DNA of 64,000 nucleotides from a virus: positions 32,001 to 96,000 of IMG/VR virus record IMGVR_UViG_3300034685_000168; one strand, written 5' to 3'. The position numbers were made by a program, and so were the translations under genes. Positions within the stretch are counted from its first letter, which is position 1; each line of letters opens with the position of its first letter. Shown here piece after piece: positions 1 to 64,000 of this stretch. The notes under the pieces are model-generated. The model was not told the DNA's origin, did no database searches, and was given only the letters and a program-made list of their open reading frames with translations.

Positions 1-966
1 CATGAAAGTAATATTTGTATGTGTGGTATCTGGAATATAGATTTCGATATTCCACGTATTATAGAGCGATTACAGTTTTTAGGTGTAGATGTTAATATGG
101 CATTTAACTCTCCTAAAACTCCTAAAAAATATAGATTTTTTCAATATTTAAAAGATCATGCTCAAGTCGCACATATTACAGATAAATGGCATGTTGCTGT
201 CACTGGTTCTAATGTATTTTTTTATGATAGTATGTGTCTCTATAGTAGAGAAAGAAAGATTAAAGGAAGAGAGAAAAATTATCAACTTGGTTACATAAGT
301 AGTATAGAAACAGATTTAACTAAATTAAGTTTTGGTAAAGAAAAAGGTCATTATGAAATGCAAAGTGATCCTAATAATTTCCCTGACTATATTGCTTATG
401 GTGGACTAGATCCTTCATTATTACGTATAATGGAATCTAAGAATAATGATACTGTTGCATTAATAAGTGGATTAAATGATAGTAGAGTTCAAGATTATGC
501 AAGAGCAACTGTATGTTTACGAGATGACTTATTCGCTTATTATAAAAAAATAAATAGGATAAATGGTTCTGTTGGTACTGCTGATGCTATGATGACTAAA
601 TGGGATAAGTATATACCAGCAGTTGGTGGTAATGTATTAGATCCATCTTTATGTTTTGGTACTGGATTAAAATGTCTTAGAGAAGCACCATCTATAGTAA
701 CCAATATAAGTAGAGCTGTATGTGATATAGATGTTAGTTCTATGTATCCTAACTTAAATATTACTTTTAATATTAGTAAGAAAACTAAATTATCTACTTG
801 TATTTATATAGTAGATGAAAATAAAAAGAATTATGATTTAGTCCAATTTTTTAGTCATATAGTAAGTCCCCATGAAAATGCAGTTAGAATATGTAATGAA
901 TATTTTAATTTACCTGATTATATACAAATGGAAAATATAGTAGATTCTATGTTAGAAAAAAAATAG
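1..966 (+). CDS. DNA polymerase family B, N-terminal part of a split enzyme (5'-partial; frame open from base 1)
   Basis: Motif A DIDVSSMYPN near the C-terminus and no motif B/C after it; this matches the split PolB of phiKZ-like phages. Confidence 0.85.
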   Translation, partial: HESNICMCGIWNIDFDIPRIIERLQFLGVDVNMAFNSPKTPKKYRFFQYLKDHAQVAHITDKWHVAVTGSNVFFYDSMCLYSRERKIKGREKNYQLGYISSIETDLTKLSFGKEKGHYEMQSDPNNFPDYIAYGGLDPSLLRIMESKNNDTVALISGLNDSRVQDYARATVCLRDDLFAYYKKINRINGSVGTADAMMTKWDKYIPAVGGNVLDPSLCFGTGLKCLREAPSIVTNISRAVCDIDVSSMYPNLNITFNISKKTKLSTCIYIVDENKKNYDLVQFFSHIVSPHENAVRICNEYFNLPDYIQMENIVDSMLEKK

Positions 967-978
967 ATTAATATTATT

Positions 979-1017
979 AACTTATATAAGAGGGAATAAA
1001 ACCCTCTTATATAAGTT
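979..1017. terminator. Bidirectional hairpin terminator
   Basis: AACTTATATAAGAGGG-7nt-CCCTCTTATATAAGTT between convergent genes. Confidence 0.8.
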
Positions 1018-1018
1018 T

Positions 1019-1408
1019 TTATAATGTATTATAGACTTCATTATTAATAGGTTTTTTAATAGGAATAGTTCCTATTATTTTACACTGGTAATTTTCTTTT
1101 ACTTCTTCTTCTTTTTTGAAGTTATATACCCATGTCCTTAGATATGGATATTTAGAATAAATTGATTCCAATAATTTTCTTGTTGTCATACTTTGCATAT
1201 TGTCAGAATGATTAGCAAGTAATATTACTGGTTTTGCATTTTCATATGGTAAGAAAGATCTTAAAATATAAAAATCTTTATTAAGATCAACTTTTTGTTT
1301 CGTTTTTTCTTTATTTACAAATTCAGCAAGTTCTAAACCATATTTGTAAATATAGACTTCTTTTCTTGTATTATCCATTGTAATACAATCTTTAACAATA
1401 ATCTTCAT
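1019..1408 (-). CDS. Hypothetical protein
   Basis: 129-aa ORF with an AAGGAG RBS upstream. Confidence 0.7.
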   Translation of the reverse strand: MKIIVKDCITMDNTRKEVYIYKYGLELAEFVNKEKTKQKVDLNKDFYILRSFLPYENAKPVILLANHSDNMQSMTTRKLLESIYSKYPYLRTWVYNFKKEEEVKENYQCKIIGTIPIKKPINNEVYNTL

Positions 1409-1580
1409 TTTAGTTAAACTCCTTTAGTTAAGTTTTTTACATAAAACTCCCATAGTTTAAATTACATTAAAAACTTGTTGATTTTCAATACGAAAAAGTC
1501 TCTAGAATTTTAAAAATCAACTAGGGTGTATGATGATACAACCCCTATCTAAATCTTATGAAATCTTTAATTAATAAATA

Positions 1581-1612
1581 ATAAGTGTAGGTCAATATTG
1601 ACCTACACTTAT
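1581..1612. terminator. Perfect 32-bp palindrome, probable terminator
   Basis: ATAAGTGTAGGTCAAT|ATTGACCTACACTTAT just downstream of 1621..2073(-). Confidence 0.7.
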
Positions 1613-1620
1613 CTAATATT

Positions 1621-2073
1621 TTAAAAATATTTAAATTCCAATTTCATTGGTTCATATTTTCTAAACTCTTGTCTATCATTTTGATTTTTATATATTATTT
1701 TCTTTAAAACAATTGAAGAAAAATTAATATTTAATAACATATTGTATGGTTCAGTTTCATTTATGTTATTATATATATTTTCAAAATTATTATTTAATTC
1801 TAAAACAACATTTTCATTTAATTTAAAAGTTTTATTTGTTTCATTTATTATAAGGTTACTATCATCTTTCATTATTTTACATTTAAACAAATGATCTTTT
1901 AAATCCAAATCTTTAATTGTTACAAGAAAATTATGTGTAGATTGTGTTGAATCTATATATGAAAATAAAATAGATTTATTGTTATTAAGTAAAAGAAGTA
2001 GTTGTTCTTTATAATCTTCTTTTACTTCGAAATAACCTGTGAGTTTTCCAGTATATTTACCTAAATAATTCAT
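1621..2073 (-). CDS. Hypothetical protein
   Basis: 150-aa ORF, GAGGT RBS, follows 2087..2467. Confidence 0.7.
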   Translation of the reverse strand: MNYLGKYTGKLTGYFEVKEDYKEQLLLLLNNNKSILFSYIDSTQSTHNFLVTIKDLDLKDHLFKCKIMKDDSNLIINETNKTFKLNENVVLELNNNFENIYNNINETEPYNMLLNINFSSIVLKKIIYKNQNDRQEFRKYEPMKLEFKYF

Positions 2074-2086
2074 TATGCACTACCTC

Positions 2087-2467
2087 TTAAATTGCTGGTT
2101 GTTTCATATTATACCCATAACCATTAGGTCTGTTATAACTAGGTATACCTGTTCCATATCCTGTATTCATAGGATAACCATGGTGCGGTGGTGGATACCC
2201 ATATCCAGGTACTGGAGAACCTTGTTGAGGATAACCATGATGGGGCTGTGGATATATTGGTGGTGGTGTATATGATTGTGTTGGTGGATATCCACCAGGA
2301 TTGTATTGTGGTGCTTGAGGATTAATACGATTAGCACCAATACATTCCCTCAATTTTTCCATCCGTTCTTCCATAAATTGAACTTGTTTTACATACGTAT
2401 TAAATGTATGTTTCATTTCTGTAAGAGTTTGTTCAATCAAACTCAATTCTTCTGATGCGGTTGTCAT
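2087..2467 (-). CDS. Coiled-coil plus P/G/Y/Q-rich low-complexity protein (early)
   Basis: N-terminal heptad helix; C-terminal YPQPHHGYP / YPPPHHGYP repeats; early promoter upstream. Confidence 0.75.
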   Translation of the reverse strand: MTTASEELSLIEQTLTEMKHTFNTYVKQVQFMEERMEKLRECIGANRINPQAPQYNPGGYPPTQSYTPPPIYPQPHHGYPQQGSPVPGYGYPPPHHGYPMNTGYGTGIPSYNRPNGYGYNMKQPAI

Positions 2468-2526
2468 AATTAAATTTCCTTTTTAATTTAGTTTAAAAAT
2501 ATATTTTTAGACTCTATATCATAACT

Positions 2527-2553
2527 GTAATATATAAATAAAAATGATGTGAA
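2527..2553 (-). promoter_or_regulatory. Putative early (virion RNAP) promoter
   Basis: Minus strand reads TTCA-N10-ATTTATATATTAC and contains the phiKZ early core TATATTAC. Confidence 0.7.
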
Positions 2554-2605
2554 ATATAAAAAGTTTATTATGTTATAATTAAACTGTAAAAAATAACATA
2601 AGGAT

Positions 2606-3190
2606 TTGAGTATTATGAGAAAACCAAAAAATATAATTAGAGTTATGGGAATAGATCCAGGATACACATGTTTAGGTTGGAGTATAATAGATTATAATCC
2701 AGATGATAATACTAAAACAGTAATTAAAACTGGAGATATAAAAAGCAATTATGTTGCTAAAAAGAGAAAAGATGAGATATTAAAATTTAATTCTAAAATG
2801 GTAAGTTCATCTGTATTAAAAGAATCTATAAATCCAGTATTAGAAACTTATAAACCTGATTATATAGCATCTGAAGATGCATTCTTTTATAGAGCAGCAT
2901 TTTCAGCATATTTATCAATTGCTTTATGTATTAATGTTATAGAAACAATATTATACGAACAATATCAAAAACCTCTTTATAAATATAAACCTAAATATAT
3001 TAAATTAATATTTACTGGTAATGGTAATGCTTCTAAAACATTAATGAAAGAAACTGTATTGAATAATGATTCTATTATATTTAAACAAAAATCATTAGTT
3101 ATACATGATAAGTTAAGTGAGCATATATATGATTCAATAGCTGTAGCAACTGTATTTTTAACACAAGAAATAATACCTAATTTAAAATAA
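2606..3190 (+). CDS. ruvC: Holliday junction resolvase RuvC
   Basis: GIDPGxxxxGWS, ASED and HIYDSIAVA catalytic motifs. Confidence 0.92.
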   Translation: MSIMRKPKNIIRVMGIDPGYTCLGWSIIDYNPDDNTKTVIKTGDIKSNYVAKKRKDEILKFNSKMVSSSVLKESINPVLETYKPDYIASEDAFFYRAAFSAYLSIALCINVIETILYEQYQKPLYKYKPKYIKLIFTGNGNASKTLMKETVLNNDSIIFKQKSLVIHDKLSEHIYDSIAVATVFLTQEIIPNLK

Positions 3191-3200
3191 AAAAAATAAT

Positions 3201-3232
3201 ACTACTAGAGAGGACAAAACCTCTCTAGTAGT
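3201..3232. terminator. Bidirectional hairpin terminator
   Basis: ACTACTAGAGAGG...CCTCTCTAGTAGT between convergent genes. Confidence 0.8.
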
Positions 3233-3255
3233 TAATTAGGTATAAATAATATTAT

Positions 3256-3666
3256 TTACTTTCTTGCTTTAGAAACTCTTTCTCTAATATCTTTATAAAC
3301 AGTTTCCATTTCTTTATTTCTTCTTTTAAAAAGTTTTACAGAAACATTACCATGTACTTTATCAGTTGTTCCTGTCTGAAGATTTCTTATTTCTTTTTCT
3401 TCTTCATATTTAAATGTAACACCGGAGCCTGAACCAGTGAAAACATTGATTTTACAGTTCTCACCTTTTTCCTCTCCAATTTTTCCAATATATTCCATAC
3501 CTGAAAGAATCATTTTATTATCAGCATCTTCTTTCTTCTTAAGAAGATCTTTAGAAAAACCTTCTTCTTTCATGTAATCTACATATGTAGACTTTTCAAC
3601 TTTGGCTTCGTGGTAATCACCCTTCTTTGTAAATTCAACGTTGTCGAACATTTTTACTTCTGTCAT
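3256..3666 (-). CDS. Small charged protein, possibly HU/IHF-like DNA-binding
   Basis: KEIRNLQTG resembles the HU arm RNPQTG; strong AAGGAG RBS. Confidence 0.4.
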   Translation of the reverse strand: MTEVKMFDNVEFTKKGDYHEAKVEKSTYVDYMKEEGFSKDLLKKKEDADNKMILSGMEYIGKIGEEKGENCKINVFTGSGSGVTFKYEEEKEIRNLQTGTTDKVHGNVSVKLFKRRNKEMETVYKDIRERVSKARK

Positions 3667-3821
3667 TTTAAACTCCTTAATTGATTATAAGATTAAATTA
3701 TTAATTAATAAATTAATCAACACATACTTTTTTTATATTAAGTAGTATTAATTAACTATAGTGTTATAACATATTAATGCACTGTAAAAAAGTACACTAA
3801 TATGTTATGGGTTGATGAGTT

Positions 3822-4436
3822 TTAAGTAGACAAATAGTCTACTATGTTTTTCAATATAATTAATTTATCTTTTTCTTCCTTTAAATCATTATACATTTTA
3901 ATATAATTTTTTATTAGAGGATACTCTGAATAAAAATCAGAAGTTTTATTTTTATCAACTTCATTATCCAAAGTGTCCAAAAGAGATTCTGGCATTAATA
4001 TATTTGATGTTTTCTCCGGTATTTCATTAATAATTATTTGAGTATTATCAAATTCTTTAGGGAATGCATATATTGTATTGTCATCGGGATCTTCTTCTAT
4101 TTCAAGTAATCCAACGAAAAAAGACATGATATTTACTCTCATACAATATGCGAGTTTAATAAGTTCTTCCCATGATGGTTTTACATAACCAACATTTTTA
4201 CAAAAGGAATAGAATTTTGGTTTTTCTAATTCCTCTGAAAAATTCTTTTCATAGGTTAAATCTTTTTCTTGTTTAATACTAACAATATTTTCTCTTATTG
4301 TATTATAAACACCTGTTCCATATTTTTGAGTAAAAGATCTGCGAATAATCCTTTCATAGAATTCTTTTATCTCATCAATGTCATATTCAATGTCGTCCCA
4401 GTTCAGTTGTTTTTTGTCAAGTGTACATAAATTCAT
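3822..4436 (-). CDS. Putative XRE-type HTH protein (early)
   Basis: KPSWEELIKLAYCMRVNIMSFF resembles the C-terminal helices of an XRE HTH. Confidence 0.45.
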   Translation of the reverse strand: MNLCTLDKKQLNWDDIEYDIDEIKEFYERIIRRSFTQKYGTGVYNTIRENIVSIKQEKDLTYEKNFSEELEKPKFYSFCKNVGYVKPSWEELIKLAYCMRVNIMSFFVGLLEIEEDPDDNTIYAFPKEFDNTQIIINEIPEKTSNILMPESLLDTLDNEVDKNKTSDFYSEYPLIKNYIKMYNDLKEEKDKLIILKNIVDYLST

Positions 4437-4490
4437 ATCTCGTCTCCCATGTGTAAATTAAATTAATATTATTAACTCTATATTATTAAT

Positions 4491-4517
4491 GAAATATATA
4501 AATGAAAATTAATTGAA
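4491..4517 (-). promoter_or_regulatory. Putative early promoter
   Basis: GAAATATATAAATGAAAATTAATTGAA on + strand; same 27-bp layout as the other copies. Confidence 0.7.
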
Positions 4518-4536
4518 AAAAAAATAAAATATATGT

Positions 4537-4553
4537 GGGGACCGAAGTCCCCT
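4537..4553 (-). terminator. Terminator hairpin, copy 1 (identical copy at 4981-4997)
   Basis: GGGGACCGAAGTCCCC (TTCG loop on the minus strand) followed by a T-rich run on the minus strand. Confidence 0.75.
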
Positions 4554-4564
4554 CATGATATTGT

Positions 4565-4795
4565 TTATTCTTTTAGTATCTCTTCTGGTCTTAAGAAAGA
4601 CCAGATACCTCCCGAATGGAGGTAATTTAAATAGTCAACAGTGCTCATTTCATACAACTTGTCGGGGATTACTTCCCCATTTTGTTCATATCCCCTTGGA
4701 GAAAACACAAGGTCCTTGTCCTCTCCTAAAGAAGATTTTATTATTTCTACCCAATCTTTTGGCATTTCATCTTTTTCTAAAATTATTGAATTCAT
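4565..4795 (-). CDS. Hypothetical early protein (cassette 1)
   Basis: 76-aa ORF, AGGAG RBS, own promoter and terminator. Confidence 0.75.
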   Translation of the reverse strand: MNSIILEKDEMPKDWVEIIKSSLGEDKDLVFSPRGYEQNGEVIPDKLYEMSTVDYLNYLHSGGIWSFLRPEEILKE

Positions 4796-4956
4796 TTTAA
4801 ACTCCTATAATTTAATTAAATTAATAATAGAATAAAACAACTTATTTTGCTTTATTCTATTATAGATATATATAACTGAAATTCACTGATTAACACTTTT
4901 TTATATTATCTGAATATTCTATAATGATAATGAATTAAATAGAAAGTATATTAATT
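4792..4956. repeat. ~165-bp direct repeat, copy 1 (RBS plus early promoter block)
   Basis: Near-identical to 5294-5458. Confidence 0.9.
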
Positions 4957-4980
4957 GAAAAAAAAAAATAAAATATATAT

Positions 4981-4997
4981 GGGGACCGAAGTCCCCT
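4981..4997 (-). terminator. Terminator hairpin, copy 2
   Basis: GGGGACCGAAGTCCCC with the same A-rich flank as 4509-4553. Confidence 0.75.
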
Positions 4998-5003
4998 TTT
5001 ATT

Positions 5004-5297
5004 TTATTCTTCCTCTTCAGTTTTTTCTTCAGTTTTATAAAATTCTGGACGACGAGCTTTTAACTCATCGATATTTGATTCGGTTCTTGTCTTAATCCTT
5101 TCATATGCGATAAAACATCTGGTCGCAATCGTTGCGATCGCGTCCTGCACATGAGGGTCCTCAAGAACTTCAAGTGCCTCTTCGGCACCAACTACCATGT
5201 TTTTGTACATCGTAGTTACGATGTCACCACCGATTACCATGTTGTTTATGAAAAGTTCGATTTTTTCTTCTGTGGTTTTGTTGTTTTCTGTAGTCAT
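5004..5297 (-). CDS. Hypothetical early protein (cassette 2), 97 aa
   Basis: Start revised to ATG 5297 (MTTENN) after AAGGAG; visibly more GC-rich than its neighbours. Confidence 0.75.
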   Translation of the reverse strand: MTTENNKTTEEKIELFINNMVIGGDIVTTMYKNMVVGAEEALEVLEDPHVQDAIATIATRCFIAYERIKTRTESNIDELKARRPEFYKTEEKTEEEE

Positions 5298-5458
5298 TTT
5301 AAAACTCCTTAATTTAATTAAATTAATATAAGAATAAAACAACTTATTTTGCTTTATTCTATTATAGATATATATAAATGAAATTCACTGATTAACACTT
5401 TTTTATATTATCTGAATATTCTATAATGATAATGAATTAAATAGAAAGTATATTAATT
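5294..5458. repeat. ~165-bp direct repeat, copy 2
   Basis: Near-identical to 4792-4956; abuts the sbcC start codon. Confidence 0.9.
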
Positions 5459-7981
5459 ATGTTTATTAAGAAACTAATATTAAAAAAATATATTCCTCAT
5501 ATGTCAGGTGGAATACAAGAATTATCAGTAGATATAAAAAGTCCTGTTACTATAATAATAGGACAAAATAATAGTGGTAAATCAACAACATTTAATCAAC
5601 TACATCCTTATGCTAAAAGTACTAATATATTCTCTAAAGGATTAAATTATTTAGAAATAGAACATAAGAATAATATATTTATTTTAGAATCTAATTTTAC
5701 TAGATCTAATAATAATCATTCTTTTTTATTAAATAATGAAGAATTAAATAAATCTAATATAAGTACAATACAAAATACTTTAGTGGAAGAACATCTAGGT
5801 TATACTGCTTTAATACATAGTCTTTCTCATGGTAAAATATTAATATCTAATCTAGGAAAAGCTGAACGTAAAAAATTATTTATGGAAGCTAATCCTGTTA
5901 ATATAGGGTTTATTTTACAATATCATAAAAAAATATCTAAAGATATAAGAACTTTTAATAATCAATTATCTCTATTAAAAACTAGAGAAATAGATTTAAA
6001 ACAAAAGTTAATGGATAAGAATATATTAGATAATATCAATAAACATACTGAAGAATTAAAGAATAAAGAAATAGAACTTTCTAAAGTAATATATTTATTA
6101 GAACAACAATTATCTGAACTTATAAATAATCCATTAGATGATTATGATTTAGAAGATGAAAAAGTAGCTAAAAATCTATCTTCTATTCTAAACAATTTTA
6201 AGCCTCAGATTGTCTTAAAAAACGAACAGCCTATCATCACTCACCTTAGTGGTCAGAAGCAGTATTACGACTATATAAAGTCATCTATACAAGACAATTT
6301 AAGCACCTTAAAAGAAGAGGTTGATAATTATGAAAAAAATGAAAATCTAAATATTAATAAAGAATTAGAAGATTATACTTTTAAGTTAAATAGTCTTAAT
6401 AAAGTTATTGAAAAAATTAACTATAATGATAAAATTCCATATATAGATTTAGATAATAGAATTAATATAGAAAATAGATTAGATGAATTAACTAATCTAT
6501 TACATATTATTAGAAATGTTGATAAAGTTATTAATCTAGAACAACTAAAAGATTTAGAAGATGAATATACTTTAATTAATAATAGATTATCTATTATATC
6601 AAGAGAAATTAATCATCTTAATGATTTACTTAATAATTATAAAACTGAATATACCAAAATAGGAGATAATCCTTATCCTGAAGATTGTAATAGAAAATGT
6701 AATATTAGAATTAATATAAAAGAAAAAGTAGATGAACTAACTAAATTAACAACTTCTTTAAAAAATAAATTAAAAGATTTAGAAAAAGATAAAATAGAAT
6801 TAGAAGAAAAAAAAGAACAATTTAAAGATAACTTAAGTAAATATGATAATACTTATAAAAATGCTTTTACTAAAATAAATTCTTTTATAGATAGATATTA
6901 TTTATTATCTGAATATATCCTTAATAAAGACTCATTGTTAAAAACTTTAAATAAAGATCCTTTTTCTATAAAGAATAAATTAATAGAAGTAATAGAAAAC
7001 TCTAAAGAAAGAGATAAATTATATGAAGTTAATAAAGAAAAAGAATCAATTGAATTTAAAATAAAAACATTAAGAGAAACTAATTTAAAAGAATTAGAAA
7101 ATATAACTAAAATATATTTAGATAAAAAAGAGCAACTAATTAAATATAATAAAAAATTAGATAATCTTAATGATAAGATTAAAATTAAAAATGATCAAAT
7201 TAATTTAGTTAATGAATCATTAGAACGAAAAGAATCTTTTAATAAACTTCAATTACAACTAAAAAGATATTATGAATATCTTATTTATGAAAAAACAATA
7301 GAATTTTATAAAACTACTATAAAGAAATTTAATGAATATAAATTAGAAATATTAGAAGAAATAACTGAAAAAAATAAAACTATTAAAACACAAAATGAAT
7401 ATATAACAAGATTAGATCAAGAAATACTTCCTAATATAAAAGACTTAGAAGATAAATTAGAGAAGTGGGAACTTATTAATAAAGTGATTAGTCCCGATGG
7501 TATTCCTAAAAGACACAATAGAGTATTTATTAATAAGATTATAGATATAGTTAATAACCATTTAGAATGCGTATGGACTAATACATTAAAAATAAAAAAA
7601 ATAAGAAAAAATCAAGATATAGATTTTAATTTTAAAGTAATAGTTAAAAATGATATTGTGTCTGATATTAGTTTATGTTCTAGTAGTCAAAAGGATATGA
7701 TTAATTTAGCTTTTCAATTAGCTATAATGGAAGTTACAGGTTGGAATAAAGAATATCCTTTTTTCATAGACGAGTGTGATGCATATATGAGTGAGTATCA
7801 TAAATCTAAAGTATTAGAATTAATAATCAAATTGATAAGAGAAAAAAGAATAATGCAATTATTTTTTATTAGTCATAGTGCTGCATTAATGGGAATACCG
7901 AATGCAGAAGTAGTTTGTTTAGATGATACAGAAATGGTTGTACCAGAAAGCTATAATAATTATACTACTATAATTAGATAA
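5459..7981 (+). CDS. sbcC: SbcC/Rad50-like SMC ATPase
   Basis: Walker A GQNNSGKST, long coiled coil with central CNRKC, signature CSSSQ, Walker B FFIDE, H-loop ISH. Confidence 0.88.
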   Translation: MFIKKLILKKYIPHMSGGIQELSVDIKSPVTIIIGQNNSGKSTTFNQLHPYAKSTNIFSKGLNYLEIEHKNNIFILESNFTRSNNNHSFLLNNEELNKSNISTIQNTLVEEHLGYTALIHSLSHGKILISNLGKAERKKLFMEANPVNIGFILQYHKKISKDIRTFNNQLSLLKTREIDLKQKLMDKNILDNINKHTEELKNKEIELSKVIYLLEQQLSELINNPLDDYDLEDEKVAKNLSSILNNFKPQIVLKNEQPIITHLSGQKQYYDYIKSSIQDNLSTLKEEVDNYEKNENLNINKELEDYTFKLNSLNKVIEKINYNDKIPYIDLDNRINIENRLDELTNLLHIIRNVDKVINLEQLKDLEDEYTLINNRLSIISREINHLNDLLNNYKTEYTKIGDNPYPEDCNRKCNIRINIKEKVDELTKLTTSLKNKLKDLEKDKIELEEKKEQFKDNLSKYDNTYKNAFTKINSFIDRYYLLSEYILNKDSLLKTLNKDPFSIKNKLIEVIENSKERDKLYEVNKEKESIEFKIKTLRETNLKELENITKIYLDKKEQLIKYNKKLDNLNDKIKIKNDQINLVNESLERKESFNKLQLQLKRYYEYLIYEKTIEFYKTTIKKFNEYKLEILEEITEKNKTIKTQNEYITRLDQEILPNIKDLEDKLEKWELINKVISPDGIPKRHNRVFINKIIDIVNNHLECVWTNTLKIKKIRKNQDIDFNFKVIVKNDIVSDISLCSSSQKDMINLAFQLAIMEVTGWNKEYPFFIDECDAYMSEYHKSKVLELIIKLIREKRIMQLFFISHSAALMGIPNAEVVCLDDTEMVVPESYNNYTTIIR

Positions 7982-7989
7982 AAAAATAT

Positions 7990-8023
7990 TATTATAAGAG
8001 GACTTTTATAGTCCTCTTATAAT
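7990..8023. terminator. Bidirectional hairpin terminator
   Basis: TATTATAAGAGGACT...AGTCCTCTTATAATA. Confidence 0.8.
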
Positions 8024-8028
8024 AGGTT

Positions 8029-8481
8029 TTAATAATTATTAATAAATTTTGTTACCATATTTTCATATCTTTGTATTACAGGATTGTAATTACTCAATTG
8101 TCTTTGCAAAACAATATCAGTAACACCATGATTATTATTTTTCAAACATTTATCCATACTTGTATGGACTTCTATAATCTTTACTTTATAATCCATAGAT
8201 AATGCCACTTGTATATAAGGAGCATATTCTTCTGGTTTCAAATTAGTATTATCAACAACTATTTTTTCTTCATCATTGATAAGTAAATGTAAATATTTTT
8301 TCATACAACTTATGTGTGCTTCGGTTAATTTATTAACATCAAATATATACTCATTATTATCATTAATAAAATAATGATCAGCAGAACAAATTTTATGATC
8401 ATTTAAATTATTTTTAATATAAGTACTTTTACCTGAACCAGATATACCTCTCATTAATATTACTTCTTTTTTATTGTCCAT
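8029..8481 (-). CDS. P-loop kinase (AAA_33 / polynucleotide-kinase-like)
   Basis: RGISGSGKST, SADHYF and VVDNTN motifs. Confidence 0.8.
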   Translation of the reverse strand: MDNKKEVILMRGISGSGKSTYIKNNLNDHKICSADHYFINDNNEYIFDVNKLTEAHISCMKKYLHLLINDEEKIVVDNTNLKPEEYAPYIQVALSMDYKVKIIEVHTSMDKCLKNNNHGVTDIVLQRQLSNYNPVIQRYENMVTKFINNY

Positions 8482-8535
8482 TTTGTTTTTCCTTTAGTTT
8501 TCTATTAAATGATTTATTTTCTTGGCTTTCTGATA

Positions 8536-8739
8536 TCATTTTAATTTATCCTTTTTGTTGAAAAATGGTCTTTCTCTCAATCTAATTGCTTTTTTAAATT
8601 CAATACCTTTCCTTGATATAGTTAATTTAATTTTGTCTTTACCTTCTTCTAAATTCATTTCTTCTCTTATTCGTTTCGGTATTGTTATTTGACCATTTTT
8701 AGATACTGGTATAATGTAAGTGTTACCTAAAAAAATCAT
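8536..8739 (-). CDS. AbrB/MazE/SpoVT-family DNA-binding protein
   Basis: VSKNGQITIPKRIREEMNLEEG-D matches the swapped-hairpin consensus. Confidence 0.85.
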   Translation of the reverse strand: MIFLGNTYIIPVSKNGQITIPKRIREEMNLEEGKDKIKLTISRKGIEFKKAIRLRERPFFNKKDKLK

Positions 8740-8790
8740 AATGAAACAATATCTCCTTTCTTTAATTAATTAAATTATTATATCATAAAA

Positions 8791-8817
8791 GAAATATATA
8801 AATGATTTTTATATGAA
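8791..8817 (-). promoter_or_regulatory. Putative early promoter
   Basis: GAAATATATAAATGATTTTTATATGAA; 8781-8810 is identical to 52084-52113. Confidence 0.7.
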
Positions 8818-8853
8818 AAAAAAATAAGAGGATTTAAGTTCCTCTTATTTATA

Positions 8854-9027
8854 TTAGTGAGGAAGAGATAAATCAACTTCCTCAACCAATGTTTTATTTA
8901 TTGGGATGTAAACTTCTTCACATCCCAATTCATCACAGAGTTTGATATTAATTTCAAGTCCAGGTTCGTATGATGAGATATAGATCGCTTCGCCATTTAT
9001 TTCTATTTTAATTTTTCTTGCATTCAT
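8854..9027 (-). CDS. Small hypothetical protein, 57 aa (not in ORF track)
   Basis: MNARKIKIEINGEAIYISSYEPG...VDLSLPH*, AAGGA RBS, hairpin 8822-8850 downstream. Confidence 0.65.
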   Translation of the reverse strand: MNARKIKIEINGEAIYISSYEPGLEINIKLCDELGCEEVYIPINKTLVEEVDLSLPH

Positions 9028-9090
9028 AATTTTTTCCTTTCTTTTTTGTTATGGAGAAATATTATATGTTTTATATAGGTAAGTATAATA

Positions 9091-9120
9091 AGTAACAAGG
9101 GAACTTAATCCCTTGTTACT
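9091..9120. terminator. Hairpin terminator
   Basis: AGTAACAAGGGA-CTTAA/T-TCCCTTGTTACT inverted repeat. Confidence 0.75.
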
Positions 9121-9127
9121 TATTTTC

Positions 9128-9172
9128 TTATTTTTCCTCGATCACATCGAGGATGTCTCCTATGTCCAACAT
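9128..9172 (-). CDS. Putative 14-aa micropeptide MLDIGDILDVIEEK
   Basis: AAGGAG RBS at 9181-9186, early-promoter core at 9221-9233, terminator directly downstream. Confidence 0.5.
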   Translation of the reverse strand: MLDIGDILDVIEEK

Positions 9173-9235
9173 CTTTTTTTCTCCTTTTATAATAATTAAT
9201 ATTTCTATCTTCTTATAAAAGGAATATATAACTAA

Positions 9236-9823
9236 TTATTTTTCATTAACAGTATATTTCTTATATAATACAAAATCATATCTACCTTTATGCCAATCCC
9301 AGTTTAAAATAATTCTTTTAAAAAATTCAGGCATTATATGTAGATCTAATGAACTTATTTCATTATTACTTATTACATAACATTTTTCATCAGATATTAT
9401 ATCTACATTTTTACTTACTGTTCTTCTGAGATATAATAACTTTTTTTCTATAAAGAAAATTGCATTATGACCTCTTTTTAAATCATTAGAAAATAAATAA
9501 CAATCTATAATTGTTCCTTTAGTTTTACTATTTTTTAAATATTTTTTTAATATTAATTTATTTATACTAACTAGATCTTCACAATCACCTTGTTTATTAC
9601 GTAATATAGTCGTAATAGGCCAAGCTTGCCAATCTATATAATCTCGTTTATATTTAAAAGTATTAATTAATGATAAATCTTCTATAGTATTAACTTTTTT
9701 ATAAAATTCTATCACATTTTTTATTCTATAACAATATCTTAGAATATATAATAGATTAAAAAAAATACTATAAAACTTTTTAAAATAAAAGCTATAAAAA
9801 TAAAGTAATTTGTATTTTAACAT
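9236..9823 (-). CDS. Transglutaminase-like cysteine peptidase domain protein
   Basis: WQAWPxxTxxxxxGDCED followed by GH (Cys-His motifs). Confidence 0.65.
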   Translation of the reverse strand: MLKYKLLYFYSFYFKKFYSIFFNLLYILRYCYRIKNVIEFYKKVNTIEDLSLINTFKYKRDYIDWQAWPITTILRNKQGDCEDLVSINKLILKKYLKNSKTKGTIIDCYLFSNDLKRGHNAIFFIEKKLLYLRRTVSKNVDIISDEKCYVISNNEISSLDLHIMPEFFKRIILNWDWHKGRYDFVLYKKYTVNEK

Positions 9824-9910
9824 TTTCTTATTTTTCTCCTACATTTTAAATTATTAATATTTTATATATAATAAACAATTAACTTATAAAATAAAAAGGA
9901 TATTTAAAAT

Positions 9911-10738
9911 ATGTCTGGTATATATAATCCAATAGAATTATTTTTTAGAGAATTACAATTTATAGATATCCCATCTGATATACTACAAATAACATTTAAT
10001 CCTGATAGAAACCCTTCTGTTAGTATTCATAATTTAATTTATCAAAAAATAATAATTAATAAAGTACTACATGATTTAAACTTAGCAGGTGGAAGAACTA
10101 AAAATATTATATTAAGACGAGAATGGAGAATCCAATCGGTTCTTAATAGAAATGATAGACAATATAATAATAGTTCTTTTGTATTATATGAAATACCTAA
10201 TGAATATTTAGAAAATGGAATTATAACTAATGTAATAGCTATTAATATTCCTTCTTTATATAATACATTAGGTGGAGAATATATTAATAGATCTTATAAT
10301 ACTATGAACACTTATGGAAGTGCCACATCTGCTGTATTAGATAGTAATTTAAATAGAGGTGGTGGGTTTAGACCTAAAGGTATTCCAGAAGCTCCCAATA
10401 TAATTAGAATAGAACCTGGATTTAGAAGCCATATGGATTTAGAGGTAGTATTAAAAATATCTATAGATCCTAATTTAAACACATTACCTGAAAATTTAAT
10501 TAGACCTTTTATTGAATTATCTACATTAGCATTACAAGCATATATTTATAATGAACTTATAGTTAAAATAGAAAGAGGATATATAGAAGGTGGTTATGAA
10601 ATAGGTGTTATAAAAGAATTAGTGGAAAGATATAGTGATAAGTACATTGAATATAAAGAAAAATTAAGTACTCTTCCAGGCAAATCAGCCTATTCAGATC
10701 CCAGATCTAGACAGAGGATGTACTACTATATGATATAG
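9911..10738 (+). CDS. Putative virion structural protein, phiKZ-like conserved family
   Basis: C-terminal AYIYNELIVKIERGYIEGGYEIG resembles a recalled phiKZ virion family. Confidence 0.5.
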   Translation: MSGIYNPIELFFRELQFIDIPSDILQITFNPDRNPSVSIHNLIYQKIIINKVLHDLNLAGGRTKNIILRREWRIQSVLNRNDRQYNNSSFVLYEIPNEYLENGIITNVIAINIPSLYNTLGGEYINRSYNTMNTYGSATSAVLDSNLNRGGGFRPKGIPEAPNIIRIEPGFRSHMDLEVVLKISIDPNLNTLPENLIRPFIELSTLALQAYIYNELIVKIERGYIEGGYEIGVIKELVERYSDKYIEYKEKLSTLPGKSAYSDPRSRQRMYYYMI

Positions 10739-10748
10739 CTTAAATAGA

Positions 10749-10782
10749 CTTATATAGAAGGACAAAAGTCCTTCTATATAAG
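10749..10782. terminator. Bidirectional hairpin terminator
   Basis: CTTATATAGAAGGAC-AAAA-GTCCTTCTATATAAG. Confidence 0.8.
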
Positions 10783-10784
10783 CA

Positions 10785-12032
10785 TTATTTAGTGATAAAA
10801 TTAAAACTTCTAAATAATAGATAAATTATTAATGCTAATCGTAAAGCTACAATTGATTGTGGTCTAATTGTAATTTTAGTATTAATAACAAAATGATCAA
10901 AAGATCTCTTAACCTTTAATATTTCTGGATCTTTAATTTGTGATGAAGAATAAGTATTAAAAGCTTTTTCTAAAATACGAAGTGGTTTAGAAATATCAAC
11001 TTTATCTACAATACAAATATTATAAATTTGTTTTAACATTGTAGAAGTTAATGTTTTTAAATGTATTATAAAATCTTCACCTTGTATTGTTTTTTCATAA
11101 TTATATTTATCCATATTAACTTGTTGTACAGCTAAATCAGAAAAATAATTTAATATTCTTAATACATTTTCTTCTCTAACTTTTTTAACAAATAATGTTG
11201 TTTTTTTAATATCATCATGATTTATAAATGTTGTTGTATTAGTAATTTGATTAGTTACATTTAGAACTAAGTTTTCTAATCCTTTAACATCTTTTAATAT
11301 TTTTTTACCTTCTATTTCTCCTATTAATGTATAACTATCTATAGCTTTATTTTCTTGATTGTATTTATAAAATAAATTAGCTATAACTTTTATTCTTGAA
11401 TTTAAATTAGCATAACTATTAGCTATTACATATTGAACTAAATAATCAGAAGAAAAAAATAAAATAGATGTATGGTGTTTGTTATTTTTATCATAAACTA
11501 ATCTTGTAACTAAATCTTCTATTACAGCTTTCCATGATTGTAGTTTAACTAATATAAAACTATTATCTAATTGACTAATTGTATATTCCATTACTGATTC
11601 CATTGGTGGAAATTCAAAATATTTTCTTATAAGCCCAGAAAATAATTTATAATGTAACATCTTAATAACATTAAAACACCCAGATAATATATCTTTCTTA
11701 GGTAAATTAGAATTCAATATTAAATGTGATAACCATAAACAAAATAAATTATAAGGATCAGTAATTGTATTATTGGATAAATCTATTCCATCAACTTGTT
11801 TAATTGCATTATAAAAAGATTTAATATCCGTATCAAATATTTCAAATAAATAATCTTTATCTTTATCAGTAAAACTAATAGTTTTTACTGCTAATAACAT
11901 ACCATTAAGAGCTTCTGGGTGATTTCTATAAACTTCCCAAGCTCTTGTATATTTTTCTATAGCTATTATATGGCTTTTTGTTATTTCAAAATTAAAAGAT
12001 TTTTTAAAACTATTTTTTAATGAAGTTTCCAT
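10785..12032 (-). CDS. Conserved phiKZ-like hypothetical protein
   Basis: Start revised to METS after AAGGA; HYKLFSGL...SWKAVIE segment recalled from jumbo-phage homologues. Confidence 0.5.
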   Translation of the reverse strand: METSLKNSFKKSFNFEITKSHIIAIEKYTRAWEVYRNHPEALNGMLLAVKTISFTDKDKDYLFEIFDTDIKSFYNAIKQVDGIDLSNNTITDPYNLFCLWLSHLILNSNLPKKDILSGCFNVIKMLHYKLFSGLIRKYFEFPPMESVMEYTISQLDNSFILVKLQSWKAVIEDLVTRLVYDKNNKHHTSILFFSSDYLVQYVIANSYANLNSRIKVIANLFYKYNQENKAIDSYTLIGEIEGKKILKDVKGLENLVLNVTNQITNTTTFINHDDIKKTTLFVKKVREENVLRILNYFSDLAVQQVNMDKYNYEKTIQGEDFIIHLKTLTSTMLKQIYNICIVDKVDISKPLRILEKAFNTYSSSQIKDPEILKVKRSFDHFVINTKITIRPQSIVALRLALIIYLLFRSFNFITK

Positions 12033-12046
12033 AATAATCCTTATTT

Positions 12047-12775
12047 TTAATATATACAAAATAATGAAGTAGCAATTATTGTTTTATTTCTCGTAGAATA
12101 CACTGTTCTCTTTACATAAGGAAATATTAAATCTATTCTTGTATGAAAATATTCAGCTATTTCTTTAGTTACTAAATAATAATTATTACCTTCATTTATT
12201 TTTAAATTACCTGAGAAGAAATTATTTACTTTTTTAACATTTATTAAATTATTTAATTTTATTATTTCTTTAAATTCATAATTTATTTTAACAACTTCAT
12301 CTATATGTTCTTTTAAAAATAATATATATTTATTTTCATCATATAAATATACATCAGCAGTTATTTTATTAAATATATTAATATAAGTTTCTTCTATATT
12401 TTCTTCAGTATAATCTAATTCATAAATCATACCTTCTTGAGTTAATAATACATCTAGACCATCTTTATAAGTTTTTTGGAATAAAAATACTATATCTTTA
12501 CGCAATTCATATATATTGGTTAATACTGATAAATTATAATTTTCAGGTGTTAAGATATATAAATTATTAATATCTTCTTTTTCAGGTAAAGTTTGATTAG
12601 ATGGTAATAATTTTATTGTATTTTTACCATTATTAATTGTAATAGCTTTATCTGTACAATTAATTATATTACGTATATCTTTTTTAATTACATTATTCTT
12701 TACAATATGTTGTATATATCCACAATTTTTAATTAAACATCTCATAAATATATAATCCTTTAAAAATACTAACAT
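12047..12775 (-). CDS. Hypothetical protein with an apparent internal two-domain repeat
   Basis: NNLYILT...RKDIVF and NNYYLVT...RIDLIF. Confidence 0.6.
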   Translation of the reverse strand: MLVFLKDYIFMRCLIKNCGYIQHIVKNNVIKKDIRNIINCTDKAITINNGKNTIKLLPSNQTLPEKEDINNLYILTPENYNLSVLTNIYELRKDIVFLFQKTYKDGLDVLLTQEGMIYELDYTEENIEETYINIFNKITADVYLYDENKYILFLKEHIDEVVKINYEFKEIIKLNNLINVKKVNNFFSGNLKINEGNNYYLVTKEIAEYFHTRIDLIFPYVKRTVYSTRNKTIIATSLFCIY

Positions 12776-12797
12776 TACAGTTATATAATTATAGATA

Positions 12798-12833
12798 ATA
12801 GATAGGTATAGGAATATTCCTATACCTATCTAT
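12798..12833. terminator. Perfect 36-bp palindrome, probable terminator
   Basis: ATAGATAGGTATAGGAAT|ATTCCTATACCTATCTAT downstream of terminase. Confidence 0.75.
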
Positions 12834-12842
12834 AATATGTTT

Positions 12843-14960
12843 TTATTTATTAAGTAATCTTCTTAATGTATTAGATAAATTTAATCTTTTATCTTTTTTA
12901 TTTTCTATGGTTTCAGTATCTAAACTAGATTGAGATTGGATAGCTTGTTTGATTTCATGATTAATAGAACTTTCGACTAACAACAATTCTCTTTTATAAA
13001 TCTCTTTTAAACTATTAGAAGAAGTAATTTCTATTAATTCTTTTAATCCATCTCTACGTTTACGTAATTCCATTTGATTTTCTATTTCAGTTTTACTATA
13101 AGTATTATTAGGGTCTATATGTTTAATCATAAACTTATTTGCATCTATGTTATATATATAAGTATTTTTAGCATATTTAATAAACCATTGACCTATCATC
13201 CATGCCATTAATAAGTCATCGTGTTTACCATCTGGGTGATCTATTCTACCATTTTTATTTTTAATACTTTGTATTTCAAGTATTAATCTTTCATCATATA
13301 ATTTAGTTTTACATTCAGGTATTACGTCTTTATAAATAGAAGAATATAAAATATGTCTTGAAGCAGTAGTTGTTCTAAATCCAAAACACTTTTTATCAGG
13401 ACCAACTATACTTCCAACATGATAGAAATCTCTTTTTTCCGGATGTATTGCGGTATCTACTTTTGTATTAAATATTCTTAAATACGGATTTATATTTGCA
13501 TTTTCACAAAATGCTAAAACGTTATCTAATATAGATGCACCTACATGATTACGTTCAGGTATATAAAGTAATTTATCATAATTAACTATAAAATCAAATG
13601 CTAATTCACTTATATGGAATAAATTACTTATATTACATTTACAACTTGCAACTAATGATAAATCTTCTGGATCTAATACAACAAATGTTGTAAAGTCTTC
13701 CCCAATATCTTCAGAACTATCATTAGCTAATATTAAACTTTTATTTTTTCTAAATTCATTAGATTCTATTTCACTTTTCTCTCTAAACCAATAAATTAAT
13801 ATATTATTAAAATTTTGTACATAACAAGCATCTTTTTTATAATTACTTAATTCAGATAATAAAATTGGATTTAATATACTTGATGACCCTGAACCAACTG
13901 ACCATTTCCCTAAGAAATCTCGTTCTACTTCTTCTCTTGTTAAGTTACCATTACGAATACGTTCTTCTAACCATGCTTTATCTTTACCTAATTGTAAATA
14001 TGATTTAGTTATATAAACCATATTATTTTTAGAATTCTTAGTTACCAATGCAATTAATTCGTCATGATCTTTACAATCATAGATACCTTCATACCAAGGC
14101 ATACATTTTTTAACAATAGAATATGCAAAATCTCCAGAAGCAGTTGTTAAATCACCAGCGGTTGTAAATATCATATTAGCTGTAGGCATATCATTTTTTT
14201 TAGCTTGTTCTGATGCAGCTGACATGGCACTTATAGCTGCTTTATACATAACTTCATTATTATTAATATATGGAAATTCATCCCATGCTAATAGTGGAAC
14301 AGACATACCTCTAACTTTTCTATCAGCAGCTCGTCTATCACTTTGACCAACGAATGTTAAAACTTTATTAAATAATTTATGATAATATAAACCTTCTTTA
14401 TTATCTGTGTCTTTTATACTAGTATTAATTAACCATTGTGGTAAATCATCTCTCATAGATTTTAATCTACTAATGTTTTCTTGTCTAAGATCATTGGTAC
14501 TCATTATTAATCCAATAGTATATCTAAATCCTAATAAATACATCATTAAAATAACAATGGATAATAATGTAATAGTTTTACCTATCTGTCGTGCTATGAC
14601 TAAAAATAAATTTATATCATTAAAAAATAACCACAATACTGCTAAGTTAGCTTGATTAAATTCAAACATTACTGAATCACCAGATGATTGTGGTACTCTT
14701 AATATTTCTCTAAAAAAATATATAGGATTTATTTTTATTTCAACTGCTATTTTTAACATAGTAGAATAAGATAAATTAGGATCTAAAGGATCTATATATC
14801 TAAGATCTTCTTGACATAAAGTTAAAAACCAATAATAATTTTCTATACCTTTTTCTTTTAGTTTTTTAGCTTCTTTTATAGCTGATAAATTTTTAGTTTC
14901 CCAATGGATACCAATATTATTATTTTGTATCCCGTTTATGTATAATAAATTTTTTTCCAT
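12843..14960 (-). CDS. terL: Terminase large subunit
   Basis: Walker A ARQIGKT, Walker B WDEF, coupling motif TTAG, nuclease DSS/ERN/HDDLLMA. Confidence 0.92.
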   Translation of the reverse strand: MEKNLLYINGIQNNNIGIHWETKNLSAIKEAKKLKEKGIENYYWFLTLCQEDLRYIDPLDPNLSYSTMLKIAVEIKINPIYFFREILRVPQSSGDSVMFEFNQANLAVLWLFFNDINLFLVIARQIGKTITLLSIVILMMYLLGFRYTIGLIMSTNDLRQENISRLKSMRDDLPQWLINTSIKDTDNKEGLYYHKLFNKVLTFVGQSDRRAADRKVRGMSVPLLAWDEFPYINNNEVMYKAAISAMSAASEQAKKNDMPTANMIFTTAGDLTTASGDFAYSIVKKCMPWYEGIYDCKDHDELIALVTKNSKNNMVYITKSYLQLGKDKAWLEERIRNGNLTREEVERDFLGKWSVGSGSSSILNPILLSELSNYKKDACYVQNFNNILIYWFREKSEIESNEFRKNKSLILANDSSEDIGEDFTTFVVLDPEDLSLVASCKCNISNLFHISELAFDFIVNYDKLLYIPERNHVGASILDNVLAFCENANINPYLRIFNTKVDTAIHPEKRDFYHVGSIVGPDKKCFGFRTTTASRHILYSSIYKDVIPECKTKLYDERLILEIQSIKNKNGRIDHPDGKHDDLLMAWMIGQWFIKYAKNTYIYNIDANKFMIKHIDPNNTYSKTEIENQMELRKRRDGLKELIEITSSNSLKEIYKRELLLVESSINHEIKQAIQSQSSLDTETIENKKDKRLNLSNTLRRLLNK

Positions 14961-14977
14961 ATCAAATCCTTACAAAA

Positions 14978-15007
14978 GTTATAGGTTGGAAATACCAACC
15001 TATAACT
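14978..15007. terminator. Hairpin between clpP paralog and terL
   Basis: GTTATAGGTTGG-AAATA-CCAACCTATAAC. Confidence 0.65.
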
Positions 15008-15014
15008 ACATATT

Positions 15015-15635
15015 TTATTTATTAGCTATTAATTTATTAATTCTATTTTGTAAATCATTACCATAAAATAATTTAAAATAATCATGTTGTTGATTAATAA
15101 TTTCCATATCTTCATTATTTAAAAAACCTCTTTTATAAAGAGTATTATATAAATCATTAATTATATATTGTTCTATATTAAGTAAATTAATTGTTTTATT
15201 ATATGATCCATAAGAAAAAACATTAACTGGTTTTGCTTCTATAGATGAAATAGGATTCAAAATAATTTCATCCGCTATTTTAATAAAAAATAAAGAATAA
15301 GTATTAGTTCTTCTAATATCAACTTTAATTTTACATGGAAGATTTTCTAATAAATTAACTAGACCATTAATACAAAATATCTCTGAATTAATTATATCTA
15401 AATGAAAATAAATAGTATCTTCATTGGTTAATTGTAATGCAATGTTAATAAGTTCATATACAAACTTATTATGGTAATGAAAATCTACTAAATATACATC
15501 TACTATTTTATTACCATTTTCATCTAATCTAATATTAGATAAACTAGCTTCTTTTTTATTTTCATCATTAGCTGGTTGAGGTGGTTCGATTTTGTCATTT
15601 TTCATATTCATAAGATAAATATCAAGATCTTCCAT
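15015..15635 (-). CDS. Degenerate, probably inactive ClpP-fold paralog (ClpR-like)
   Basis: Collinear with the upstream ClpP (LTNEDTIYFHL vs LTENDEVFFLI; EIILNP vs RIILPG; RGFLNNEDM vs DGILTPEEV) but lacks ASMG and the catalytic His. Confidence 0.6.
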   Translation of the reverse strand: MEDLDIYLMNMKNDKIEPPQPANDENKKEASLSNIRLDENGNKIVDVYLVDFHYHNKFVYELINIALQLTNEDTIYFHLDIINSEIFCINGLVNLLENLPCKIKVDIRRTNTYSLFFIKIADEIILNPISSIEAKPVNVFSYGSYNKTINLLNIEQYIINDLYNTLYKRGFLNNEDMEIINQQHDYFKLFYGNDLQNRINKLIANK

Positions 15636-16408
15636 TATTCATCTCCTTCATTTTCAGTATTTCCACCCATTCTTCTAGAAAACTCTTCATAAGTTATAAA
15701 TATATCTTTTTTATTTTTAACAATATCTACAACTTCTTCTGGAGTTAAGATACCATCTTGTTGAGCTTTATTCATAAAAACTTCTGTCATATAATCTTGT
15801 AAACTAGATTCTGATTCAATATTTACAGTCGTATTACCTGCAACCCCACCAGAACTCATATGAAACATTATAACAGTACCAGGGAGTATTATTCTATTAT
15901 GACCAAATAACCATATTCCAGAACCCATAGATGCAATTATACCAAATCCAACTGTGGTTATTTCTGCTTTACACCTAGTTATTGCTGAAATCAAACTACT
16001 ACCACCATTAACATAACCACCGGTACTATTAATAAGGAAAAATACTTCATCATTTTCTGTTAATCTATCTAATACCATTTCAATACATCTATAAAAATAA
16101 AATAATTCTATACCACCAACAATTACTATAAATACTGTTAAATTACCCGATTCATTAGGTAATATTTTAACAGTAAAAGAAGGAAATTGAACATCATCTG
16201 GCCAAGCATCTATTGTATTTTTATCTAAAAAATCTTTTAATGGTATTTCTTGATCTAATAATTTATTGTTAATAAAATTATTTTGAATTATTTCATTGAA
16301 ATCAATATTAGATTTATTATTTATATTACCAAAAGATGGAGAAAAATTATTATTAATTGGATTAATACTATTAATATCTGTTTTATTTTTATTTATAACA
16401 AATGACAT
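15635..16408 (-). CDS. clpP: ClpP-family (S14) serine protease with Asn-rich N-terminal extension
   Basis: INSTGG, IASMG (Ser), IMFH (His), KDIFI (Asp); start revised to MSFV after AAGGAG. Confidence 0.88.
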   Translation of the reverse strand: MSFVINKNKTDINSINPINNNFSPSFGNINNKSNIDFNEIIQNNFINNKLLDQEIPLKDFLDKNTIDAWPDDVQFPSFTVKILPNESGNLTVFIVIVGGIELFYFYRCIEMVLDRLTENDEVFFLINSTGGYVNGGSSLISAITRCKAEITTVGFGIIASMGSGIWLFGHNRIILPGTVIMFHMSSGGVAGNTTVNIESESSLQDYMTEVFMNKAQQDGILTPEEVVDIVKNKKDIFITYEEFSRRMGGNTENEGDE

Positions 16409-16409
16409 T

Positions 16410-17288
16410 TTAATTATTTTCTCCTTTATATAGAATATCAAACAATGATAATCTTTTGCCTTTGGAAGATACTATTTGTTTTTTTCTTTTATCTATAAAA
16501 GATATTGCATCACTATAACTAAAAGACTCATCTAATAATATTTTTTTAATATCATCTATTATATTAGAATGCATTCTAATATTTCTATTATTATCATAAA
16601 TCATTTCAGCTAATGTGAGTGTTATATCATATTCTTCTTTTAAAGGATCAACTTCAGGAAACATATTGTTCATAATAGTTGTAGCATCATTTTCTATCAT
16701 TTGAAATCTTTTAGATGCTACTTCAAATCCAGGTATATCACAATGGTCTATTGTTTTTGCCGCTCTCACAGGAAGATATCCTGTTTTAGGATCTTGTTTT
16801 CCAACAAATGTTCTGATACTAAAAGCCGTGTTCATATAAGGATCTTCTAATGATTGTCTTAAATAATCACCATATGGACCAAATGGTTTAAAATTTAAAT
16901 ATAAAGTTTTTTTATTATTAATTTCTTTTCCTGGATTTATTTCTCTAATATAATGTGATACTAATGTTGAGTCTATAAAGAAACATCTTTCTACCCATTC
17001 ATTCATTGGTCTATTGTTTCTTTTTGGATGTCTATATTCTCCATAACAACCACCTTCTAATATAGATTTAGCCAACATTCCAACACTTGGGTCTAATAAA
17101 TGTTGAGATAAAGTGATTGGGTCATATAACCCTTCTCCTTGTCCTCTAAATTTAGTATCAAGTTGGATAAATGGAACATTATAGTATCCTTCTTGAGAAG
17201 GTTTAGCTTGTTTTAAAACATACCCATTAAGTTCTTTTGCTACTTTAATTGACTTGTAAAATAATTTATTTAATCTTGTATCACTCAT
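16410..17288 (-). CDS. Prohead (head maturation) protease, phiKZ gp175/S80-like
   Basis: GEYRHP, VSHYIR, PFGPYG and AFSIR motifs. Confidence 0.85.
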   Translation of the reverse strand: MSDTRLNKLFYKSIKVAKELNGYVLKQAKPSQEGYYNVPFIQLDTKFRGQGEGLYDPITLSQHLLDPSVGMLAKSILEGGCYGEYRHPKRNNRPMNEWVERCFFIDSTLVSHYIREINPGKEINNKKTLYLNFKPFGPYGDYLRQSLEDPYMNTAFSIRTFVGKQDPKTGYLPVRAAKTIDHCDIPGFEVASKRFQMIENDATTIMNNMFPEVDPLKEEYDITLTLAEMIYDNNRNIRMHSNIIDDIKKILLDESFSYSDAISFIDKRKKQIVSSKGKRLSLFDILYKGENN

Positions 17289-17313
17289 AATTATTTTATC
17301 CTTTTTTATTTAT

Positions 17314-17991
17314 TTAATCTCGTAATAAACTTTCTAGCTCAGAAGTATTACTTGTTGGATTAGCTAATGAAGCATCTTCACCTAAACTTGCATAGTTACC
17401 ACCTATTCTACTAAGTGATGTCATAGCGGCATGGTAAGGTCTTCCAACAGGTACAAATACTGGTTCTGATTTTTGTTCAGTGTCCTTATATAATAACATT
17501 GGATTATCTTTATCTCTGTAACAATACATTAACATCATTTCAAAAGATAACCTATCGGAGTTAAAATTAATATTAAGTAATTCTTCTGTATTTTCGAATA
17601 ATTTAATAGCATTATTAAATGATAACCACTTAGGAACATTCCCTACTTTAATAAATTCATTAAATAAATTACCAACATTAGATGACTTAGGGATATATTC
17701 TTCGGATACTAAAAATACATCATTTTTTTTATATATTAAATATACCATATTATTACCATCTATATTTTTAGTTATTATATCTGATGGTATTGTTTCTATA
17801 GTAGCTTGGAAATTATAACCAACTTTAATAGAATCATTAATAGTCATTGTAAAAATACCTATACATTTTACAACTTCTTCTAATTCTAACCAACCTATAT
17901 TTTCAAATCTTTCGGGTATTTCTATTTCTAGTTTATCACCTATAAATAAAACACTACCATCTTTTTGTCTTTTAAAATAATCTTTATACAT
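17314..17991 (-). CDS. Conserved phiKZ-like protein adjacent to the prohead protease
   Basis: C-terminal SRIGGNY...LANP...ESLLR recalled from jumbo-phage homologues. Confidence 0.5.
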   Translation of the reverse strand: MYKDYFKRQKDGSVLFIGDKLEIEIPERFENIGWLELEEVVKCIGIFTMTINDSIKVGYNFQATIETIPSDIITKNIDGNNMVYLIYKKNDVFLVSEEYIPKSSNVGNLFNEFIKVGNVPKWLSFNNAIKLFENTEELLNINFNSDRLSFEMMLMYCYRDKDNPMLLYKDTEQKSEPVFVPVGRPYHAAMTSLSRIGGNYASLGEDASLANPTSNTSELESLLRD

Positions 17992-19273
17992 AATTTAATC
18001 CTTTTATTTTTATTAGATTAAAAGAACCTTCATTAAGATTTATACCTATTTCTTCTGGTTCATTACAATAACTAGTATATAATCTTTCATTATTGACTCT
18101 ATCTACGAGGTATTGATCTTTATGTGGTTTTATAAAATAAAAATAATCTTTTAATTGTCCTTTATGTCTAACATAATTTACCATATCTAAATTACTATTG
18201 CGTTGTAACAATGATTGATTAGTAAAAATTTTAGATTGGAATAAATTCTTTAATCCTATTCTTGGAATATTATTAATTTCTACAAATACTTTACTATCTA
18301 CCAAAATAACAAAAGAGTCAAAACTATATTCTTCATTCCAAAATTTAGTAATCATATCTTTTACTGAATAAGGAATAACGGCATTTAATTTAGCTGGTCT
18401 AAATTTATTTTTTCCATAATCAGATATCATCATAGCTTCTATAGGAATATCATTTAAATTTAACTCAATATTGCTTGTATTATAATGATATTTATTAGGT
18501 AATATTAATCTACCATTAATTACTAATAAAGGAGTTTTATTAACTAATTCATTTTCATTGAACTTTATTTTTAATTTACCATTAAATCCATTATCTAAAT
18601 CAATAGAACTATAATCTATATTTAATTCATTAAATTGTTTAATAGTAAAATTATTAAAATTACTAAAGTCTAATAAAAAAGTTCCACCATTATCTTCTTG
18701 TAACTCTTTAGTTGCATTTAAAATATAATATTCATTATTAATAATTTTAAAAGGTAAAAACTTTCCATTAATATTAAAAATACAATTGTTTAAATTAATA
18801 ATATCTGAATAAAATAATTCAGGTATTTTAACTCTTAAATCTTTAGGTTTTTTGATTAAATATTCTCGTTTAACTAAGTGTGGTTTTTTATAATTAGCTT
18901 CTTGTATAATAATATCTTTTATATATTCTATTGGTATTATTTTTAATAAACTATTATAGTTATCTTTATTAACTTCTATATATTTATTAATTCTATTACC
19001 ATCTTTAAAATAAATTATTTCTCCTCTAGGAATGTTAGATTTATAATTATTTAGATCAGTAATTGTTATCTTAGATAAAAAGTCTTCCCATGTAAAAGCT
19101 CTTATTTTTTTAGCATTAATTAATTTATTATAATTTATATTAATATTATTTATTGTTAATATAATAGTTTTATTATTAGATAAAGAATTAAGTATTTCTT
19201 GATAAGTAAAAAAACTATATTCATAAGTTTTTATTATATGGTTTTCTAAAAAAGTAATATATGTTAGTTCCAT
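17984..19273 (-). CDS. Putative virion structural protein
   Basis: 429 aa, beta-rich (FNING, LVING), inside the morphogenesis cluster. Confidence 0.5.
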   Translation of the reverse strand: MELTYITFLENHIIKTYEYSFFTYQEILNSLSNNKTIILTINNININYNKLINAKKIRAFTWEDFLSKITITDLNNYKSNIPRGEIIYFKDGNRINKYIEVNKDNYNSLLKIIPIEYIKDIIIQEANYKKPHLVKREYLIKKPKDLRVKIPELFYSDIINLNNCIFNINGKFLPFKIINNEYYILNATKELQEDNGGTFLLDFSNFNNFTIKQFNELNIDYSSIDLDNGFNGKLKIKFNENELVNKTPLLVINGRLILPNKYHYNTSNIELNLNDIPIEAMMISDYGKNKFRPAKLNAVIPYSVKDMITKFWNEEYSFDSFVILVDSKVFVEINNIPRIGLKNLFQSKIFTNQSLLQRNSNLDMVNYVRHKGQLKDYFYFIKPHKDQYLVDRVNNERLYTSYCNEPEEIGINLNEGSFNLIKIKGLNYV

Positions 19274-19318
19274 AATTAAGTAATCTCCATATTAATTAAA
19301 TTTAATTATATATAATGT

Positions 19319-19349
19319 CTATAGGTAGGAAGATATCTTCCTACCTATA
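19319..19349. terminator. Palindromic hairpin
   Basis: TATAGGTAGGAAGAT|ATCTTCCTACCTATA. Confidence 0.7.
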
Positions 19350-19354
19350 ACATA

Positions 19355-20938
19355 TTATTTAATTTCTACAGGTACTCCATAAATAGGATAATAAACATCA
19401 TTAATCTTTTCTAAAAATTCCATTATTACTATTTTATTTTTATATTCACCTGGAATATTTTCAGTAATAAAAATATCAGTATTATAATCTATTATAGCTT
19501 TTGGTATACTCAATATAGCTTGGCCAGTTACAGCATCTAATATATTAAAATGAGTTGGTTCTATGGCTGTTGATTCCCCATTATCTGGATTATAAGGTGG
19601 ATTAGCATTATAATAAAATGAATCTAAAAATATAGTAGAATTATGAAATTCTGTTTCTGGAATATTATACAATTGTGTTGTTTGATTATATATTAATCTA
19701 GGTCTTGGAGTATTTTGTCCTATTCCACCATAACTATCTATAACAAATGGTGTATTATTAGAGAATGTTGTAAGATTAATAAATCCTGTTTGATTAGTAA
19801 ATACTAAAGCATTATCTGTAATGTTAAATTCAAATGGTTGTATAGAATTTATTAATGTTAAATTAATATTTTTAATCCAATTTATTTTATTAGTAACATC
19901 TCTTATTGCTTTGGTTCTATCTTTCATATATGCTCTAAGTATTAAAGACCATTTGCTTGTATTATGATCCCATTGTGGAATAATAGATACTTTACCAACA
20001 GTACTAATTTCTATAGGACTTACAACTACCCATTTTTCTGCAGTAATATGATTACTATTAAGATCTAATAAATTAGTATTTAATTCTGATGTATCGGGTG
20101 GAAAATATTTAGCTATTATTTTAAATCTTGTTTGAAAATATGGTGGTATTAATTCATCTATACCATAAACAAAACAATCTAAATTATTTACATCCACAGC
20201 TAATTCTGCACCATCTGCATAAATTAATGTTGGATAAATACCTATTTCATAAGGATCTTGATTTTCATATAAAATTATTTCTTCTCCAACATCTTGAGAA
20301 GATCTAATAATAAAATCTACTATAGGATTTTCTACTACAGGAAGTTGATTAATTACAGTAGATGAAGTACTAACTACCATAATACGCATAACATATTCAT
20401 CAGAGTTATTATAAATTTCTATTTTAAATACATCATTATCTTGTATATCATAATTAGTATAACATGGACTGCAAGTATATATATTATCTACATTAGATTC
20501 TACTAAAGGAATTTTATAAGTAATAGATTGATCACTAGGATCTATATGATATCCAACATCAACCCAATTTTCATTTATATACTTTTTTAATTTATAATAA
20601 TAAGAGTTTAATCCAAATATAGGAATTTTATTATCTACTATTAATTTAGTTGGTATTACTTCTTTATTGTAATATAAAAAGAAAATATCATTTCCATAAT
20701 CAATTAAATATTCAGATTCCACAGTTTCAAAAAAAGCAGTAGCATAAGTAACTTTATATCTTTCATCTATAGATTTAACACGTCTATAATATCCATTTTG
20801 ATCAAAAACAAAAGCTCCTATTTCAGGAACTATCTTACCCACAGCTAAAGAATTAGTTGTATGTATATCCGGATCATAAATATTTACAATATTATGTATT
20901 TCAGGTTTTTCTCTATGATTTAATCTTAACTGAACCAT
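19355..20938 (-). CDS. Virion structural (baseplate-type) protein, phiKZ gp26-like by position
   Basis: Size, synteny with sheath/tube, PPY...PTHF C-terminal motif. Confidence 0.55.
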   Translation of the reverse strand: MVQLRLNHREKPEIHNIVNIYDPDIHTTNSLAVGKIVPEIGAFVFDQNGYYRRVKSIDERYKVTYATAFFETVESEYLIDYGNDIFFLYYNKEVIPTKLIVDNKIPIFGLNSYYYKLKKYINENWVDVGYHIDPSDQSITYKIPLVESNVDNIYTCSPCYTNYDIQDNDVFKIEIYNNSDEYVMRIMVVSTSSTVINQLPVVENPIVDFIIRSSQDVGEEIILYENQDPYEIGIYPTLIYADGAELAVDVNNLDCFVYGIDELIPPYFQTRFKIIAKYFPPDTSELNTNLLDLNSNHITAEKWVVVSPIEISTVGKVSIIPQWDHNTSKWSLILRAYMKDRTKAIRDVTNKINWIKNINLTLINSIQPFEFNITDNALVFTNQTGFINLTTFSNNTPFVIDSYGGIGQNTPRPRLIYNQTTQLYNIPETEFHNSTIFLDSFYYNANPPYNPDNGESTAIEPTHFNILDAVTGQAILSIPKAIIDYNTDIFITENIPGEYKNKIVIMEFLEKINDVYYPIYGVPVEIK

Positions 20939-20943
20939 AAGTT

Positions 20944-23553
20944 TTATTCCTTATCTTCTACTTTATCTATAGGTAGAATTTCTTTTATTTGTTGTATTTG
21001 TTTATAAATTTTAGCAGTTACATTAACTGGTGTATGAACAACTTCCATATCAATAAAATCTAGATTTACTGATTTATTAAATATAATATCTCTGTTTTTG
21101 ATATGTTCATAAAAATAAAAATGTATTTTAGTAGTTTCATTAGAAAATGTTTTTGGTATTTCTATTTCACCATTTATTAAATCCTCTATTAAATTTTGTG
21201 TATAGATAGAATACAAATGATATTCTTCAGGTATAAGAAGTATTTCTTTTTGAGTAAGTCCTATATGTCCATTAAGAAATCTCATAACATCAAGCATTAT
21301 TTGTATATGTTCTAATAATTGAAATTGTGGTATTTGATCTAATATATATTTATTAAATCTTGTGAATAAACTATATAAAGTTCCTGGTTTAGATTTATCT
21401 GATTCATTATTACTTATGTAATTAGTATATACATTAAAATTATTAATTGATTTTCCTCTTATATATAAATCAGACAATCCTTTAAAAAATGATTCAGCAA
21501 AAGGTAATATATCTTTATTTTCATATATGAGAAAATCTTTATGTTTAAATAAACTTTTACCAGATAAAGTGTATACTTCTATATCGTTTTTTGTTATATC
21601 ATCATAATTAATATATTCTATTGTATATATACATAATTGATTAAAACACAATTTACCATTTAAATATAATGGTTCAATTTTATAATCAATTCCTTCTGTT
21701 AAATAATACCCATTAAAAAATACTATATTTTCATTAATATTTATAACTGGTATATTTTCATTAAATATTAAATTTATAACTAATGCTTGGTTATTAATTA
21801 ATTTATTTTCTAAATTATATTTATTATAAGTTATGTTCCCATTATCTATTTCATATTTGGGATATATAACAAATTCATTATCTACTTCTGTGTTTTTAAA
21901 TGTTAATCTTTTATTTTCTTCATCTATATTTTCAACAAATAAAATATCAGATATATTATTTATTTTATCCCAATAAAAATTATAAATTTTATGATCCATT
22001 CCATTAGATTTAAATATAGGGAAATTAATTCTTTTATATATAACAAAATCAGTATAATTTATATCTATTGACATATCATCTATAATAGGTTTTTTATATA
22101 ATCCATTATTGGGAATATGTTCTAATAATTTTATTTCATGTATTAAATTATCTCCGTTATAATCTTCATTAAAATTTATACTAACCATACCAGTTTCTGT
22201 ATTATCTTCATATGTAAAATTATCATTATTTATTTTAACACCATCTTTAAATATAAGAGGAATTGTTTTAATATCTTGCCATAACAAATCTTTACGTAAC
22301 CATATTTCAGTAAAAGTTGTATTTATTTTTAAATTATATTTATTTATAGCAATTAACGATAGTGTTTTAAACAACCCTAATATATTAACATAAGTATTAA
22401 AATTATGATCTTTTGAAGAAAAATCATATAAAGTTTTTAAATAATTTGTATTCTCTAAAAAAGAAGCTTTCCAGAAATTAGGTTTATTAATTCCTATATC
22501 ATTAAAAAAACTATCCTCACACAAGATTTCTATTATATTAGAATCAGATAAAGAATATAATTTATTTATATAGTATTTATCTTGTTCCATGTAATTATCG
22601 TTATCTTCAGGAAAACGAATATGAATCTCTATGTATACATCAGTTGTATTTAATATAGATTTACCAAATGTAATTAAATATTCAGGTATACTAAAATCAT
22701 TATGAGTAACTTGTTTAGGTGGTTTGTTATATATAGCATCATTAACTATTATACCTTTATGATTATCTTTTCTTCTTACATAAATCATTAATGAGTTAAG
22801 AGTTATTATTTTATTATCTTTATTTAATTCTTTTGGTATATGTATTAAAAATCTATTTTCTAATAAATCATCTTCATAATATCTACCTTGATTAATATCT
22901 GTTATATCTATTTTACATTTATTTTTTATATCTTCATCTATAAGAATTTCTATAAAGTCACCATTTTTTATTTCTGATGTAGTCATACTATCAACTAAAT
23001 AACCATTATGAAAACATATATTATTTTTTATTTTGTTAATAATATTATTTTTATTAGAAGAACTTGTAATAAAATAGTTTTCTACAAATAAATTAGTATT
23101 TTTAACTATATCTTTCCATGTTTTTAAATATATATCTAAGCTTTTTATATTAAGTTTTTTATAAGCTTTTTTATTTATTATTATGACAAAATATTCATCA
23201 AGTAAATTAAAATTTAAATAAAAATTATCTTTTGGAATCGATTTGCCTTCTCTACTTATTAATTCACAATATCGTCTTTTATCATTAATAAGTTCATTAC
23301 CAGAATACCATTTATCTTCATAATTAAAAGATAAATCGAATAATAAATTTTTATCAAAATAAAATACATAATAAGGACCGTTATCTGGTAATTTATGGTT
23401 TTTACCAAATAGATAAAAATAATTAGTTTGTGATCTTGTATGTAAATATGATAATTTTATATTATTCCTATAATCTTGATGTTCTTCATTCCATATATTC
23501 TGTGTAACATATGATTGTAAATACCTAAGAACTCGTTGGTTATTGAAATCCAT
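20944..23553 (-). CDS. Virion structural (baseplate-type) protein, phiKZ gp27-like by position
   Basis: N-terminal NIWxExxQD, QVTHNDFSIP, FFNGYYLTEGIDY; synteny. Confidence 0.6.
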   Translation of the reverse strand: MDFNNQRVLRYLQSYVTQNIWNEEHQDYRNNIKLSYLHTRSQTNYFYLFGKNHKLPDNGPYYVFYFDKNLLFDLSFNYEDKWYSGNELINDKRRYCELISREGKSIPKDNFYLNFNLLDEYFVIIINKKAYKKLNIKSLDIYLKTWKDIVKNTNLFVENYFITSSSNKNNIINKIKNNICFHNGYLVDSMTTSEIKNGDFIEILIDEDIKNKCKIDITDINQGRYYEDDLLENRFLIHIPKELNKDNKIITLNSLMIYVRRKDNHKGIIVNDAIYNKPPKQVTHNDFSIPEYLITFGKSILNTTDVYIEIHIRFPEDNDNYMEQDKYYINKLYSLSDSNIIEILCEDSFFNDIGINKPNFWKASFLENTNYLKTLYDFSSKDHNFNTYVNILGLFKTLSLIAINKYNLKINTTFTEIWLRKDLLWQDIKTIPLIFKDGVKINNDNFTYEDNTETGMVSINFNEDYNGDNLIHEIKLLEHIPNNGLYKKPIIDDMSIDINYTDFVIYKRINFPIFKSNGMDHKIYNFYWDKINNISDILFVENIDEENKRLTFKNTEVDNEFVIYPKYEIDNGNITYNKYNLENKLINNQALVINLIFNENIPVININENIVFFNGYYLTEGIDYKIEPLYLNGKLCFNQLCIYTIEYINYDDITKNDIEVYTLSGKSLFKHKDFLIYENKDILPFAESFFKGLSDLYIRGKSINNFNVYTNYISNNESDKSKPGTLYSLFTRFNKYILDQIPQFQLLEHIQIMLDVMRFLNGHIGLTQKEILLIPEEYHLYSIYTQNLIEDLINGEIEIPKTFSNETTKIHFYFYEHIKNRDIIFNKSVNLDFIDMEVVHTPVNVTAKIYKQIQQIKEILPIDKVEDKE

Positions 23554-23557
23554 ATTT

Positions 23558-24568
23558 TTATATTCCTTCTAAAGTAGAAAGAAACAATCTTGATTTTAAT
23601 AATGAAGATATTAATTCTTCTACATCTGACATTAATTTAAAAGTATTAAGTGGCTTTCTATGCCAATCTTTATTACCACCAACTATCTTTAATAAATGAC
23701 TAACCCAATATGGTGGATATTCTATGGCTATCATTAATTCTGTACTGTTATTGTGGGATATACTAAAACTTCTCATTAGATAATATTCATTAAATCTATC
23801 TTTTAGTATAGGAATTAATTTAATTAATCTTTTACAAAACTCGACAATGGTCATTGGTTCTGTAATTTTATAATCTAATAGAAATTCATTTAATATATTT
23901 TCCATTTCTATTTTAGATAAATTAATTTTTAATTGTGTTAAAACGAAAGGAGAAAAAAAATCATCTTGATCAAATTTATACAATCTAGTAAAGTAAAACC
24001 AAGCAAATAACATCCGAACCATTTCAATATCTCTAACATTATTAAGTAAACGTATAGTTGATGTAATAATCATATTATAGGATTGAACTATTGTTTTTAA
24101 AATACTTTTTTCTAACCACATAGGAATATTTTTATTATTTAAAAAAGTTTCATATGATAGAAAAAGTGTATATTTCATAATTAGTTCATGAAAAGCATCG
24201 AGATTATTTATCTCAACATCATCGTCACTAAATTTTTTCTTTTTAATAAAAGGTGTAATATTAACAATAACTTTATTATTATGTATTATAGGAATATCAG
24301 AGATATTAAAAACATCAGGAATACTATCAGAGTTTATATTAGATAAATCAATTAATTCAAATAAACCAGTTAAATCATTTTGTACTACATAATTAGTTAT
24401 GACTTTAGCTGGATTTTCAACTAGTGTTTTTTTCTTAAAGAAAATATTTTTATTTCTTGTGTTTAAAACACATTCATTATGCTTTTTTAAGAATATAATT
24501 GCTTTATTAGTTTGTTCTTTAACGTTATGGATTTTAGTAAATGATGTATTTTCAAATTTATTTTTCAT
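23558..24568 (-). CDS. Virion protein, phiKZ gp28-like by position
   Basis: AIEYPPYW motif; divergent from the sheath gene. Confidence 0.55.
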   Translation of the reverse strand: MKNKFENTSFTKIHNVKEQTNKAIIFLKKHNECVLNTRNKNIFFKKKTLVENPAKVITNYVVQNDLTGLFELIDLSNINSDSIPDVFNISDIPIIHNNKVIVNITPFIKKKKFSDDDVEINNLDAFHELIMKYTLFLSYETFLNNKNIPMWLEKSILKTIVQSYNMIITSTIRLLNNVRDIEMVRMLFAWFYFTRLYKFDQDDFFSPFVLTQLKINLSKIEMENILNEFLLDYKITEPMTIVEFCKRLIKLIPILKDRFNEYYLMRSFSISHNNSTELMIAIEYPPYWVSHLLKIVGGNKDWHRKPLNTFKLMSDVEELISSLLKSRLFLSTLEGI

Positions 24569-24659
24569 TTGTAAGCTCCTATGCTTAATTAAAATATGTT
24601 TAAATATATTATTTATTAATTTACTTATAAAATTATAAAAATATATAAGGAGAATAATA

Positions 24660-26354
24660 ATGCCTACTTATTACCACCCAGGTTATCTTATCAATACCAT
24701 TGATACTGGATTATATGTACCTGTTGAAGAAATCGTAAGATCTCTTCATAGACCATGTGTTTTTATGTTTACTCAATCTGGACCTTATAACAAACCAGTT
24801 TGGGTTAATAACATCACCGAAGCTAAACGTATATTTGGTGAAGAAACTTTCAATAAGTTTAATTCTGAATATTTTAGTAAAGAATCTAGATTAGCTGAAA
24901 CCTTTTTCCCTCATCATGGTTGTTATATAGTACGACTATTACCAACAGATGATTTTCAGGTTAGTGGAGAACAACCAGAAAGTGCTAGAGTAATTCTTGC
25001 ACTAGATATAACTGAATCAAAATTAACTAATTACCAACGTAATTTAGATGGATCATTTGTTCTAGATGGTGCTGGTAATAAAGTCGTTGATCCTGATACA
25101 CCTTCTGTAGAAGGATTCAAATTCTTTTTTCATTATAAATATGTGTCTGATGCAGATTGGACTACCAAAACTACACAAGAACTATTAACTAAATCTACAC
25201 CTACTCCTGGTACTACATCATATAACATTATGTTAATTAATGATATTTACCCAGGTAAAGATGGTAATAGATTTGGATTTAATTTCTATAGAGATATTGA
25301 AGCTTATGACTCTAATTTCATAGATGAAATAAAAGCTATGATGTACACATTTAAACCTAAGAAAAAGGTTTATAATAATGTACAAGTTACTCCTATGTTA
25401 GATAAATATAATAGTGTTTTTAATAATTTCAGTTTAAAAGAAAATACTATTGATCCCAATACTAATATAGAACTAAGTATTGATAAAGTACTTGATAATA
25501 AATATGATAATTTTAATTATGAGTTTGTAGTTAATACTGAATTAATAAAAGAAATAGGTAATCTATATTTAGCTAAAAGACAAGTTATAGATGGAACAGA
25601 AACACCTGGGTATATCGATGGTGGAATACTTGTAGATGAGCCGTTTATGATAGATTTTATTAATTTCAAAGATTTTAATGGTAATCCACTTATTGGTACT
25701 GAAAAAGAAGCTATAGAAGATCAACCTGGACTTAACCCCATTACTAAAGATACTATCATTTATCTTGATGGTGGTAAAGATGGTAATAAAACAGATACTA
25801 CTAAAGAATTTCTTATTAGTGAATTCTGCAAAGCTACATTATTCCCTGATATACTAAATAAAGCTAAATACCCTATTACTCATATTTATGATATGGGTTA
25901 TACAATAGATACTAAAAAGAAAATGCTTGATTTTATGGCAGTGCGTGATGACGTAAGTGTTACAACAGTAACTCAGGTATTTAGTATTGTTGCCAAAATG
26001 GCAATGCCAGTTATTGTTGATGTTGATAGTGCTGCTAATATTACTGATGTTAAATTAGGAATCGCCGCACCCGAATTTATTAATGGCGATGGAACTGTTA
26101 CAAGTATTTACTTAGAATTAGAAAATACAGATACATCTACATTATTATACGATGGTCCAATAGAGTTTAGTACATTAATACCAACTAAAGAACTAGAACA
26201 AGCATCTGGTGATTATTGGATTCCTATGATAGATCTTACATTAAACCCTGGTATTGGTACTGGAAATTTCCGTGCTAGAATTAAATTTACTGATAACAAC
26301 GGTGTTGAATCTGATTTCTCTCTATGGAAATCTTTTAGTGTTGTTGGTGTTTAG
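24660..26354 (+). CDS. Tail sheath protein, N-terminal part, fused to a C-terminal Ig/FN3-like domain
   Basis: IFGEETF, YPGKDGN, LDGGKDG, YDMGYTIDTKK..FMAVRDD sheath segments; last ~120 aa end in RARIKFTDNNGVESDFS. Confidence 0.8.
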   Translation: MPTYYHPGYLINTIDTGLYVPVEEIVRSLHRPCVFMFTQSGPYNKPVWVNNITEAKRIFGEETFNKFNSEYFSKESRLAETFFPHHGCYIVRLLPTDDFQVSGEQPESARVILALDITESKLTNYQRNLDGSFVLDGAGNKVVDPDTPSVEGFKFFFHYKYVSDADWTTKTTQELLTKSTPTPGTTSYNIMLINDIYPGKDGNRFGFNFYRDIEAYDSNFIDEIKAMMYTFKPKKKVYNNVQVTPMLDKYNSVFNNFSLKENTIDPNTNIELSIDKVLDNKYDNFNYEFVVNTELIKEIGNLYLAKRQVIDGTETPGYIDGGILVDEPFMIDFINFKDFNGNPLIGTEKEAIEDQPGLNPITKDTIIYLDGGKDGNKTDTTKEFLISEFCKATLFPDILNKAKYPITHIYDMGYTIDTKKKMLDFMAVRDDVSVTTVTQVFSIVAKMAMPVIVDVDSAANITDVKLGIAAPEFINGDGTVTSIYLELENTDTSTLLYDGPIEFSTLIPTKELEQASGDYWIPMIDLTLNPGIGTGNFRARIKFTDNNGVESDFSLWKSFSVVGV

Positions 26355-26384
26355 TAAAAATAACAATTAAGGAGATAGTTTAAA

Positions 26385-27095
26385 ATGACTGTTAAAATAA
26401 ATAACGCATATGAAGATGAGTCTGTTGCAATATCTCTAGCTGCTTATGGCAGACTCATTCCTGAATCAGTAGAAAAAGGAACTGAATCTTGTAGATTTAG
26501 TATTTTTGTTCAATGTGGAAAAACCCATGATAATATTATGATGCCAGCTGGACTTCGGATAGCACAAATGCGTGCAGAAAAGATGGGAACCCAATCTCTT
26601 AGAGGAGATTTTGGTGGAAGACCTGATAGTGAATGTCATCTGTTTAAAGAACTTAGTTATATTCCAGCAGGTGATGAAAGCAAAGCAAGATTGTGGGCCG
26701 CAGGTGCTAATTATCTTAGTTCTTGTAATGAAAAAGATGTTTATTATGAAGGACTTAAATCAGGGTATGCACACCAAAGTTCTGCATTAAGTGATTTATA
26801 TTTTTGTGATACATTATGTTATGTTAAACAAGCGGTTGGAGTATCATACTCTATGTTTGCTGGTGTTAGATGGCCTTTTAATATACTTAAAGATAAAATA
26901 ACTAAAGACCTTACTACTAGATTAAATACTCTATTCAATGGTAAATATGTATTTTCTGTTGATGTTTATCAGACTGTAGAAGAACAGAAAAAAGGTTATG
27001 AAACACACGTAGCTATTAATATAGAATCTCCTAATCAAAATCTTAGGTGGAATGTTGATATAAACTGCTCAAGAGAAGGTTATGTTGCAGAATAA
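26385..27095 (+). CDS. Tail sheath protein, C-terminal part (separate gene)
   Basis: PESVEKGTESCR, LWAAGANY, SALS motifs of the phiKZ-type sheath C-half; own AAGGAG RBS. Confidence 0.8.
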   Translation: MTVKINNAYEDESVAISLAAYGRLIPESVEKGTESCRFSIFVQCGKTHDNIMMPAGLRIAQMRAEKMGTQSLRGDFGGRPDSECHLFKELSYIPAGDESKARLWAAGANYLSSCNEKDVYYEGLKSGYAHQSSALSDLYFCDTLCYVKQAVGVSYSMFAGVRWPFNILKDKITKDLTTRLNTLFNGKYVFSVDVYQTVEEQKKGYETHVAINIESPNQNLRWNVDINCSREGYVAE

Positions 27096-27123
27096 TCTTT
27101 AACAATAAAAGGATAAAATAATT

Positions 27124-27951
27124 ATGAGTGATGCTATTTTAAACGAAGTAGAAAGTATCTACTACGGACGAAATAAAAAAATATCCAATATAAACAATGG
27201 TGGTTTGGCTGGTATTGCAGCCCAAGTTAAAAATCTAGATGCAGCAGCTTCTTTGATTTTACCCCCAGCGGTACCAATTGTTATACATGTACCAACTATG
27301 TATGATCCTTGGCCAGACCTTCAACAATTCATTACAGATCTTGTAGAAACTCATGCGACTTCTATTACTGGAGTTGATGTTGGATATACAACAGAAACTG
27401 ATGATAGACCTGGTGGAGCAGATGGACAAACTATAGCCACACCAACACAGACCAAACGAAAAGCTGTTAGTCCGAGTATGACATTTCCTGAACTTAATGG
27501 GTCACCTATTTGGACAATATTAACTCAATGGCAACATGATATACAACACCCTGATACTAATATCTTCTGTGCTAGAATGACTAATCCCCCACCATTTATT
27601 CCATCGAGTTATTCTATGTCATTATTAATGATACAATTTGGTGTATCTCACAGACCAGATGATATTCTTATAGCTAATTATATCACTAATATATTTCCAA
27701 CTGATGTTGGAGATTATGGTTTAGAGATGAATATTGGTGCAAGTAAAAGAATGGAAAGAACTGTTCAATTTACTGGTTATGGTATACAAAATAATATGGT
27801 TACAGAATTGGCTTATGAAATAGCTTCTAAACTACAAATCCATAAAGGAGATTTTAACAGATTATCTCCTGAATATAATAAAGTTATGGATTCTATATCT
27901 AAATCAGGTATAGTCAGACAGTTAGATAGTATTCCTAAAATACAAGAGTAA
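27124..27951 (+). CDS. Tail tube protein (phiKZ gp30-like)
   Basis: Directly follows sheath; LVETHATSITG, NIFP, VQFTG motifs. Confidence 0.75.
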   Translation: MSDAILNEVESIYYGRNKKISNINNGGLAGIAAQVKNLDAAASLILPPAVPIVIHVPTMYDPWPDLQQFITDLVETHATSITGVDVGYTTETDDRPGGADGQTIATPTQTKRKAVSPSMTFPELNGSPIWTILTQWQHDIQHPDTNIFCARMTNPPPFIPSSYSMSLLMIQFGVSHRPDDILIANYITNIFPTDVGDYGLEMNIGASKRMERTVQFTGYGIQNNMVTELAYEIASKLQIHKGDFNRLSPEYNKVMDSISKSGIVRQLDSIPKIQE

Positions 27952-27967
27952 TATAAGTTAAATGTTA

Positions 27968-28001
27968 TTATCTATGGTCCTGTAAAAAGGACCATAGATA
28001 A
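27968..28001. terminator. Bidirectional hairpin terminator
   Basis: TTATCTATGGTCCT...AGGACCATAGATAA. Confidence 0.8.
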
Positions 28002-28014
28002 AACACTTTTTATA

Positions 28015-30681
28015 TTACCATCTACTTCCACCAGAATCACTAGATGTATCAGCTGTTGCATCATCTAGTTTCTTTTTCCAATCACTTATACCTTGAGTTA
28101 TATTACGTAACCGTTTATATAGATCTATAGACTCATCTTGATCAAATGCATCTATATCAGATTCCATAATATTAGCCATTCCATTAGTAGCTACAAAATT
28201 CTTAATTAATCGTCGTATAGCAGTTGCTTTCATAGCAGGTAAACTATTACGTAATTTATCATCTTCTATCGGTAATAGTTCTTGACTAATAACTTTATCC
28301 ATATATTTTTCACATAGATCAATAAATGAATCTAATTCATCTATTCTATTTTTATCTATTACTAAATTGGGTTTAGGTAAAAATGCAGTTACATTTTCAA
28401 TAATTTCATAAAGAATATCAACAAGTTCTTTTTTCTCACCTGTTATTATTCCATCTTCTATATTAATAACTCCACCAACAAATAAATTATTAGATTTTTT
28501 ATCATCAGGTTCTTCAGTTTTATACTTATCTTTTACACTATCTGGATCATCCTTTTTTTTACTAAAAAACTGCTTAGTGATGTATGCATCACCCTTTAAG
28601 ATTTCGAGGATTCTACGCTGAATTACTTCCGAGTATATAAGCTCATTTTGAGCTAATTTAGAACATAACGAAATTATCTTATTTTGTATTATTTTTACAA
28701 TATTAGCTAAAAAGAGATTATTAGACAATATAGATGTTGCTAGTTCATTTTCTCCAACAGCATTCAATGAACTATAAGGGACATTTAAATAAGCCAATAC
28801 TTGTTTATCTAATTCTTCTATTAAATTATCTACATCCCCTCTACTTCTTGTAGAACTTGATTCCATTCTAGTTTCAGATAAACCTTCTAATCCTTGAATA
28901 TTTTTAGGTATTATTTTAATGTGTCTATCTATTATATCTTTACCTATATCAGAATAATGAATATTAGGTTTAAAATTACGTTTATCATTAACAACTCTTC
29001 TAATATCTTCCATTATTTCTTCTATATTAGTTGTTCCTTCAGGAATATCAACTTCTATAGTTCTACTATCCATAGCATTTTCCATAGTCTCTAATACTTT
29101 AGAAACTAATAATGTATTTTTCATTGCTATTAAAAGTTTAGCACCATCTTCTAACTTAGATTTACCAGTACCATCTTCTCTATAATCAAAAGCAAAATAA
29201 GTTATTAAATTTTCAGGAACAAATATTAATCTAACTTTTCTTTCGTGTAAAAAATTTTGAAATATAGTAGAAGCTATATTATTATAAATATTGATATTAA
29301 TATTGTTTAAGCCCATATCAGATAGTTTAGTTTCTATCATATATTTCAATGCGATATTAAATATAGTAGAAGCATATTTTTGTTTTTGTTTATTATTTAA
29401 TTTATTTAACTCTGTCATATTAGGAGAAAATACTTCTTTTAAAATATGGGTTGTATTACTAAAATCTGAAGTATTATTTGCACCATTTGTAATATCATTA
29501 AATAGTGGATTTATATTTTCATCTGTTACAACAAAATACCCTGCTTTTTCATTAGAACCAGGGATAGTTATAGGAATAACATTTTTAGATTTCAATATAA
29601 TAAGAAATGGATGATCTCCTTTAACAAGATTTGTATTGTTATCAACTTTATAAATAGAATTATCTACTCCTATAAATTGATCATTAAATGTTTTATTAAT
29701 TCTATCCATTGCTTTCTTGACATTTTTCTTAGACTTTTCTAATACTCTAAAATTATCTGATATAATTACATTGTTATCTTCACTCATTTTGTTCAATATA
29801 GGTTTTGCTATTTTTTTTATATTTTCTATATTAAACATTTTTTTATTTTCTTTTAATTCTTTATTCGTAAATTCATTAGTAAATTCATTAGTAATTGATT
29901 GATTTAAAACTTTTAAAAACTTAGAATCGTTTTTATCTTCTTGTATTATATTTTTAAAATTATTTAATATCAAACTATTAGAATTATTATTAACTGAAAA
30001 TATATTTTTTTTAAGTAGAGAATCTATATCTTCATTATCTAAATTACTATTATATATATCGTCTCTAATAAATACTTCTTTATTATTTTGATTCTTAACC
30101 ACTAATTTAATATCTTCAGTTAATTGATACAATATTCTATTATTAGAATTCGGTATTGTTAATATAGGTACTGCACCAGAACTCATAATTGCTTCATAAA
30201 TCCAATCTGGAAGTAATGTATTTAGTTTTCTATATTTACACATATGTTCTGTTAATAAATCAGATAATGCTTTATTAGTATCATCTGTTATATTGGGATG
30301 ATTGATTATAAATCGTAACGAATCAGTTTGTAAATCATCTGGTGATAATATAGTAGAAACTAATAATTTACCAGCTTGTTGTAAATTAGGTGATAATTCT
30401 AATAAAGATTTAGTATCTTCTATTTTATCAGAATTATCTTTTGTTAATGTTTCTAAATAAGATTTAATATCATTTAAACGAACATCTTGTTTAATATCTT
30501 TATCAGGAGATAACATATATCTAACATGTTCTTTTTTATACATATCAGAAAAATAATTATCTTTTTTAAATTTATTTTTCTTATCTTGTTCATGATATGG
30601 TGCTTCTGCTTGAGAAAATAAAGAAGTAAATGCTCGTTTTATTTCTATTAAAATCTTATTTTTATTTTTTTCTTCTTCCAT
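28015..30681 (-). CDS. Portal protein (phiKZ gp129-like)
   Basis: LVSTILSPDDL, G.F...DE, YFAFDYREDGTGKS; ~890 aa. Confidence 0.7.
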   Translation of the reverse strand: MEEEKNKNKILIEIKRAFTSLFSQAEAPYHEQDKKNKFKKDNYFSDMYKKEHVRYMLSPDKDIKQDVRLNDIKSYLETLTKDNSDKIEDTKSLLELSPNLQQAGKLLVSTILSPDDLQTDSLRFIINHPNITDDTNKALSDLLTEHMCKYRKLNTLLPDWIYEAIMSSGAVPILTIPNSNNRILYQLTEDIKLVVKNQNNKEVFIRDDIYNSNLDNEDIDSLLKKNIFSVNNNSNSLILNNFKNIIQEDKNDSKFLKVLNQSITNEFTNEFTNKELKENKKMFNIENIKKIAKPILNKMSEDNNVIISDNFRVLEKSKKNVKKAMDRINKTFNDQFIGVDNSIYKVDNNTNLVKGDHPFLIILKSKNVIPITIPGSNEKAGYFVVTDENINPLFNDITNGANNTSDFSNTTHILKEVFSPNMTELNKLNNKQKQKYASTIFNIALKYMIETKLSDMGLNNININIYNNIASTIFQNFLHERKVRLIFVPENLITYFAFDYREDGTGKSKLEDGAKLLIAMKNTLLVSKVLETMENAMDSRTIEVDIPEGTTNIEEIMEDIRRVVNDKRNFKPNIHYSDIGKDIIDRHIKIIPKNIQGLEGLSETRMESSSTRSRGDVDNLIEELDKQVLAYLNVPYSSLNAVGENELATSILSNNLFLANIVKIIQNKIISLCSKLAQNELIYSEVIQRRILEILKGDAYITKQFFSKKKDDPDSVKDKYKTEEPDDKKSNNLFVGGVINIEDGIITGEKKELVDILYEIIENVTAFLPKPNLVIDKNRIDELDSFIDLCEKYMDKVISQELLPIEDDKLRNSLPAMKATAIRRLIKNFVATNGMANIMESDIDAFDQDESIDLYKRLRNITQGISDWKKKLDDATADTSSDSGGSRW

Positions 30682-30715
30682 ATTTAAAACTCCTTAAAGT
30701 AAGGTAAAAATAATT

Positions 30716-32851
30716 ATGTTACAAAATAATATTTATAAATTAGAAATATTGAATTTTTTAAAATCTATTACTATAAAAAATTCAGCTAAAGCTAATTTGA
30801 TTAAAGAACAAACTATAATAGATTATGGATTAGATGAATTATCAGAATATGATAATCCTTATTACAAAAATCTATTCGGTGAATATAGTATTTATGATGA
30901 AATGATGTATATAAAATCTTTAGATACATATGAAATAATTGAATATACAAAAGAAAATTTAAATAACCACCCCAAAACTAAAATGAGTTATGTTATAGGT
31001 AGTGATTTCTATAAAAAATTATGTGATAAATATCCTTTACAAAAAGATCTTATTAAAAATATTAGATATCCTGTTAATTCTAAAAAAGAAGCAATAGAAT
31101 CAAGTAATTTTTCATTACTTGTTTATGATGGGTCTTTATTACAAGAAAATGAAAAAGATTATATTATTATTAATATAAAAAAATATCTACAATATCTTAA
31201 AGAAAGATGGTACGTAAAAGAATTTGAATATGATAAATACTATATTGTAGTATTTGAATATTTAATTTATGGTATATTATTTAATTATATTGAATCATTG
31301 AGATTAGATAATTTACAAACTCCTTATGTTCATATTTTTCATGTAAAAGAATATTTGAAAAGTAAAGGATTAGGTGAATATCTTCCTTATTTAAATTATA
31401 ATCAGTTAATGTTTTTATATAAAAATATAGATTATATTTATAACAATGAAGGAAAAAAAGAAATATTAGAACTAATAACAGATCAGTTATTATCACAAGT
31501 TGGAGCTGGTATTACTTATAAAGAAATTTATTTAAATACTAAAAATAGTGAAAATACTTTAACATTAATACCCGAAGTAATTACTAAAAAATTAAATGAT
31601 AAGTCTGACTCTATTAATATAAATAATATAGAGTCTTTAGAAAATTTTATTTATCTTTTAAATGAAAATGAAAATGTAGAACCAGATATTTCTACTAATA
31701 ATATTAATAATTTATCTAAACAATTACAATTACAAAAATATACCAAAATACCAACGAAGTATTTACAACTTAATAATAATTTTAAAATAAGAAATTTCGA
31801 TGAATTTGTATTGAACCATATAAATAGTATGTTTGTTTATGGTTTAGTAGAAAAAAATTTAAATTATAATTTATCACTTTCTACTTCATATACAGATATT
31901 TTAATATTAGATACGATTGATGCATATCTGTTATATAATTATTGTTACTTAAAAAGTAATAATATAGAACCTACTATGATACCAACAACATTCAGTATGT
32001 ATTCTGTTATAGAAACTCCTATAATAGAATATTCTAATATAAATAAATATTTTACATTTAAAAATAGAAGTTTTAATATAGAAGATTTTGTAGATATAAA
32101 ATGGGTATTAGATAAATTTAAAATAACTAATGATAATAATTATAATTCATATGATGAATTTTTGAATTTAATGATGAGTCATTTAGAAGCATTTTATTAT
32201 TTATATAATTTAGCAAATGCTGGTAGTGAAATATTGATTACAGATGCAGTTAATCATCTATTAAAACAACTATATTTTAAAGGAACTAAAACTAAACAAT
32301 TATTAGGAGATACAATATATCAAAATTGGTTCGATAATAGATCAGATATTAAATCTCTTATAACAAATGTAAATAATATTTCTACAGATCAAAGAAACGT
32401 ATGGAAGGAATTATCCGAATCTATTGCTGAAGCTACTATTTATATCCCTGATATGTTTACTAAATATACATCATTACAATCTAATAATAAAAATACTTTA
32501 CCTTATTTAAAAAATTTATTAAAAAAATTATCTAGTTACAATATTTGTTTTTTAGATACTGATGTAGGTGATAATAGTTTATTTTATGATATTACTAATT
32601 TAAAATATTATCATAGTTCTAATATATACACTAATCAAACCAATGGGTTATCTTACATTAATAATATTAAATATAATAAAGGATTTACTGTAGGTACAAC
32701 TGATATTATTAAAAATTATAGTTCAATTAAACACTTACCAATAGAAGACAATGTCCATCAAGATTATGGCGATATATCTGATATACAAAAAGTATTGTTA
32801 GATAAAATGCATAATTTAAATATAGGATTATCATTTTCAATAGATATTTAA
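30716..32851 (+). CDS. Virion structural (baseplate-type) protein
   Basis: YYKNLFGEY, VHIFHVKEYLKS, FLYKNIDYI, LSSYNI recalled from phiKZ-like virion proteins; divergent from portal. Confidence 0.55.
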   Translation: MLQNNIYKLEILNFLKSITIKNSAKANLIKEQTIIDYGLDELSEYDNPYYKNLFGEYSIYDEMMYIKSLDTYEIIEYTKENLNNHPKTKMSYVIGSDFYKKLCDKYPLQKDLIKNIRYPVNSKKEAIESSNFSLLVYDGSLLQENEKDYIIINIKKYLQYLKERWYVKEFEYDKYYIVVFEYLIYGILFNYIESLRLDNLQTPYVHIFHVKEYLKSKGLGEYLPYLNYNQLMFLYKNIDYIYNNEGKKEILELITDQLLSQVGAGITYKEIYLNTKNSENTLTLIPEVITKKLNDKSDSININNIESLENFIYLLNENENVEPDISTNNINNLSKQLQLQKYTKIPTKYLQLNNNFKIRNFDEFVLNHINSMFVYGLVEKNLNYNLSLSTSYTDILILDTIDAYLLYNYCYLKSNNIEPTMIPTTFSMYSVIETPIIEYSNINKYFTFKNRSFNIEDFVDIKWVLDKFKITNDNNYNSYDEFLNLMMSHLEAFYYLYNLANAGSEILITDAVNHLLKQLYFKGTKTKQLLGDTIYQNWFDNRSDIKSLITNVNNISTDQRNVWKELSESIAEATIYIPDMFTKYTSLQSNNKNTLPYLKNLLKKLSSYNICFLDTDVGDNSLFYDITNLKYYHSSNIYTNQTNGLSYINNIKYNKGFTVGTTDIIKNYSSIKHLPIEDNVHQDYGDISDIQKVLLDKMHNLNIGLSFSIDI

Positions 32852-32869
32852 AAAAGGAAAATTAAAACA

Positions 32870-33691
32870 ATGAAAAATAGAAGTATTACTACTAATATGT
32901 TGGCCGGTGCACGAACTTCATTAGAGATGCAATTAGGTCTACCTACTACTTTTCAACCCAATATAACATTAAACTATTTACGTAATGTTGCAGCAGATAT
33001 TCAACCAACAGGTTATTCTATTAACTATTATTATGGAATAGGGACAAAAGGTGAATATAGTATTAATGATGGTAATACAACAGAATTATATATTCCAACA
33101 CCTTATGAATTAAATGCTTATAATCAAATACCCTTTAGAATTGTTCCTGTAGAAGAAGATTTATCCGATGTAGAAAGAAGTCAATATAGGATAAGGGAAC
33201 TACGTAATATTAATGGTCAGTATTATTTTATTTATTGGTTAAAAGTATTAACTATTAATATCGATTCATTAGAAACTAATAAAATAACAGCTAGTGGTAC
33301 TATAGAACCATTTGATTTAGATTCTACTATGTTACAACCTATCCCTAGAACATTATCTTCATCACAAGGGGCTATGATAACCGAAACATATAATGCTACT
33401 TGTACAGCAACATTAGATATTAAAGCTACAGAAATATTCGAAGTTATTAACACTCTTTACAATAATGAAATAGATAGTAAAATATCTGAGATATGTATAT
33501 TTAATGGTCAAGATAGAATTATTCAAGGACCTGATGGTAATAATATTAATAACATGATCAATTACACTGATGCTATTAATTGTAAAATAGTTGAAAAAAC
33601 ATGTATGAAATCATATCCATTTATCGATATAGAAGATAGATTTACAAGAACTATTACTATAGGTAATGGTAAAGCTATGATTAAAATGTAA
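32870..33691 (+). CDS. Virion structural protein
   Basis: YYGIG, QIPFR..DLS..ER..YR.R, YWLK and ISEI motifs. Confidence 0.6.
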   Translation: MKNRSITTNMLAGARTSLEMQLGLPTTFQPNITLNYLRNVAADIQPTGYSINYYYGIGTKGEYSINDGNTTELYIPTPYELNAYNQIPFRIVPVEEDLSDVERSQYRIRELRNINGQYYFIYWLKVLTINIDSLETNKITASGTIEPFDLDSTMLQPIPRTLSSSQGAMITETYNATCTATLDIKATEIFEVINTLYNNEIDSKISEICIFNGQDRIIQGPDGNNINNMINYTDAINCKIVEKTCMKSYPFIDIEDRFTRTITIGNGKAMIKM

Positions 33692-33704
33692 AAAAAATAA
33701 CTAT

Positions 33705-33736
33705 GATAAGGATACCTATTTAAAGGTATCCTTATC
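33705..33736. terminator. Bidirectional hairpin terminator
   Basis: GATAAGGATACCT...AGGTATCCTTATC. Confidence 0.8.
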
Positions 33737-33749
33737 TGTTATATTATTT

Positions 33750-35540
33750 TTATTGTTCTATAAACTCTACATCTTTCTTTTCATTAAGAAAAACATTAAA
33801 CACTTTATCGTATTTTTCATTACACATAAAAAACAAATTATTATTAATAGTTTCAAAATAATAATTTAATATAAGACCAATAATAAGTTTATCAATATGT
33901 ATTGAACCATATGAATAAAATTTATAATCCATATTATTAATATCAATTTTAAATCGTTTTAGTTTTGTATATCTCGATCTTCCTGTTAGTTCAGAACATG
34001 TGATATTTGATAAAACAGCTATATTATTAACTATTACACCCTCATAATTTTTAATATACTCATTTATATCATACAGACAATTGTCTGCTATCGCATCTTT
34101 GAACTTTTCTTTTTCTTCAGGTGAATCTGCATTTTTATCTTCATTCAAATTATATAGAAATTCAACCAAAGTTGAATCAACTGAATTGTTATAACTGATA
34201 AATTTATATTTATCAATTCCAGTTATTTCCTTGTTAATTTTACTTGAAGACATTAAATTTTCAGCTATTGCTTTAAGATTATTATAAACAGAAACATCAA
34301 GATATTTCTCTAACTCTTCTATAAGAGTATTAACATCATCGTTTTTGTTAATAATAATTTCACCAAGACTTGGTATGTGATAATCAAGATATTTTTGTAT
34401 ATCTTTTTTGATCAAGTTAGAATAAACAACATTTGTATCTTCATCTACAACTACTGTTTTATAATCTATTTTGCAAAAATAACCCAGATCTTCTCCGAAT
34501 TTTTCAGATATAAAACTTTCTATAATAAACTTAATATCTTGAATCATGTTTTTTAGTTCATCAACGGTTATTACCGTTTTGATCTTTACTTCAAATTCAA
34601 GTATGTGAGGAAAAAATATTCCTTCTTCTGAACACAGAATAATATCAATTTTATCACTACCACCGTGATCTATAATTATATTCTCTGTGTTGATTATTGG
34701 TCGTTCTATAAAATTTCTTGCTTTGATAAATTTATTAAAATTAACTTTATTACTTATTACATTATTAAAATTGTTCTCCAATGGAGAAGTTAATTCTGCA
34801 ACCAACCCATAATCGATAGAACTGGTTTTTTTAACTTCTTCAATTTGTTCTTCTTCTATTACTTCTTCCATAGCTTCTTCAATAATGCTTTTTTCCATCA
34901 TTTCAACATTCTCCTCTTCTTTTAAAAATACATCTGTATTAAATTCATTGTCACTTACCAAAAAATCTTTTCTATTAATATTCTTTCCATATTCTGGTTT
35001 CAGTTTATCGTATGTTATTGGTGCTTCATTGTATTGTGGGATATTGTTGTATGGATTTTTATAGACAATAGGTCTACCATAATTATCATATCCCATAATT
35101 TGTATACCTGACGATTTATTATTTAATGGTGGTTTTTTCAACGGACCAAATAATGTCATTTTATAATTTTCATTATTATTTTCATATTGTTGATTATTAT
35201 TTAATCCAAATATAACATCCGGAGTCCCTGGTTCTATATCATAATCACCTGGGTTACAATTATTAGATATTAATTTAATTAAATTATTATAATAATATTC
35301 AATAATTGCATTCATTGCAGATGTTTGTGCTCTCACATCAAAATTACCACTATAATAATCATCCCAAGCCATCATATCTTGAACCATAGATTCAATATTT
35401 TCAATAAGAAATTGAAAATGAAAATCTGGGATATTATTATTTATAGCAAAGTTATTTATTGCTGCTACAAATCCTTGTTTTCTTGCCTCATAATTTTGTC
35501 TCTGTAAAATACCAGATCCAAAATGTAATTTTCTTTTCAT
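33750..35540 (-). CDS. Hypothetical protein downstream of the nvRNAP subunit
   Basis: 596-aa ORF with low-complexity N/E-rich middle. Confidence 0.7.
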   Translation of the reverse strand: MKRKLHFGSGILQRQNYEARKQGFVAAINNFAINNNIPDFHFQFLIENIESMVQDMMAWDDYYSGNFDVRAQTSAMNAIIEYYYNNLIKLISNNCNPGDYDIEPGTPDVIFGLNNNQQYENNNENYKMTLFGPLKKPPLNNKSSGIQIMGYDNYGRPIVYKNPYNNIPQYNEAPITYDKLKPEYGKNINRKDFLVSDNEFNTDVFLKEEENVEMMEKSIIEEAMEEVIEEEQIEEVKKTSSIDYGLVAELTSPLENNFNNVISNKVNFNKFIKARNFIERPIINTENIIIDHGGSDKIDIILCSEEGIFFPHILEFEVKIKTVITVDELKNMIQDIKFIIESFISEKFGEDLGYFCKIDYKTVVVDEDTNVVYSNLIKKDIQKYLDYHIPSLGEIIINKNDDVNTLIEELEKYLDVSVYNNLKAIAENLMSSSKINKEITGIDKYKFISYNNSVDSTLVEFLYNLNEDKNADSPEEKEKFKDAIADNCLYDINEYIKNYEGVIVNNIAVLSNITCSELTGRSRYTKLKRFKIDINNMDYKFYSYGSIHIDKLIIGLILNYYFETINNNLFFMCNEKYDKVFNVFLNEKKDVEFIEQ

Positions 35541-35570
35541 AAATACGCCTCTTTTTTCTTTTAAATTTTT

Positions 35571-37112
35571 TTATGAATCATAACCTAGTTTTTCATCTAT
35601 TTTACTCCAATCTGGTTGGATTATACCACCTAATTCATCAACTTCTATATAAGGATTTATAAGCCCAGATGTACCTGGGTTATCAGCAGGAAAACATATT
35701 AATGTTTCTACAACTGCATGAGAAGGGTGATACCGTATTAATTCTGGACTTATTATATTAGACTTTTTTGCACTTGATTGTTTTTCTATATTTTCTAAAG
35801 ATCTAAATGATTTTATACCAATACTATAGAACCAATTATTATTATAAAACTGAGGGCCACTTGATAACATTCTATTGTTTTTAAGATTCATAAGAATGCT
35901 ATCGGGAATTATAGTTCTCATTAATTCAGATTCTATATCTTTATATGTTAAAGGTTTATTTTGTTTATTAACTAACTTATATAAATTATCAAATAAACTA
36001 GTTACAAAATATGTCATCAATTCTTGTATTGATGCAATCCTTTTTAGATATAAATTAGATGGGTTAAAATGTGTAATAAACTCGTCTATTATGTATGTTA
36101 CAAGATCAAATAGTTCTTGTATTGTTGTTATTTCATAACCAATTCTCCTTAATTGTCGTGTTACTTTTGGATCAATAAATCTATCTAAATAGAATAAATG
36201 ATCTGTTGTATTTTTTATTAATAATGAATCATTAAAACCTTTAGTGAAAAAATGTTTTCCCAAACAAGTTTTAAAAAACACATTATTTTCAGTTTCTATT
36301 AAATTCTCTATTTCAAATCTTTTCTTTCCATTTTTAATTGATTGAAATAAAGATAATAATGCTCTTCTTTTATAAAGATTATTTTTAAAAGTTTTTATTA
36401 CTTTCACATAAACATTATTTTTTAATCTGAAGTAATAAAAATCATTATCATTATCAACTGGGTCAGTTACTAATTCTATTTCTCCAGGTTCATATTGATA
36501 AAAATAAAACGTATTATAAAATCCTTTATAAATTAATTGATAAAGGAATAAGGGTGGTGGAACAATATTTCTTTTACCATGAGCTCTACATGTAATTATT
36601 CTATCACTAACTGAATAATTACCAGTATGATCCTTAATTGTTATTGTTTTAGATCTACCAAATATTATTGGGAATCTTAATACTTTAAGGATCATACTAT
36701 TATTCACTATATTAAATACATCTTCTACAATACCAAATATCTGATATGTGTCTGTACCATTGATAACCATTTTTTGTTTATCTATCATATATGGTACATT
36801 AAGGTATACACTAATAATATCGGTTCCATTATATAAAAAATCAAATCTAACCATTTTAACTTCATGGTTAGCTACTTGGACTTTAAATTTAGGGTTCTTA
36901 AATTCTCTTTCTACTTGTTCTTCAGGTGTTAATTCGTAGTGTCCTTTATATTCAAGAAAACCACCTAGTGTTTTAATCACCTCTTCAAAAAAGAATTCTA
37001 TCTCATTAATAATATCTTTCATAGAAAAATTACGATAATCTAATAATAATTTATTATTAAATTTAGGAATATTATCGTTAACTTTTCTGAATATTGTATT
37101 CCACTTTGACAT
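35571..37112 (-). CDS. Non-virion RNA polymerase beta subunit, N-terminal part (phiKZ gp123-like)
   Basis: LNVPY..ING, LYLKRI, HPSHA, NPGTSGLINPY; in an early-promoter operon. Confidence 0.75.
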   Translation of the reverse strand: MSKWNTIFRKVNDNIPKFNNKLLLDYRNFSMKDIINEIEFFFEEVIKTLGGFLEYKGHYELTPEEQVEREFKNPKFKVQVANHEVKMVRFDFLYNGTDIISVYLNVPYMIDKQKMVINGTDTYQIFGIVEDVFNIVNNSMILKVLRFPIIFGRSKTITIKDHTGNYSVSDRIITCRAHGKRNIVPPPLFLYQLIYKGFYNTFYFYQYEPGEIELVTDPVDNDNDFYYFRLKNNVYVKVIKTFKNNLYKRRALLSLFQSIKNGKKRFEIENLIETENNVFFKTCLGKHFFTKGFNDSLLIKNTTDHLFYLDRFIDPKVTRQLRRIGYEITTIQELFDLVTYIIDEFITHFNPSNLYLKRIASIQELMTYFVTSLFDNLYKLVNKQNKPLTYKDIESELMRTIIPDSILMNLKNNRMLSSGPQFYNNNWFYSIGIKSFRSLENIEKQSSAKKSNIISPELIRYHPSHAVVETLICFPADNPGTSGLINPYIEVDELGGIIQPDWSKIDEKLGYDS

Positions 37113-37169
37113 TTTAATCTCCTCATTAAATTAAAATTATATAACCCTATACAATATATTTATATAGTA

Positions 37170-38642
37170 TTATTTTTTAAGTTTAATCAATGCCAAAGCT
37201 ATTGATAATACGGGTAATACAACAGATACTATTGCTTTTGTAATTCCCATTAATGCCATTACCTTTTTGGATTTAACTTCTTCTTGTTTTAACTTAGCTT
37301 CTTCTTTCTTCCTAAGTTCTTCTTCTTTTTCTCTTATCCTTTCTTGTTTCATATTTTCTATTTCTTGTTTTAATTTCTCTGTTTCTAATTTATTTTCATA
37401 ATATCTTTTTCTTTCAAATTCCTCATAGGCAGATTCTCCAGATTCTATTATTGATAATTTCTCTTTTAGAGATTTTATTATTTTTTCATTATCTTCTACT
37501 CGTTTTGATAATTGATTTGTCTCCTTTTTATAATAATTACATTCTTCTGTTATTTTCTCAAAGTTTACTACTTTAGATTTTCTTTCTTCAAACTGTTTAT
37601 TAAAATCACTAAGTATTTGATTATAATTAATACTCAATGTTATTTCTTCATATTCATTATAATATTCGTGCTTTATAAGATTTTTTATTTTATGTTGTCC
37701 ATAAGGATTCTTAAGAAAAACATCTAAATCTTTTGGATCAGCATCAAATATTATTTTAGGTTTATCAGATAATGGATTATTATAAATAATCTTTAAAGAC
37801 TTATTTTCTTTTCCATTAAAAGTTTTATCTATTGGAATATTTAAGAAATTACTATCAGTATAACAATAAGCAAATGCTTCTGCCAATTTACCACCTGCTT
37901 GGAGTTTTAGGAAAATTTGTCCTTGTTCATTTAAATAATCTTTAAATTTAGGATTATCATTTTCCATTAATTCTTCTACTTCAATATATTTATCGAGATA
38001 ATGAAAATTCTCGATATTATCTTCTGTACTATTACAGAATAAAGTTAACTTAGGCTCACAAACACCATTAAGAACATGATATAATTTATCCTTATTATTA
38101 AATTTAGATAATGGAATTCTTTTTATCATTGTTCTAAGATTTTGTTGTGGTGGGTAGAAGATAAATGATGCGTCTTTGGTTTCTTCATCTCTTGCCAATA
38201 TAGGTGGAACAAATTCTTTATATCTATTGTTTCCTGCTTTAAATTTTATATCAACACAGACATATCGTATTAGATACACATATCCACGCAAATAAAAATC
38301 ATATCTGTCACCAAACGATTTATTATTAGAACATCTTATTTTTTCACCATTAATAGAACAAACTATTATATCTGTCGGTGAATCATTATAAACATATACA
38401 CCATCGATATAATACAAATTGGATAATTCTATTTTCTCCCATTTTTTACATTCACTTGCTTCATAATACTCCCATCCATTTTCTTGAAGATATTTTGTTG
38501 AGAATGTTCCAAAGAATGAGCTATATTCTTTTATATTACTCATATCTGTTGGAAATTTACTTGCATAAATATCTGGTGGAAGTGTTCGATAATCATTTAC
38601 TGGTAAGCTTGTTACATTAGCTCCTATTTTTTTGTTATTCAT
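37170..38642 (-). CDS. Hypothetical protein with C-terminal coiled coil and hydrophobic tail
   Basis: E/K-rich heptads then AIVSVVLPVLSIALALI. Confidence 0.7.
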   Translation of the reverse strand: MNNKKIGANVTSLPVNDYRTLPPDIYASKFPTDMSNIKEYSSFFGTFSTKYLQENGWEYYEASECKKWEKIELSNLYYIDGVYVYNDSPTDIIVCSINGEKIRCSNNKSFGDRYDFYLRGYVYLIRYVCVDIKFKAGNNRYKEFVPPILARDEETKDASFIFYPPQQNLRTMIKRIPLSKFNNKDKLYHVLNGVCEPKLTLFCNSTEDNIENFHYLDKYIEVEELMENDNPKFKDYLNEQGQIFLKLQAGGKLAEAFAYCYTDSNFLNIPIDKTFNGKENKSLKIIYNNPLSDKPKIIFDADPKDLDVFLKNPYGQHKIKNLIKHEYYNEYEEITLSINYNQILSDFNKQFEERKSKVVNFEKITEECNYYKKETNQLSKRVEDNEKIIKSLKEKLSIIESGESAYEEFERKRYYENKLETEKLKQEIENMKQERIREKEEELRKKEEAKLKQEEVKSKKVMALMGITKAIVSVVLPVLSIALALIKLKK

Positions 38643-38693
38643 ATATATTAAATCCCTTTAAATTATTTAAAGTTATAGCTCATTTCTGTAATA

Positions 38694-38720
38694 GTAATAT
38701 ATAAATAAAATGTAATTGAT
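38694..38720 (-). promoter_or_regulatory. Putative early promoter
   Basis: GTAATATATAAATAAAATGTAATTGAT (TATATTAC core on the minus strand). Confidence 0.7.
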
Positions 38721-38729
38721 TTTTATAAC

Positions 38730-38766
38730 TATAGATAAGAGACCATTATCTGGTCTCTTATCTATA
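38730..38766. terminator. Hairpin terminator
   Basis: TATAGATAAGAGACCA...TGGTCTCTTATCTATA. Confidence 0.75.
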
Positions 38767-38768
38767 TA

Positions 38769-39794
38769 TTATTTTTCCCAAGGATCTTTTGCCCAATCTG
38801 GTTTAACAAATTTATCTGTTGTTGTATTTTGTGTTGTACTAATATTATCATTTATATTATTAATAATTAATAAATCATCTTTATCTTCTATAAAAACTGA
38901 TTGTGAATGTATGTCTAATTCTTTAAATATTTCAGAAGAAGAATCTACTATATCAGTATCAGTAAATCTTTCATCTTCATATTTATAAATAGTAGAAGGA
39001 GTTTCTCCTTTTAGAGATAATAATGTATTTATATTTTCTTTATGTTGTTCCGTTGTTGTTCCAGTAACAGGTGAAGCTATTGCTTTTTTAGTTAATTCTT
39101 TATCTTTATTAGGTGGTATAACAACTCCAGATTTAACTATATTAGTATATGTTTCTATATTACCATTTTCTACTAATTTATCTATAGACTTATTTAATTT
39201 CTTTTTATTCTCTAATGTGTAATGTTTACAATTAGTCATAGCTTGTAAAAGATCAGATAATAATGGGTTATTTAATATCTCATCAAATAATTCATCAAAA
39301 GATAATTTATCTAATAGTTCATTAAACTTATCTATTAATTGACTAACTAAATCATTAACACCTTCACAAACTGATGATATTAAATTAGCTAATTGTTTTT
39401 CTCTTTCTTTTACACTTTTATAAGCATCCATCCCTGTTTTTACATATTTATTATTAGTAGTAATAGATTCAACACCATATGAAGAACCTGCATCTAATGT
39501 ATTCATGAATCTATTAGACATATTATCTATGCTCGCTGAAGCAGAAGCTATATGTCTATTAACAGTGCTTTGAGCTACTTTTAATTTTGTTTCTGTATAA
39601 TCGGATGCTAATTTTATTTTAGCAGCAGTAACATCAACTGGAGATTTTATCTCTGTTTTAGACCGTTGTTCTAATAGAAATTTTTCATCTATTTCAACTT
39701 GTCTCATTAAGTTAATATCACCTACTTCTTCAAAATCTCCTATTTCTCTTGTCACTCTTTTTTTATCCGATGATGTGAATAATGAACCAGCCAT
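38769..39794 (-). CDS. Hypothetical (possibly virion) protein
   Basis: 341-aa ORF with an AAGGA RBS. Confidence 0.65.
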   Translation of the reverse strand: MAGSLFTSSDKKRVTREIGDFEEVGDINLMRQVEIDEKFLLEQRSKTEIKSPVDVTAAKIKLASDYTETKLKVAQSTVNRHIASASASIDNMSNRFMNTLDAGSSYGVESITTNNKYVKTGMDAYKSVKEREKQLANLISSVCEGVNDLVSQLIDKFNELLDKLSFDELFDEILNNPLLSDLLQAMTNCKHYTLENKKKLNKSIDKLVENGNIETYTNIVKSGVVIPPNKDKELTKKAIASPVTGTTTEQHKENINTLLSLKGETPSTIYKYEDERFTDTDIVDSSSEIFKELDIHSQSVFIEDKDDLLIINNINDNISTTQNTTTDKFVKPDWAKDPWEK

Positions 39795-39807
39795 ATTTTA
39801 TTTATCC

Positions 39808-40482
39808 TTATTCATTATCTAATAAATTATTATCAAAATGTCTAGCATATAATAAATTACTAGTTGTAACAACACTTTTGGTTTTAGTTCCAGGTAAAGA
39901 TGTTTCTATAGAACATTCACCTTTTTCTAATGCTTCCATTTTAAGTCTAGAATAAGCTTGTATATTACCACCCCTAATAGTTGCTAATTCACTAATGGTT
40001 TTATCTAATCCTTTATTTTTTAATGAGTATAATTCATTGATAGATATTTTAGCTGCTTTATCATCACTAATAACTTGTCCAGATAATTGATCCGTGTGTT
40101 TATCACTATGTGAAAAATGTTGTTTATCATCTAAATACTGTATTGTTCTTCTAACATTATTTTTTAATATTAAGTATTTTTCATTAGTTTTATAATATTC
40201 CCCAATAACTTCATCGTATACTAATAATTGAGACATCAATACAACACCAATTCTCTCAGCTTCTTTTTTTAAATCTATTAAATTAGCATTATTGTCCATA
40301 TTAGGAAATTGTAAATAAATATTATCTTTATCATCTTTTAAATCATTCATAAATTTATCAAATTCTTCATCTGTCATTTTATCAAATCTTTTTTTTAATA
40401 ACTCTGTATTTTTATTAGATTTATCACACCTAGATACAGAATCTAATAAATAGTCCATTACTTGTTTTCTTTTTATATTCAT
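39808..40482 (-). CDS. Virion RNA polymerase beta subunit, C-terminal fragment (phiKZ gp149-like)
   Basis: VRRTIQ, DQLSGQV, KISINE and IRGG correspond to beta C-terminal region I. Confidence 0.7.
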   Translation of the reverse strand: MNIKRKQVMDYLLDSVSRCDKSNKNTELLKKRFDKMTDEEFDKFMNDLKDDKDNIYLQFPNMDNNANLIDLKKEAERIGVVLMSQLLVYDEVIGEYYKTNEKYLILKNNVRRTIQYLDDKQHFSHSDKHTDQLSGQVISDDKAAKISINELYSLKNKGLDKTISELATIRGGNIQAYSRLKMEALEKGECSIETSLPGTKTKSVVTTSNLLYARHFDNNLLDNE

Positions 40483-40538
40483 AATTAAATTTTAATCCTC
40501 TTTTAGAAATTAAAAAAATATAAGTTTCATATATATAA

Positions 40539-40573
40539 TATTACTTATGGGGATTTATTCCCCATAAGTAATA
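40539..40573. terminator. Hairpin terminator
   Basis: TATTACTTATGGGGA...TCCCCATAAGTAATA. Confidence 0.75.
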
Positions 40574-40579
40574 TATACA

Positions 40580-42811
40580 TTATTTGTAAATTAAAATATT
40601 TTTATTTTTCTTAAATGTTCTTAAATTTAAATAAATATGTTTTTCATTACCTAATACCTTTTTAACATCTTTGATAAAAATAATATTTTTAGCTATCCTA
40701 TTTAAAAATATATCAGGTATTTTAGCTAATAAAGGATTATTAATTTTACCAATACATACAATGTCTGTTTTACCTGTTGGTAATGTTTTTATTTCTTTAA
40801 TATCACCATCGGAAAAATTACTGATTCTAAGAATATTCTTATCTTTAGAATTCATATGTGCTATAAAATAATTTTTACCTGGGATATTAATTACATTTTC
40901 TATTTCAGTTAAATTACCTGAAGCATTAATGCTTTTTCTATAAGGTAGCTCAACTGTTGGACATTCTTTTATTTTTCCAAATTTATCTATTAATAAAACA
41001 TTATCAGAAACATGAAAAGTTTTTTTACCTTCTACTAAATATAATCCTTTGGTATAAAAGATTTTACCATCATCAAGAATAACAGTATATTTTAATTTAT
41101 TAGATGATGCTAATAAATACCCATTATCTTCCTTGGGTAATTCATACTTTTCTTCTGTCTCTATTCCAGTAGATTTAATATTATATTTATATGCATAAGA
41201 AGGATAATAAAATACATCTATATCTTTAGCTGTTTTAAATGAATTTAATTTTTTATTTAATTCATCTATATCATGAAGTTGTATAAATCCATTGTGTGTT
41301 TTATTAATAATATTAACTCCTATATTAAAATCTGGAGTTTTTGTTCTTCTCTCCTCTACTAGTTTTCCATATTTATTTTTCAACCATTCTGCATCGGAAT
41401 AAATTTTTTCATATATATTAGATATTGAATAATTTATCTCCTTTATTTTATTTATAACTATATCTTTTTCAACAACTAAGTTTTTACTTTTAGATTTAGT
41501 TAGTTCTATTATTTTCATTTCAGCTATAACACCAGCTTGAAATAGTGTTATATTAAATTTTTGTGATAATCTCTTTTTAGCTATATTATCATCTTCTGAT
41601 GTTCTTATTATATTAATTACATCATCTATATGATCTTGTATTTTTAAAAGAGCTTCTAATCTTCTTAATTTATTATATTGTCTTTTAGCTTCATATCCAT
41701 ATTGAGAAGAAATACTATAATATCTTTCTTCCATCCAATATTCTAATATTTCCAATGGTGTAAAAGCTTTGAATCTATTTTTATAAAATAAATTATATTT
41801 AAAAGATTCATTTTGACTAAAACTTGTTATCTTCTTAATTTTAGAAAGATATTCAAATATATCTTTGTTCTGTTTAAATGAAAATTCAAAGTCTGCATAT
41901 AATACATTCTTTATACCACCAGATACATCTTTAAATTCCAAGATATTCTGGAACCAAGATTTTTTATCTATCATCATATCTGTCATTTTTTTAGATATTG
42001 TATTAAGTGCAATAGAGTTGGGTAAAGATCTAATATTAATAATATTAGATGATAATGACATAGTTCCATCTACAAGCATTCTATAATCAAAATCTAATTT
42101 CCTAATACTATCTTCTATTTGTCTTTTATTCCTTAATAACCCATATGTTGGAAAGTCAGGAATTAAATATTTAACAACTCTATCTATTTCTTTTCTTATA
42201 TCTTTCTTTTCATGAATAATATTTATAGTTTCTAAAACAAGGTTAACTATATCATTTAAATTATACTGTGGTGCTTTACTATAAAATCCAGATCCAATAA
42301 CTGTTGTTCCTAATAATAAAGTTGTTGGTATTTTAGGAATAAAATATTCTGGTTCTAAAAAGTCTTCACCATCTACCTCAACCATATTTATAGTTCTTTC
42401 CATATTAGGGAAGAAAAATAAATCTTTAGAGAATTCAGATATCTTTCCTTCTAGATATCTTGGTTTACCTGCTTTATCTCCAGCATAACAACCAATACCA
42501 CCTTGATGATCTAGTAGTGGAATAGGAAAAACCCAAGGTTGCATCATACGTGACATTGTTTTTCCTATACTAGCATCTCCAGAAGGATGATATTCATTCA
42601 CAGCACTAACTTGTGCATGAACCTTTTTCATGGGCTTATCTTTTATCCCATATAATATTCTTCTTGTGACTTTATTTAGTCCATCCACAAGATGATTAGA
42701 TTTCTGTATGCATAGTTCTTTAGAGAACTCTTCCATATATGCTGTAATCAAGGTTCCAGCATCAGTTTCATCTCCAAGTCCTAAAAAACCATATTTTTGA
42801 TCTTCTTCCAT
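40580..42811 (-). CDS. gyrA: Type IIA topoisomerase subunit A (GyrA/ParC-like)
   Basis: DGLNKVTRRILY, YHPSGDASI, KPRY (catalytic Tyr), PDFPT. Confidence 0.85.
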   Translation of the reverse strand: MEEDQKYGFLGLGDETDAGTLITAYMEEFSKELCIQKSNHLVDGLNKVTRRILYGIKDKPMKKVHAQVSAVNEYHPSGDASIGKTMSRMMQPWVFPIPLLDHQGGIGCYAGDKAGKPRYLEGKISEFSKDLFFFPNMERTINMVEVDGEDFLEPEYFIPKIPTTLLLGTTVIGSGFYSKAPQYNLNDIVNLVLETINIIHEKKDIRKEIDRVVKYLIPDFPTYGLLRNKRQIEDSIRKLDFDYRMLVDGTMSLSSNIINIRSLPNSIALNTISKKMTDMMIDKKSWFQNILEFKDVSGGIKNVLYADFEFSFKQNKDIFEYLSKIKKITSFSQNESFKYNLFYKNRFKAFTPLEILEYWMEERYYSISSQYGYEAKRQYNKLRRLEALLKIQDHIDDVINIIRTSEDDNIAKKRLSQKFNITLFQAGVIAEMKIIELTKSKSKNLVVEKDIVINKIKEINYSISNIYEKIYSDAEWLKNKYGKLVEERRTKTPDFNIGVNIINKTHNGFIQLHDIDELNKKLNSFKTAKDIDVFYYPSYAYKYNIKSTGIETEEKYELPKEDNGYLLASSNKLKYTVILDDGKIFYTKGLYLVEGKKTFHVSDNVLLIDKFGKIKECPTVELPYRKSINASGNLTEIENVINIPGKNYFIAHMNSKDKNILRISNFSDGDIKEIKTLPTGKTDIVCIGKINNPLLAKIPDIFLNRIAKNIIFIKDVKKVLGNEKHIYLNLRTFKKNKNILIYK

Positions 42812-42904
42812 TAAGCCCCCAAAACTATCTATTTCAGTGATATAAAATGGTCAAAATTCATTAAAAAAAAGGGTAGGTGTATCATTACCTTACCCCTGTA
42901 TTTT

Positions 42905-43270
42905 TTAAGGAATTGGTATTTTTTGTTTTTCTATATTTTGGTCATCAAAAACTACCTCTATATCAGCTATTATAGATAACAAGTTTATATTTAAAATATC
43001 ACAAAATTCTTGAAGTTTTCTAAATGTTACTTTATCTGATTTTTGAAGCATTCTTGTAAAGTTATATGCTCTTGCAGATCTTTGTTTATTGTCTTGCATA
43101 TTAACTTCTTTTATTAGAAATTCATGACATTTGTTTATGAAATATTTTTTACCAATATTATTATTGATACATATTTTAACTAATAATCTTTTTAATATGT
43201 CATCAATATACTCTAAATCTTTTTCAACAAACAATGGCTCGCCTTCGGCCATTCTCCATTTATTATCCAT
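42905..43270 (-). CDS. Hypothetical protein, possible HTH
   Basis: VTFRKLQEFCDILNI. Confidence 0.5.
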   Translation of the reverse strand: MDNKWRMAEGEPLFVEKDLEYIDDILKRLLVKICINNNIGKKYFINKCHEFLIKEVNMQDNKQRSARAYNFTRMLQKSDKVTFRKLQEFCDILNINLLSIIADIEVVFDDQNIEKQKIPIP

Positions 43271-43284
43271 TATATTTATCCCTT

Positions 43285-43971
43285 TTAATTATCAATAATA
43301 ATTTGTAAATTATTTAAATATTGATTAATAGGTTCTCTATTTTCATAACTATCTTTATATATTGAAAAAATAATATATTGAAGATATATTGATAGTGTTG
43401 ATAAGTAATCATCTACATCCTCAGTTATATTTTTATTTGGAGTATTTATATCCATTGTTAAATTTTTAAATCCAGTCAAAATATGAGTATATAATTTAAT
43501 AGTTCTGATTTTTAAATTCATATTTTCTTGAAATAAAATATCATAATCTCTATTAAATTTATAAATTGCTAATTTTAATTGATTTCTCCTTTTAAAAGTT
43601 AAATTATTAGATGTATGTTTTAATAATACAAAAGCTGCTAGACTAGTTATTTGTGCATTAAGTATATTATATAAATGTTCATTATATTCTGGAAGAGTAG
43701 ATTTTCCAATTGACTTAGATAATTTCACTAAATGAAGTTTAGTAATAAAATCATGTTTATTATTTTTCTTCTTCTTTTTTACAAACAATTTATCTATTAT
43801 TGTTTCTTTATCAAAACAATAATATTTGAATGCTTTCATTTTATCAAAATGTGTTGATAATACAACATATGTTACTGTATTAATTTTATGTAATAAATTT
43901 TCTTGTTCTTTTTCATCATTAGATGAAAAATATTTTGTTATAAATTCAGTATACTTATAAAATTCGTCCAT
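43285..43971 (-). CDS. Hypothetical protein
   Basis: 228-aa ORF directly downstream of the topoisomerase B subunit. Confidence 0.65.
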   Translation of the reverse strand: MDEFYKYTEFITKYFSSNDEKEQENLLHKINTVTYVVLSTHFDKMKAFKYYCFDKETIIDKLFVKKKKKNNKHDFITKLHLVKLSKSIGKSTLPEYNEHLYNILNAQITSLAAFVLLKHTSNNLTFKRRNQLKLAIYKFNRDYDILFQENMNLKIRTIKLYTHILTGFKNLTMDINTPNKNITEDVDDYLSTLSIYLQYIIFSIYKDSYENREPINQYLNNLQIIIDN

Positions 43972-43976
43972 TATAT

Positions 43977-46406
43977 TTATTCTCCTTCAATAAATTGTTT
44001 TCTATATGTTGGGTCAACTCCCATCATTCGATATATTTTTTCTGTTTCTCCTAATTCCGTTATTGTAATAAATGATCTTGTTCTTGGATTAACACATATT
44101 TCGTATAAGTCTTCTGGATTTAAAACACCTATTCCTTTATATCTACTTATAGAAACCATAGAAGCAAGTGTATCAAGAATATTATTTAAATAACATATAG
44201 TAACAGGAGTTTGGTTATACTCTTCTGAATTTTTAGAAGTTATTTTAAATACATATTTATCATAATTTATTTTAGCTAAGATAGGATATATCTTTGTTTT
44301 TAATTTTTCATATAAACCATGAAGAGGAATAGTAAATTCACCACCATCTTCAAAATCTATAGATAATGTATTCCTTAATTCATCATACAACACTGGTTTA
44401 TTAATTAACTTAGATATTCCTTCTACATTAACATTATCAGGTTCAAATAGTTTATAATACAATGCAAATATTTCTAAAAAAGTTGGATCAACATTGGTAT
44501 TTTTTGCATATGTAATTATTTGAGTATTTATGTTTTTAACCATATATATTACATCTCTATATGCTCCATTTTCTAATTTTTTATCTACATAATTCATACC
44601 ATCTTTTATAGATACAAAAATATCTAAAGAAGGTTTGTAAACTTTTTCTATTAACTCATCATTTTTAGCTTTATAATCTTTTAAGAATAAAGTTTTATTT
44701 TTATACTTCATACAGTATAAAGGTGGGTTAGCAACCACTACTCTTCCTTGAGCTAAAATCAATGGGTTAATTGTGTAAAATATAGAACACAATAGAGATG
44801 CAATATGTAATCCATCTATATCGGCATCTGTAAGTATTATTATTTTACTAAAGTTCATATTATTAAGATCAGTATCTGTTTCTGATACACCTAATATTTG
44901 TTTTATATCTTTAAAAACAGCATCTTTATTAGCTTTCTTTTTTTCTTTAACAGCATTGACTGTCTTACCTGTTAGAAAATAGATAGCTTGAAAATCAGCA
45001 TCTCTTGCTGCTTTCAAAGTATTACCGGCTGTTTCACCTTCTGTAAAGAATATTTCTGTAACTCTATTATCTTTACTTCTACAAGGTTTATAATTATCTG
45101 GTTTTTCTAAACTAGAATATACATTAGACAATCCTTTAGTTTTAATTTGTCTTTTATTATAAATCTTATATCTTTCTTCTATATCAGGAAGTAGCAATTC
45201 AAATAATTCTTTTATTTCTTCTTCTCTTTGATATAGTAATTTAGATAAAATATTTCCATATATCTGCCTGAAGATAATGTCAACATAACCTTCTTTAGCA
45301 GCACCTATATATTTAGCTCCTTTTATAGCAGCAATAATAGATGGTAAAATAGGAAGTTTATAATATGAATCAAAAAAGGCTTTTATTTCTACATCGCCTT
45401 CATCAAAATAATTGGACATAATACTTTTTAATGTATTATAAAATACCACAATGTGATCTGAATGTTGTAGTTTCATAAATACACCATTAACTGCAGATAT
45501 TACAATAGTATTAGAAGGTACATGAAATGAATTGGGAACAACAAAATTTATTTCAAATCCAAATTTAGTTTTATCGTTATAATTATAATTAATATTCTCC
45601 ATAGAAAATACTATATTTTTATCAGTTATTCCATAATACTTTTGAATATATTTTTTCATAGTCTTAGGTTGTTCTGTTTTAAAGACTAATTTTAAATTTT
45701 GCATATCAAAAATATTATTTAAAGTATTTTTTATATCTCCTTTTAGTTTAATTAAAGGAATTTTATTTTGTTTGTGTTTATAATAATGAATATTTACATT
45801 ATGTTCTGATACATAACTTATAAATTCTATATATTCATCTAATAATCTTTCACCTTCTCCACCAATAAAATCTTTTGCATCTATAAAGATCTTATCATCA
45901 GATTGAATCATTATTGTTGTTCCGTAATTACCATGATCTTCTTTGGTAACTACAGACTCTAATATTTCTCCTTCTTTAATAAGAAGTTTAGCAGTTCCTT
46001 CTGGTCTTTTAGATATAGCACAAACTACTGAACTAGCAGCACACGAAGCAACAACACCTATACCATATGCACCAGCAGTATTTTTTGTATAAGCACCAGA
46101 ATTTTGTTTACCAGAAGCATATAATTTAGTTAATAATACTTCTAAACTATTAAGAGGAATACCTCTACCTTTATCCACTATAGTTACTTGATAACCACCG
46201 TTATAACTTCTTAAATAAACTTCTATAGGTTCTGTTGTGCCTATAGCAGCATGTTCATCAACACTATTATCTACATTTTCTCGTATTACAAGAACTTGAC
46301 CTTTAGGTCCCATTTCACCTATAACTGAAGAAGGCGACATTCTAATACCATACATATCATTTTTAGGTATTGTAATATCATTATCTGTATAAGAACTAAC
46401 AACCAT
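43977..46406 (-). CDS. gyrB: Type IIA topoisomerase subunit B (GyrB/ParE-like)
   Basis: GHKL motifs ENVDNSVDE, DKGRGIP, GAYGIG; TOPRIM motifs TEG, DADIDG, RYKGIG. Confidence 0.9.
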   Translation of the reverse strand: MVVSSYTDNDITIPKNDMYGIRMSPSSVIGEMGPKGQVLVIRENVDNSVDEHAAIGTTEPIEVYLRSYNGGYQVTIVDKGRGIPLNSLEVLLTKLYASGKQNSGAYTKNTAGAYGIGVVASCAASSVVCAISKRPEGTAKLLIKEGEILESVVTKEDHGNYGTTIMIQSDDKIFIDAKDFIGGEGERLLDEYIEFISYVSEHNVNIHYYKHKQNKIPLIKLKGDIKNTLNNIFDMQNLKLVFKTEQPKTMKKYIQKYYGITDKNIVFSMENINYNYNDKTKFGFEINFVVPNSFHVPSNTIVISAVNGVFMKLQHSDHIVVFYNTLKSIMSNYFDEGDVEIKAFFDSYYKLPILPSIIAAIKGAKYIGAAKEGYVDIIFRQIYGNILSKLLYQREEEIKELFELLLPDIEERYKIYNKRQIKTKGLSNVYSSLEKPDNYKPCRSKDNRVTEIFFTEGETAGNTLKAARDADFQAIYFLTGKTVNAVKEKKKANKDAVFKDIKQILGVSETDTDLNNMNFSKIIILTDADIDGLHIASLLCSIFYTINPLILAQGRVVVANPPLYCMKYKNKTLFLKDYKAKNDELIEKVYKPSLDIFVSIKDGMNYVDKKLENGAYRDVIYMVKNINTQIITYAKNTNVDPTFLEIFALYYKLFEPDNVNVEGISKLINKPVLYDELRNTLSIDFEDGGEFTIPLHGLYEKLKTKIYPILAKINYDKYVFKITSKNSEEYNQTPVTICYLNNILDTLASMVSISRYKGIGVLNPEDLYEICVNPRTRSFITITELGETEKIYRMMGVDPTYRKQFIEGE

Positions 46407-46455
46407 AATATTTTCTCCTCTTTCTATTTGTAATTTTTATATTATTTCTTTAATA

Positions 46456-46482
46456 GTAATATATAAATAAAAAAATAGTGAA
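46456..46482 (-). promoter_or_regulatory. Putative early promoter of the topoisomerase operon
   Basis: GTAATATATAAATAAAAAAATAGTGAA. Confidence 0.7.
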
Positions 46483-46521
46483 CATATTTTAATATAGTAT
46501 GTTTAATTAATAATAAAAAAT

Positions 46522-46557
46522 ATATTACTACTCCAGAATCAACTGGAGTAGTAATAT
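46522..46557. terminator. Hairpin terminator
   Basis: ATATTACTACTCCAG...CTGGAGTAGTAATAT. Confidence 0.75.
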
Positions 46558-46561
46558 GTAA

Positions 46562-47029
46562 TTAATCTATTTCATCTAAATTTATATCTATATATTCAGG
46601 ATTTTCTATAAGTTCTGTTTCTTTAATTGTTATGTTATTTTTATTAACTATATCTTCTAATTTATCATCACTAAATGTTTTATTTTTAATCATATTAAAA
46701 TTAACTTTAGGAAGTATAGATGTAATATCAGAACTAATATCTTCTATAATTTCATTAGCCTTATTCTTTAATTCTAGTTTTGCTTTATCAACATAAGCCT
46801 TATCATAAGAATTTATAGTATCATTTAATGTTTTTATAACAGACATTTGAGCTAATACCACTTCAGAACCTTTTGGATTATTAATAATATCTTTTAAATT
46901 AATATCTTCTAATGGTTCTAATAATTTATTTATAATTTTATTTCTTATAACATTAGTTTTTTCAATAGATGTTTCTACATCTTTCATAAATTTAGGTTGA
47001 ACTACTTTTATTTCTTCTTGTTCTTCCAT
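46562..47029 (-). CDS. Hypothetical helical protein
   Basis: 155-aa ORF. Confidence 0.65.
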   Translation of the reverse strand: MEEQEEIKVVQPKFMKDVETSIEKTNVIRNKIINKLLEPLEDINLKDIINNPKGSEVVLAQMSVIKTLNDTINSYDKAYVDKAKLELKNKANEIIEDISSDITSILPKVNFNMIKNKTFSDDKLEDIVNKNNITIKETELIENPEYIDINLDEID

Positions 47030-47048
47030 AATAAAAAGCCTTTTTTAT

Positions 47049-47714
47049 TTAACCTATCTTCTCACTAAAATATAATACAAGTGCATCATTGTTAGAAGAC
47101 ATTCTAAGTTGATCTATATTGATATTAAATTTTTCAGACTTATCTTTTCTTTTATTATGATCAGCAAGTTTAATAAATGCTGTTAGAATATCAGCTGTTT
47201 TTACTTGACTTGCACTATTAAAACCTGGTATTTTAACAGAAGACACTCCTTGGAAAATACAATTATCAGAAGTAATACCTGATCTATGTTTTTCTATAAA
47301 TGAAAGAACTTCATCAAATACTTTAAAACTTTTAACTCTAAATAGAACAGAAGTAATGGAAATTAAATTACGCACATGTTGTTCAAGATCTTTAGTCATT
47401 GGTCTTGAAACACCTTTGATTTTTTCTGCTGTTTTTTCATAATCTTTTAGAATAATTTTGATATTTTTTAAAAATAGTTCATCTACAGTAGGTTTTTTAA
47501 CTTCTTCTTCTATAGGAACAACTTTTTCTTTTACTTCTTCTTCTGGTTCTGGTACAACTTCTTCTTTTACTTCTTCTTCTTCTGGTTCTTTTTCATCTTC
47601 TGAAGTCAGGTTATCTTCTTCAGATAGTTCTTCTACATTTACATTTTCTGATTCCATTTCATTTTCTCCTGTTACTGGATTAATAGTTTTAATTCTATTT
47701 TTTTTCTTAGCCAT
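47049..47714 (-). CDS. Hypothetical protein with acidic repeat N-terminus
   Basis: EEEVKE(E/K)VVP repeats; AGGAG RBS. Confidence 0.7.
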   Translation of the reverse strand: MAKKKNRIKTINPVTGENEMESENVNVEELSEEDNLTSEDEKEPEEEEVKEEVVPEPEEEVKEKVVPIEEEVKKPTVDELFLKNIKIILKDYEKTAEKIKGVSRPMTKDLEQHVRNLISITSVLFRVKSFKVFDEVLSFIEKHRSGITSDNCIFQGVSSVKIPGFNSASQVKTADILTAFIKLADHNKRKDKSEKFNINIDQLRMSSNNDALVLYFSEKIG

Positions 47715-47759
47715 TTTATTTCTTCTCCTTATATATTTATATAATCTTTTATATAATAT

Positions 47760-48992
47760 TTAGAAACTAATAAAATAATCTTCAAATTTAAACTTTTTTA
47801 TATTAACTTTAGATCCATGCATAGATTTCATTTTAAAGTTCATAGTGTCATTACCAATTGATGCAATATTATCGACAACCGTTTTTTGTTCTAATAATTC
47901 ATAATCCATATGTGTACAATGATAACATAAACCATTTTTTACTTTACAGTGAAAAGGATCTCGTAGTATTACTTTTTTATTTAAATATTGATTTATATTA
48001 TCAATAGTTAAAACTACAGTTTTATCTCCTTCGATAATATATCGTCCTAAATAAGTTTCTGTATCTTTTATTATTTCTTCTCTACCTTCCGTAGTACCAC
48101 AATCTATTTCTGATATTTCTAATGAACTAAATACTCTATAAAGTAATTTAGCCAAATACCCACCTTCTCTAGTTCCAATACCTCTATCAGAAGAACCTTT
48201 TACAATAGTATTACATATAGCAGCAAAGTCTTTTTTTTTCCAACCTGATAATAATGAAGATTCAATAAAATCGAATGTTCCTTCATCTTTATTAAATCTC
48301 TCTACAACACCTTGCATTAAAAATAATGTTTTTCTATGTACATCAAAAGCTTTACTTCCTATAGCATCATAAAAAATAATACCTATATCATCTTTTAAAG
48401 TATCTCTATCTAGTGCAATAAGTTCATCTTCTATATTAATAATAATTTTAAATTTTTCATTCTCATCTAAATTAGGATCTAATAATTCTTCTTTATGAAG
48501 ATTTAATAATTCCTGAGCTCGTTTTAGCACTATATCAGAAACAACTATAGAATCACTACTAAAAGATGCCGTATGTAATTCATTAAAATGTGCTATAAAC
48601 CTTAAATTATCTAAGAATATACCATAGTCTTCAACTGTTAAAGATTTATCATATAATCTTAATTTTATTTGTTGATGAATTTTACTAATAGTTGATTTAG
48701 TGAATCCTTCGTTTATATATTGAAAACTTTCTGTAAAATTATCAATATGTTTAAATGGATCAACTAATAAAATATAATTACCAATATATTGTCCTATATT
48801 AGTTAATATTGGAGTATTTTTATTATAGTTTTCAATCATACCTTTTTCTAAATAAAATTCCGATCTTAATGGTATTTTAAACTTAGTATCATTTTCATCT
48901 AAAGGTGGTGTGAATGTATCTATTAAAAATTTTCTATATAATAAATTTTCTCTATTATCAACTAGATAATTTATTTGTTTTTCATTTAACAT
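47760..48992 (-). CDS. Virion RNA polymerase beta-prime subunit fragment (phiKZ gp80-like)
   Basis: Bridge helix GSSDRG..T..GGYLAK, DCGT, LRDP..C....CxxC, trigger loop MKSMH. Confidence 0.85.
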   Translation of the reverse strand: MLNEKQINYLVDNRENLLYRKFLIDTFTPPLDENDTKFKIPLRSEFYLEKGMIENYNKNTPILTNIGQYIGNYILLVDPFKHIDNFTESFQYINEGFTKSTISKIHQQIKLRLYDKSLTVEDYGIFLDNLRFIAHFNELHTASFSSDSIVVSDIVLKRAQELLNLHKEELLDPNLDENEKFKIIINIEDELIALDRDTLKDDIGIIFYDAIGSKAFDVHRKTLFLMQGVVERFNKDEGTFDFIESSLLSGWKKKDFAAICNTIVKGSSDRGIGTREGGYLAKLLYRVFSSLEISEIDCGTTEGREEIIKDTETYLGRYIIEGDKTVVLTIDNINQYLNKKVILRDPFHCKVKNGLCYHCTHMDYELLEQKTVVDNIASIGNDTMNFKMKSMHGSKVNIKKFKFEDYFISF

Positions 48993-48999
48993 TAGTTAA

Positions 49000-49548
49000 T
49001 TATCCTTCTAATATAATTTTACTAGGTGGACCATTTTCTCTTATTTTATTTATTATAAACTCCAGGTATCCTTTAAATATTTCTTTATTACTTATATCAT
49101 AAAAATATTTAGTTAGTAGTAAATTATAATTTTCATTTAATGGATATGATTTATTAAAAGCTAAAATAATATTGATTATTAATGATGAATTATCTTCTTC
49201 ATAATCGAAAACTTCATTATGAATTAGTTCTTCTATATCATAAGATAAATCTGTATTTTGTTCAAATATATTTATTAGATCTTGTTTTCTAAATACTTTT
49301 CTTAATATTTCTATTAATTTTAATTTAGAAAAACTACTAAATAATTCATCTTTTTCAATATTAATAATAATACCAGCTTGTATAAGTTCTTCATATATTG
49401 AATAATAAGTATTTAATAATACATCTTTAATAGTGACATATTCTTCTTCATTATTCTCATCCCTATTCTCCAAATACTCTCTTGCATAAGCTGATATTTC
49501 TGCTAATTCTCTAATTTTTAATTCATAATCTATTTCATCTACAAACAT
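49000..49548 (-). CDS. Hypothetical protein
   Basis: 182-aa ORF in an operon with the RNAP subunit. Confidence 0.65.
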   Translation of the reverse strand: MFVDEIDYELKIRELAEISAYAREYLENRDENNEEEYVTIKDVLLNTYYSIYEELIQAGIIINIEKDELFSSFSKLKLIEILRKVFRKQDLINIFEQNTDLSYDIEELIHNEVFDYEEDNSSLIINIILAFNKSYPLNENYNLLLTKYFYDISNKEIFKGYLEFIINKIRENGPPSKIILEG

Positions 49549-49551
49549 AAT

Positions 49552-50493
49552 TTATTTCTCTTTTCTAGTTATTTGAACTAAAACGTTATGAGTTTCATTA
49601 ATAATAACTTTACCAGTTGTTAATAAAGTAAACAACCATTTGTTTATGAACTGTGTATAAATTAATAAATTATCTAATTGTTTTTTATAAATATCATAAT
49701 CTAAATTTTTACCTTTAATAATTTTTTCAACTTGTTTTTCTATAATATCTAATTCATTATATTTATTATCAAATTTACTAATTATATTTACCATCTGATC
49801 AGATAATTGTTTTTTAACAAAATTAAAAAAATTATCATAATCATAATTTAAATTAACTAATGAATCGTTTTTATATTTATCTTTAATATTAAATTCTATC
49901 TTTAAGTCTTGGGTAACTATACCTTCTATTTCTTCTATTATATCAATAAATGATTTTAAACTTTTAGTATTTTTATCAATTTTATTTTCTATAATAGATG
50001 TTACTTCATTTTTATCCAATAACTTAAGATTAAAAGATTTAATAAAATTATCAGTAATTTTAGATAAGTAATTAAAATCTAAAGTATTAATACTTTTATT
50101 ATTAATATTATTTATTACTATTTCTCTATCTAATTTAATAGCTTCTTCTCTAGCTGCTTTTATTTTTTTACTATCTGTAATTATAGAGTTATAAAGTTTT
50201 TTAAATAAATTAGAAAAAAAAGAAATAATATCTTTTATTTTTTTCCAAAGATAGTCTAAAGCATCAGAAATTACACCATTAAGAAATATCTTTATATCTT
50301 CTTTATTTTTACATATATTAAGTTCTTGTTCTATATCAGTATCATAAAAATAAAATAAATAATCTCTAGCTTCTGTATAAGTTAATTTATCTATAGTTTT
50401 ATTTAAAAATAAATTTAACATATGAATATCTTTTTGTACTAGAGTACAATCCATAATTATATTATCTACATAATTCATATTGTATATTTCCAT
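49552..50493 (-). CDS. Putative internal head protein (phiKZ paralog-family architecture)
   Basis: Short prodomain then GVISDALDYLWKKIKDIISFF amphipathic helix. Confidence 0.55.
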   Translation of the reverse strand: MEIYNMNYVDNIIMDCTLVQKDIHMLNLFLNKTIDKLTYTEARDYLFYFYDTDIEQELNICKNKEDIKIFLNGVISDALDYLWKKIKDIISFFSNLFKKLYNSIITDSKKIKAAREEAIKLDREIVINNINNKSINTLDFNYLSKITDNFIKSFNLKLLDKNEVTSIIENKIDKNTKSLKSFIDIIEEIEGIVTQDLKIEFNIKDKYKNDSLVNLNYDYDNFFNFVKKQLSDQMVNIISKFDNKYNELDIIEKQVEKIIKGKNLDYDIYKKQLDNLLIYTQFINKWLFTLLTTGKVIINETHNVLVQITRKEK

Positions 50494-50514
50494 AATTAAT
50501 TCTTATCCTTTTTT

Positions 50515-50955
50515 TTAATTTAAAAAAAATATTATATTGTGTAAAAAATTAAATAATTGTTCCCATTCAAATTCATCTTCTTTTATAAAAATTAAATTAA
50601 ATAACAATACAATAATAATTGCTATATATTTAATTGTTTTTTTCAAACTATATTTAAATTTATATTTTTTTATAATTTTATCTATATCAGGAAATGTATA
50701 AACCATAACCTCTTCTTGATTATTTTGTGTATAACGTTTTACTATTAATTTATTTTCTTCTCTTTCTATTATTTCAATAAAATTATCTGATATTATTTTT
50801 ATCTTAAATTTGTCATGTTTATTCGAATCTATGTAATCATCTATTATATCAAAAATTAAAGAAAGAGTTATACTATTATGTTGGTGTATTTTTTCTTTAT
50901 TTAATTTTTTATTAACTTCGTTTAAAATATATAATTTATTTCTTTTATCACCCAT
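50515..50955 (-). CDS. Hypothetical membrane protein
   Basis: C-terminal TM segment YIAIIIVLLFNLIFI. Confidence 0.6.
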   Translation of the reverse strand: MGDKRNKLYILNEVNKKLNKEKIHQHNSITLSLIFDIIDDYIDSNKHDKFKIKIISDNFIEIIEREENKLIVKRYTQNNQEEVMVYTFPDIDKIIKKYKFKYSLKKTIKYIAIIIVLLFNLIFIKEDEFEWEQLFNFLHNIIFFLN

Positions 50956-51058
50956 TACATAATTTCCTAAATATTATTATGGTTAATATATAAAATATTA
51001 AAAAAAATAAATAGTTGTTAAATATACTAGGTGAATTAAATTCACCTAGTATATATAT

Positions 51059-51406
51059 TTAATAATCTATATTAGATATAATTGTTTTTATATCTATTAT
51101 GTATTGAATAACAAATGGTTTCTCTATTGTTATAGATTTTCCCACAACACTATTATTAAAATAAGATTTATCTAAATAATTTATTCTAACAATGTAAAAA
51201 GTTTCATTTCTTGATAAAATTGTTATATCAGTTATTTTACTTTCTTCTATTTTACATAGTTTTTCTACTGCTTCTTTTACCATTTCAAATTCATCATGAA
51301 CTTTACATAATCTTGACCAAAATTTTTGATATTTTTTATTTTCAAGATCATTCATTAATTTTATGTATTTCAATACAAATTTATTTTTAATTCTAGAATG
51401 TATCAT
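51059..51406 (-). CDS. Hypothetical early protein
   Basis: AAGGAG RBS; early promoter at 51558-51584; hairpin 51022-51055 downstream. Confidence 0.7.
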   Translation of the reverse strand: MIHSRIKNKFVLKYIKLMNDLENKKYQKFWSRLCKVHDEFEMVKEAVEKLCKIEESKITDITILSRNETFYIVRINYLDKSYFNNSVVGKSITIEKPFVIQYIIDIKTIISNIDY

Positions 51407-51557
51407 TTTTTTCTCCTTTTTATATCTAAGTTAAAAAGCCCTAAAAAAGTATAACGTATTAATAACTTTTATAGCTCTATTTTGGCTTAAAAAGACGTCC
51501 GTGTATAATGATACACGGTTTGTATTGAACCTGTTTTATTTAACAAATTCCATTAAT

Positions 51558-51584
51558 GGAATATATAACTAAAATTTTAATGAA
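51558..51584 (-). promoter_or_regulatory. Putative early promoter
   Basis: GGAATATATAACTAAAATTTTAATGAA. Confidence 0.65.
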
Positions 51585-51602
51585 AAAAAATAAGAGGAGT
51601 AT

Positions 51603-51636
51603 AGATAAGAGTGTGGATAAAACCACACTCTTATCT
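51603..51636. terminator. Hairpin terminator
   Basis: AGATAAGAGTGTGG...CCACACTCTTATCT. Confidence 0.75.
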
Positions 51637-51669
51637 TAAAACTTAATTGTAATCATGATTAAAATTAAA

Positions 51670-51972
51670 TTATTCCATAATAGATTTATTATATTCGTTA
51701 AATAAACCTAATAATTCATCCATCTTTTTAAAAAGTAGATTCCGGAGTCTACTTTCTTTGATGAATTTGCAAACACTAACATAATGATGCATTACTATTC
51801 TCTTGTCAGACCAATCTATATTACTACCATCATTGATTAAATTAAATGATTCATTAACTACTTTTTTCAAATCAAATAATTCACATTTAATTTGGTTATG
51901 CAATATAAAATTAGTTTCTTCTTCCGCTTCCTTTTCAATTTTATTTATTAAATCATTTATTTCTGTTTGCAT
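51670..51972 (-). CDS. Hypothetical early protein
   Basis: ATG 51972 (MQTEIN) after AAGGA. Confidence 0.65.
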   Translation of the reverse strand: MQTEINDLINKIEKEAEEETNFILHNQIKCELFDLKKVVNESFNLINDGSNIDWSDKRIVMHHYVSVCKFIKESRLRNLLFKKMDELLGLFNEYNKSIME

Positions 51973-52093
51973 TATCAATATTCCTTAAACTTTTTTTATT
52001 TGAAGTGACAAGATTATCATTTAACTCCTCTTAATTAATTTAAATAAATACAAACATATTAATCACCTACCTTTCTTTTGTAATATCATAAAA

Positions 52094-52120
52094 GAAATAT
52101 ATAAATGATTTTTAATTGAA
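52094..52120 (-). promoter_or_regulatory. Putative early promoter
   Basis: GAAATATATAAATGATTTTTAATTGAA. Confidence 0.7.
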
Positions 52121-52136
52121 ATATTAATATATACAA

Positions 52137-52325
52137 CACTCCGTATAAGAAAGCTATGCGGGGAAGCGGTCAGCTTCCACCCGCATAACCGCTTATACAT
52201 CTGTGGCCCATTTTCTTGGTGTCCTCTCGGATCTTTAATAGCATTACGCTTATTCTCTACATTAGTAGTTTATGTATACCAGGACGGGTACGTTATTACA
52301 TCTAGTCTAACTTTAGTTGTAACCT
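52137..52325. ncRNA. Putative structured non-coding RNA/DNA element
   Basis: GC-rich island with nested stems GTATAAG/CTTATAC, TATGCGGG/CCCGCATA, GAAGC/GCTTC, plus GTCCT/AGGAC. Confidence 0.5.
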
Positions 52326-52343
52326 TTAACAAAATTTAAAATA

Positions 52344-53102
52344 TTATTTATTTTCAAAAATATTTGATAGCTCATCGAGTTTTACTTTTTTATCAGAACT
52401 TTGTTCTTTAAGTTGTTCAGTTTTTTCTTTAAGTTCTTTAATTTTATTTTCTGTCTTTTTAAGCTCTTCTTTTTTTTCAACAAGTAGTTGTTGATGAGAT
52501 AATTCTTTCTGAGAAGCAGCAAGTTTTTTCTGTAGATCTAGAAGCTCAATCGTATATTCATTTTGATTTTTTTCGAACATAAGATCTGAAGCATCCAGAG
52601 CTGCTGCTTTTTTAGGAAAATGAACACGAATAAAATCTTCGACTTTCTGTTTAGTTTCTTCATCATCCCTAAGGTGATTTATATCCTGAAGAATGTCCAA
52701 ATCATGTTTATTTTTCTTTGTTACTTTGTCGTAAATTACAAACCAATCAAAAAATTCATTTATAACATAATCCCAAAATTTACCATTGAAGAATCTTCTG
52801 GAGTTGAAATTTTCAAGTCTAGAAGCTAGAATATCTCCAGGATTCATTTCAACTTCCCACACGTTATAAAAAATTTTACTAGTTCTATGTTGTTTCTTCT
52901 TTTTATCAAAGTATTTAATTTCTACAGGTTCTTTCGTATGAGAAATTACAGTCACAACACCAGGGATATGGCTTCCATCGAATTTGAAGAAGTTCTCAAA
53001 CTCTTGAGACCAGATAGTGTTAAATCTAGCTCGTCCACCAGTAGAAGGTTTGTCAGTAATTTTAATTCTTCTTGGTTCTTCGTTCACAGTTTCATTTTGC
53101 AT
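52344..53102 (-). CDS. Orphan protein with C-terminal coiled coil
   Basis: Start revised to MQNE after AAGGA; 252 aa. Confidence 0.7.
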   Translation of the reverse strand: MQNETVNEEPRRIKITDKPSTGGRARFNTIWSQEFENFFKFDGSHIPGVVTVISHTKEPVEIKYFDKKKKQHRTSKIFYNVWEVEMNPGDILASRLENFNSRRFFNGKFWDYVINEFFDWFVIYDKVTKKNKHDLDILQDINHLRDDEETKQKVEDFIRVHFPKKAAALDASDLMFEKNQNEYTIELLDLQKKLAASQKELSHQQLLVEKKEELKKTENKIKELKEKTEQLKEQSSDKKVKLDELSNIFENK

Positions 53103-53285
53103 AAGTTTTATTTCCTTCAACGTGTTTAAAAGTTTTATATTTAGAAAATTATAAACTTCTGTTTTTTTTTACGATGAAAGTTATGTTTGATTGTTTTGTA
53201 GCAAGTGTGAATCGATGAAGTTGAATTATTTCTTATATCATGATAACCTTTTTTGTTTTCGCTAAAACCAAGCATTTTTTAAAAG

Positions 53286-53420
53286 CTTCTTGATTTCTCT
53301 AAACTTTTTTCTTAACTTCTTGATTTACAATAAAATTCTTATTAACTTCTTGTTTTCTAAGGCTTTTCTATTCTTCTTCTTGATTTACAACACTTTTCTC
53401 TCTAATCTCTTGATTTACAA
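53286..53420. repeat. Five iteron-like repeats with an exact 30-bp period
   Basis: (CT)TCTTGATTTACAA-like units at 53286, 53316, 53346, 53376 and 53406. Confidence 0.85.
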
Positions 53421-53800
53421 CTAAAAATTCTCTAACCTAGACTTTTAGGGTTAAAAGAAAAAAGTAACATAAAAAAGAAAAGACTAAATGTATATATAAT
53501 ACTTCGTATTATATATATCTAATTATATAAAGGTAATCAAAAATTTATTATATATAATAATATTAATAATATATATTATTTATATAATTATATAAATAAC
53601 AAGTATATAATACTACGTATTATATATTATTAATTATATAATATTTAAACAATACATATTATTATATTATAATATATATAATAAATTAAGATAAGGTATA
53701 AAAGAAAAAAAGAAAAGAAAAAAAGAAAAAAAGAAAATTTTGAGAAAAAGAGATTTTTGTAAGATTGCTTTTTTTTCCTTTTTCGTTTTTTTTTAGAAAA
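53286..53800. other. Candidate replication origin
   Basis: Iterons, twin TATATAATAC-3nt-GTATTATATA hairpins (53491, 53604), nearly pure A/T tract, then A-rich and T-rich tracts. Confidence 0.5.
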
Positions 53801-53887
53801 TTAAGATTAAATTTTTTAGATAACTGTAAATAAAATTTTAGATTAGATCATAAAAAAATACATACAGTTATCATGTTATAAAAAACT

Positions 53888-54223
53888 TTAAGAAGAAATT
53901 GAATTGAATTTTGAGTTGTTTATTTCTTCTGAATTTAGACTTAGTGAGTAGTTATATTCGTTTCTTGCAAAAATAGTTTGAATTATTTTATATTTTCTTG
54001 TTAACAAGAGTTTATCTTCAACATAAACTTCATACGAAGTACTTTGATTTTTATTAATCTTGAAATTAACTAGAATTTTTTTATTAATATCATCAATGAA
54101 TTTTATTTTACCTGTAATTTTGAAATTTTGTATTAATTCTATAACTCTATCAAGATCTTCATCGAAGAATTTTAGAATAGCTGAAGCTATGATATCTTGT
54201 TCTGATAAATTTATACAATTCAT
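53888..54223 (-). CDS. Hypothetical protein
   Basis: 111-aa ORF with an AGGAG RBS. Confidence 0.65.
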   Translation of the reverse strand: MNCINLSEQDIIASAILKFFDEDLDRVIELIQNFKITGKIKFIDDINKKILVNFKINKNQSTSYEVYVEDKLLLTRKYKIIQTIFARNEYNYSLSLNSEEINNSKFNSISS

Positions 54224-54334
54224 GATTTTATATTCTCCTAGTAAATAAATTATAATTTAATTTTGGGTTATAAAATTATAAGTTTATTATTTTATAAAAA
54301 CTAAAAATAACTCAAACTTAGGAAATTAAACAAA

Positions 54335-55660
54335 ATGAATTTACAAAATTTGCTAAAAGAATATAAACAACTTGAAGTTAAGGATTTTGAAAATCCAGAA
54401 AAAATGGAAATTGAATTTTATAAGCTTTGTTCAGAATTTGATAATTTAGTTTATACTCATGATATAATAAACAATACTTTGAAAATTAAGAATTTTGATA
54501 CAAGTGTTTTAGATTTTGTTGAAAATATCGGAGCTAAAGCAATCTTTGGAGAAGATGAATTTAAAAAAGTTTATTATTTTATACAAACACAAAATAACCT
54601 TGATTCTGAAGAATACAAAATAATTTACAATGGATTTTTTGAAAAAGGCTTAGAAGCAATAAAGAAAGCTATTTATTTTCTTCTGGATGTTATAAAAAAA
54701 ATATTAGGATTTATTTTATCTGCTCTTGCTATATATCCTGCAATGCTTTATTTTTTACTTGTAGGAACAAAAGATAAATTTAAAAAAGCTATAGTGAAGA
54801 ATGAAAAAGCTAAAAAAGAATATGTTAAGAAACAACAAGTTAAAGAAAATATATCAGATTATCAACAAGAAGAAAAAATAAAAGATGATTTTTTTAGTTT
54901 TCTTCAGGATAAAATATCCAATAAAAAACTTAATTTTTTAGTTTTAGAAGTTAATGATTTAGGAGAAAAAAATCTTAGTGATATTATTTACAATCACTTA
55001 ACTCCTATGAAACAAATTTTATCTTCTCAGAAGAATATGTTAGAGGAGTTTATTAACTATCCAGAAAAACATGATTATCAAAAAATCTTTAAAGAAATAA
55101 ACGAAAGATTTTATTCTGAATTTAGTCCTGAATATTATAAAGCTCTTTGTATAGAATTCGAAGAAGGAACTTTTAATGCCATAGGAAATACAGAAAAATT
55201 AAGAGATAAATATTATAAACAAAAATCTTGTTCTATGCTAGAGTTTTTTAATTACGATAGTGATGTTACAGGTGTTCTTAAGACTATAACTAAAGAAATA
55301 TTTATTACACCTAATAAACTAGAAGAAAAAATTATTGAATTAGATAGAAGATATTATGAGAATTTAGGTATTACCAGAATGAGAGGAATTTTAGAAAAAG
55401 ATTCTAAAGAAATCAAGAGATTATATGACGAATTAGAAAAACTAGCTAAAAATAAAAATGTTTTAGAAAACTTAGATGCTGGTAATTTTCTTATTAATAT
55501 TCTTGAAAATAAAAAACAATTTGATAGATTAATTTTTACTATTACAACTCAATTAAAAGCATTTGATGAATTTAGTAAAAGATATCTTGAAGTATTTATT
55601 GAAAATATTATTTTCGTTCTAGATGAATTATCTGATTATTATATGAAAAAAGCAAGTTAA
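54335..55660 (+). CDS. Putative internal head protein-like
   Basis: ~100-aa prodomain then GFFEKGLEAIKKAIYFLLDVIKKI amphipathic helix. Confidence 0.5.
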   Translation: MNLQNLLKEYKQLEVKDFENPEKMEIEFYKLCSEFDNLVYTHDIINNTLKIKNFDTSVLDFVENIGAKAIFGEDEFKKVYYFIQTQNNLDSEEYKIIYNGFFEKGLEAIKKAIYFLLDVIKKILGFILSALAIYPAMLYFLLVGTKDKFKKAIVKNEKAKKEYVKKQQVKENISDYQQEEKIKDDFFSFLQDKISNKKLNFLVLEVNDLGEKNLSDIIYNHLTPMKQILSSQKNMLEEFINYPEKHDYQKIFKEINERFYSEFSPEYYKALCIEFEEGTFNAIGNTEKLRDKYYKQKSCSMLEFFNYDSDVTGVLKTITKEIFITPNKLEEKIIELDRRYYENLGITRMRGILEKDSKEIKRLYDELEKLAKNKNVLENLDAGNFLINILENKKQFDRLIFTITTQLKAFDEFSKRYLEVFIENIIFVLDELSDYYMKKAS

Positions 55661-55873
55661 ATTATATTTTTTTATACAAACTACTTATTATATAAAAGTA
55701 ATTATTGTTAGTATTAATATATGGGATATAGAAGAAAACCTCTTTTAAGTAAAAACATTTATATTATTCTGTATATTAATATTCTTTTAACATTATTATA
55801 AATTTGCCTCGGTTTATAGTAATGTCATAAGAAATCCTCTTTCTTTTTTTGGTTGATATAACCTGTTTTGCTC

Positions 55874-55912
55874 TTAGTGTATATCCCTAGTTAAACTAGG
55901 GATATACACTAA
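55874..55912. terminator. Long hairpin
   Basis: TTAGTGTATATCCCTAGTT-A-AACTAGGGATATACACTAA. Confidence 0.65.
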
Positions 55913-55991
55913 AGTAATCTATTATAAAAAATTATACAAAATTGTTATTATATATAAAAATTTATAATAATTAACAAAAAGGTATTAAAAT

Positions 55992-56426
55992 ATGATATAT
56001 AATTTAACAGCATATACCGATGGATCTTATTTTAGGAACAATGGTGGTAATGCGTCTATAGTCCTTCATGGTTCTAATTTTTTATTAATATTAGAAAGAG
56101 AAACTAGTTCATACGTTACTAATAATCGTATGGAATTAAAAGCAGTAATAAATATATTAAAACATCTTAATAGTCAATGTAATATAACTATTTATTGTGA
56201 TAGTAAATATGTTGTGGATAGTATAGACCAAGGATGGGTTAATAATTGGGTTAATAATAATTGGCGTAATAGTGGTGGAGATGTAAAGAATAGAGATTTA
56301 TGGGAAGAATACTTAATGTATTCTCAATATCATAATGTTAAAATGATATGGGTTAGAGGACATGATGGGAATATAGATAATGAGTTTGTAGATGAGATGG
56401 CTAATTATGCAAGAAAATATTTATAA
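55992..56426 (+). CDS. rnhA: Ribonuclease HI
   Basis: YTDGS, TNNRMEL, DSKY, KNRDLW, WVRGH, NEFVD. Confidence 0.95.
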   Translation: MIYNLTAYTDGSYFRNNGGNASIVLHGSNFLLILERETSSYVTNNRMELKAVINILKHLNSQCNITIYCDSKYVVDSIDQGWVNNWVNNNWRNSGGDVKNRDLWEEYLMYSQYHNVKMIWVRGHDGNIDNEFVDEMANYARKYL

Positions 56427-56558
56427 AAAGACAGTTATTATATAAGACTCTTCTTTTCTGTCATAACTGTTATTATAGGAAATGTATTATAAGTAAAATA
56501 TTTATGATATGTTTCCTATATAAAAAACCAATCGATCCTTTCTTTTCTTCTGGTTAAT

Positions 56559-56593
56559 GTATAATACTCTACCATTATGGTAGAGTATTATAC
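56559..56593. terminator. Bidirectional hairpin terminator
   Basis: GTATAATACTCTACCAT-T-ATGGTAGAGTATTATAC. Confidence 0.75.
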
Positions 56594-56596
56594 TAA

Positions 56597-58771
56597 CTAG
56601 TTAATATATTGATCCATTAATAGAGTTACTTTTTTCTTATTTTTATTTTTATCCATAGTTGCTTCTATTTTCAATGATTCTAGAATCATATAGATAGTTG
56701 ACATATTCTCATAAATAATTTGCCTTCTATCCACTAATGGTTTAATAATATCTGGAATAATATCATATTGTAAACTTAATGCTAACTTAGAAGGGAATAT
56801 TTTATATTTAGCTTTTCTGGTTTTAGGTTGTTTATTAGGATGAACTTGATTCCATAGATCATCTATATACTTTTCTAATTTCTTAAAGAATTTATTATGA
56901 TTTTCTGCTAACCAATTAAGATATCCTTCGTCTATATCATTAAGTGGTATAACTTTAGTTTTAGTTGGTATATTGAGTTCTCCAAATTTATCAGCGAATA
57001 ATGAATTCCATAAATCTGAATATAACCAATTAGAACTTAAATGATTTTTATAATCTTCTTCATTCTTAATAGAAACTGATTTAATGTAATCTGTTGTACC
57101 TTCATCTATAGATTTATTAATATCTAATTCTCTTTCTAAAGCTATATTAATAAATTCTCTAGCACTAATTGTTCCTTCTGCAACATCAGTCATTATTTTC
57201 TTTAAGAAATAATCTATAAAATCAGATGTTTTATCTGGAAACACAGATGATCTTAATTGTATCCCTTTAATATCATATTTATTTTTTAATAATACCATTC
57301 CTTCTACCATTGTTATTAATGAAGCATAATGTTTTTTAACATTAAATCCTATATATAGAGGCATAAGAAACTCATTCTTCATTACCATCCTATGAGATTC
57401 TTTTTCACTACTCCCATGTGCGATACTATATTTATAAAGAGTTTTAAACATAGTTTTAGCAACTAAGAAAATAACTAATGAAGATATTTCATATAAACCT
57501 TGTGTAATTTTAACTTCTTCTCCAGTATAAAGTGTAACCCAATTATGACATGAATAAATACAACTATCAGTATCGGAACCAGGAACTGTATTACGTCTCA
57601 TTAAATGTTTAGTATTTATATTATCTATTTGTGTTTTAGTATCTATTAGAATATTGTAAATAGACATTAGTTCATTGAGTTTATTTTCTACATGGTTATA
57701 AATGTGAATTATTTCTTTATATAATTCTGTATTAACAGTTGAAAGTTCTATAATAGAATAAACTCTATCTTTATTAGTTTTAGGATCTTTTAAAATTAAT
57801 TTATCACCTATATTGATACTAACTAATATTAATATATCTTCATCGAATGAGTTATGAAATTCAGTAAAATTGTGTGGTATAGATGAAGTATCTATATTTT
57901 TAAAGTCAAATAGATCTTTTAAAAAAGGTAAAAAGAAGTGTGTATTTTTCCAGAATAAATAATAAAGATTATTAACATAATAAATATATATAAGTTCTTC
58001 TTTACTCATATTATTTATTATAGATGTTGATTTAGTTAGTTTATCGAAAAAAGAATAATTACGAACTTGTTTAGTAAAGTGTTCTATTACATCTTCTTTA
58101 GTTGGTAATTTAAAATTGTATTTATTAATTATTTCTAATACTTCATTATGTTTATCAAATTGTTTTAAATGAGTTATAATGTAATTTACAACATCATTAT
58201 CACAAGTTAAATGAAAATTACCACCTATAGTATTTTCTATACAAGTAGTTGCATTTTTAATAAGTGATCTTGCTAAAGAAGTAATAGCATTATAATTACC
58301 TTTATCATATTGTGCATTATAAGGACTATTATATGATCCAGGTAATGTATTAACTCGTATTTTTTTATTACCTTGTGCAAAGTTTTTTAAATTAGCTAAA
58401 TCTTCTTTGCCTTGTGCTCTAAGTTTAAATCCTTCTTTTTTAATTTGACTTCTTTCTTTTAATCTAACTATAATGTAATCTGATAGTAATGATTTTTCTT
58501 CTTCTTCTGGAATATATACACTACCACTAGGAGTAATAATATTTTTTTTATTAGCATTTATCCAATTCATTAGAGATTGATTTTTAACTACTACTTCACC
58601 TTTTTCAGTAATAATATTACCTATAGTTAAATCTTTAAAATTGTCTTGTATATATCCTTTTAGTATTTCTCTTACTTGTTCTTCTTTTCCAATATATTTA
58701 CCAGTACGAAGTAGAGCATCATATTGATTCTCAAAATAACATACTAATAAATCTAAACGTTCTCTGCTCAT
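56597..58771 (-). CDS. DNA polymerase family B, C-terminal part of a split enzyme
   Basis: Motif B R..IKK...Q.NKKIRVNTLPG, motif C SDTDS, KKHYA, IKG; start revised to MSRERL. Confidence 0.88.
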   Translation of the reverse strand: MSRERLDLLVCYFENQYDALLRTGKYIGKEEQVREILKGYIQDNFKDLTIGNIITEKGEVVVKNQSLMNWINANKKNIITPSGSVYIPEEEEKSLLSDYIIVRLKERSQIKKEGFKLRAQGKEDLANLKNFAQGNKKIRVNTLPGSYNSPYNAQYDKGNYNAITSLARSLIKNATTCIENTIGGNFHLTCDNDVVNYIITHLKQFDKHNEVLEIINKYNFKLPTKEDVIEHFTKQVRNYSFFDKLTKSTSIINNMSKEELIYIYYVNNLYYLFWKNTHFFLPFLKDLFDFKNIDTSSIPHNFTEFHNSFDEDILILVSINIGDKLILKDPKTNKDRVYSIIELSTVNTELYKEIIHIYNHVENKLNELMSIYNILIDTKTQIDNINTKHLMRRNTVPGSDTDSCIYSCHNWVTLYTGEEVKITQGLYEISSLVIFLVAKTMFKTLYKYSIAHGSSEKESHRMVMKNEFLMPLYIGFNVKKHYASLITMVEGMVLLKNKYDIKGIQLRSSVFPDKTSDFIDYFLKKIMTDVAEGTISAREFINIALERELDINKSIDEGTTDYIKSVSIKNEEDYKNHLSSNWLYSDLWNSLFADKFGELNIPTKTKVIPLNDIDEGYLNWLAENHNKFFKKLEKYIDDLWNQVHPNKQPKTRKAKYKIFPSKLALSLQYDIIPDIIKPLVDRRQIIYENMSTIYMILESLKIEATMDKNKNKKKVTLLMDQYIN

Positions 58772-58876
58772 TTTATAAACCCTTTCATTATTGTTCTTTC
58801 TTTTTTTATGGTTATTAATAATCATATATAATTAAAAGAACATATAAAAAATTAACATTAAGGAGATAAAAAGAAA

Positions 58877-59377
58877 ATGAGTGGAATTATAACTAGGTTA
58901 CAGAAACATAATATCGAATCGTTTAAAGATGATTTTGATAAACTTACTGATAATGACAAAACAGTTATTAATACGGTATCACAAGTTTCTATTCTTTCAC
59001 AGACTATTAAGAATAAACTTAAAGATAATGATATTGAAACTACAGAAAGATTTATAAAAGATATTGTTAAACGTAACAAAGAAGTTGGTAATCTAAATTT
59101 TGGTGTTGATAAGAAAATAGATGAATATATTGAAGATATTAAAGTTAAAGAATCTTCTAATAAAAAGAATATAGAAGAAGATTTACTAGATATGATTTTT
59201 AATACTGATATATTTGATGTATTGAGTTGCTTGGACAATGAAGTTGATAAAAATAAAATTATGAAAATAAAAGAATTACAGAATGAAATTACAAGTATCA
59301 AAAATGAATTTATTAATAAATATGGTGATCAACTTAAATATGCTATGAAAAATAATAGTAAAGTAATTATGGTATAA
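58877..59377 (+). CDS. Hypothetical protein
   Basis: 166 aa, AGGAG RBS. Confidence 0.7.
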   Translation: MSGIITRLQKHNIESFKDDFDKLTDNDKTVINTVSQVSILSQTIKNKLKDNDIETTERFIKDIVKRNKEVGNLNFGVDKKIDEYIEDIKVKESSNKKNIEEDLLDMIFNTDIFDVLSCLDNEVDKNKIMKIKELQNEITSIKNEFINKYGDQLKYAMKNNSKVIMV

Positions 59378-59409
59378 ATATTTTTTTAAGGTAAGAGGAT
59401 ATTTTTTAA

Positions 59410-59628
59410 ATGAAAAAAAATAAAATGGCCAAAAAGCGATTAAGAGAAAAACAAATTAAAAAACAACAAAATATTAAAAAAAACAACACTAGTAAAAGAG
59501 AATCAAATATTAATAAACTTTTATCACAAATAAATAGTCTAAAACAAGTAATGAGTTCTGTTAAAGACACTAAAGATAATATATCTAATTTAATGGAATC
59601 ACCTGAAGAAATTATTAGTACAGAATAA
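59410..59628 (+). CDS. Small basic hypothetical protein
   Basis: K/R-rich N-terminus, GAGGA RBS. Confidence 0.6.
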   Translation: MKKNKMAKKRLREKQIKKQQNIKKNNTSKRESNINKLLSQINSLKQVMSSVKDTKDNISNLMESPEEIISTE

Positions 59629-59688
59629 AAAAGTTTATTATAGTATTTTTTCTTTTGCTTTTTAATAAAAAAAGGAATTTATTCAATT

Positions 59689-60519
59689 ATGAAATTCGAT
59701 GAACAACAAGAAAAAGAAGCAAGAGATTTAATAAAGAAATACTTTAGTTTATTTAAAAGACAAAATAAATATATCTACAAAATAGATGATATGTGGATAT
59801 ATACTTCTATGATAGAATCTGATATTTTAAAGTATTATACTTGTATCGAACATTCACCTATACATATCGTTAATTTTAAAGATGATAAATTCGAAGAAGT
59901 ATTTTTTAAATTATTCCCTGATTTAATAAACAAAGATTTCTCTATTGAATTAAAAGTATTAAATACTATAATAAACAAAGCATCTTCCTTAAATAACTTA
60001 AAATTAAAAGACGATGGTGGGTTACTTTATATAACTAACGTACCTCATATAAAATCTAAACAAGGAACTAAATTAAAAGATCCTAAAGATGATGTTCCTG
60101 AAAACCAGATAAACTATGAAAATATATTAATTGGAAATTATATTAATAAATTAATAAAAGAATCTATTAAAAATATTATAGATGAATTGAAACAACACAC
60201 TGTATTTTTAAAACCATTAGAAATAGAAGAGTTTGTAAATAATGAAACATTCTTTGTAAGATTTAAAGAGAATGATTTAAATGAATATGTTGGAAAAGAT
60301 AAAAAATCAACTAATATTAATATCCCAATATGGGATGGTGAATCTTCTGTTTCTGTATGTGAATTTGTTAAAAAAATGAAATATGAAAAAGACCCAGAGA
60401 TATTATTAAATATCTATATCATAAACGATCACATTAAACATTCTTTTTTATATAAGGCAGAAGATATAGATGTATTATCTTTACATAGAAGAATATGGTT
60501 TCCTTTTATTTTAAAATAA
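59689..60519 (+). CDS. Hypothetical protein
   Basis: 276 aa, AAGGA RBS. Confidence 0.7.
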   Translation: MKFDEQQEKEARDLIKKYFSLFKRQNKYIYKIDDMWIYTSMIESDILKYYTCIEHSPIHIVNFKDDKFEEVFFKLFPDLINKDFSIELKVLNTIINKASSLNNLKLKDDGGLLYITNVPHIKSKQGTKLKDPKDDVPENQINYENILIGNYINKLIKESIKNIIDELKQHTVFLKPLEIEEFVNNETFFVRFKENDLNEYVGKDKKSTNINIPIWDGESSVSVCEFVKKMKYEKDPEILLNIYIINDHIKHSFLYKAEDIDVLSLHRRIWFPFILK

Positions 60520-60532
60520 AGAGAGAATTATT

Positions 60533-62017
60533 ATGACAGAAGAATATATACCTGATAAGGATATGGAAGAATCAATTCCTGATCAAGAAGAAGTTACTCC
60601 AGTTGAAGAAGAAGTAATAGAAAAAAATAAAATTGATGAAGAAGATAAAAAAGATCTTAGTTTTTTATATCCCGAAAAAGTATTAACTAAGTTATCTAAT
60701 ACTGTAGCAGATTTTACTAATGTGTTGAGTGTCGTTATTCATAAGCAAGATAATATAATTAATGAATTAAATGATTTATTAGAAGTAAAGAAAATTACAG
60801 CAGAAGAAGTAAAAAAAGCTGGCGGTGATGATAATAATTTTATTAAGAATATATTTAAATCCAATATTCTTTATACAGACAGACAATCAATGCTTAATAA
60901 AGAATGGAATAACGTAGAAAAAGATAATTTTAATATTACTGATAAAGAATCAGAAGTTGCATCTAAACTTATTAAGAAATTTAATAGTAAAGGGCAAAAA
61001 TTAGAGGGTAAATTAGCTAAATTAGCTCTTATAGCTAAAACAACTGGTTATATTCATAATCCGTTATTTCATTCGGGATTCTGGGTAAAACAAATTCCTA
61101 TTCCTTTACCTGAACTATATGATTGTTATGTGTCTATAGATACTGAATTAAATGATTTTGGTAGGATATATACAGTTCATTCCCTTAGTATGGGGGATAT
61201 ATTAGTTCAAGAAGCTACATTACGAATTATACATAAACATATTGTAGATTCTAACCTAGAAGGTTGGGAAGATTTTGATACATTTATTAGTTGTTTAGTT
61301 GAATTTGATTTTGATTTACTTTTATTAAATACAGTTAGATTAATGTTTAGAGATGGTATAGATTTAACTCTATCATGTCTTAATCCTGAATGTATAGCAA
61401 CTGATAATTTTAATATAAATTTTGCTGATTTACGTTTAGATAATTTAGATAAATTAGATGATAAAGCAATAGAAATAATGATGTCTGATAATGTTACACC
61501 AGAACAACTGGTTGAATATAGAGCTAAATATTTACCTAATAAAAAAATAAAATTATCTGATAGTATTGGTATGACATTTAAACCTGCTGTCATTAGTGAT
61601 AGATTTTCTGTAGGTGTAGAAATAGTTAAACTTATTCAGAATAAATTAAAACAAAATAAAAAATATAATATTAATGATTTAGTATCCATTAATTTCATTA
61701 AGATAATAAAACCATGGGTTAAAAATGTTCTTCTATATGACGAAGAAACAGAAGAACTAGAAGGTGTAATAAGTGATTTTGATGATATAGTTGATACATT
61801 TAGTACATTCATGACAGACAATGATAGTAATATAACAGAAGAACTTATTAAATATAAGTCGGAAATAAGAATGTCATTCGTTGGTCACAAACCATTTAAA
61901 TGTAAAAAATGTAATCATGAAACAAAAGAAGATTATTTACAGATAGGAGATATTCAATCTATTTTTTTTATCGTAGTCTACCAACTATTGACTACAGCAG
62001 CTTCGAAAACGATTTAG
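60533..62017 (+). CDS. Putative baseplate hub assembly protein (T4 gp26-like, phiKZ-type)
   Basis: PLFHSGFWV and two Cys pairs (CLNPEC, CKKC). Confidence 0.5.
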   Translation: MTEEYIPDKDMEESIPDQEEVTPVEEEVIEKNKIDEEDKKDLSFLYPEKVLTKLSNTVADFTNVLSVVIHKQDNIINELNDLLEVKKITAEEVKKAGGDDNNFIKNIFKSNILYTDRQSMLNKEWNNVEKDNFNITDKESEVASKLIKKFNSKGQKLEGKLAKLALIAKTTGYIHNPLFHSGFWVKQIPIPLPELYDCYVSIDTELNDFGRIYTVHSLSMGDILVQEATLRIIHKHIVDSNLEGWEDFDTFISCLVEFDFDLLLLNTVRLMFRDGIDLTLSCLNPECIATDNFNINFADLRLDNLDKLDDKAIEIMMSDNVTPEQLVEYRAKYLPNKKIKLSDSIGMTFKPAVISDRFSVGVEIVKLIQNKLKQNKKYNINDLVSINFIKIIKPWVKNVLLYDEETEELEGVISDFDDIVDTFSTFMTDNDSNITEELIKYKSEIRMSFVGHKPFKCKKCNHETKEDYLQIGDIQSIFFIVVYQLLTTAASKTI

Positions 62018-62043
62018 CATTAAGTATCAATACTTATAACAAG

Positions 62044-62436
62044 TTGGTAGACAGTATTAAAAATTCTGAAGGATATGAGAAATATAGATCTTTTAGAATT
62101 ATATCGAAGCAAACTATAGATGAATTAAATTTTGCTAATAGATTTTGTTTATTAGAAAGAAATAAAAATAAAAAAGTAGAAGGTTTTTTTGGTCCCAATA
62201 AAGATTTAAAAGAAGATATAATAGAATTTTTATATAATTCACATGTTACAGAAAAACTAGGGTTATCTTTTGATAAGATATTTTATAATGAAGATTTAAA
62301 TTCTTATTTAAAGATTAAACGTAAAGAAGATGAATATTGTGAAAAATTAAGAAAAGCTAAAAATTCTAATGATAATGAAGAATCAGAAATTAATATGAAA
62401 AAAATAATGAAGGAGTTTAAAAAATATGACAGATAA
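62044..62436 (+). CDS. Hypothetical protein
   Basis: 130-aa ORF overlapping the chaperonin start. Confidence 0.55.
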   Translation: MVDSIKNSEGYEKYRSFRIISKQTIDELNFANRFCLLERNKNKKVEGFFGPNKDLKEDIIEFLYNSHVTEKLGLSFDKIFYNEDLNSYLKIKRKEDEYCEKLRKAKNSNDNEESEINMKKIMKEFKKYDR

Positions 62437-64000
62437 ATTAGAGACTGCGGAGAAAATAAGATATGTAACTAATCTAAGATCTGATAAGTCTAACATTATT
62501 AGTAATGAAGAAATTAGATCTAAAATCCTTGAAGTTTTTGATATTATAGAAAATGAACTTTATAAGCATTGTGGTCCTAAAAGTAATTATGCAATGATTA
62601 TAGACCCTGCTAGATATGCAGATCCTGTATTTACTAAAGATGGTATTAATATTGTAAGAAGTATGGAATTTATTAATGAGATTTCGAATACTGCGAAAAG
62701 AATAATTGCTTATATTGGAAAAAAAATAGATAAGTCTTCGTTTGATGGTACAACTACATCTATGATTATATTTATATCGGCTATTAAACATATAATCGAT
62801 GGTGGTGAATTGTTTGATATGCCAACAAGTGTTATAAACAAATGTTATAATAATTTTGTAAAAGAGTTTAATACTAAATATGAAGATTGTATTTATACAG
62901 TAGATAAATTAATGGATCTTACAGGAAAAACTAAAGATGAAATTATTTATCAAATTGCATACTCACAAGCTTATACATCTTCTCATGGTGATACAGAACT
63001 AGCACAAGTAGTTGCTGAATGTTTTGTTAAAAACCAATATGATAATTTTAAATCTATTATAATAGAACGATCTGAAATAGAATCTGAAAGTAGATTTATT
63101 ATTAATGAATATACAAAACAATTTGAGACAGATGATGTTTATCCTATTTCATTTAAGATGAATAATGAAAATCTTAATACATCTTTTAAAAAAGAAAAAG
63201 TAGATCTTCTTCTATTCCAGGATGAACTTAATGATGGTGATAAAAATAGCCAATACATTATGTCAGAAATACTAAGAGTAATACAAGATAAAGAAAGTAA
63301 TGATCTTGTTATTTTAACTAATGGTATGACTAATTTTGGTAAACAAGAAATTATACAAGTTCTTAATGAATATAATGCGTTTGATAGAGTTGCTGTTTTT
63401 ATTAAATCCTGGAATCATACATTGGAAGAAGTTAATGATCTTCTTATTCTACGCAATATTATTGTACAAAATGACAGTACTCCAATGTATGAAGTGATTA
63501 AAACAGAAAATGCTGAAATAGAATGTAAGAATAGTAAATTAGCTATTGGTAATCTTTTTGAAAGAAATGAAGATGGAACTCATCCATTTTATCATGATAA
63601 AACTAAAAAAGAATTTCATAAGCTTCTTACTATAATTGATAATATGATCAAAGATCTTGAAGAAGATACTGCACCTAATACTATACAAAAAATAAATAGA
63701 ATTAGAAAAGTATATAGTAGAATAGTTTATCCTATAACTACAAGTATTAAGATTTGTGGCAAAGGATATGATAATATTAGTATGATTGATGTTATCACTG
63801 ATGTTGTTGGTGCAACCAAAGTTTCGTTACAGAATGGTTTTGTTCCTGCTTCTGGTGTTGCATTTTATACAACACTTGATAAATTAGATCCTTATTTGAA
63901 TAAGAATAGTATTTTTATAAAAGCATTTAAACAAGTATTACGAAAAATATCTGACCATATTGGAACACTGGGATTTGATATTGAAGTATTCTATGATGTT
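62426..64000 (+). CDS. groEL: GroEL-like phage chaperonin (3'-partial; absent from ORF track)
   Basis: Both ends translated by hand in one frame: HCGPK, FTKDGINI, FDGTTT, ITDVVGATKVSLQNGFVPASGVA; AGGAG RBS. Confidence 0.85.
   Translation, partial: MTDKLETAEKIRYVTNLRSDKSNIISNEEIRSKILEVFDIIENELYKHCGPKSNYAMIIDPARYADPVFTKDGINIVRSMEFINEISNTAKRIIAYIGKKIDKSSFDGTTTSMIIFISAIKHIIDGGELFDMPTSVINKCYNNFVKEFNTKYEDCIYTVDKLMDLTGKTKDEIIYQIAYSQAYTSSHGDTELAQVVAECFVKNQYDNFKSIIIERSEIESESRFIINEYTKQFETDDVYPISFKMNNENLNTSFKKEKVDLLLFQDELNDGDKNSQYIMSEILRVIQDKESNDLVILTNGMTNFGKQEIIQVLNEYNAFDRVAVFIKSWNHTLEEVNDLLILRNIIVQNDSTPMYEVIKTENAEIECKNSKLAIGNLFERNEDGTHPFYHDKTKKEFHKLLTIIDNMIKDLEEDTAPNTIQKINRIRKVYSRIVYPITTSIKICGKGYDNISMIDVITDVVGATKVSLQNGFVPASGVAFYTTLDKLDPYLNKNSIFIKAFKQVLRKISDHIGTLGFDIEVFYDV

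Follow-up and report, generated by a model that had tools for sequence, protein, structure and literature searches.

A phiKZ-like tail sheath encoded by two adjacent, complementary genes, the first ending in an extra domain of predicted FN3/Ig-like fold

The contractile sheaths of phages are treated as single-chain building blocks and, to our knowledge, the type VI secretion systems (T6SS) supply the sole textbook example of a sheath made of two chains; there the break lies near the N-terminus and the small subunit comes first. The two T6SS polypeptides, TssB/TssC (VipA/VipB), jointly form the conserved sheath fold (PMC9230969). The jumbo Pseudomonas phage PaBG also carries two sheath gene products in its virion (Kurochkina et al. 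2018, in PMC7412058), a pair of full-length paralogues with 38% identity that go back to a duplication. Additional Ig-like domains are a further elaboration of phage sheaths, where they form beta-sandwich add-ons with a proposed role in adhesion or stability (Evseev et al. 2022, PMC9230969); for Ig-like domains on phage surfaces the cited passage of PMC9230969 refers to Fraser et al. 2006.

We report the analysis of a sheath locus from a phiKZ-like giant phage, uncultured and with very AT-rich DNA, that is known from metagenome contigs alone. The contig is 107 kb long and holds about 45% of the genome; the window, that is, the whole stretch of DNA that was analysed, comprises 64,000 nt and has a GC content of 23.6%. 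To judge from the sequence, the tail sheath of this phage really is encoded by two adjacent, complementary genes instead of one, here called ORF1 and ORF2. The features of the locus are as follows.

24647 to 24652, plus strand: ribosome-binding site of ORF1, AAGGAG, 7 nt 5' of the ATG (sequence reading)
24660 to 26354, plus strand: ORF1, 564 aa (ORF list)
24660 to 25985, plus strand: sheath part of ORF1 (residues 1-442), equivalent to the first two thirds of a phiKZ-type tail sheath (phrog_3242, PF20961, 36za_cA)
25980 to 25992, plus strand: first copy of a 13-bp direct repeat, TTTAGTATTGTTG, at the junction of sheath and extra domain (sequence reading)
25986 to 26351, plus strand: ORF1 residues 443-564, extra orphan domain, a predicted FN3/Ig-like beta-sandwich, fast-evolving
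26334 to 26346, plus strand: second repeat copy, TTTAGTGTTGTTG, at the end of the extra domain, with one mismatch to the first
26352 to 26384, plus strand: ORF1/ORF2 junction, the TAG stop of ORF1 plus a 30-nt spacer (sequence reading)
26369 to 26374, plus strand: ribosome-binding site of ORF2, AAGGAG, 10 nt 5' of the ATG (sequence reading)
26385 to 27095, plus strand: ORF2, 236 aa (ORF list), C-terminal third of the sheath, with the inner C-terminal domain and the C extension (phrog_3242, 36za_cA, gp29, P0012)
27124 to 27951, plus strand: tail tube gene, third in the operon (Pfam PF23806, Phage_TTP_14, E 3.2e-27)
27968 to 28001, plus strand: 14-bp hairpin terminator that ends the sheath-sheath-tube unit, the first terminator seen and 3' of the tube gene

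The initial annotation of this DNA had proposed a sheath split over two genes, and the profile and structure alignments bear this out. On the PHROG sheath profile phrog_3242, of 692 positions, residues 24-442 of ORF1 match positions 29-449 (E 4.9e-48) and residues 6-232 of ORF2 match positions 453-687 (E 4.4e-24), and the two cover the profile in complementary pieces with neither overlap nor gap. A Pfam scan returned PF20961 (phiKZ_gp29PR) alone for ORF1, at 35.2 bits (cut-off 26), and no match for ORF2, which scores 264.6 bits against the sheath C-terminal profile. Residues 27-441 of ORF1 align to residues 28-443 of PDB 36za chain cA, a solved tail sheath of 680 residues, and residues 7-133 of ORF2 to residues 449-581 of the same chain, so that the break is clean with respect to the solved sheaths and falls between the equivalents of residues 443 and 449; ORF2 also matches residues 472-616 of phiKZ gp29 (PDB 9xpf). 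We take the chains named 'Tail sheath protein gp29' in PDB 36za and 11ei to be the sheath of phage Goslar, gp218. The assignment of the open reading frame at 26385 to the C-terminal domains of the sheath holds. Together the 442 and 236 sheath residues amount to 678, inside the usual 640-720 aa of single-chain relatives, and none is missing; by analogy with phiKZ gp29, the sheath part of ORF1 would take in the N extension and inner N-terminal domain along with an outer region of the gp29PR type. In phage Phabio both sheath matches lie inside one gene, 24 nt apart. A phiKZ-type sheath is a single polypeptide of about 640-720 residues, and what is found here is two open reading frames with four stops between them.

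Of 469 sheath homologues, the best 150 consist almost entirely of single chains, and those short ones that were examined, few in number, appear truncated or frameshifted. Two were considered as further split sheaths and rejected: P0123 (525 aa), in which the sequence past a conserved motif is un-sheath-like, as after a frameshift, and P0031 (448 aa), which stops within the loop at the break site. In 35 single-chain relatives this loop is short and variable, with 10-34 residues, and it is longest in P0012 (696 aa), the closest single-chain relative found, which has 30-35% identity to the sheath part of ORF1 and 59% to ORF2.

ORF1 and ORF2 lie on the plus strand in the identical frame. The gap between them reads TAG TAA AAA TAA CAA TTA AGG AGA TAG TTT AAA and therefore holds four in-frame stops, at 26352, 26355, 26361 and 26376 (in the order TAG, TAA, TAA, TAG); the restart at 26385 with its own AAGGAG, in the frame of ORF1 and behind four stops, is read directly from the DNA, as the earlier description had it. 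A terminator-like site was looked for between ORF1 and ORF2 and none was found, and the tail tube gene follows directly downstream of ORF2, as in phiKZ-type sheath loci. The hairpin beyond the tube gene is also the source of a spurious, sub-threshold Histone3 match, which was the one hit obtained in Rfam.

It is conceivable, but in our judgement very improbable, that the two frames give a single fused polypeptide, whether because ribosomes bypass the 33-nt gap, hop across it or read through, or because an intron or intein is removed. The frames are shared, GTT stands as the final sense codon in ORF1 and again as codon 3 of ORF2, and the gap contains a Shine-Dalgarno-like element, a combination that superficially recalls the bypass of T4 gene 60. 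However, the four stops in the gap are a mixture of TAG and TAA, which excludes both plain read-through and the reassignment of a stop codon. Nor is a matching pair of take-off and landing sites conserved: of the six related variants, five end ...DVQ, and ORF2, which starts MTVKINN, has no Gln in its first 13 codons. The insert, furthermore, is fully coding in character, and ORF2 is preceded by a canonical ribosome-binding site and begins with ATG. A self-splicing insertion (group I/II intron or intein) was rejected: no Rfam intron family matched at E up to 1, the frame contains four stops and the codon use of the insert is normal.

Relatives of both genes occur in the JGI and Logan assemblies, ORF1 having six further variants of 564/565 aa and ORF2 two further full-length variants of 236 aa and a fragment of 185 aa. 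The longest contigs of the ORF1-type and ORF2-type variants agree pairwise in length (6904 and 21702), which suggests that both genes lie on the same contigs in the relatives. All of the split variants belong to one narrow clade, of about 85% identity, and the recurrence therefore covers little evolutionary depth. At the DNA level, blastn of positions 24000-28000 against cultured phages gave no match, and no DNA of the relatives was found in two scans of viral contigs and two of metagenome contigs. Since the arrangement of 564/565 and 236 aa recurs in several independent assemblies, the split, as far as these sequences go, is not an assembly error, and the misassembly that had been named as a possible refutation is not borne out.

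The same recurrence bears on the proposal that the sheath gene is simply broken, as a pseudogene or an assembly artefact, in a phage that is defective or that uses a sheath gene on the missing half of its genome. A contig about 45% complete leaves room for a second, intact gene elsewhere, and the truncated database sheaths P0123 and P0031 do look like frameshift or contig-end artefacts. Against this, besides the independent assemblies, both halves appear strongly constrained, with ORF2 98% identical, and the ribosome-binding site and ATG of ORF2 stand directly past the last stop. No paralogue of either sheath part was found on the 107-kb contig, and we regard a broken gene as highly unlikely.

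The last 120 or so residues of ORF1 had been described as something other than sheath, and so they prove to be. The extra domain gives an hhalign probability of 0.6% against the sheath C-terminal part and scores -2.5 bits against the sheath C-terminal profile, a value that 305 of 728 scored shuffles equal or exceed. Its codon preference (0.365) equals that of the sheath part and of the flanks in general, it contains no stop in frame as against 9 and 17 in the other two frames, and the chance of 122 open codons at the local base composition is about 2e-5. We considered whether the domain might be a degenerate copy, duplicated in tandem, of the first part of the C-terminal sheath domain in place of a foreign FN3-like one, and rejected this for lack of significant similarity by BLASTP (E 27), hhalign or profile. 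MAFFT forced D456, E472, G476, N536 and W556 onto conserved C-terminal columns, and a BLAST alignment with the sheath of phage SURPRISE13 runs through residue 562, with D..S, PE and G.T motifs at roughly similar spacing; yet the model is an all-beta sandwich, and the first 120 residues of ORF2 look, by eye, like a mixture of helix and strand. Such an origin has, in our estimation, only a few chances in a hundred.

A single-sequence AlphaFold2 model of the extra domain (pLDDT 64.3, pTM 0.63) has seven strands and is all-beta across the whole stretch, with a low-confidence loop at residues 510-519. A structure search with this model places FN3 domains first, but the Z scores of its top 36 entries, 8.0-8.9, are near background, unrelated models often reaching Z 7-8 and the best value, 8.9, being barely higher. 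On that background of Z 7-8 the matches include 8oe4_D (Z 8.9, rmsd 2.9 A, 98 aligned residues), 6mfa_A (Z 8.8, 2.4 A, 88 aligned) and the phage lambda tail-tip chain 8iyk_J (Z 8.5, 3.4 A, 95 aligned). Foldseek found no match for the model in PDB and BFVD at E 0.001 or better (best 0.004), and protein-atlas matches of the domain are weak Ig-like leads at 0.86 or less. Residues 443-564 gave nothing in Pfam and PHROG at E up to 10, and neither fn3 nor Big_2 was matched. A full-length model of ORF1 from a 7-row alignment had a mean pLDDT of 32.9 and was set aside. No donor of the domain was found elsewhere on the contig, and a search of 5.8 billion proteins of 310-987 aa, at word-based sensitivity, returned its own clade only. 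For an FN3/Ig-type domain, the all-beta model and the ranking of FN3 domains speak in favour, the near-background Z scores and the empty search for a sequence family do not, and a model of moderate confidence suggests that the domain folds as an FN3/Ig-like beta-sandwich.

The two parts of ORF1 diverge at very different rates. The variants have 91-92% identity to the window protein in the N-terminal sheath part, 98% in ORF2 and 60% in the extra domain, and two close relatives compared with one another show the same contrast (87.7% identity in the extra domain as against 99.3%). The length and hydrophobic pattern of the domain are kept, and its changes fall into three clusters (residues 457-466, 496-516 and 526-536), of which the middle one overlaps the low-confidence loop of the model.

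The direct repeat that brackets the extra domain had been read as a sign that the domain might be swappable. The repeat is present, with its single mismatch, at 25980 and 26334, but comparable 13-bp pairs number 346 in the window and 8 within the region, being common at this GC content, and for about 1.3% of positions a repeat of this kind lies no more than 10 nt away, with its partner 324-384 nt downstream. Of the six related variants, moreover, five end ...FNVSDVQ at the protein level, so that the second copy is not kept there. Were the two copies to recombine, the domain would be lost and the gene would still be split. The repeat is weakly unusual and is probably due to chance or a decaying trace; as it is weak and apparently not conserved, the notion of a swappable cassette goes unsupported.

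Co-folding of ORF1 with ORF2 gave an ipSAE of 0.84 against 0.00 for the best control, a pass that may reflect the model's memory of solved single-chain sheaths. At the ipSAE mark used, 58 of 80 solved complexes pass, as do 2 of 110 mismatched pairs; these counts hold only roughly here because our own alignments were used. The runs share at least 95% of contacts, the partner has a pLDDT of at least 87, and the interface includes no residue beyond 443. Subject to the caveat given, the co-fold supports two chains that rebuild one sheath protomer, with the extra domain off the interface; we infer a 1:1 assembly of ORF1 and ORF2.

We propose that a phiKZ-type contractile tail sheath gene underwent a real fission, and that ORF1, ORF2 and the tail tube gene would be co-transcribed, each with its own ribosome-binding site. 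ORF1 would give the outer region and, on the N-terminal side, the extension and the inner domain; ORF2 would give the inner domain and the extension of the C-terminal side. The chains would join non-covalently, chiefly by pairing of ORF1 strand 430-441 with ORF2 strand 37-44, and the rebuilt, ordinary protomer would then polymerise around the tube. The new free C-terminus of ORF1 would bear the FN3/Ig-like beta-sandwich of about 120 residues, one per protomer, which makes a few hundred on each tail, provided that it resembles the phiKZ tail with its 44 hexameric rings. The extra domain evolves far faster than the sheath core, and its most likely role is therefore that of an exposed decoration with weak binding to surface or environmental glycans; outward display and a binding function are what we would expect of it. 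As a whole, the explanation by gene fission and a two-chain protomer with an exposed FN3/Ig-like decoration has, in our estimate, a probability of about 0.7.

An unlikely but more serious competitor accepts the two-chain sheath and makes the extra domain a structural cement or assembly aid that touches neighbouring protomers, or a near-neutral passenger. Stabilisation of the virion is listed beside adhesion as a role of additional sheath domains (Evseev et al. 2022, PMC9230969), the loop at the break exits the inner sheath region, where neighbours are close (phiKZ description, PMC13250141), and the domain has no match to a ligand-binding family. A contact of this kind should be conserved, yet the extra domain is the part that changes fastest (60% vs 92-98%; 87.7% vs 99.3%). 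The decorated two-chain protomer is our main reading. A more ambitious form of it, which we advance tentatively and would not ourselves expect to hold in full, is that the protomer is an obligate heterodimer produced by fission in an inner-domain loop, independently of TssB/TssC, and that the break is kept for the display of a hypervariable FN3-like binding domain, one on each protomer. With a few hundred such copies along the tail, the contractile sheath would on this view also serve as an adhesion surface.

A natural split in a phiKZ-type sheath would mean that the fold can bear a break of the chain between the two inner domains, N-terminal and C-terminal. The break would also mark a site permissive for a whole extra domain, a help in turning tails and tailocins into display scaffolds by engineering and of interest for how sheath subunits fold and assemble.

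In the literature, a search for split phage sheaths turned up only the paralogous pair of PaBG and papers on T6SS or CIS, and we did not find the combination of split and extra domain described for phiKZ-like phages. The single-chain phiKZ-type sheaths (phiKZ gp29 in 9xpf, 36za, 11ei, PHROG 3242, PF20961) share with this one their family, domain order and total length, but are one chain of about 640-720 aa, whereas here the chain is broken and the first piece bears 122 extra residues. In Burkholderia phage SURPRISE13 the sheath is followed by a 'virion structural protein' and two minus-strand genes lie upstream, the same order as here. The PaBG pair are not complementary halves, unlike ORF1 and ORF2. 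The TssB/TssC sheath of T6SS is a contractile sheath built from two chains, as ours is predicted to be; the Pfam scan found no TssB or TssC match in ORF1 or ORF2, and the T6SS break lies near the N-terminus as against two thirds along the chain here. The split of the phiKZ-like sheath would be a fission independent of T6SS, within a phage lineage. Finally, the Ig-like sheath domains of PMC9230969 are in-chain, whereas the extra domain of this phage sits on a free C-terminus made by the split, at a loop of the inner region.

A contractile tail sheath encoded by two genes, with a beta-sandwich domain at the new chain end, is supported in silico. ORF1 and ORF2 share a common reading frame, and the elements of the locus are:

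24660-26354, plus strand: ORF1, 564 aa
26369-26374, plus strand: AAGGAG of ORF2, with the ATG 10 nt downstream
26385-27095, plus strand: ORF2, 236 aa
27124-27951, plus strand: tail tube gene, the third ORF (PF23806, E 3.2e-27)
27968-28001, 3' of the tail tube gene: perfect hairpin terminator, 14 bp

The PHROG tail-sheath profile phrog_3242 (692 positions) is matched from 29 to 449 by ORF1 residues 24-442 (E 4.9e-48) and from 453 to 687 by ORF2 residues 6-232 (E 4.4e-24). ORF1 27-441 aligns with residues 28-443, and ORF2 7-133 with residues 449-581, of 36za_cA, a solved tail sheath chain of 680 residues which we take to be the Goslar sheath; the same stretch of ORF2 matches residues 472-616 of phiKZ gp29, and ORF1 residues 185-375 exceed the curated cut-off of the Pfam family phiKZ gp29PR. 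In the cultured phage Phabio, tblastn places both ORFs within one annotated sheath gene, their matches separated by 24 nt. The sheath residues (442 + 236 = 678) amount to the usual size for the family with no part absent, and ORF1 residues 443-564 are, by alignment, a net addition to a complete sheath. The complementary cover of phrog_3242 and the matches to 36za_cA and phiKZ gp29 thus bear out the initial annotation, which had proposed a sheath divided between two genes, with ORF2 as its C-terminal region.

Likeness of the last ~120 residues of ORF1 to sheath was named as a refuting condition in the initial annotation, and it is not borne out. Residues 443-564 match no Pfam or PHROG family at a threshold of E 10, BLASTP against ORF2 gives E 27, and hhalign assigns them a probability of 0.6% against a sheath alignment of 38 rows; on a C-terminal profile of 35 single-chain sheaths ORF2 scores 264.6 bits and the extra domain -2.5 bits, a value matched or exceeded by 305 of 728 scored shuffles. 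A forced alignment in MAFFT and an extended BLAST match had hinted at a degenerate duplication, a reading rejected on the BLASTP, hhalign and profile results. The stretch, to judge from its composition, clearly codes for protein: its codon preference (0.365) equals that of the sheath part, its GC3 is 0.148 (0.133-0.167 in the adjoining segments), its own frame is free of stops and the alternative frames have 9 and 17, and 122 open codons would arise by chance at its base composition with a probability of ~2e-5. No Rfam intron family matched.

The spacer from ORF1 to ORF2 reads TAG TAA AAA TAA CAA TTA AGG AGA TAG TTT AAA, with four in-frame stops of two kinds, in a window of 23.6% GC; ORF1 likewise has an AAGGAG, 7 nt 5' of its ATG. 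No terminator-like site was found between ORF1, ORF2 and the tube ORF and the hairpin follows the third, so that the three genes look like a single transcription unit. The hairpin is flanked by convergent genes, and an Rfam Histone3 stem-loop hit at 27968-28001 is spurious and sub-threshold (20.7 bits vs a gathering score of 34). Minus-strand neighbours at 20944-24568 and 28015-30681 match the phiKZ-group families phrog_3184 (unknown function) and phrog_3004 (virion structural protein); a 336-aa ORF at 23558-24568 is without a PHROG match. Burkholderia phage SURPRISE13 has the same order, with two minus-strand genes, sheath, tube and a minus-strand gene. The window corresponds to bases 32001-96000 of its source contig (IMG/VR viral, 107,638 bp), which is an estimated ~45% complete.

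Six more variants of ORF1, 564 or 565 aa long and with 84-85% identity, form one cluster in a large protein collection, and the ORF2 cluster contains 236-aa variants 98% identical to the window ORF2; both clusters originate from JGI and Logan assemblies. Because these forms recur in other assemblies, the split arrangement is, on sequence grounds, no artefact, and the longest contigs of the ORF1 and ORF2 variants pair off in length (6904, 21702), which suggests that the two genes are co-located in relatives also. The sheath N part of the variants is 91-92% identical to the window protein (94% once the variable patch of residues 155-185 is left out) and the extra domain 60%; between P0002 and P0007, two close relatives, these parts are 99.3% and 87.7% identical. 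The length and hydrophobic pattern of the domain are kept and its changes concentrate at residues 457-466, 496-516 (overlapping residues 510-519, a loop modelled with low confidence) and 526-536, a pattern that fits relaxed or diversifying selection on a domain that is translated, folded and exposed. The patch (25122-25214) falls in the first third of the sheath protein, immediately N-terminal to gp29PR, and varies as much as the extra domain, with 58% identity vs 94% over the remainder of the N part; it may mark another exposed hot spot of the tail surface.

An AlphaFold2 single-sequence model of residues 443-564 (mean pLDDT 64.3, pTM 0.63) has seven strands, and among 48,161 representative PDB chains FN3 domains lead its structural matches, which include 8oe4_D (Z 8.9, rmsd 2.9 A, 98 aligned), 6mfa_A (Z 8.8, 2.4 A, 88 aligned) and 8iyk_J from the tail tip of phage lambda (Z 8.5, 3.4 A, 95 aligned). 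Since Z values of 8.5-8.9 barely exceed those of unrelated models and the best Foldseek E is 0.004, the model argues for a likely FN3/Ig-like beta-sandwich and nothing finer; the FN3/Ig domain initially proposed stands as a likely fold class but not as a family membership.

Co-folding of ORF1 and ORF2, with an alignment for each, gave an ipSAE of 0.84 (best control 0.00); of 80 solved complexes 58 attain this mark, as do 2 of 110 mismatched pairs, counts that apply only approximately because our own alignments were used. At least 95% of contacts are shared between runs, partner pLDDT is at least 87, and the interface joins ORF1 26-32, 66-86 and 401-443 to ORF2 3-72 and 141-156, with predicted strand pairing of ORF1 430-441 and ORF2 37-44; the extra domain past residue 443 is absent from it. 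The result supports binding of the two chains, but is not proof, because single-chain family members have been solved and the pass perhaps reflects mere likeness to them. In phiKZ the N- and C-terminal domains, with both extensions, form the inner sheath region and the tail has 44 hexameric rings (PMC13250141). By analogy, the break would fall between two inner sheath domains, and the extra domain would be present in a few hundred copies per tail.

Searched exhaustively with HMMER, 1.84 billion representative proteins yielded 469 homologues of ORF1. The best 150 are nearly all single chains of ~640-720 aa or longer, and none of them matches ORF1 past about residue 483. The closest single chain among the matches listed, P0012 (696 aa, another metagenome), is 30-35% identical to the ORF1 sheath part and 59% to ORF2. 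P0031 and P0123, two metagenome homologues, are short and apparently truncated or frameshifted, and so give no evidence of further splits: P0123 (525 aa) loses sheath likeness past a conserved motif, as after a frameshift, and P0031 (448 aa) ends within the variable loop where the ORF1/ORF2 gene breaks. They could be assembly errors or additional breaks at this site. The break position corresponds, in 35 single-chain relatives, to a loop that separates a conserved (S/T)TQ motif from a conserved N..ED.S motif, of 11 residues in most and 16-34 in several, the longest (34) being that of P0012, on whose branch loop expansion may have preceded fission. As loop length varies among single-chain relatives, fission and domain gain appear to have happened at a length-variable, likely permissive site, in a single narrow lineage.

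The extra domain had further been described as possibly swappable and bracketed by a direct repeat. The two 13-mers (25980 and 26334) exist, with one mismatch, but the second copy is not kept at the protein level, since five of the six variants end in ...FNVSDVQ vs ...FSVVGV in the window ORF1. Such pairs at 100-600 nt spacing number 346 in the window and 8 within the region of interest, and a repeat within 10 nt with a partner at comparable distance occurs at ~1.3% of positions, which is weakly unusual. Recombination between the copies would lose the domain and leave the gene still split. The proposal of swapping is not supported, and we read the two copies as chance or as a fading trace rather than as a device for exchange.

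Ig-like extra domains are common on sheath proteins, where they are proposed to aid adhesion or stability, and TssB/TssC is named as the two-protein sheath, the term "split" never being applied to phage sheaths (PMC9230969). Phrase searches of literature that spans part of the journals turned up no phage sheath divided into complementary halves. The "two-component" sheath of PaBG is a pair of full-length paralogues (PMC7412058), whereas the present phage has, in single copy on its contig, complementary parts of one sheath.
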